DNA from: a virus
Taxonomy: Duplodnaviria > Caudoviricetes
Reading direction: 5' to 3' (one strand)
DNA length: 25,526 bases
Virus record (IMG/VR): IMGVR_UViG_3300037237_000333
Coordinates: 1 to 25,526 of that record
Every line of letters starts with the position of its first letter. Position 1 is the first letter of the stretch. The notes below the pieces were generated by a model. It was not told where the DNA came from, ran no database searches, and saw only the letters and a program-made list of their open reading frames with translations. The position numbers were made by a program, and so were the translations under genes. This document shows, piece after piece, positions 1-25,526 of the stretch.

Positions 1-417
1 CCAGTCGGTGACGTCGAGGACAAGGCCGTCGCGATCCTTGACGACTTCGGCGACGTCGAGCTTGATCCGGACCCAGCACCCGTCCCAGTCGTCCCACGTC
101 GTCGCCGCCCAGTCCTGCCGGAACGCCCACGTGTCCTCGACGACGACATCCTTCGGAGCCTTCTTGACCCGCGCGCGGAGCCGCTTGAACTCCTCGGCGC
201 GGTTCGCCAGTTCCGGTGGGAGTTTGGCGATCGTCCCCTTGAGGAACCCGGAGGCGAGATCGTGGATCGCCGCCCCGCGCTCGAGCGCCGCGCCCTTCGG
301 CTCCGGGAGCTTGTCGAGCGCCGTCAGCTTGAACTTCAGCGGGCAGGCATCGTACGAGCCCCACCGGCTGAAGGACCAACTCTTCACGGGCTTCGTCGCC
401 GCCGTCGGGAAAGCCAT
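1..417 (-). CDS. PD-(D/E)XK (RecB/Cas4-like) phage exonuclease, N-terminal part (runs off the window)
   Basis: Not in the ORF track. Translated by hand from ATG 417 (RBS TAGGAG): MAFPTAATKPVKSWSFSRWGSYDACPLKFKL...ERGAAIHD...VRIKLDV...DVTDW. The WSFS..CP, RG..IH, KLD and DW(K) motifs are typical of phage PD-(D/E)XK exonucleases. Confidence 0.85.
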   Translation of the reverse strand, partial: MAFPTAATKPVKSWSFSRWGSYDACPLKFKLTALDKLPEPKGAALERGAAIHDLASGFLKGTIAKLPPELANRAEEFKRLRARVKKAPKDVVVEDTWAFRQDWAATTWDDWDGCWVRIKLDVAEVVKDRDGLVLDVTDW

Positions 418-1053
418 CGGTGAACTCCTATTCCAACCAATCGACGGTCGGCTGACCTTCGTGGCCGTGTTCCCAGACGTACCACGCGAACGGGATCATC
501 CCGCCGCGATCGTCCTTGTTTACGTAGCCATCGACGCGGAACCTGTTGTGCGGGATCGCCAGGCGCGAACTGAAGACCCAGACCCGGGCGAGCGGAGTCG
601 ACTTGAACATCGCCCGGCGCCGCGTCCCCTCCAGGAACGAGAGGCGGGCGAGGATGGCGACCTTTCCGGTCGTCAGGCCCAGCGCCTTCGGGACGAACTG
701 GTTGATCAGGTTGAACGGCGGGTTGGTGACGACGTTCGGCGCCCGCGGCTTTACCTGCGCGAGGAAGTCGACGCCGCCCACGCCGTACCCGCGGTCGACG
801 AGGTCGGTGCTGACGACCTTGTACTTCGCCGCCTCGAGGACCTTCGACATCATCCCGTCGCCGCAGGCCGGCTCCCAGATCTTCCCGCGGAACTTCTCGA
901 CCAAGAGCAGCGCGAGCGTCCCGCGCGGCGGCGTCGGGTAGAAGTCGTTCGGATCGGCGGCCGTCGCGCCCGAACTCCGCGTCGCGGTGATGTGGACGAA
1001 GCCCTCGCGCTTGGTCACAGCAGGCACGCCCGCGCCGCGTCGGGAAAGCCATC
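403..1053. repeat. 16-bp exact direct repeat CGTCGGGAAAGCCATC (403-418 and 1038-1053) flanking the MTase gene
   Basis: Read directly. On the minus strand both copies read G-ATGGCTTTCCCGACG, the exonuclease start MAFPT. Confidence 0.9.
428..1027 (-). CDS. Orphan DNA N6-adenine methyltransferase
   Basis: DFYPTP, SAM-binding IWEPACGDG, TDL..RGYG, DFL and catalytic TNPPF motifs. The start may be GTG 1018. Confidence 0.9.
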   Translation of the reverse strand: MPAVTKREGFVHITATRSSGATAADPNDFYPTPPRGTLALLLVEKFRGKIWEPACGDGMMSKVLEAAKYKVVSTDLVDRGYGVGGVDFLAQVKPRAPNVVTNPPFNLINQFVPKALGLTTGKVAILARLSFLEGTRRRAMFKSTPLARVWVFSSRLAIPHNRFRVDGYVNKDDRGGMIPFAWYVWEHGHEGQPTVDWLE

Positions 1054-3050
1054 TACTCGTCCCCTTCCGTGGGCTTTCGCCATATTACAACTCCTTTCTC
1101 ATCGAACGTTTCCATCGACCCCCAGTTCACTTCGGAGAACGCACCTTCCGAATGCATAGGAACGTCGAACTCAAGCGACACCATAACGTCGCGTAGGCGT
1201 TCGTGGGCGATCGCCAAATCTTTGATGGGAACGCTGAGGACTAACTCGTCGTGGACTTGTAATATGATACGCCACGACGGATCTATGACCGCTGAAAAGC
1301 GAACAAGTGCTTCTTTCGTAGCGTCGGCGGATGAACCCTGGATCAGATAGTTAGTCATCTTGTAGTCGAACTTGAGCACGCGGCCGTTGTGTATTATCGG
1401 GTCTTCGCACGAGTACTCTCGGCAGCCCCAGGTCAGGAACGGCTGTTCGGCGACGGCCCGGGCCCTCATGTCGTCGTATATCGACTTGATGCCGGGGAGG
1501 ACTTTCAGGTAAGCCTTCTTGAGCTCCTCCGCCGCTTCGTAGGTGATGTCGAGCCGCGCCGCGATAGCCGTCGCGCCGCCCCCGTATATGATCTGAAAAC
1601 CGAGATTTTTTATAGGCTTTCGGGCGTAGTTCCGGTGGAGCATCTGGTTGATCATCTGTCGCGCGTACTCGTGCGGGTCGAGCCACGGGTCTTCCCGATA
1701 GCGTGCGAGGAGATCTCTGTCCTCGTAGTGGGCGAGGACGCGGAGCTCCTGGCCCTGGTAGTCGCGCCCGACCAGGACGTGCCCGGGGAACGGCGTGATG
1801 TAGCTTCGGCACAGCGGCAGAGCCGGGAGGTCCTTGATCGGACAGCGCGGGAGCTTCTTCTCCGTCGGGTCGTCGCCGAGGAAGATCGGCGCAAACTCCT
1901 TCGGGATGTTCTGGAAGTTCGGCGACGACGAGAGTCGGCCCGTCCGCGTACCGCCCTTGGCGCCGCCGCGGGTCTGGTTCCATGACGTGAAGATCAGGCC
2001 TCCGGACGCCTCGGCGGTCTCCAGCCACGACTCCATGAACGTCCCGAGGCACGTCTTAATCTGGGTCAGGTAGCGGAGCACCGCGGCGAGTGGGAGGTCG
2101 GCGACCCCGGCGGCGAGCGCCGCCTTATCCATCTTGACCTTACCGGTCTTCGTGATCCCCATCAGCGCCGGGTCCGCCGCGCCGACGCTGAGGAGCGCCG
2201 CGCAGAGTTGCTGGTCGGAGTCGAGGTTCACGTCCGGGCCGATCCCGAGCCGCTTCCGAAGCCACGTCTCGAGCCGGCCCATGACGCCGCGGTACTTCGC
2301 GACGTCCGCCCGGAGGCGCGCGACGTCGACCGGCACGCCGCGGCGCTCCATGTCGAGCAGCGCCGGCATCAGCCTCCGCTCGCGGTCGTAGGCGGGGAGC
2401 ATCCCGCGCGCGACGATCGACGGGTAGAGCTTCTCGAAGAGGGCCTCCGTCCGGACGACGTCGCCGTTCGCGTACGGCCCGACGACCTCGGGCGGCGCGT
2501 ATGCGATGTACTTCCCCGGCGGGTGCTTGGAGTTCGCGCCGCGCCCGATCCGGACGCCCTCGACCGGCTGCTCCGTCGTCAGCCAGTCGGCGACGGTGTC
2601 GCGCTCATCCGGGGCCATCCCGAGGAGGCGCTCCGCCGACGGCTTCAGCCCGAAGTCTCGGGCGTGGGGATCGTCCAAATATAGGGCGAAGACAGAATCG
2701 TGCCATTTATCCCAGGGTGGAGGTGCGATCCCGAAGTGCGTCTCGATACAATCGAGATCAAATTTTGCGCTGTGAAATAGTAGGCCGTCCTTTGCCGTGT
2801 CATATGCCTCTCGAACGGCGGCGACCGCATCTTCTCGGGTGCAGTTGTTCTTTCCGTTCTGGTGGTTGAAGGCGTAGTACTTTGACTTCTTTCCCCACTT
2901 CTTGATAGCCACGCCGACGATGTCCGGCGGGTAAGACGGCCGTCCCTCGATCCCAAAAGTTTCGCAGTCGATCGTCGTCGGTTTAGGATAACGCTGCTGC
3001 ACGACGCGCCTCCCGAGCAAGACGGCGTTTTTTAGATTGCGAGTGCTCAC
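1053..3050 (-). CDS. polA: Phage family A DNA polymerase (3'-5' exonuclease + polymerase)
   Basis: ExoI IDCET, ExoII FHSAKFDL, ExoIII YANGD, TRTGRLSSSPNFQNIP, motif A DYQGQELRVLAH, motif B RKPIKNLGFQIIYG (Phe at the E. coli 762-equivalent position), motif C QVHDEL. Confidence 0.97.
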   Translation of the reverse strand: MSTRNLKNAVLLGRRVVQQRYPKPTTIDCETFGIEGRPSYPPDIVGVAIKKWGKKSKYYAFNHQNGKNNCTREDAVAAVREAYDTAKDGLLFHSAKFDLDCIETHFGIAPPPWDKWHDSVFALYLDDPHARDFGLKPSAERLLGMAPDERDTVADWLTTEQPVEGVRIGRGANSKHPPGKYIAYAPPEVVGPYANGDVVRTEALFEKLYPSIVARGMLPAYDRERRLMPALLDMERRGVPVDVARLRADVAKYRGVMGRLETWLRKRLGIGPDVNLDSDQQLCAALLSVGAADPALMGITKTGKVKMDKAALAAGVADLPLAAVLRYLTQIKTCLGTFMESWLETAEASGGLIFTSWNQTRGGAKGGTRTGRLSSSPNFQNIPKEFAPIFLGDDPTEKKLPRCPIKDLPALPLCRSYITPFPGHVLVGRDYQGQELRVLAHYEDRDLLARYREDPWLDPHEYARQMINQMLHRNYARKPIKNLGFQIIYGGGATAIAARLDITYEAAEELKKAYLKVLPGIKSIYDDMRARAVAEQPFLTWGCREYSCEDPIIHNGRVLKFDYKMTNYLIQGSSADATKEALVRFSAVIDPSWRIILQVHDELVLSVPIKDLAIAHERLRDVMVSLEFDVPMHSEGAFSEVNWGSMETFDEKGVVIWRKPTEGDE

Positions 3051-3262
3051 CGCTCCGCCCTCTCCGCGTCGAGCTCGACGCGCGTCACCTGGGATCGAAC
3101 GCGGGCGATTCGGGAGAGGAGCCTGTTGACGAACATCTTCCGGTTCTTCTCGCCGAGCTCGTCGGCGAGGAGTTCCCGGCAGGTCGGCTCGTCGGCGGTC
3201 CGCACGACCGCGTTGAGGCCGACCCAGTTCCGGAGAGCCTCGGCGCGGTCGCGCTTGTTCAT
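3047..3262 (-). CDS. Hypothetical protein
   Basis: 71 aa, 1 nt from the upstream gene and GTGA-coupled to the polymerase start. Confidence 0.7.
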   Translation of the reverse strand: MNKRDRAEALRNWVGLNAVVRTADEPTCRELLADELGEKNRKMFVNRLLSRIARVRSQVTRVELDAERAER

Positions 3263-3263
3263 G

Positions 3264-4169
3264 TCAGTACTTCTTCGCGGCTGCCGCCGGCTTCTTCGCC
3301 GCCGGCTTCTTCGCCGCCGGGCGGTTGCTGACCGGCGCGGCCGGGGCGCCGCGCCCTCCCCTCGCCGGCGGGCGGGCGTTCGCCTTCCCCGCCGACGCGG
3401 GCTCCCCGGCGTCGAGCGAGTACGGGAACTCGATGATCGCCGCCGCCTCCTTGTTCCGCGCCGAGATCGCGCCGAGGAGCGGCGTCGGGACGAGCCCGAG
3501 CGGCTCGAAGAAGAGCCGGATCTGGGTCTTCGGGTCGGGGACGAGCCGGACCTTGGTGAAGACGCCGAACGGCGGGCGCTTGAAGACCGCCGCCATCTGC
3601 TTGACGTAGCCGGCGTATCCCTTGACGCTCGTCACCGCGAGCTTGAGGTAGCCGAACGGCTGGGTCTGGAAGTCCGCCGGGTCATCGTAAGCCTGGAAGT
3701 TCCCGGCCTTGTCGAACGCCCCGGCGGAGAGCAGCGCCAGCCGGCGGGTGTTCCGGCACGCCTTCCCCCGCCCCTTGTCCGCTGTCGCCCACTCGTTCAT
3801 CGGACAGCCGCGGCACGTCTCGTGCTGGGCCTGCCCAGCCTCGACGACCGACGGGTGCGGCGCCATCGTCGCCTCGTCGCGCCCGAACGCGAAGCAGAGC
3901 GGCGGCGACGGGTTGTTCGCGTCGAACTCGCCCTCGTAAAACACGTTCTCCATGACGGCGTCGGCGATCACGGCCGCCATCTGGTTGTCCGGCATCTGGA
4001 CGTCGTTGAACGTCAGGATGCCGCCACGGGTCGAGAAGAACTGACCGCCCCCGGCGTTCGCCTCCATCCCGGCCGCGGCTTCCGCCTGCCGGGCGAGCTC
4101 CTCGTCCCACCTCATCACCTCGGTCCCCGCCGCCGGGGCGGACTCCGCCTTGGTCTTCCTGGCTGCCAC
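3264..4169 (-). CDS. Putative ssDNA-binding/annealing protein with Cys cluster
   Basis: Good RBS (GAGGAG) and its own promoter. Contains NVFYEGEFD..P.C, CRGCPMNEW and GRGKACRNTRRL, plus a Lys/Ala/Pro tail. Lies next to polA. Function is inferred. Confidence 0.6.
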   Translation of the reverse strand: MAARKTKAESAPAAGTEVMRWDEELARQAEAAAGMEANAGGGQFFSTRGGILTFNDVQMPDNQMAAVIADAVMENVFYEGEFDANNPSPPLCFAFGRDEATMAPHPSVVEAGQAQHETCRGCPMNEWATADKGRGKACRNTRRLALLSAGAFDKAGNFQAYDDPADFQTQPFGYLKLAVTSVKGYAGYVKQMAAVFKRPPFGVFTKVRLVPDPKTQIRLFFEPLGLVPTPLLGAISARNKEAAAIIEFPYSLDAGEPASAGKANARPPARGGRGAPAAPVSNRPAAKKPAAKKPAAAAKKY

Positions 4170-4220
4170 GTGTCTCGCTCCTCGTATCCTGTTTCACGGC
4201 CGGCTCTTCGCCGGTCGGAC

Positions 4221-4262
4221 ACCCTACCGCGGATCGCGGCGGGCGTAAACGTCTATTTTTCT
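4221..4262 (-). promoter_or_regulatory. Sigma70-like promoter TTTACG-N17-TAGGGT with upstream GAAAAATAG
   Basis: Member of the repeated promoter family; lies upstream of the putative SSB gene. Confidence 0.7.
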
Positions 4263-4510
4263 GCGGGGGGTTCCGCCTTGCCGCGATCACGCGGGGGCGG
4301 TCCGGCCGGCTTCTTGCCAGTCAGCAGGAATCGGTAGATGTCTCCGGCGATATATGGCGCGTGGTGGGGTTTCCCACCCGGCGCCGAAGCGATCCTTACG
4401 GCGAGGTCCAACGCCTTCAGCCGAAGCTCGACCAGGCGGTCTGAATTTCCGCCGAGGAAGGCGGTCTCGTCGGCCGCGGAATCGGCTTCGTCCTTCATGT
4501 CGTCGGCCAC
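4253..4510 (-). CDS. Hypothetical protein
   Basis: RBS AAGGAGG before GTG; fits the operon. Confidence 0.6.
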   Translation of the reverse strand: MADDMKDEADSAADETAFLGGNSDRLVELRLKALDLAVRIASAPGGKPHHAPYIAGDIYRFLLTGKKPAGPPPRDRGKAEPPAEK

Positions 4511-4812
4511 GACACGTCCTCCTTAAGTCCGAGCGCGTCGCGCTCGTTCCGCGCCCGTGCGAGTCCGCGCCCGGCGATTTCGTATTCGCGCTCGGCGACC
4601 TTCACCCGCAGCTCGGCGACTTCGCGGTTCCGCCCGCGGACGGCGTCGGCGTAGATCAGCCGCAGCACCTTCAGGCAGTGGGTCAGGTCGGCGATCGTCA
4701 TGTCCTCGAGCGGCGTCGTCAGCGGGTCGATCGGCCGCCTCGCCGCCGTCGGGACCTCCCCGTATCCTCCGCGTGTGTCGGCGCGGAGGTCCATGGCTTC
4801 TTTCTCGGTCAC
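4495..4812 (-). CDS. Hypothetical protein
   Basis: RBS AAGGAG; fits the operon. Confidence 0.65.
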   Translation of the reverse strand: MTEKEAMDLRADTRGGYGEVPTAARRPIDPLTTPLEDMTIADLTHCLKVLRLIYADAVRGRNREVAELRVKVAEREYEIAGRGLARARNERDALGLKEDVSWPTT

Positions 4813-4836
4813 GTCGGTGTCTCCTTGTTGGCGGTT

Positions 4837-5046
4837 CTACAACGGTATTTTATCAAACTGAGTCTTTGCGGCGGTGATCAGCGCTTCGCCGATGGCCGTC
4901 GCGACTTCCGGAGAAACGCGGATCACCACGGCGACCGTCTTCGTCTCTACGCCGATTGTCACGTCAATCGCGCCGACGTCCTGCGCATCGATGTGGACGG
5001 ATGATCCCTTGAGACCTTCGAAGTCGGTATATAATGAGTATGCCAT
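4837..5046 (-). CDS. Hypothetical protein
   Basis: 69 aa, 3 nt from the upstream gene, lower GC than its neighbours. Confidence 0.6.
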   Translation of the reverse strand: MAYSLYTDFEGLKGSSVHIDAQDVGAIDVTIGVETKTVAVVIRVSPEVATAIGEALITAAKTQFDKIPL

Positions 5047-5049
5047 TCC

Positions 5050-5469
5050 CTACGCCTTCGCCACGCTCAGCGAGACGATCGTAAACGGCTCGACGCCGGG
5101 GACGACCTTCTTCGCGTCCCAGAGCTCGCCGATCGCGGCCTCGTTGAGGCGACGCTGGAGGAGGTCCGGGCGCTTGACCTTGAGGACGTAGGCGTTGAAG
5201 AGCGCCCAGTCCTTGACCTGGGCGACGACCCGGGTCCGGCGGGTGACGCGCGCGACCTTCCCGGCGACGCCCGTCGAATCGGCGGCGGAGATGCTGTTGA
5301 TCAGGTGCTCGGCGACGAACTTCTCCCGCTCGCCGATCGCCGCCGCGACCTTCTCCGCCGCGAGCCGCTCGTCGCGGAGCGAGGCGTAGAGGTCGGCACA
5401 GGCGCCGAGGGTCTTCGGCAACTTGACGAGGGGCGGCGGCTCGGCCGCCGGGTCGGGTTTTTTGGCCAC
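5050..5469 (-). CDS. Conserved phage replication-module protein (coiled coil + VKDW..F..Y..DLLQRRLN..VPGV)
   Basis: Pattern recalled from phage proteins encoded near SSB/polA; RBS AAGGAG. Function unknown. Confidence 0.7.
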   Translation of the reverse strand: MAKKPDPAAEPPPLVKLPKTLGACADLYASLRDERLAAEKVAAAIGEREKFVAEHLINSISAADSTGVAGKVARVTRRTRVVAQVKDWALFNAYVLKVKRPDLLQRRLNEAAIGELWDAKKVVPGVEPFTIVSLSVAKA

Positions 5470-5470
5470 T

Positions 5471-5971
5471 TCAGTCTCCTTTGTTGATCCTGCCCCAGCA
5501 CTCCGGGCCGATACCGCGATCCACGCTCTCCGGCGTCGTCAGCGCGCGGCCGCACCTCCCGCACCGACCCTCGTGGCGGACCTCGAGCCCCGCCGGCATC
5601 GCGCCGTCGCGGAGGACGCGGTCGCAGAAGAACTTCGCGGCGAGGAAGACCGCGGAGTTCGCCTGGAGCTTCGACTTCGCCGTCCGGCGGAGGTTCAGCG
5701 CGTCCCCCGCCACGTCGACGACGCCGAGATAGGTGTAGTCCGCGTCGTTGTCCGGCCCGGTCAGCCACGAGACGAAGTAGGTGTTGATCGTCGAGGTCCG
5801 CCCCTTCTGCGCGTGGCGGAACCTGTAGGTGTAGCGCGCGCCGGTCCGCGCCGACGAGAGGGTGACCCGGGCGTTCCCCGCGAGGGCGAAGCGCCGGGCC
5901 GACTCCGCGGTCTCGAGGCGGGCGGGGGTGACGCGGCTGATGCTCGTGATGTCTTCGATTTCGTAGGTCAT
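5471..5971 (-). CDS. DUF6011-domain protein
   Basis: C-terminal GRCGRCGRALTTPESVDRGIGPEC signature. Confidence 0.85.
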   Translation of the reverse strand: MTYEIEDITSISRVTPARLETAESARRFALAGNARVTLSSARTGARYTYRFRHAQKGRTSTINTYFVSWLTGPDNDADYTYLGVVDVAGDALNLRRTAKSKLQANSAVFLAAKFFCDRVLRDGAMPAGLEVRHEGRCGRCGRALTTPESVDRGIGPECWGRINKGD

Positions 5972-6026
5972 CTGCGTCTCTCCGGTTCCGATGAAGATAC
6001 CTTACCCCGCCGCCGCTGTTGGTGGG

Positions 6027-6215
6027 TCAGCTAGTAAGGCAGCTATCAACGATAATCCAAGGGCCAAAGCGGCTGTGGTCGCTAGAGGCATTCACCTCGC
6101 TCTCAATGCGCTGGCAGGACTCGTTCTCGTGAGAAATCGTCTTGAAACTGATCTTGGTCGAGAGAGTAAGACGGAGGCCGTCGGCATTTTTGAGGGTGAT
6201 CTGAAGGTTATTCAT
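6027..6215 (-). CDS. Small AT-richer hypothetical protein
   Basis: ATG 6215 preceded by GGAG and directly downstream of the promoter at 6244-6272. Confidence 0.5.
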   Translation of the reverse strand: MNNLQITLKNADGLRLTLSTKISFKTISHENESCQRIESEVNASSDHSRFGPWIIVDSCLTS

Positions 6216-6243
6216 TGTCTCGTGCTCCGGTTTCGATAAAGAC

Positions 6244-6286
6244 ACCCTACGCCGCCGCCGCGCCGCTGTAAATAGTTATTTTCAAC
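6244..6286 (-). promoter_or_regulatory. Promoter GAAAATAACTA-TTTACA-N17-TAGGGT
   Basis: Exact 17-bp spacer; near-identical to the copy at 11551-11590. Confidence 0.8.
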
Positions 6287-6287
6287 C

Positions 6288-6533
6288 TCAGCGGTATTTC
6301 CCCCCGCGCGCCCGGCGGAGCGCGGCGTTCACGATCCCTTCCGGGCCGGGATCGGCGAGGACGACGATGTCGTCCCAGCGCGCGGCGAAGAGGTCGCCGC
6401 CGTCGGCGCGGACGATGATGTTGTTCGCGCCGCGGACCTCGTGGACGGCGCCGAGCCGACGCCCGGCGGCGTGGGGGTCGGAGCCCGGGCGCACGCGCAC
6501 CCGGTCCCCCTTCTTCAGGACGTCGAAGTTCAC
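6288..6533 (-). CDS. Small SH3/KOW-like hypothetical protein
   Basis: GTG 6533 coupled to the upstream stop; LKKGDRVRV...G.V..V beta-rich pattern. Confidence 0.55.
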   Translation of the reverse strand: MNFDVLKKGDRVRVRPGSDPHAAGRRLGAVHEVRGANNIIVRADGGDLFAARWDDIVVLADPGPEGIVNAALRRARGGKYR

Positions 6534-7087
6534 GACGCGACCTTCGCGGCCTTGCGCTTCCCGTCGGCGCGGTGCCATGCGACGTGCCACTTCTTCGAGT
6601 CGGCCATCGAGAACTCGGACTTGACGACGGCCCACGTCTCCTCGTTGGTCTTGCCGGCGGCGAAGAGCTCGCGGCAGCGGCTGGCGACCGTCGGCGCCTT
6701 GATCTTCGCCGGCCGACCGACGACCGGCGCCGGGCTCGGCTCGGTCACGGCCTTCGCCTTGGAAGCGGCGGCGATCCGCGCGGTGGCGTCGGCGGTCGCC
6801 TTCTTCGCCGCGGCCTTCGCGACCTCGGCGACGGAGCCGTGGCCGTTGACCTTCGCGGGGGCGGCGACGATCGGAGCGGGCGCCTCGACGACCTTCGGCG
6901 CGGCGGCGCGAACCGCCTCGGCGAGCCGGTTCACGCGCTTGATCCCGTCGACTCGCGTCGCGAACCGCTTCGTCTCCGGGACCTTCGCGGCCGGCGCGAG
7001 CAGGTTGTGGACTTCGACGAGGGCCTTCGGCGCGAGGAGCTCGATCTGCGAGAGCGGCATCGCGGCGGCCTGGGCGAGGGTAAACAT
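6530..7087 (-). CDS. Ala/Lys-rich early protein with a C-terminal helical (HTH-like) domain
   Basis: First gene after the promoter at 7124-7152. C-terminus TVASRCRELFAAGKTNEETWAVVKSEF...VAWHRADGKRK. Confidence 0.7.
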   Translation of the reverse strand: MFTLAQAAAMPLSQIELLAPKALVEVHNLLAPAAKVPETKRFATRVDGIKRVNRLAEAVRAAAPKVVEAPAPIVAAPAKVNGHGSVAEVAKAAAKKATADATARIAAASKAKAVTEPSPAPVVGRPAKIKAPTVASRCRELFAAGKTNEETWAVVKSEFSMADSKKWHVAWHRADGKRKAAKVAS

Positions 7088-7123
7088 CTGAGCGGTTCCT
7101 TCCGGGTGGTGGGCGATGAAGTG

Positions 7124-7166
7124 AACCTACGCCCGCCGCGCCCGGTTGTAAATAGACAATTTCAAC
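7124..7166 (-). promoter_or_regulatory. Promoter TTTACA-N17-TAGGTT
   Basis: Repeated promoter family, exact 17-bp spacer. Confidence 0.8.
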
Positions 7167-7182
7167 CGGGCGCGAAGTTTTT

Positions 7183-7500
7183 TCAGCAGGGCGTACCGGG
7201 CTTCTTCGCGATCGGGACGCCGCCGCCCTGCTTGAACACCGAGAAGGCGATGTAGGTCGCCGCCGTATACCCCTGTTCGCCAAGGAAGCAACAGCGCGTC
7301 GCCAGGCCGTAGTCGATCAGATCGTCTCTAGCGCCCTTCGAGACTATATTTCCATCCCAGACCGGACCCTGAAAGAGAAGTTGGCGGAGAACTTCGCGCT
7401 GACCTGAGTCCAGTCCATCCCACGCGACCGAGCCGTATGTAAAGTATCCTTCGTCAGTCTGCATCTTCGCGAGGGCGTCCGCTACCTGATCCTTCTTCAC
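7183..7500 (-). CDS. Hypothetical protein
   Basis: GTG 7500 coupled to the DUF3310 stop, RBS AAGGAG; lower GC. Confidence 0.65.
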   Translation of the reverse strand: MKKDQVADALAKMQTDEGYFTYGSVAWDGLDSGQREVLRQLLFQGPVWDGNIVSKGARDDLIDYGLATRCCFLGEQGYTAATYIAFSVFKQGGGVPIAKKPGTPC

Positions 7501-7757
7501 GACTCCTTCTCCAGCGTCGCGACGAGCCGGGCGCCGTACCACGCGGCCTTCGCCGCGTCCTCCGCGGCGTCTCCCTTGAGGCCGAGGCGCCACTGGTACT
7601 TGACGACCTGGCCGCGGAGCCAGGCGACGAAGCCCTCGCGGCCGAGCATCGCCTCGATGGCGTCGACGCACTCGACCCCGCCCTGGGTGTAGTGGGGCGG
7701 GTGATCTACCATGTCGACTGGCTTGACGACGTCAAGTTTCACCTCTACGCGCCTCAT
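7497..7757 (-). CDS. DUF3310-domain protein (T7 gp1.7-like, putative nucleotide kinase)
   Basis: DMVDHPPHYTQGGVECVDAIE...KYQWRLGLKG..EDAAKAAWY. Confidence 0.9.
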   Translation of the reverse strand: MRRVEVKLDVVKPVDMVDHPPHYTQGGVECVDAIEAMLGREGFVAWLRGQVVKYQWRLGLKGDAAEDAAKAAWYGARLVATLEKES

Positions 7758-7760
7758 ATC

Positions 7761-8234
7761 TCAGTCCTCCCCCAGCCCTAAGGTCTTGCCGCCTTCGCCG
7801 TCCGGAGCCGCTTCCTGCGCGGCGGTCTCGGCCGCTTCGATCGCCGCCTTCCGCGCTTCGCACGCAGCCTCGGCTTCCTCGATCGTGGCGAACTCGAGGA
7901 GCTCGTCCCTGCCGCTCGGGTCGAGGCCCCGGAGCTTCGCCACGGCGCGGCGGCCAACGATGGCGCAGCACGCGATCTCCATCGCTTCGTTATCGTCGAG
8001 GGTCTCGGCGAGGTCGATCGCTGAGGCGGCGGAGTTCTCGCCGTCGCCGAGTTCGCAGAACCACTCCGGCTCGACCAGCGTCCGCGGGTCGAAGCGCAGC
8101 GCCCATAGGCCGTCGGACCGCGAGACCCACTCGCCGAGCCGGATCGACTTTCCATCGATCTCAACCTCGACGAATGACTTAGGCGACTCCGGGCCGGGGC
8201 CGCCGTCGAATACGATGTCAACCAGTTTCGTCAT
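7761..8234 (-). CDS. Acidic hypothetical protein
   Basis: RBS GGAG; sits in the operon between the RNR and DUF3310 genes. Confidence 0.7.
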   Translation of the reverse strand: MTKLVDIVFDGGPGPESPKSFVEVEIDGKSIRLGEWVSRSDGLWALRFDPRTLVEPEWFCELGDGENSAASAIDLAETLDDNEAMEIACCAIVGRRAVAKLRGLDPSGRDELLEFATIEEAEAACEARKAAIEAAETAAQEAAPDGEGGKTLGLGED

Positions 8235-8245
8235 CTCACTTCTCC

Positions 8246-10648
8246 CTATTCACACTTCGACCAGCCGCACTCCAGGCACGTCCGGCAGCCCTCGGCGGCG
8301 AAGACCGCCGGGCGAGCGCAGCGCGGGCACGTCACGCCAAGGTTCACCACGTCCGGGCGACCATCTGCCGCTTTCCCGATAACCGGCTTCGGCGCCGTTT
8401 CTGGCCCTTCGGTCGTCGTCCCCTCCCCCCGCGCGTGCCGCTCGAGGACGTCGCCGATCGCGGCGACGAGCGACGGCACGTACTTCCCCCGCTCCCAGTG
8501 CCCGCCGCGCGGGTCGTGTATGCGCTTGAGCTCCTCGGCGACGAAACCGATGTCGCCGCCGCGGCGGTAGACCGCGGAGACCATCCTTGTGAGTGCCACG
8601 ACCCAGGCGTATGATTCGAAGTCGGCGGAGTTGACGAAGACTTCGAACGGCCGGCGCGCGCCGCCCGGGTCGACCGCGTCGTTCACCGTCACGTAGAACG
8701 CGTGCTCGGACCCGGGCCAGCGGAGTTTGTACGTCGCGCCGGCCAGTTTCTCGGCGCGGGGCGGGGGAGGCTTCTGGAAGTCCGCGACCACGTCGTCGAC
8801 GATCTTCTTGATCGCCGTCTCGTCGAGCGTCAGCTTGTCGATGACTTTCGCCGGTTGGCCCGCCACCGAATCGACCTTAGGCGCCTCGTCCGCCGTCAGC
8901 ACGGACCCGGTCGTCGCGTTCGGCCGGAACGTCGTGATCCCCTTGCACCCCGACCGCCACGCGTCGAGGTAGACGCCCTCGAAGTCCTCGAAGGAGATGT
9001 CGGCCGGGACGTTGACCGTCTTGCTAACGGCGCTGTCGACGTGCTTCTGGACCGCCGCCTGCATCCTCACGTGCTCGGCCGGCGAGAGGTCCTGGGCGGT
9101 GACGAACTCCGGCGGCGGTCGCCAGCCGATCTCGCCCGCGCCGATCCACGGTTCGTTCCGGTGGAGTCCGTCCCAGACCCGCAGCGCGTGGTCGACGACG
9201 CGCTCCTCGCGCCGCGAGCCATCGGGCTGGAGGACCTTCCGCGTGTAGGAACCGGCGAAGATCGGCTCGATTCCGGATGAGACGTTGTTCGCCATCAGGC
9301 TGATGGTCCCGGTCGGCGCGATCGAGAGGAGGAGGCCGTTGCGGAGGCCGGTCCGCTCGTAGGCGTCGCGGGCCTCGCGACTGAGCTCTTGGATCACCTT
9401 ACCCGCCGGCCCTTCGCAGTGCCGGACGCGGTCCCAGAGCGGAAATGCCCCCTTCTCCGCGGCGAGGTCAATCGACGCCTCATAGGCCCAGCACGCGATC
9501 GCGTACTGATAGCTCTCAGCCCACAACGCGGCCTCCGGCGAGCCGTAGCGGAGGCCGACCATCAGCAGCGCGTCGGCGAGGCCGGTGACGCCGAGGCCGA
9601 CTTCGCGGGCGTCTTTCGCGCGGACTTCCTGCGCCGGGAGCGGGTAGCCGGAGACGTCGATCACGTCGTCGAGGAAGCGGATCGCGGTCCGCGTGAGAGA
9701 CTTCAGTGATGCGACATCGAGCCGCGACGACGGGCCGTACGGGTCGAGGACGAGCGCCGCGAGGTTGATCGAACCGAGGCAGCACGACGCGTAAGGCGCG
9801 AGCGGCTTCTCGCCGCACGGATTCGTCGCCGCGATCGTGTCGACGTAGTTGAGCGGGTGTTCCCGATTGACGCGGTCGATGAACACGACGCCGGGCTCCG
9901 CCGCGTCGTAGGTCGCCCGCATAATCTTCGCCCAGAGGTCGCGGGCGCGGACGGTCTTGTAGACTTTCCCATCGAAGAAGAGGTCGTGCGGCCCGTCCGC
10001 TTCGACCGCCGCCATGAACGCGTCGGTTACGGCGACCGAGACGTTGAAGTTCCTGAGCTCCCGCGCGTCGCGCTTCGCCTCTATGAACTCCTCGATCGAC
10101 GGATGGTCGACGCGCATCATCGCCATCATCGCGCCGCGGCGCGTCCCGGCGGACATGATGGTCTTGCACATCGCGTCCCAGACCCGCATGAAGGAGACCG
10201 GGCCGGAGCTCGTCGAGTCGACGCCGCGGACCGGCGCCCCGGTCGGGCGGAGCGTCGAGAAATCCATCCCGATCCCGCCGCCCTGCTGGAGGGTCATCGC
10301 CGCCTCCTTGAGGTGGTCGAAGATCCCGTCGAGCGAATCGGGGATCGTCCCGAGGACATAGCAGTTCATGAGGGTGACGCGGCGCCCGGTCCCGGCGCCC
10401 GCCACGATCCGGCCGGCGGGGAGGAAGCGGAAGCCGCGCATCGCCTCGTAGAACTCGTTATTCCAAAAACGCCTGATTTCCCCTTCCGACTCTGCCGCAG
10501 CGACTGCCATCGCGACGCGGCCCCAAGTATGTTCGATCGTCGTGTCGACGGGTGCCCCGTCGGGCCGTCGGAACTGGTACTTGCCCTCCCACGCGCGGAC
10601 GGAGGCGGGGGCGAGGTCTTCCTGGGTCAGGAGTCGGCGGTCGGTCAT
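8246..10648 (-). CDS. nrdJ: Class II (adenosylcobalamin-dependent) ribonucleotide reductase with C-terminal TSCPD domain and Zn ribbon
   Basis: FLPAGRI, NCYV, GGGIG, RRGAMM, EPGVVFID, TNPCGE, CCLGSINL, IAPTGTISL, SSGIEP, VDSAVSKTVN, terminal CPRC...CLECGWSKCE. No beta-subunit gene nearby. Confidence 0.95.
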   Translation of the reverse strand: MTDRRLLTQEDLAPASVRAWEGKYQFRRPDGAPVDTTIEHTWGRVAMAVAAAESEGEIRRFWNNEFYEAMRGFRFLPAGRIVAGAGTGRRVTLMNCYVLGTIPDSLDGIFDHLKEAAMTLQQGGGIGMDFSTLRPTGAPVRGVDSTSSGPVSFMRVWDAMCKTIMSAGTRRGAMMAMMRVDHPSIEEFIEAKRDARELRNFNVSVAVTDAFMAAVEADGPHDLFFDGKVYKTVRARDLWAKIMRATYDAAEPGVVFIDRVNREHPLNYVDTIAATNPCGEKPLAPYASCCLGSINLAALVLDPYGPSSRLDVASLKSLTRTAIRFLDDVIDVSGYPLPAQEVRAKDAREVGLGVTGLADALLMVGLRYGSPEAALWAESYQYAIACWAYEASIDLAAEKGAFPLWDRVRHCEGPAGKVIQELSREARDAYERTGLRNGLLLSIAPTGTISLMANNVSSGIEPIFAGSYTRKVLQPDGSRREERVVDHALRVWDGLHRNEPWIGAGEIGWRPPPEFVTAQDLSPAEHVRMQAAVQKHVDSAVSKTVNVPADISFEDFEGVYLDAWRSGCKGITTFRPNATTGSVLTADEAPKVDSVAGQPAKVIDKLTLDETAIKKIVDDVVADFQKPPPPRAEKLAGATYKLRWPGSEHAFYVTVNDAVDPGGARRPFEVFVNSADFESYAWVVALTRMVSAVYRRGGDIGFVAEELKRIHDPRGGHWERGKYVPSLVAAIGDVLERHARGEGTTTEGPETAPKPVIGKAADGRPDVVNLGVTCPRCARPAVFAAEGCRTCLECGWSKCE

Positions 10649-10899
10649 GGTGTTCCCTTCTTCGGCAGCAGCGGACGGCGCGGGCAGCGGCAGTACTCGA
10701 CGGCGCAGTGGGACAGGCCGAGGTCGTCGGCGTAGCAGAGGTGCGCGAGTTCGCTCGCGAAGATCACGGAGTCCCGCAGCGCCTCGACGTAGTCCGCGAG
10801 CGCGAGGAGCGTCGCGCGCGGGACCATCACGACGGCCGGACCCTCCGCCGCCCGGGTGTAAGCCACGGTTTCGGCCCAGCCGGGCGGCGGGGCGCTCAC
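10645..10899 (-). CDS. Hypothetical protein with Cys/His-rich C-terminus
   Basis: 4-bp overlaps with both neighbours. Confidence 0.55.
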   Translation of the reverse strand: MSAPPPGWAETVAYTRAAEGPAVVMVPRATLLALADYVEALRDSVIFASELAHLCYADDLGLSHCAVEYCRCPRRPLLPKKGTP

Positions 10900-11111
10900 G
10901 GCGCGAAGCCGACGAGCGCGTTGAGGAAGGCGAGGAGCGGCGTCTTCGAGGTCGGGACCTCGACCTCCTCGATCTGCGTGTCGGCGAACGGGCGGAGGCC
11001 GTGCTTCACCGACAACTCGCGCCTGATCCTCGCCGCGTCGCCCTGGGAGCCGGCGAAGGCGACGTGCTCGCTGCCGTCAGGGTTCGCGCCGACGATCCGG
11101 TACGCCCTCAC
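10896..11111 (-). CDS. Hypothetical protein
   Basis: GTGA-coupled on both sides. Confidence 0.65.
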   Translation of the reverse strand: MRAYRIVGANPDGSEHVAFAGSQGDAARIRRELSVKHGLRPFADTQIEEVEVPTSKTPLLAFLNALVGFAP

Positions 11112-11353
11112 GACGCGACCTCCGCGGCGGACTGGGCGAGGATGCCTTTGATCGCCGCGGCGACGTCGGTGGTCAGCGACTTGAGGTACCGGGCGGCGTC
11201 TTTGTTGTTCCCGGCGGTCTTCGCGTCGGCCTCGCGCTCGGCGCCGAGCGCCTTGACGATCCGGACGGCGTCCCTGACCGCCCCGGCGCGGGCGGCGGAG
11301 ACGGACTTCTCGACGAGGGCGGCGACCTTCGGGTCGTCGGTGAGTTTGGCCAT
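11108..11353 (-). CDS. Ala/Lys-rich hypothetical protein
   Basis: Start moved to ATG 11353 (RBS TAAGGAG): MAKLTDDPKV... Confidence 0.7.
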   Translation of the reverse strand: MAKLTDDPKVAALVEKSVSAARAGAVRDAVRIVKALGAEREADAKTAGNNKDAARYLKSLTTDVAAAIKGILAQSAAEVAS

Positions 11354-11509
11354 AGTGTGCTCCTTATATATTAGGGTAGCGGCCGGAGGGGTTCGCGCCT
11401 CCGGCCGCCGGGACATGGGTGCTCTGGTCGGGGCGCGGTCACATGGCTGCCTCCTGCGTGGCGGTGCGGCGCCGGCTTCCAGGTCCCGGCGGTCGTCCGA
11501 TCGGCGGCG

Positions 11510-11590
11510 ACGCTACCGCGTTCCGGCGCGGTTGTAAACGGGCTATTTTCGAAAATAACTATTTACAGCGGCGGGGCGGCGGGGTAAGGT
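11510..11590. promoter_or_regulatory. Back-to-back divergent promoters sharing the palindrome TATTTTCGAAAATA (11544-11557)
   Basis: Minus strand TTTACA-N17-TAGCGT (11510-11538); plus strand TTTACA-N17-TAAGGT (11562-11590). Confidence 0.85.
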
Positions 11591-11616
11591 GTTCTCGTTA
11601 GCAAGGAGACGCCGCG

Positions 11617-11811
11617 ATGTTCGGATCTGAGACGCCTACCATCCTTCTCGAGGCGATGCGCCGTCGCACCGAGGCCGGACTCGCGCTGCGGGTCACCTTC
11701 AACGACGGCTCGCCGGGCTTCACGAAGTACTGCCTCGACGCGACGCAGCGCGACGAGACCGCGGCGCGGTTTGCGGCGAACCGGAGAGTCGCGTCGGTCA
11801 CGGTCCTGTGA
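11617..11811 (+). CDS. Hypothetical protein
   Basis: RBS AAGGAG; first gene after the plus-strand promoter. Confidence 0.7.
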   Translation: MFGSETPTILLEAMRRRTEAGLALRVTFNDGSPGFTKYCLDATQRDETAARFAANRRVASVTVL

Positions 11812-12044
11812 ACCCGCCCCTCACCCGGAGCCGCGTCCTCGACGAGTACCAGCTCATCGTCCGCCTACCGCAATCCGTCGGTTTCGGCTGGTTCCTTCGC
11901 GGCGAAGACGTCACCGGGATCGTCATCGACCTGATCGCCGAGGGCGCACTCGAGTCCCGGGCCGGACGGTTCGGGGGCGTACTCGAGTCCCGGGCCGGAC
12001 GGTTCTGGGGTCCCCATCTTCTCGTGGGGAAGGAAAATACATGA
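11808..12044 (+). CDS. Hypothetical protein with an 11-aa tandem duplication
   Basis: Coupled overlaps on both sides; LESRAGRF occurs twice. Confidence 0.55.
   Translation: MNPPLTRSRVLDEYQLIVRLPQSVGFGWFLRGEDVTGIVIDLIAEGALESRAGRFGGVLESRAGRFWGPHLLVGKENT
11942..12007. repeat. 33-bp tandem duplication (25-bp exact core ACTCGAGTCCCGGGCCGGACGGTTC)
   Basis: Cores at 11948-11972 and 11981-12005. Confidence 0.9.
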
Positions 12045-12433
12045 ACGCCCTCGTCATCCTCGGCGCGGCGACCCTCGCGCTCGTCGCGGTCGCCGACGCG
12101 GCCCCGCCGCCGGTCGGTTCGGACGACTGGAAGATCATGGAGCCGTACGCGCGCTGGGTCGCGACGCGGCACGACGCCTCCGGCCGGTGGTGCTGCGACG
12201 TCGCCGACGGAAGGCCGGTCGACGCGCGGATCGCGACGGGCGCCGACCCTGACGGCGTCGAGCGGACCCACTGGGCGGCGCGCGTGACGCCGGGCCACTT
12301 CGACGGCGAGCGCGACCGCTGGGTGATGGTGCCGGACGAGAAGGTGCTGCGGGAGGCGAACCCGACCGGGTCCGCGGTCCTGTGGATGTACAACGGACGG
12401 GTCCAGTGCTTCGCGCCGCCGGACGGGGGTTAG
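12041..12433 (+). CDS. Secreted Cys-containing protein with signal peptide
   Basis: ATG 12041, RBS AAGGA. MNALVILGAATLALVAVADA is a signal peptide with an AxA site; WCCDVADG, NPTGSAVLW and QCFAP motifs. Confidence 0.75.
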   Translation: MNALVILGAATLALVAVADAAPPPVGSDDWKIMEPYARWVATRHDASGRWCCDVADGRPVDARIATGADPDGVERTHWAARVTPGHFDGERDRWVMVPDEKVLREANPTGSAVLWMYNGRVQCFAPPDGG

Positions 12434-12437
12434 GGGG

Positions 12438-12674
12438 ATGGGAATCGTGAACGACCTGAAGAACGCCGGGACGATGATCGGCGCGACGGTCGCCGAACTC
12501 CGCGCGGGAGGCGTCCATCCGATCACCGTCGCGGCGGCGCTGATGGCGGAGGCAGGGGCGCTCTACCGCGAGGCGATGCCGCACGAGGCCGACCGCCGCG
12601 CCGCGATAGGACACGCGGCGGAGGTCATGATCACCGGGCGGCCGCAGCCGATCCGGTTTCCGGACGGGGGCTGA
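12438..12674 (+). CDS. Hypothetical protein
   Basis: 78 aa, in the operon. Confidence 0.65.
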   Translation: MGIVNDLKNAGTMIGATVAELRAGGVHPITVAAALMAEAGALYREAMPHEADRRAAIGHAAEVMITGRPQPIRFPDGG

Positions 12675-12678
12675 AGTT

Positions 12679-12819
12679 GTGATCCGCGAAGACCCGCGCG
12701 GGGAAGCCGCCGCGCTCCGCCGCGCGGTCGGGCCGACGGCGCCGACGACGGACCGAGAGCGGCGGAGCGAGGACTTCCGGGCGAGGGCGTGGAACTGGAT
12801 AAAAGGAATGATATCGTGA
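12679..12819 (+). CDS. Possible 46-aa peptide
   Basis: Translated by hand from GTG 12679; its stop overlaps the next start (GTGA). Confidence 0.35.
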   Translation: MIREDPRGEAAALRRAVGPTAPTTDRERRSEDFRARAWNWIKGMIS

Positions 12820-13034
12820 TAATTTTCATCGTCATCGCCCTGTTGTTTATCGCGGTCACCGCGTCGGCGGCGAACAACCGCCGCAGCGCCGAGGCCTTCG
12901 AGCGCCTCGCGCCGCCCGCCGAGAAGCGGCGGCCTAACGGGTTCGAGATGATTCTCGGCGCGTTCTTCTTCCTCGTCGCTCTGGCCCTGTTCGCCGTCGC
13001 CGCGATCTTAACCGCCGCGGTCTTCAGCCACTAA
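12816..13034 (+). CDS. Small membrane protein with two hydrophobic segments
   Basis: GTG 12816, RBS AAAGGA; IIFIVIALLFIAV and ILGAFFFLVALALFAVAAILTAAVF. Confidence 0.65.
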   Translation: MIIFIVIALLFIAVTASAANNRRSAEAFERLAPPAEKRRPNGFEMILGAFFFLVALALFAVAAILTAAVFSH

Positions 13035-15190
13035 TACTTCTTCTTCCGCGCCTTCCCCGCCCCGATCGGCGTCACGCCCGGCCGGGGCGGCGCCGCGCCG
13101 GGGGACTCGGCGGCCGGGTCGTCGAGGTGCCGGTGGACCTCGAGGAGCGGCGCCGAGGCCCAGCGGGCGACGTCCCGGACGGCGTAGTACCGCGCGAGCG
13201 GCTCGCCCTTGCGGCGGACCGGCAGCCCCTTGTTGACCTGCGCCAGCCCCGCCGCCTTGAGCGCGGTGTACAGCGGCGTCCGGACGCGGTCCTCGTTCGC
13301 GCCGATCGCCCCGGCGCAGAGGGACCGGAGGAGGTCGAAGGTGACGAGGTCCCCAGGGACCGGCGCGCCGCCGGGGAGGCGGAGGACGTCGCCGGGGTGG
13401 GCGACGAGGTCGGCGACCCAGCGGTCGACGTCGGACCGCGCGAGGTCGGTCATCCGGACCTTGCCCTCGGTCATCGGCGCGCGGCCGTGGGGCGCGAAGC
13501 GGGAGAGGTCGCGCTTCAGCATCCAGGCGAAGATCGCCGCGGCGCCGCCCCCGGCGACCCACCCGCGGTAGCGGGTGAACCACTCCTCGGAGAAGAACGC
13601 CGACTTCGGGACCTCGACGATGTAGAATCGCCGGTCGTGCTCCTCGAGTCGGAACGCGGCGGGGTTGTTCGTCGTGAACCCCCAGTTGATCGTGTCGCGG
13701 AGGGTGTACGCGGTCTGGTTCTTGATCTCGACCCGGACCCGCTCCTGGGTCACCCGGAGCTTCGCCATATCGTGGGTCTCGCGCTTGTCCGTCGTCCCCG
13801 AGATGTCGTCGGCGAGGATGAAGGTCTTGCCGCGCGCCCATTCGTTGAACTTGCCGTCGACGAGCAGCTTCTGGTCGATGACGGAGTAGTTCTCCGCGCC
13901 GTGGATCGCGCCGAGGGTGCGGAAGAACTCGGTCTTGCCGATCCCCTGGAATAGACTGAAGATGACGACCGCGGTCGTGAGCTTCGCGCCGGGGTGCTGG
14001 AGCGGGTAGGCGGACCAGTCGAGGACCCAGTCCACCGCGCCGGGCTCGACGAAGAGGCAGCGGCAGAGGTCGAGGAACGGCGAGACGTCGCCCTCCTTCG
14101 GCTCGACGCCCCAGCCGGTCCAGGTGTTGAACTCGTCATCTCCCCCGCGTCCCGCGACGACGCCGAGGGTCCGCTTCCCCGGCTCGTAGGCGAGGCGGGC
14201 GACGGCGCGGCGCATCGGCCAGCGGAGCCAGTCGTCGCCGAGCGACACCGCCTTCGGCACGACGAGCCCGGCGTCGGTGACGGTGTTCTTGACGACCGAC
14301 TCGGTGAACCAGTGACGGAAGGTCTCGAGTCGATACGGCAGCCCGGTCCGGGCGTCGACAACCTCGTCGAGCTCGCGGACGTAGGCGTAGGCGTCGTTCG
14401 TCGCCCAGAGCCGGCGGGCGAGGGTGATCGGCCGCGCCGCGGTGACGTCGGCGAGGAGGTAGCGGAGGTCGTCGGCGGGGCGGGCGAGGAGGAAGTCGTC
14501 GAGGCCGACCTTCTTCCCCTCCTCGCCCTCGGGGAGGATCAGGACGCGGACCTTTGCCCCGCGGTCGCGGAGGAGGTCGGCGAGGCGGCGGAGGGCGCCG
14601 CAGACATGCTCGTTCCGCGCGGCGTCGGAATCGTAGCAGATGACCGCGTCGCGCCGCTCCCAGGCGACCGCCTCGAGGTCGGGGATGAGCCTCTCTCCGA
14701 GCGCCTTCGACTGGTAGGAGTCGACGCCGCCGAGGGCGATCGTCGGGAAGCCGTCCTTCGTCGCCTTCGCCGCCTTAAGCTCGCCCTCGGTGATCAGGAG
14801 CTGGCGGGTATGGTCCCCGAGGATCGCGCTCCAGTCCGGCCCGACTGGGAAGTAGGCGCAGACGCCGGAGTCGGCCGGCTGGACGTACTTCGGGAAGCCC
14901 TCAGGGAGCGGGACGGGGAGGCGGAGGGCGCGGAGGCGGAAGAACTCCGGCCAGCCCGGGGCGGCGCGGGACGGCCGCCCGGCGGGGTCGTAGTAGGGTA
15001 TCCTGAGGCTCGGCATCGGGTGGGCGGAGGGGCAGAGCGCGTTCGCCTCGGCGGCGGAGAGGGCCGTCATCCTCAGGCGCGCGCCGTCGGCGATGGTGAG
15101 ACCGGACGAGGCGAGCTTCTCGGCGAGGAGCGCCGGGAGGTCGTCGGCCGGGGCGAAGCCGGCTTGTCTGGGTCGGCGGCGGAGGCTCAC
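13031..15190 (-). CDS. Primase-helicase: N-terminal Toprim (DUF3854-like) + C-terminal P-loop NTPase (DUF5906-like)
   Basis: ITEGELKAA, ALGGV, ICYDSD, KVGLDDFL; Walker A QGIGKT, Walker B FILADD, FTTNN, DRRFYIV. Confidence 0.9.
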   Translation of the reverse strand: MSLRRRPRQAGFAPADDLPALLAEKLASSGLTIADGARLRMTALSAAEANALCPSAHPMPSLRIPYYDPAGRPSRAAPGWPEFFRLRALRLPVPLPEGFPKYVQPADSGVCAYFPVGPDWSAILGDHTRQLLITEGELKAAKATKDGFPTIALGGVDSYQSKALGERLIPDLEAVAWERRDAVICYDSDAARNEHVCGALRRLADLLRDRGAKVRVLILPEGEEGKKVGLDDFLLARPADDLRYLLADVTAARPITLARRLWATNDAYAYVRELDEVVDARTGLPYRLETFRHWFTESVVKNTVTDAGLVVPKAVSLGDDWLRWPMRRAVARLAYEPGKRTLGVVAGRGGDDEFNTWTGWGVEPKEGDVSPFLDLCRCLFVEPGAVDWVLDWSAYPLQHPGAKLTTAVVIFSLFQGIGKTEFFRTLGAIHGAENYSVIDQKLLVDGKFNEWARGKTFILADDISGTTDKRETHDMAKLRVTQERVRVEIKNQTAYTLRDTINWGFTTNNPAAFRLEEHDRRFYIVEVPKSAFFSEEWFTRYRGWVAGGGAAAIFAWMLKRDLSRFAPHGRAPMTEGKVRMTDLARSDVDRWVADLVAHPGDVLRLPGGAPVPGDLVTFDLLRSLCAGAIGANEDRVRTPLYTALKAAGLAQVNKGLPVRRKGEPLARYYAVRDVARWASAPLLEVHRHLDDPAAESPGAAPPRPGVTPIGAGKARKKKY

Positions 15191-15225
15191 GGCTCACTCC
15201 GCGTCGGTCAGCGGGGATTGGTCGG

Positions 15226-15621
15226 TCATGTCGCCTCCTGCGCGCACGTCAGCGCGAGGCGGCCGAGGCCCGTCAGTTGAATGCCATCGCTGTGATCATA
15301 GACCAGACCACTTTTTATCCCGATATCGGACTCAAACACGGCGACCTCACTACTCCACGTATCGACGAAGAACCTCGCCAGCACCCCGGTCAGTCGCTCC
15401 CGCTCCGCCATCTCCTGCGGCGTCAGGCAGGGGGAGGCGTACCTGTAACCCGCGATAGCCGCTTCCTCGCAGGACATGACGCGGCCGCCGATATCCCACC
15501 AGTCGGAGCAGTAACGCGCCGGCAGCCACACGGTGCCTCTGCACGCGGATAGCCAATGATGGCTCCCGTAGATCGTGCCTTTCGGCGGTTCGCACGTCGC
15601 GGCAGGCGGGGGAGTTGTCAT
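15226..15621 (-). CDS. Hypothetical protein
   Basis: ATG 15621 coupled (ATGA) to the upstream stop. Confidence 0.55.
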   Translation of the reverse strand: MTTPPPAATCEPPKGTIYGSHHWLSACRGTVWLPARYCSDWWDIGGRVMSCEEAAIAGYRYASPCLTPQEMAERERLTGVLARFFVDTWSSEVAVFESDIGIKSGLVYDHSDGIQLTGLGRLALTCAQEAT

Positions 15622-15926
15622 GGTGTGGCCTTTAACGACGATGGTAGAGGGTACGGATCGTTCTTTCCGTCCGATTCGTTCCAGCAAACAGTTTCGCCCG
15701 CTTTGGTTTTTTCGGCGTCTCCAAGAAACTTGGCTGTGTCAGGGAACCGCGCGCGCAGAACCTTTATCAGTGTTGATCCAGACCACAGATCGAACGTCGT
15801 GATTTTCTGACCGGCGTAGACGGATGGTGCGATGTATTCGATGTCGAAGCGACGCCCGGCCATGCCGCGAAAGCTGCCAGTCGTTCTGTTGCCGGGGGTA
15901 TAGACATGGCCGTCAATGATCGTCAT
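15618..15926 (-). CDS. Hypothetical protein
   Basis: Likely start ATG 15926 (MTIIDGHVY...); alternative GTG 16001. Lower GC. Confidence 0.6.
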   Translation of the reverse strand: MTIIDGHVYTPGNRTTGSFRGMAGRRFDIEYIAPSVYAGQKITTFDLWSGSTLIKVLRARFPDTAKFLGDAEKTKAGETVCWNESDGKNDPYPLPSSLKATP

Positions 15927-15997
15927 TTTTGTATGCTCTTTCTCCATCTTTGTCAGCGTGGGGTCCAGTGGCGCGCAGGTTCCAACGATTGTCTGGG

Positions 15998-16129
15998 TCA
16001 CGGCCACACCGCGCGGAGGACGACGATCGCGGCGAACCAGAGCGCGAAGGCCGCGAACGCGGCCAGCGGCGAGAGGATGAAGACGGCGGAGCCGAGGCGG
16101 CGGGGAGGGACGGCGTGATGGGTTGACAC
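15998..16129 (-). CDS. 43-aa single-pass membrane peptide
   Basis: Translated by hand: MSTHHAVPPRRLGSAVFILSPLAAFAAFALWFAAIVVLRAVWP; RBS AAAGGAG. Confidence 0.6.
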   Translation of the reverse strand: MSTHHAVPPRRLGSAVFILSPLAAFAAFALWFAAIVVLRAVWP

Positions 16130-16346
16130 GGTGACGAGCTCCTTTGTTGTTATACTTACCCCGCGACGGTCTCAGCTCCGTCGCTCTGCCCGCCGCGCCC
16201 CAGCGCGCGACTCGGTCTGAACTCGACGCCCCCCGGCCCGCGGTCTTGCTGAGAGACGCCGCCGGGCGGAGCCAACCACCGGACTGGCCGGACGCCGCGC
16301 CTGGAAGCGACGAGCGTCGGCGAGACGGGAGGCGCCGAGGGAGACG

Positions 16347-16390
16347 ACGCTACGCCGGATCGCGGCGGCTGTAAATAGGCTGATTTTCGC
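16347..16390 (-). promoter_or_regulatory. Leftward promoter TTTACA-N17-TAGCGT
   Basis: Repeated promoter family; at the head of the left arm. Confidence 0.8.
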
Positions 16391-16440
16391 GTTATCTGTA
16401 GGCTTTGACTTGGTTATAATCTATAACAAAACAGCTTCAC

Positions 16441-16730
16441 CGGACCTGTTACGGGTGCCTGTTACGGGTCGACGGAGCCTGTAACAGGTGCCTGTAACTT
16501 TGAGGTTACGGGCGAGCTGTAACGGGGTCAGTAACGCCGACCCGTAACCGACGCTCGACGCCGCGCCGCGCCTCGGTTTTCGGCCTATTAAGTTACAGCT
16601 GTTACTACTCTTTTATATATTAGAATTTAAAAGAAAGAGTGATATCTGAGATATCAGAAGTGATATATAAGATATCAGTATAGGGGGGTAACGGGGGCGA
16701 ATAGGAAATCGGCTGTAACCTGTAACAGGT
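16441..16730. repeat. GTAAC/GTTAC iteron cluster with AT-rich core; probable replication origin
   Basis: 13 pentamers around the AT-rich stretch ~16586-16682, which holds three GATATC sites. Confidence 0.75.
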
Positions 16731-16811
16731 GAGCGCCCTCCGCCGTGCGCGGCGGATGTTAGCGGCGGCCCCGCTGGTCGGTCGTTCACCTCCCGTTGGA
16801 AAATTAGGGGG

Positions 16812-16840
16812 TTTACTTTCCGGCCGGGGCGCCGTATACG
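16812..16840 (+). promoter_or_regulatory. Rightward promoter TTTACT-N17-TATACG upstream of the late arm
   Basis: Same geometry as the promoter family with upstream GAAAAT, but lacks the -7 T. Confidence 0.5.
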
Positions 16841-16970
16841 CCGTCCCCAGCCCGCGGACCCCGCGAGCGCCAGTCGTGATGCAGCCGGGCCGAGCGTTGA
16901 CCAGCCGATGGTTTGAGAGCACGAGAGCACACTGGAAGGCGGCGGGTCCGACGACGATGGAGGCCACGAG

Positions 16971-17540
16971 TTGAGTTCGACGCATCCGGCCCCCGCCGTC
17001 GACACGTTTACAACTCTCGCCGTCGGCGGGGGGAGCGATAGCGGTAACCAACAATGGTTCGTAGCGCAGATAAACCCGTCGCTGGTCGTTTTGATCGTCA
17101 GGGTGATCCAATCACTTCACTTCAGGTGCCTCGACTTCACATATCTCCAGCCGAGGCCGCGGAAGAAGCCCGTCGAACGCCGCTGGCTCCCGGGGTATCT
17201 CTTCATCAAGTTCGACCCCGACTTCGACCCGTGGGAACCCCTGCTCGACGTCCCCGGATTGACCCGCCTGCTCGGCGACACGCCCTCCCGGCCGGTATCC
17301 GTCGCCCCCGGCGAGTTGGACCGCCTGGCGGGCATCCTAGGGGCTCAGAAGGGTGTCCTGGACGCGGCCCGCCGGCCTTCGATCGCCACCGGGGACGCCG
17401 TGAAGATCTGCCTCGGCCCCTACGCCTCGTTCCAGGCGATCTGCCTGCGCTGCGTCAAGGGTAAGATCACCGTCGAAGGGACCATCTTCGGGAGGCGATT
17501 CACCACAACCCTGGCCCTCGGCGCGGTCGAGCCGGCCTGA
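16971..17540 (+). CDS. NusG-family transcription antiterminator (NGN + KOW)
   Basis: WFVAQ, LPGYLFIKFD, PGLTRLLG...PVSV, KOW GDAVKICLGPYASFQA, IFGR. RBS GGAGG before TTG. Confidence 0.85.
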   Translation: MSSTHPAPAVDTFTTLAVGGGSDSGNQQWFVAQINPSLVVLIVRVIQSLHFRCLDFTYLQPRPRKKPVERRWLPGYLFIKFDPDFDPWEPLLDVPGLTRLLGDTPSRPVSVAPGELDRLAGILGAQKGVLDAARRPSIATGDAVKICLGPYASFQAICLRCVKGKITVEGTIFGRRFTTTLALGAVEPA

Positions 17541-17552
17541 CCGAGGCCACCG

Positions 17553-18149
17553 ATGCGAGTGAAGGCCGCCCCGATCGTCGACCACGAGGGGCTCACGCCG
17601 ACGCAGCGGAAGTTCGCCGACGCTTTCCTCACCCACTGCAACGCGGCGCGGGCCGGGCGCGAGGCGGGCGTCTCACAGGCGCAGGTGAACAGGCTCCTCG
17701 CCGACGGCCTCGTGATCGGGGTGATGGCGAAGGAGTTCCAGCGGCGGACCGCCGAGAGCGGCTTCACCGTGGACAACGTCCTCCGCCACCTCGCCTGGAT
17801 CGCCCGCGGCGACCTCCGGACGATCTTCCGGCCCGACGGGACGCTGAAGTCGCCGCTGGAGTGGGACGACGCCGCCGCGGCGTGCGTCGCGAAGATCGAG
17901 GTCGACGTCGTCACGACCCAGGCGGACCCGGACGACCCGAGTTCGAAGACCGTCACCGTCCACTCGATGAAGGTCACGCGGTGGGACCCGCTCCGGGCGC
18001 TGGAGATGCTCGGGAAGTGGCACCGGATGTTCAGCGATGCTTCAGACGCGCCCAAGCCGCCGCGCTCCGCGCTCCCGGCGCCGCCGGGGATCTCCACCCT
18101 GGACCCGGTCGAGGCGTCGAGGGCCTACCGCAAGTTGATCGAGGGTTGA
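17553..18149 (+). CDS. terS: Terminase small subunit
   Basis: LTPTQRKFADAFL..CNAARAGREAG, TVDNVL..LA.IA..D, ALEMLGK; upstream of TerL. Confidence 0.9.
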   Translation: MRVKAAPIVDHEGLTPTQRKFADAFLTHCNAARAGREAGVSQAQVNRLLADGLVIGVMAKEFQRRTAESGFTVDNVLRHLAWIARGDLRTIFRPDGTLKSPLEWDDAAAACVAKIEVDVVTTQADPDDPSSKTVTVHSMKVTRWDPLRALEMLGKWHRMFSDASDAPKPPRSALPAPPGISTLDPVEASRAYRKLIEG

Positions 18150-18150
18150 A

Positions 18151-18264
18151 GTGTCGCGACGGTTCCTGGACAGCGTGGTGGCGATGACCTGCCTGACGAC
18201 GGCCATCGTCGCCGCCGTCTCGTTCGTCGCCGGGTTTTTCGCGTATCCGTGGGTGTTCCGCTGA
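18151..18264 (+). CDS. 37-aa membrane peptide between TerS and TerL
   Basis: Translated by hand: MSRRFLDSVVAMTCLTTAIVAAVSFVAGFFAYPWVFR. RBS GAGG; TGATG coupling to TerL. Confidence 0.55.
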   Translation: MSRRFLDSVVAMTCLTTAIVAAVSFVAGFFAYPWVFR

Positions 18265-19892
18265 TGGACGAGATCGACTGGAGTGACCCTGACTACGCCG
18301 CGGTGTTCCGGCGCCGCGCCGAGCGCCTGGCGCGGATGCGCGCCGACCCCGACCTGCTGCCCGGGCTTAGGGCGTTCTACCGCGGCCACATAGCGCAGTT
18401 CATCACCGACTGGGGCTGCACGACCGACCCGCGGCTCGTCGAGCGCGGCCTCCCGGCCCTCGTGCCGTTCGTCCTCTTCCCCCGACAAAAGGAATGGGTT
18501 GGGTATCTCCTCGACCACTGGCGCCGGGGGCGGGACTTCCTCACCGAGAAGTCGCGCGACATGGGGATGTCCTGGCTCGCGGTCGGGTGCGCCGCGACGC
18601 TCTGCCTTTTCGAGGACGGCATGGCCGTGGGCTTCGGGTCGCGCAAGGAGGAATACGTCGACCGGATCGGCAGCCCGAAGTCGCTGTTCCACAAGTGCCG
18701 CGAGTTCGTGCGCCTGCTCCCCCGCGAGTTCCGCGGCGGCTGGGACCCGCGCCGCGACGCGCCGCACATGCGGATCAACTTCCCCGACACCGGCAGCCAC
18801 ATCAGCGGCGAGGCCGGATCGAACATCGGCCGCGGCGACCGCACCGGCATCTACTTCGTGGACGAAGGCGCCTACCTTGAGCAGCCGGAGCTCGTCGAGC
18901 TCTCGCTCAGCCAGACGACCAACTGCCGGGTGGACATTTCCAGCGCCAACGGGATGGCCAACCCATTCGCCCAGAAACGCCACTCCGGGAAGGTCGACGT
19001 CTTCACCTACCACTGGCGCGACGACCCGCGCAAGAGCCAAGCGTGGTACGACCGGGAGGTCGCCGACCTCGACCCGGTGATCGTCGCCCAGGAGATCGAC
19101 ATCGACTACCAGGCGAGCTCGGAGGGTCAGCTGATCCCCGCCGCCTGGGTCCAGGCCGCTGTGGACCTCCACGTCAGGCTCAACTTCGCCCCCACCGGGG
19201 CGAAGACCGCGTCCCTGGACGTGGCGGACGAGGGCCGGGACCGGAACGCCTTCCTCGGCGCGCGCGGGCCGCTTGTCGAAGTCCTGGAGGAGTGGGCCGG
19301 GATCGGCTCCGATATCTTCGCGACGACGCAGCGAGCCTTCAAGCTGTGCGACGACGGCGGGTACGCGCTCCTCCGCTACGACGCCGACGGCCTCGGCGCC
19401 GGGGTCCGCGGCGACGCCCGGATCATCAACGGTCACCGCGACCGGAAGAAGCAGCTCCTCGTCCGCGCGTTCCGCGGCTCCGAGGCCGTCGAGGAGCCGG
19501 AGAAGGAGGACGTGAGGGGCCGGGCCAACGAAGACTTCTTCGCCAACCGCAAGGCGCAGGCGTGGTGGTCTCTCCGGGCGCGATTCCAGAACGCCCACCG
19601 CGCCGTCCACGACGGGGTCGTAATGTCGCACGACGACCTGATCTCCCTGCCGTCCGGCCTCCCGCTCCTCGGGCGCCTGACGGTTGAACTCTCCCAGCCG
19701 ACGTACCACCTCAACCCGGTCGGGAAGGTGATCGTCGACAAGACGCCAGACGGCGTGAAGTCGCCGAACCTCGCGGATGCCCTCATGATTCAGTTCTCCG
19801 GCCACCGGCGCCGCGGCGTGGCGGTCACGGCCGCCGCCCTCGGGCGCATGACGGTCGCCGGGCTGGCGCGCGGGCAGCGGCGGGCCGCGTGA
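18264..19892 (+). CDS. terL: Terminase large subunit
   Basis: EKSRDMGMSW (Walker A), YFVDEGA (Walker B), SSANG, nuclease motifs LDVADEGRD, YDADGLG, SPNLADAL. Start moved to ATG 18264. Confidence 0.95.
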   Translation: MDEIDWSDPDYAAVFRRRAERLARMRADPDLLPGLRAFYRGHIAQFITDWGCTTDPRLVERGLPALVPFVLFPRQKEWVGYLLDHWRRGRDFLTEKSRDMGMSWLAVGCAATLCLFEDGMAVGFGSRKEEYVDRIGSPKSLFHKCREFVRLLPREFRGGWDPRRDAPHMRINFPDTGSHISGEAGSNIGRGDRTGIYFVDEGAYLEQPELVELSLSQTTNCRVDISSANGMANPFAQKRHSGKVDVFTYHWRDDPRKSQAWYDREVADLDPVIVAQEIDIDYQASSEGQLIPAAWVQAAVDLHVRLNFAPTGAKTASLDVADEGRDRNAFLGARGPLVEVLEEWAGIGSDIFATTQRAFKLCDDGGYALLRYDADGLGAGVRGDARIINGHRDRKKQLLVRAFRGSEAVEEPEKEDVRGRANEDFFANRKAQAWWSLRARFQNAHRAVHDGVVMSHDDLISLPSGLPLLGRLTVELSQPTYHLNPVGKVIVDKTPDGVKSPNLADALMIQFSGHRRRGVAVTAAALGRMTVAGLARGQRRAA

Positions 19893-22654
19893 AAAAGGCG
19901 AAACGGAAGCGCGAAGAGGCGCGGCGCCTGCTCGACGAGGCCGCCCGCCGCGCCGAAGCGACGCTCGCCGAGATCGGGGCGATTCCGAAGCCGCGCCGCG
20001 AGCGCGCCGACGTCCTCTCCGCGCTCGGGCGCATGGCCGGCGCCGGCAAGCCCGGACACCGCGCCCTCGCGACCCACGGAAAAGGCGCCCGCGAGGTCAG
20101 CCCGTGGACGCTGCCGGTTTACCCGCCGGGCGTCCTCCCCGGCGGCGCGACGGACCTATTGGCGATGGACGACGCGGGCGGTGCCGCGCAGTGGAACGCG
20201 ATCCCACCGGCGTGGCTCTACGGCGCCGTAAGCGGGACGGGATACCACGGGATGTGGGCCGAGGGCATCGGCTTCATGGGTTATCCGTACCTCGCCGAGC
20301 TGACGCAGCGGGCGGAATACCGCCGCCCCTCCGAGGTCATGGCCGAGGAGATGACGCGCGAGGGTTTCCGGATCAACGCCTCGGGCGACGACGACAAAAC
20401 CGAGCGGGTCAAGGTCATCGAGGAGAAGCTCAAGGAGTTCAACGTCGCCGAAGTCCTCCGGAGCGCGGTGGAGTTTGAGGGGTTCTTCGGCCGGTCTCAG
20501 GTCTATCCCGACCTCGGCCCGCTCAACGACGACACGATAAAGACGCCGCTGCTCCTCCGACCCGAATACGTGGGGAAAGGGTCGTTGAAGGGGTTCCGGG
20601 CGATCGACCCGACCTGGACGGCGCCGAATGACTACGACGCGACCGACCCCACGCGCGCCGATTTCTATAAGCCGCAGACCTGGTTCATCACGGCCCGCCT
20701 GTGGAGCGCGTCGCGGCTCCTTACGATGAACTCGCGGCCGGTACCGGACATCCTGAAGCCCGCGTACAATTTCGGCGGCCTGAGTCTCTCGCAGATGCTC
20801 AAGCCGTACGTGGACAACTGGCTCCGCACGCGGCAGGCGGTATCCGACCTACTCTACGCGTTCACCGTGTTCGTCCTCTCCACCGATTTGAACGCGCAAC
20901 TCGCGGGCGAGGGCGAGGCTCTCGGGCCGGGGACGAACGAGACGACGCGCGCCCAGGCGTTCGTGATGGCCCGGGACAACCTCGGGCTTATGATGATCAA
21001 TAAGGACCTCGAGGAGTTCCAGAACGTCTCGGCGCCGCTCGGCGGGCTCGACCACCTCCAGGCGCAGGCGCAGGAGCACATGGCGGCGGTCGCGGCGATC
21101 CCCATCGTCAAGCTGTTCGGGATCACCCCGTCGGGGCTGATGGCGACGGCCGACGGAGAGATCCGAACGTTCTACGACACGGTCAAGGCGCGACAGAAGA
21201 AGGTCCTCAGCCCGATCCTCGATACGATCGTCAAGCTCATCCAGCTCTCCGAGTTCGGCAACGTCGATCCGGCGATCGGCCACGAGTGGGTGCCGCTCTA
21301 CCGGCTCGACGCGGCGGGCGAGGCGTCCGTCCGGAAGACCGACGCGGACACCGACGCCGTGCTCATCCAAGCCGCGGTGATCTCGCCAGAGGAGTCCCGC
21401 ACGCGGCTCGCCGCCGACGCGACGAGTCCGTATCACGGCCTCGAGGGGCCGCCGCCCGAGCCCCCCGCCGCGCCGCCCGAGGGCGGCGGTGGCCTGGGCG
21501 CCGACCCGTCCGAACGCGTCGACAGCGCCGCCGAGGGCGGGGCGAAGACCGGCGCGAACGCGGCGGACGAGGCGCCCCCTTTTTCCTTCGACGCTGAGTT
21601 CAAGGAAGGCGATCATCCGCGCGGTCAGCCGGAGAACGCCGGGCAGTTCGGGCCCGGAGGAAACAGCGATAAAACGTCGCCGGACGCGCCGGAAAATGTC
21701 ACTGACCCTATCGCCGCTATGGCGCTTAAGAAAATATTGAGTATCAAGTATCTCCCCGGAGCTACGAACGCCCAGAAAGTTGAAAAATTAGGCGCGTTAA
21801 GCGACCCGGAAGATCCGTCGGTCGCCAGTTACTTGGGATCGCTGAAATCCTACCTTGCGTGGGGCGGCAACTACGCCCCTAAACAAGAAACTCTTTCTCC
21901 TGAGTTATCGCGGCCTGCCGCTATTGGTTACGAACCGCATACTGAGTCTCAGAAAAATATTTATGCAGACTTAGAAATGGCTGACCCGGTTCGTGAGAAC
22001 ATCGCGTTTGAAGTAGACGGCAGAAAAATTCTTTATAAGAGGGATACGGGTAAGATCCCGGCCGACTGGTACGAGAAAGTTACGTCGGCTTATGCTGACG
22101 GCGCCGAGCCATTGTCGAACGACGTTGATGCCGCGATGTCGGGTTACGCCAACGCCGTCGATTTGATGCTTACTAAAGATGAAGATTCCGCGGTATGGAA
22201 TTATAAGGGATCGGGGTACGATGAGATCAGAAAACGGCTTCTTGGGAAGAAGAAAAACGTAAACGACGCCGTTGAAAAAAATATTTCTGACCTAAAATCC
22301 GCCATAAATAAAACGGCGTTACCCGCAGACACCGTCTTATACCGCGGATTCAGGGCTTCTTTGAAAAAAATTGCTGGTATCGACCTCGCCGACGCCGTGG
22401 GAAAATCGTTTGTTCATAAAAATTTCGCTTCATTTTCTCGAGACGACGAAGTAGCGGCGGAGTTTGGCGGATCTACGATGATGAAAGTTACAATCAAAGC
22501 TGGCACTCCAGCTTTAGTTTTAGGTGAACAGAACGGCGGGGAGCGGGAAGTGCTGATTGACTGTAATTCGGTATTTAAGATAGATAAAATTAAAAAAGTT
22601 GGATCGCGCAACGTCATTTTCGTAACTTATCTTGGGACTTCCGTCGATGAATAA
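19889..22654 (+). CDS. Portal protein (DUF1073-type) fused to a C-terminal ADP-ribosyltransferase domain
   Basis: Portal motifs GYPYLAELTQRAEYR, DFYKPQTW, PVPDILKPAYNFGGLSLSQ, IPIVKLFGITPSGL; Pro-rich linker; ART motifs VLYRG (R at 22343), NFASFS (22421), GEREVL (22541). Confidence 0.9.
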   Translation: MKKAKRKREEARRLLDEAARRAEATLAEIGAIPKPRRERADVLSALGRMAGAGKPGHRALATHGKGAREVSPWTLPVYPPGVLPGGATDLLAMDDAGGAAQWNAIPPAWLYGAVSGTGYHGMWAEGIGFMGYPYLAELTQRAEYRRPSEVMAEEMTREGFRINASGDDDKTERVKVIEEKLKEFNVAEVLRSAVEFEGFFGRSQVYPDLGPLNDDTIKTPLLLRPEYVGKGSLKGFRAIDPTWTAPNDYDATDPTRADFYKPQTWFITARLWSASRLLTMNSRPVPDILKPAYNFGGLSLSQMLKPYVDNWLRTRQAVSDLLYAFTVFVLSTDLNAQLAGEGEALGPGTNETTRAQAFVMARDNLGLMMINKDLEEFQNVSAPLGGLDHLQAQAQEHMAAVAAIPIVKLFGITPSGLMATADGEIRTFYDTVKARQKKVLSPILDTIVKLIQLSEFGNVDPAIGHEWVPLYRLDAAGEASVRKTDADTDAVLIQAAVISPEESRTRLAADATSPYHGLEGPPPEPPAAPPEGGGGLGADPSERVDSAAEGGAKTGANAADEAPPFSFDAEFKEGDHPRGQPENAGQFGPGGNSDKTSPDAPENVTDPIAAMALKKILSIKYLPGATNAQKVEKLGALSDPEDPSVASYLGSLKSYLAWGGNYAPKQETLSPELSRPAAIGYEPHTESQKNIYADLEMADPVRENIAFEVDGRKILYKRDTGKIPADWYEKVTSAYADGAEPLSNDVDAAMSGYANAVDLMLTKDEDSAVWNYKGSGYDEIRKRLLGKKKNVNDAVEKNISDLKSAINKTALPADTVLYRGFRASLKKIAGIDLADAVGKSFVHKNFASFSRDDEVAAEFGGSTMMKVTIKAGTPALVLGEQNGGEREVLIDCNSVFKIDKIKKVGSRNVIFVTYLGTSVDE

Positions 22655-22776
22655 TGATGGCCGCCGATTTGTAGTCCTTGATGAAGATATTGAGTTGACT
22701 GACGGCGACGCGGCAGCTCAGAACAACGAAAAAGGTAAAGAGCAGGGCGCCGAGGCCCGCGCGAACGCGGCGGACG
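21552..22776. repeat. 18-bp exact direct repeat GCGCGAACGCGGCGGACG (21552-21569 and 22759-22776)
   Basis: Read directly; both copies encode ANAAD in the same codon phase. Confidence 0.9.
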
Positions 22777-24266
22777 TAGCACTCGACGCGCAGGTCGGCA
22801 AGTGGGAAGAGGGCAAGCACCCGCGCGGCCCTGACGGCAAGTTTGTCGCGGGCGCGGGCGAGGCGGTCAAGTCCTACGGCGAGACGCTTGGCGGTAAGAA
22901 GGGCTCCGCTGCGGGCCTGATCAAGCATATGCTGGCCTCGGGTGACTTTTCTGCAGGCGATGTCTTCGCCACGGCGAAGGCGGCCTTTGGGGTTGACCTC
23001 CCAGGAAAGGGCTATACGCCTGAGTCCTATGTGAAGTGGTACCACAGCGATATGAAGAAGAAGGGGCTTAACCCGCCCCCGATCCCAAAAGTCACAAAGC
23101 CGAAGGCCGAACAGGAAGCTATGAAGGAAGAGTCTGACGACCCTGACGCAGAGCTCGGCGCGGGGCCTGAAGAAAAGGAAACGCCCGAGGCAGCAAAGGC
23201 CCCCGCGAAAGCGGCGAAGGCTGACTGGCTTATTAGTCAGGCGGCGAAGAACATCATCGCTCCGGTCGAGAAGCTCATCGAAGACCCGAACTTCAGTTCT
23301 CCGAATAAGGCCGCCGTAAAGGCGAAGCTCGACGAGATCAACGCCGCGACCGCGGCCGAATACCCGATCGCGGCGCTCGTGAAGATCACCCCGATGACCC
23401 AGTCGGGCCCGATGCCGAGCACAGTCAACGCCTTCCTCGCCCAGCTCGAAGCGGAGAACGGGATCGAGCCCGACACGGCGACCCCGGTCGAAGGGCCGAA
23501 GCCGAGCGCGGCGGTCAAGGCGGCTGCCGTAAAGGCCGTCTACGCCGTTGCCAAGGACCTCCCTCACTACGAGACGGAACAGGCCCACAAGTACCAGGAC
23601 GCGAAGGGTCAGAAGGTCCGCTCTGTCTTTAAGGCAGACACCGCGACGATCGATGACCACGGGTACGCGAAGGTCACCGCGGCCTACGGGAACGATCCGG
23701 ACGACGCGATGACGCCCGAGGTCTGTAAGGCGATGGACGAATATAGTACGGTCGTTCGTAAAAAGATGTCCTCCGCCGAGGACGCCGCAGTGACGTCCTA
23801 CAAGGGAAATGGTTATCATTCGATCAACGGATACCTCCTCGGCAAAAAGAGTGGTGAAGGCGGAGTTAAGGAGAAGGTCGATAACATCCGTTCGGCGATC
23901 CGTAAGACCTCGGTTCCGGCGGACACGCCGGTCTGGCGCGGTCTTACCGCGAGCCTGAAGGACCTGACCGGCTTCGACGATCCGGCCCAGGCTGTCGGTC
24001 GATGCTTTGAGCACAAGAACTTCGCGTCCGTCTCGCGCCACTTTCAGACCTCGGCCGCTTTCGGTGACAAAGTCATGCTCAAGATGACCCTGAAGGCCGG
24101 AACGCCGGGCCTCGTCCTCGGCGGGCAGGGTACGAGCGGCGAGGCGGAAATCGTTCTCGACCATTCCTCGATGTTCCGCGTCGACAAGGTGGAACAGAAC
24201 CCATACGGCGGCGATGCGAAGCACGTCGTCCATGTGACTTACCTCGGAGTACGTGAAGATGGCTGA
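22647..24266 (+). CDS. Second ADP-ribosyltransferase protein (HPR motif + helical domain + linker + VIP2/Alt-like ART)
   Basis: ATG 22647 overlaps the portal stop. WEEGKHPRGPDGKF; YKGNGYHSINGYL, VWRGL, NFASVS, GEAEIVL. Confidence 0.9.
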   Translation: MNNDGRRFVVLDEDIELTDGDAAAQNNEKGKEQGAEARANAADVALDAQVGKWEEGKHPRGPDGKFVAGAGEAVKSYGETLGGKKGSAAGLIKHMLASGDFSAGDVFATAKAAFGVDLPGKGYTPESYVKWYHSDMKKKGLNPPPIPKVTKPKAEQEAMKEESDDPDAELGAGPEEKETPEAAKAPAKAAKADWLISQAAKNIIAPVEKLIEDPNFSSPNKAAVKAKLDEINAATAAEYPIAALVKITPMTQSGPMPSTVNAFLAQLEAENGIEPDTATPVEGPKPSAAVKAAAVKAVYAVAKDLPHYETEQAHKYQDAKGQKVRSVFKADTATIDDHGYAKVTAAYGNDPDDAMTPEVCKAMDEYSTVVRKKMSSAEDAAVTSYKGNGYHSINGYLLGKKSGEGGVKEKVDNIRSAIRKTSVPADTPVWRGLTASLKDLTGFDDPAQAVGRCFEHKNFASVSRHFQTSAAFGDKVMLKMTLKAGTPGLVLGGQGTSGEAEIVLDHSSMFRVDKVEQNPYGGDAKHVVHVTYLGVREDG

Positions 24267-24432
24267 CGAAAACGACCGCTCGCGTTGGACGACCGAGGCG
24301 GAGGGCGTCGCCCCCTTGACCCTGGAAGGTACCGAGGACCGGACAACCCCGGAAAACCACGTGAAGGCCGAGGAAAATGCCCTTACTATCGCCAAGGCCC
24401 GCCACGAGAGGGTCGCCCTCGAGGCCGAGTGA
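24259..24432 (+). CDS. 57-aa acidic peptide, candidate ART immunity/inhibitor
   Basis: Not in the ORF track: [57 protein letters not shown]. Overlaps the ART2 stop and the MuF start. Confidence 0.65.
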
Positions 24433-25259
24433 CCAAGCTCGTCGCGACGTCCCCGAAGCCCGTCCACGTCCCGGCGACGCGCCCGAACGCGGGGATCGAA
24501 GTCGCCTACCGGAAGCGGCTCCTCGCCGCGCTCGCCGCGATGGAGAAGAACGTCCTCCGCACGGTCAGCCTGCTCTACGCCGACGACCCGCCCGAGCTGG
24601 CTCAGGACGAGTCCCCGGCCGCTGCGCTCGCGGCGGCGATGGTCGAGCTCCGGCGGCGGTGGGATCGGGAGTTCTCGACCATCGCGAACACCTGGGGGCG
24701 GCGGTTCACGGCCGACGCGACCGGGCACGCGGACCGGGCCTTCGCCGCGCAGCTCCGCAAGGCGGGGTTCACGGTCAAGTTCACGATGTCGGCGAAGGCG
24801 CAGGACGTCTTCACCGCGACGCTGAAGGAGCAGGTCAACCTGATAACGTCGATATCGGCCGAGGCGATGACGCAGCTCTCGTCGGTCGTCGCGCAGAGCG
24901 TCACGACCGGGCGCGCCGTCGGCGATCTCGCCAAGGCGCTCCGCGAGCAGTTCGGCGTCGAGCGGCGCCGCGCGGCGACCATCGCCCGGGACCAGAACTC
25001 GAAGGCGACGGCGACGATCACCAGGGTCCGGCAGGAGGAGCTCGGGATCACCCAGGCGCGGTGGTCGCACTCGGCCGGCGGCAAGGTTCCCCGCCCGGAG
25101 CACGTCGCGTTCTCGAAGGGGGCGCACCGCGGCCAGAACCCGGGGCCGATCTACGACATCGCCAAGGGCGCGCTGCTCGAGGGAAAGTGGACGTGGCCGG
25201 GTGTCGAGATCAACTGCCGGTGCGTGAGCGTATCAATTTTGCCGGGGTTGAAGACGTGA
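24429..25259 (+). CDS. muF: Head morphogenesis protein (MuF / SPP1 gp7 family), short form without toxin
   Basis: GTG 24429; [46 protein letters not shown]. Confidence 0.92.
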
Positions 25260-25526
25260 GAGGGTTTAAGGAGGCCGATCACCCGCGCGGCCAGGCCGAC
25301 GCCGTCGCCCTAGACCGCGCCGCGCTGGAGAACCGCACCGTATCGAAGGACGGCCACCTCCACGTCGCGAAGAGCCATATCTCGAAGGCGCAGGTTTCCG
25401 AGTACAAGGGCGCGGAGATCCCCGGTGCCGAGGCCCTCGGACTCGACCCGGGGAAGACCTACCGCCTCCTTCGCGACCCGGCCGAGCTCGCGAAGGCGGC
25501 GAAGACGTTCGATAACCTACCGATCC
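25256..25526 (+). CDS. DUF2213 head protein (putative maturation protease/scaffold), N-terminal part
   Basis: Translated by hand from GTG 25256: [87 protein letters not shown]. Confidence 0.88.

Follow-up and report, generated by a model that had tools for sequence, protein, structure and literature searches.

The location of two ADP-ribosyltransferase (ART) domains in the head module of a tailed phage raises the question of how a phage spares its producing cell from an ADP-ribosyltransferase that is made late and packaged, to which a literature search returned no answer. The window, the whole 25,526-nucleotide stretch of a Caudoviricetes genome that was analysed, offers a candidate in peptide 2, a free 57-aa ORF (24259..24432, + strand) directly behind the second ART. 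This ORF probably encodes a cognate inhibitor from a family found behind one VIP2/Alt-like ART clade, with its R-[FW]...[IV]-x-P-L segment predicted to lie in the NAD cleft.

All features of this region are oriented on the + strand. The portal-ART1 ORF (19889..22654, 921 aa) consists of a portal domain (PF06381, aa 134-490), a linker, an HPR tag with the sequence FKEGDHPRG (21599..21625) and ART1 (PF03496, aa 758-905), the catalytic domain of which (22160..22603) is AT-rich, with a third-position GC of 0.45, and carries the motifs YRG, S-F-S and E-R-E. ORF2 (22647..24266, 539 aa) encodes in turn peptide 1, A-x-D motifs, an HPR tag (22803-22829), two helical domains and ART2 (PF03496, aa 370-529; WRG, S-V-S and E-A-E). 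Peptide 2 is followed by a short MuF head-morphogenesis protein of 276 aa without a toxin extension (24429..25259) and by the start of a DUF2213 head-maturation protease gene (25256..25526, cut by the window end), which itself opens with an HPR motif (25265-25291). A promoter and terminator scan of the window returned nothing above chance and PADLOC gave no match; one metatranscriptome run matched the portal part exactly in two short pieces, had nothing over the peptides, and is not informative on expression.

By domain match, fold and catalytic motifs, the two window ARTs are VIP2/Alt-like R-S-E ADP-ribosyltransferases with predicted enzymatic activity. Their PF03496 scores are 59.5 and 69.5 bits against a cut-off of 23.4, the fold matches are CDTa, iota, C3 and 8ZA7 (chain B of 8ZA7 is within the top two matches of ORF2, TM 0.78 over the target), and R119, S149, S151, E187 and E189 are invariant in 31/31 aligned sequences, both window ARTs included. 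ART2 shares 43% identity with ART1 over 219 aa. ART1 alone as a query found no close relatives among viral contigs, tblastn of ART2 against 50,697 INPHARED phage records gave no match, the plasmid search recovered only distant ARTs (24-28%), and the single match of a GTDB genome scan (L025) was spurious. Neither enzyme is a MuF-fused toxin: MuF is a separate gene, ART1 forms part of the portal ORF, and no MuF domain is present in ART2. In related loci the same HPR motif stands at the head of many unrelated cargoes and the portal/HPR tag precedes many different C-terminal regions, an arrangement that corresponds to a polymorphic toxin in the wide sense (PMC3482391), in which the tag would have a trafficking role. 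An [AR]-x-D motif precedes the HPR tag in 43/54 cases, compared with 312/4413 background windows.

The first-pass annotation had described both ARTs as ending in VTYLG-x5-stop with the next ATG overlapping by exactly 8 bp, and this holds at both junctions: the ART1 terminus is VTYLG-TSVDE-stop (22654) and that of ART2, at 24266, has the same form, with the following ATGs at 22647 and 24259. Its placement of the ART2 N-terminal peptide within an AT-rich block was likewise borne out, the third-position GC being 0.45 over codons 1-33 and 0.79 over codons 34-120. Contigs from a run of another study (X2) cover 22252-23453 and 24035-25500 with 0 differences to the window, therefore neither 8-bp junction is an assembly error.

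The two peptides do not align with each other in pairwise BLASTP at E<=100, and the motif originally proposed for them stands in part: ND-x2-R-[FW]-x4-E-x-[IV] occurs literally in both, but LT..G and N-x2-K-x2-E are not conserved in the family, whose motif is R[FW]-x6-[IV]-x-[PM]-L-G-x6-D-x2-[ST][PE]E followed by a helix. This family extends to 83 clusters (10 of them the query sequences) with a median length of 60 aa, and when each of 15 distinct peptides was compared with a profile of the other 14, its score was reached by 0/500 shuffles. Similarity in a homolog alignment, on which the proposed relationship had been made to depend, is significant for peptide 2, which scores 24.3 bits against a profile of the 15 non-window peptides (0/2000 shuffles reach the score) and 42.7 bits against a 77-member profile (0/1000), but not for peptide 1 over its whole length. 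Against the 15-peptide profile peptide 1 scores 3.6 bits, reached by 146/2000 shuffles over 50 aa and 63/2000 over 35 aa; against the 77-member profile it scores 3.0 bits over 50 aa (318/1000), 4.4 over 40 aa (93), 4.5 over 30 aa (9/1000) and 5.2 over 20 aa (2/1000), the last being the best of four lengths tried. In pairwise comparison with the 77 members its mean score is reached by 46/300 shuffles and its best score by 60/300. The pattern M-x-R[FW]-x6-[IV] is found in 6/240 ATG-started 30-mers of the window, both peptides among the 6. From these profile scores and motif counts, peptide 2 is a full and clear member of the new family by sequence, and peptide 1 probably represents either a member of half length or one that has diverged strongly.

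Substitutions in three pairs of family peptides are biased towards the third position (33 vs. 15/15, 34 vs. 16/17 and 37 vs. 27/27), a pattern of coding type, and the purine run upstream (in peptide 2, GGAG 9 nt ahead of the start) resembles a ribosome binding site. No Pfam, PHROG or NCBIfam family is common to two or more members (17, 17 and 75 members tested, respectively), and the same searches gave no ADP-ribosylhydrolase domain match. The family had no sequence match in the PDB better than E 0.8 and no fold match there, and its Atlas matches were all below 0.9. Longer ORFs with the peptide fused into them were sought and not found, which is weak evidence; one independent protein, P0080, has a family peptide fused ahead of a tag-like motif.

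The first-pass annotation regarded the peptides as inhibitors, and for the ART2-peptide 2 pair a predicted complex supports binding at the cleft of the active site, with a score of 0.84 against 0.48 for the best of three controls. The score mark is reached by 116/157 solved complexes and 2/215 mismatched pairs, counts that are only rough for alignments made here, and the best control kept the peptide and swapped the ART for an unrelated protein, so that the peptide evidently docks readily in the model. At least 59% of the contacts recur between runs, and the partner pLDDT is 58 or higher. Peptide 2, modelled with an extended N-terminal half and a helix at residues 31-56, places residues 6-23 in the NAD cleft in contact with ART2 73-86, 119-130 and 139-151, and V17-A18-P19 packs against F142-H144; the confident contacts listed are with the NAD-binding elements, the R119-G120 strand and F142-S151. 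The predicted peptide interface coincides with the residues conserved in the family, including R in 70/75 members and F/W in 71/75. Gly is kept in 63/75 members and is absent from both window peptides. The ART interface is also the more conserved part of the enzyme (0.74 vs. 0.55), as would be expected of any active site.

For peptide 1 (22647..22745, AT-rich codons 1-33 of ORF2), a working role as the inhibitor of ART1 has weak support, as the P-L-G and D-x-x-T-P-E parts are missing. It is family-like over approximately its first 20 residues only, has no stop of its own, and is fused in frame to ART2. It may instead have decayed to a remnant whose sole present function is to supply the start and leader of ART2, leaving ART1 unguarded, weak or covered by peptide 2, a reading given slightly less than an even chance. 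Besides the lost motifs and stop and the whole-length score, ART1 has an Arg at the usual conserved Asn of the clade in the YxxIN helix, and cross-protection by peptide 2 is plausible because ART1 keeps 21/36 of the predicted interface residues of ART2. Against decay, the 8-bp overlap is kept, the AT-rich signature is the same as that of its ART, the R-F-VVLDED-I core (residues 7-15), equivalent to the bulk of the predicted contacts of peptide 2, is intact, and peptide 1 could be released since two A-x-D motifs separate it from the tag. An AlphaFold2 model of the whole ORF2, built from an alignment without peptide rows, has pLDDT <50 over residues 1-70 and is uninformative on docking of peptide 1 in cis. 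The remnant reading concerns peptide 1 alone and is compatible with peptide 2 as a cognate inhibitor.

The fusion in ORF2 is likely a by-product of the insertion of a 1207-bp AT-rich cassette of ART1 and peptide 1 between direct repeats. An 18-bp exact repeat encodes ANAAD in the portal linker at the left edge of the cassette (21552..21569) and recurs 1207 bp downstream (22759..22776), where it is followed by VALDAQ and the ART2 HPR tag; the longest exact repeat in 100 shuffles was 16 nt. Before the insertion the locus would have read portal-ART2-peptide 2-MuF, as in the relative L009; entry of the cassette at its portal linker would have displaced ART2, which would now borrow the start codon of peptide 1. 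No contig in eight runs joins 21552 to 22759 as a cassette-free form would; the contigs show presence only. The earlier proposal of a daisy-chained toxin/immunity array does not hold as a general design, because 0/21 relative loci have tandem ART cassettes within the DNA fetched, and one insertion event is what the repeat and the shift in GC content suggest. A more ambitious scheme, considered unlikely, is a general head-cargo system in which the [AR]-x-D/HPR tag would direct exchangeable enzymes to the capsid, and the micro-inhibitor, of 55 residues, would be a safety catch that packaging itself separates from the ART. The head protease would then free peptide 1 from ART2, and one polyprotein would yield the inhibitor of ART1 along with a further ART, so that one recombination event would have produced a functional chain of two toxins.

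The modelled placement of peptide 2 in the catalytic cleft also bears on what kind of partner it might be. E-x-E is a motif of Arg-modifying enzymes. Examples include MTX and iota, as given in tables of PMC8120803. The presence of E-x-E in both ARTs and the retention of Arg across the family would suit a sacrificial or pseudo-substrate, the variant raised in the first-pass annotation, that presents this residue to the E-x-E loop as an ADP-ribose acceptor, or a mimic of one, but the 25 best contacts name neither E187/E189 nor peptide residue 9, a weak objection as unnamed residues are merely uncertain, and this reading is judged quite improbable. Comparably low, and slightly lower in our estimate, stands a role as a folding or loading chaperone or an activating cofactor, which strict linkage and predicted binding would suit as they would any dedicated partner. 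Another bacterial ART reportedly requires a chaperone (PMC11606950). However, the predicted footprint covers the NAD-binding motifs and would therefore block catalysis, and position and size match those of polymorphic-toxin immunity genes (PMC3482391, PMC5576092).

Cognate inhibition by peptide 2 further agrees with the linkage of the family to its ART clade. A small ORF of 51-83 aa lies right behind the ART in 21/21 ART loci with downstream DNA (15 distinct); this count omits L004, where the contig ends in the ART, the spurious match L025, and L001/L002, which repeat L007/L006. In a control set of 160 head modules picked by MuF alone (1.58 Mb), all 10 peptide matches are directly behind a clade ART, one of them at a new locus (L100), and an eleventh clade ART is truncated where its contig stops; among the 10 positive loci, nine are contigs that were not new to the analysis, and the MuF queries were drawn from ART-bearing loci. 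Neither peptide nor clade ART is present in the other 149 loci, 75 of which extend for 3.5 kb or more to either side (57 distinct at 90%). Two complete phage records carry one peptide copy each; the profile search concerned took in four whole records, overlooked the divergent copy of L014 in G004 and had one weak additional match (13.7 bits) in G003. Similarity among the ARTs correlates with similarity among the peptides (rho 0.50, 16 pairs, 0/5000 permutations), which shows co-inheritance only, and the two genes move together among portal-fused, post-portal and post-MuF positions. With the GC-distinct, repeat-bounded cassette of the window, the peptide is a small gene directly downstream of a toxin that is exchanged together with it. 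ART-less peptides may exist, since linkage was counted at these loci and approximately 73 family clusters lie outside them; peptide-first searches for such carriers yielded nothing usable, with 0 stretches in one pattern scan and none in a single-peptide scan. Four matches from a second pattern scan (L026-L029) were rejected as chance.

The same loci dispose of the two weakest alternatives. A programmed frameshift that reads the small ORF as an auto-inhibitory C-terminal tail of the ART would fit the offset of -8 in 12/21 loci and both window copies, but is largely ruled out, and given almost no weight, by the other nine loci, whose offsets (-17, -4, -1, +11, +23, +57 and +66) span all three frames, and by the detached peptide ORFs, which have purine-rich ribosome sites of their own. 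An ordinary head-module gene or chance overlap, despite the dense operon with its common overlaps and the lack of pairwise alignment in the window, is equally remote and is ruled out by the MuF control set unless many ART-less carriers exist, as the peptide is absent from 149/149 loci free of the clade, and no complete clade ART lacks it, regardless of the gene that comes next.

If peptide 2 acts as a cognate inhibitor, overlap of the genes would couple translation, and the inhibitor would be made together with the enzyme in late expression. By analogy with T4 Alt and from gene position, the ART may be packaged, released from the portal or leader by head-protease cleavage at [AR]-x-D, and delivered to the next host on ejection; the peptide, having no tag, would not travel with it, so that the enzyme would be active only in the newly infected cell. 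The family offers a direct handle on the self-poisoning question: the protein is 57 residues long, and its predicted binding core spans 18 of them. Should it inhibit, it would stand out for its small size among natural inhibitors of R-S-E ARTs, and would provide a metagenome marker for packaged ARTs and a model for NAD-cleft blockers of the ART fold. The window additionally appears to preserve the trace of a cassette inserted at a portal gene, an event that corresponds in phages to the exchange of toxin tips at polymorphic toxin loci.

Compared with known systems, the peptides appear to be a new family, likely of cognate inhibitors, within an established type of toxin-immunity pairing. T4 Alt and phage Alt/VIP2 ARTs are similarly head-module enzymes that are packaged, processed by the prohead protease and injected (PMC9503650, PMC9026906, PMC5512222), as may happen to the ARTs here; the ORF matches phrog_802. 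The available text of these sources mentions no cognate inhibitor for T4 Alt or for phage Alt/VIP2 ARTs fused to portal or MuF, and since T4 Alt is non-essential and the available part of PMC9026906 mentions no inhibitor for it, a packaged ART need not require one. MuF polymorphic toxins are also encoded in the head/packaging module, include ART among their cargoes and have a small ORF directly downstream, proposed as immunity for 89.4% of 191 toxin genes in PMC5576092. In contrast to these, the ARTs here are portal-fused or stand alone behind an HPR tag, with MuF a separate short gene, and the peptide is a single family of 51-83 aa tied to one ART clade. In a Bacteroides stercoris prophage, Bsi binds Bxa, and the Bxa/Bsi/BAH system likewise has a prophage ART that is neutralised by a small protein without enzymatic function, which has been modelled in the active site; however, Bsi has at least 92 residues and is paired with a hydrolase (PMC11699363), whereas the window ARTs have no adjoining hydrolase gene. 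The family, previously unnamed, is putatively distinct from described small immunity families such as Imm41 and Bsi, from the latter on the basis of its published description. Being without a hydrolase domain, it also falls outside ARH-type immunity proteins (Tri1, BAH and Imm-ADP-RGHD). Tre1/Tri1 and the Listeria ART-ARH pair 8ZA7 share the R-S-E ART (PMC8120803), but their immunity proteins are full hydrolase domains and the peptide family has no catalytic domain. In the part of PMC8120803 on this pair, a short N-terminal extension of Tri1 occludes the Tre1 active site, and it is this occluding extension, standing alone, that the peptide resembles.

A head module closes the plus strand of the 25.5-kb virus record, with genes for the small and large terminases and the portal, two domains of the ADP-ribosyltransferase (ART) type, a short MuF protein and the first part of a DUF2213 head protease. 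The portal precedes ART1 in one fused protein of 921 aa, and ART2 ends a 539-aa protein, ORF2. The two ART regions share 43% identity over 219 aa, match PF03496 above cut-off, retain R, S-x-S and E-x-E, and have a fold similar to the VIP2, iota and C3 catalytic domains. In the ART1 helix YDEIRKRL (window 22220-22260), Arg replaces the near-constant Asn of the clade. Two small helical domains (pLDDT 80-95), at ORF2 residues ~71-138 (window 22857-23060) and ~198-270, precede ART2 and are kept across the ORF2 family; neither matches Pfam or PHROG, and DNA binding by the first is a guess. A NusG-family gene (window 16971-17540), likely a late antiterminator, lies immediately before the terminase genes. 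Among the minus-strand genes are those for DNA polymerase A, a primase-helicase (DUF3854/DUF5906) and a ribonucleotide reductase, and the longest exact direct repeat of the window (25 nt, copies 33 nt apart, window 11948-12005) falls inside a minus-strand ORF region of this replication module. Peat and permafrost metagenome runs contain near-identical pieces of the window, with at least half of its words present in two runs, one of them perhaps the run that the record came from.

Both ARTs end in VTYLG-x5-stop, and the last 8 bp of each overlap a reading frame with its own ATG: peptide 1 (the start of ORF2) behind ART1 and peptide 2 (a free 57-aa ORF) behind ART2. This arrangement, seen in the first-pass annotation, is matched by contigs of a metagenome run from another study (X2), which span both junctions with 0 differences. 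The same annotation held the two peptides to be homologous on a shared motif that is not significant by itself, because BLASTP does not align them. Homology stands for peptide 2, which scores 24.3 bits against a profile made without window sequences (reached by 0/2000 shuffles) and is on this score a full family member. For peptide 1 it holds over the first 20-30 residues only, its score being reached by 2/1000 shuffles over 20 residues and 9/1000 over 30, but by 318/1000 over 50 aa. Peptide 1 keeps M-x-R-F-x6-I, a pattern present in 6/240 ATG-started 30-mers of the window; given its position, we read its first half as homologous and its second half as diverged or truncated.

Similar small ORFs, which the annotation had proposed seeking behind homologous ARTs, were found in all 21 loci examined among ART2 relatives from viral and metagenome contigs (excluding L004, which ends inside the ART, the spurious L025, and L001 and L002, repeats of L007 and L006). 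These ORFs of 51-83 aa, 15 of them distinct, lie directly behind the ART, with the same -8 overlap in 12/21 loci and spacings from -17 to +66 in the rest, in all three frames. A profile built from any 14 of the distinct peptides found the fifteenth, at scores reached by 0/500 shuffles, and in three peptide pairs substitutions cluster at third codon positions. When 1.84 billion representatives were searched with a profile, 83 clusters passed E<=0.001, including 10 that are query sequences. The consensus from 77 of the 83 (dropping the peptide of the window, a tandem form and three long ones) is R[FW]-x6-[IV]-x-[PM]-L-G-x6-D-x2-[ST][PE]E plus a helix; median length is 60, and 67 clusters are net acidic. 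No Pfam, PHROG or NCBIfam family was matched by more than one member, and no match was found in the PDB. Sequence comparison indicates that the small-protein family is real and probably new. Among its variants, P0024 carries two units in tandem (97 aa), P0080, an independent protein, places the peptide ahead of a leader and tag-like GKF motif, echoing ORF2, and P0054, P0087 and P0104 join it with unrelated sequence.

The family tracks the ART rather than the head module. Among 160 control loci picked by MuF similarity alone, 10 carry the peptide, each directly behind an ART of the ART1/ART2 clade (nine are contigs already seen and one, L100, is new); the contig end truncates an eleventh clade ART, and 149 loci hold neither. 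Of these, 75 extend at least 3.5 kb on each side (57 groups at 90%). The pair itself occurs fused to the portal (L009), behind the portal (L007, L015) or behind MuF (L003, L010, L017, L018), and the next gene may be MuF, one for a NUDIX-DUF2213 protein or another; two complete phage records have one peptide copy each. By the loci examined the link to one clade is strict, with ~73 clusters known from sequence alone. Two of the 149 loci hold a distant ART, ending an HPR-tagged protein of 1100-1300 aa, with a different small ORF 82 nt after it: a conserved, very acidic 35-aa ORF (L156:5275-5382, L178:5156-5263), unrelated to the family and possibly a second type of micro-immunity. In many relatives (L003:4718-6526, L006:4834-5802 and others) the peptide is followed by NUDIX fused to the DUF2213 protease, a possible ADP-ribose-processing partner; fusions of this type were noted earlier (PMC9503650).

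A complex model of ART2 with peptide 2, also proposed in the annotation, scored 0.84, against 0.48 for the best control, which shows the peptide to be somewhat sticky in the model. The score mark was reached by 116/157 solved and 2/215 mismatched pairs, counts that are only rough for the alignments used here; runs gave at least 59% contact agreement and partner pLDDT of at least 58. Peptide 2 residues 6-23, the conserved core, touch ART2 73-86, 119-130 and 139-151, taking in the catalytic Arg strand and S-x-S motif, which by established family anatomy form the NAD cleft (PMC8120803). The catalytic glutamates are absent from the contacts named. The model favours cleft occlusion; a decoy, in which a peptide Arg serves as ADP-ribose acceptor or mimic, is a less probable alternative. 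The family probably comprises cognate cleft-binding inhibitors of clade ARTs; counting the decoy in, cognate inhibition of some kind is appreciably more secure. The peptide would lie in the NAD cleft and block it, the overlap coupling its translation to that of the ART.

A motif that we call the HPR tag, [FWY]-x-E-x-x-H-P-R-x-x-x-G-x-F, has 54 distinct occurrences in the fetched loci, heading portal extensions and stand-alone cargoes, many unrelated, and in the window (21599-21625, 22803-22829, 25265-25291) also the head protease. No Pfam match was seen for it, and [AR]-x-D lies ahead of it in 43/54 cases vs 7% background. It is a candidate capsid-targeting tag that would take the ART into the capsid; the processing of T4 Alt (PMC9026906) suggests, by analogy, that [AR]-x-D may be where a protease cuts. 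The ART would then be ejected without the untagged peptide.

As an order of genes, the proposed daisy chain of toxins and inhibitors does exist in this phage, but a single insertion seems to have produced it. The fetched DNA of relative loci holds no locus with two ART cassettes. An 18-bp exact repeat at 21552 and 22759 (longest in 100 shuffles, 16) encodes ANAAD, a piece of portal linker also present in L172. Between the copies third-position GC drops from 0.91 to 0.45, staying low through peptide 1 codon 33 before returning to 0.79. Notional removal of 1207 bp leaves portal-tag-ART2-peptide 2-MuF, the layout of L009, and beyond residue 48 ORF2 is an ordinary family member in which peptide 1 stands in for the usual leader. 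The simplest reading is a single insertion of an ART1+peptide cassette, as toxin cassettes are described to insert in polymorphic toxin systems (PMC3482391); the odds that peptide 1 is still functional are about even.

Packaged phage ARTs at the portal and MuF are already known (PMC9503650, PMC5512222). Full-text searches, mainly of the main text of open papers, found no description of the peptide family. Its proposed action resembles that of Bsi (PMC11699363) and the Tri1 extension (PMC8120803), which give small binding immunity to ART toxins; unlike hydrolase immunity proteins, the peptide is not a hydrolase. Its position is where immunity genes are expected for MuF toxins (PMC5576092), although the ART system of the window is not a MuF toxin.
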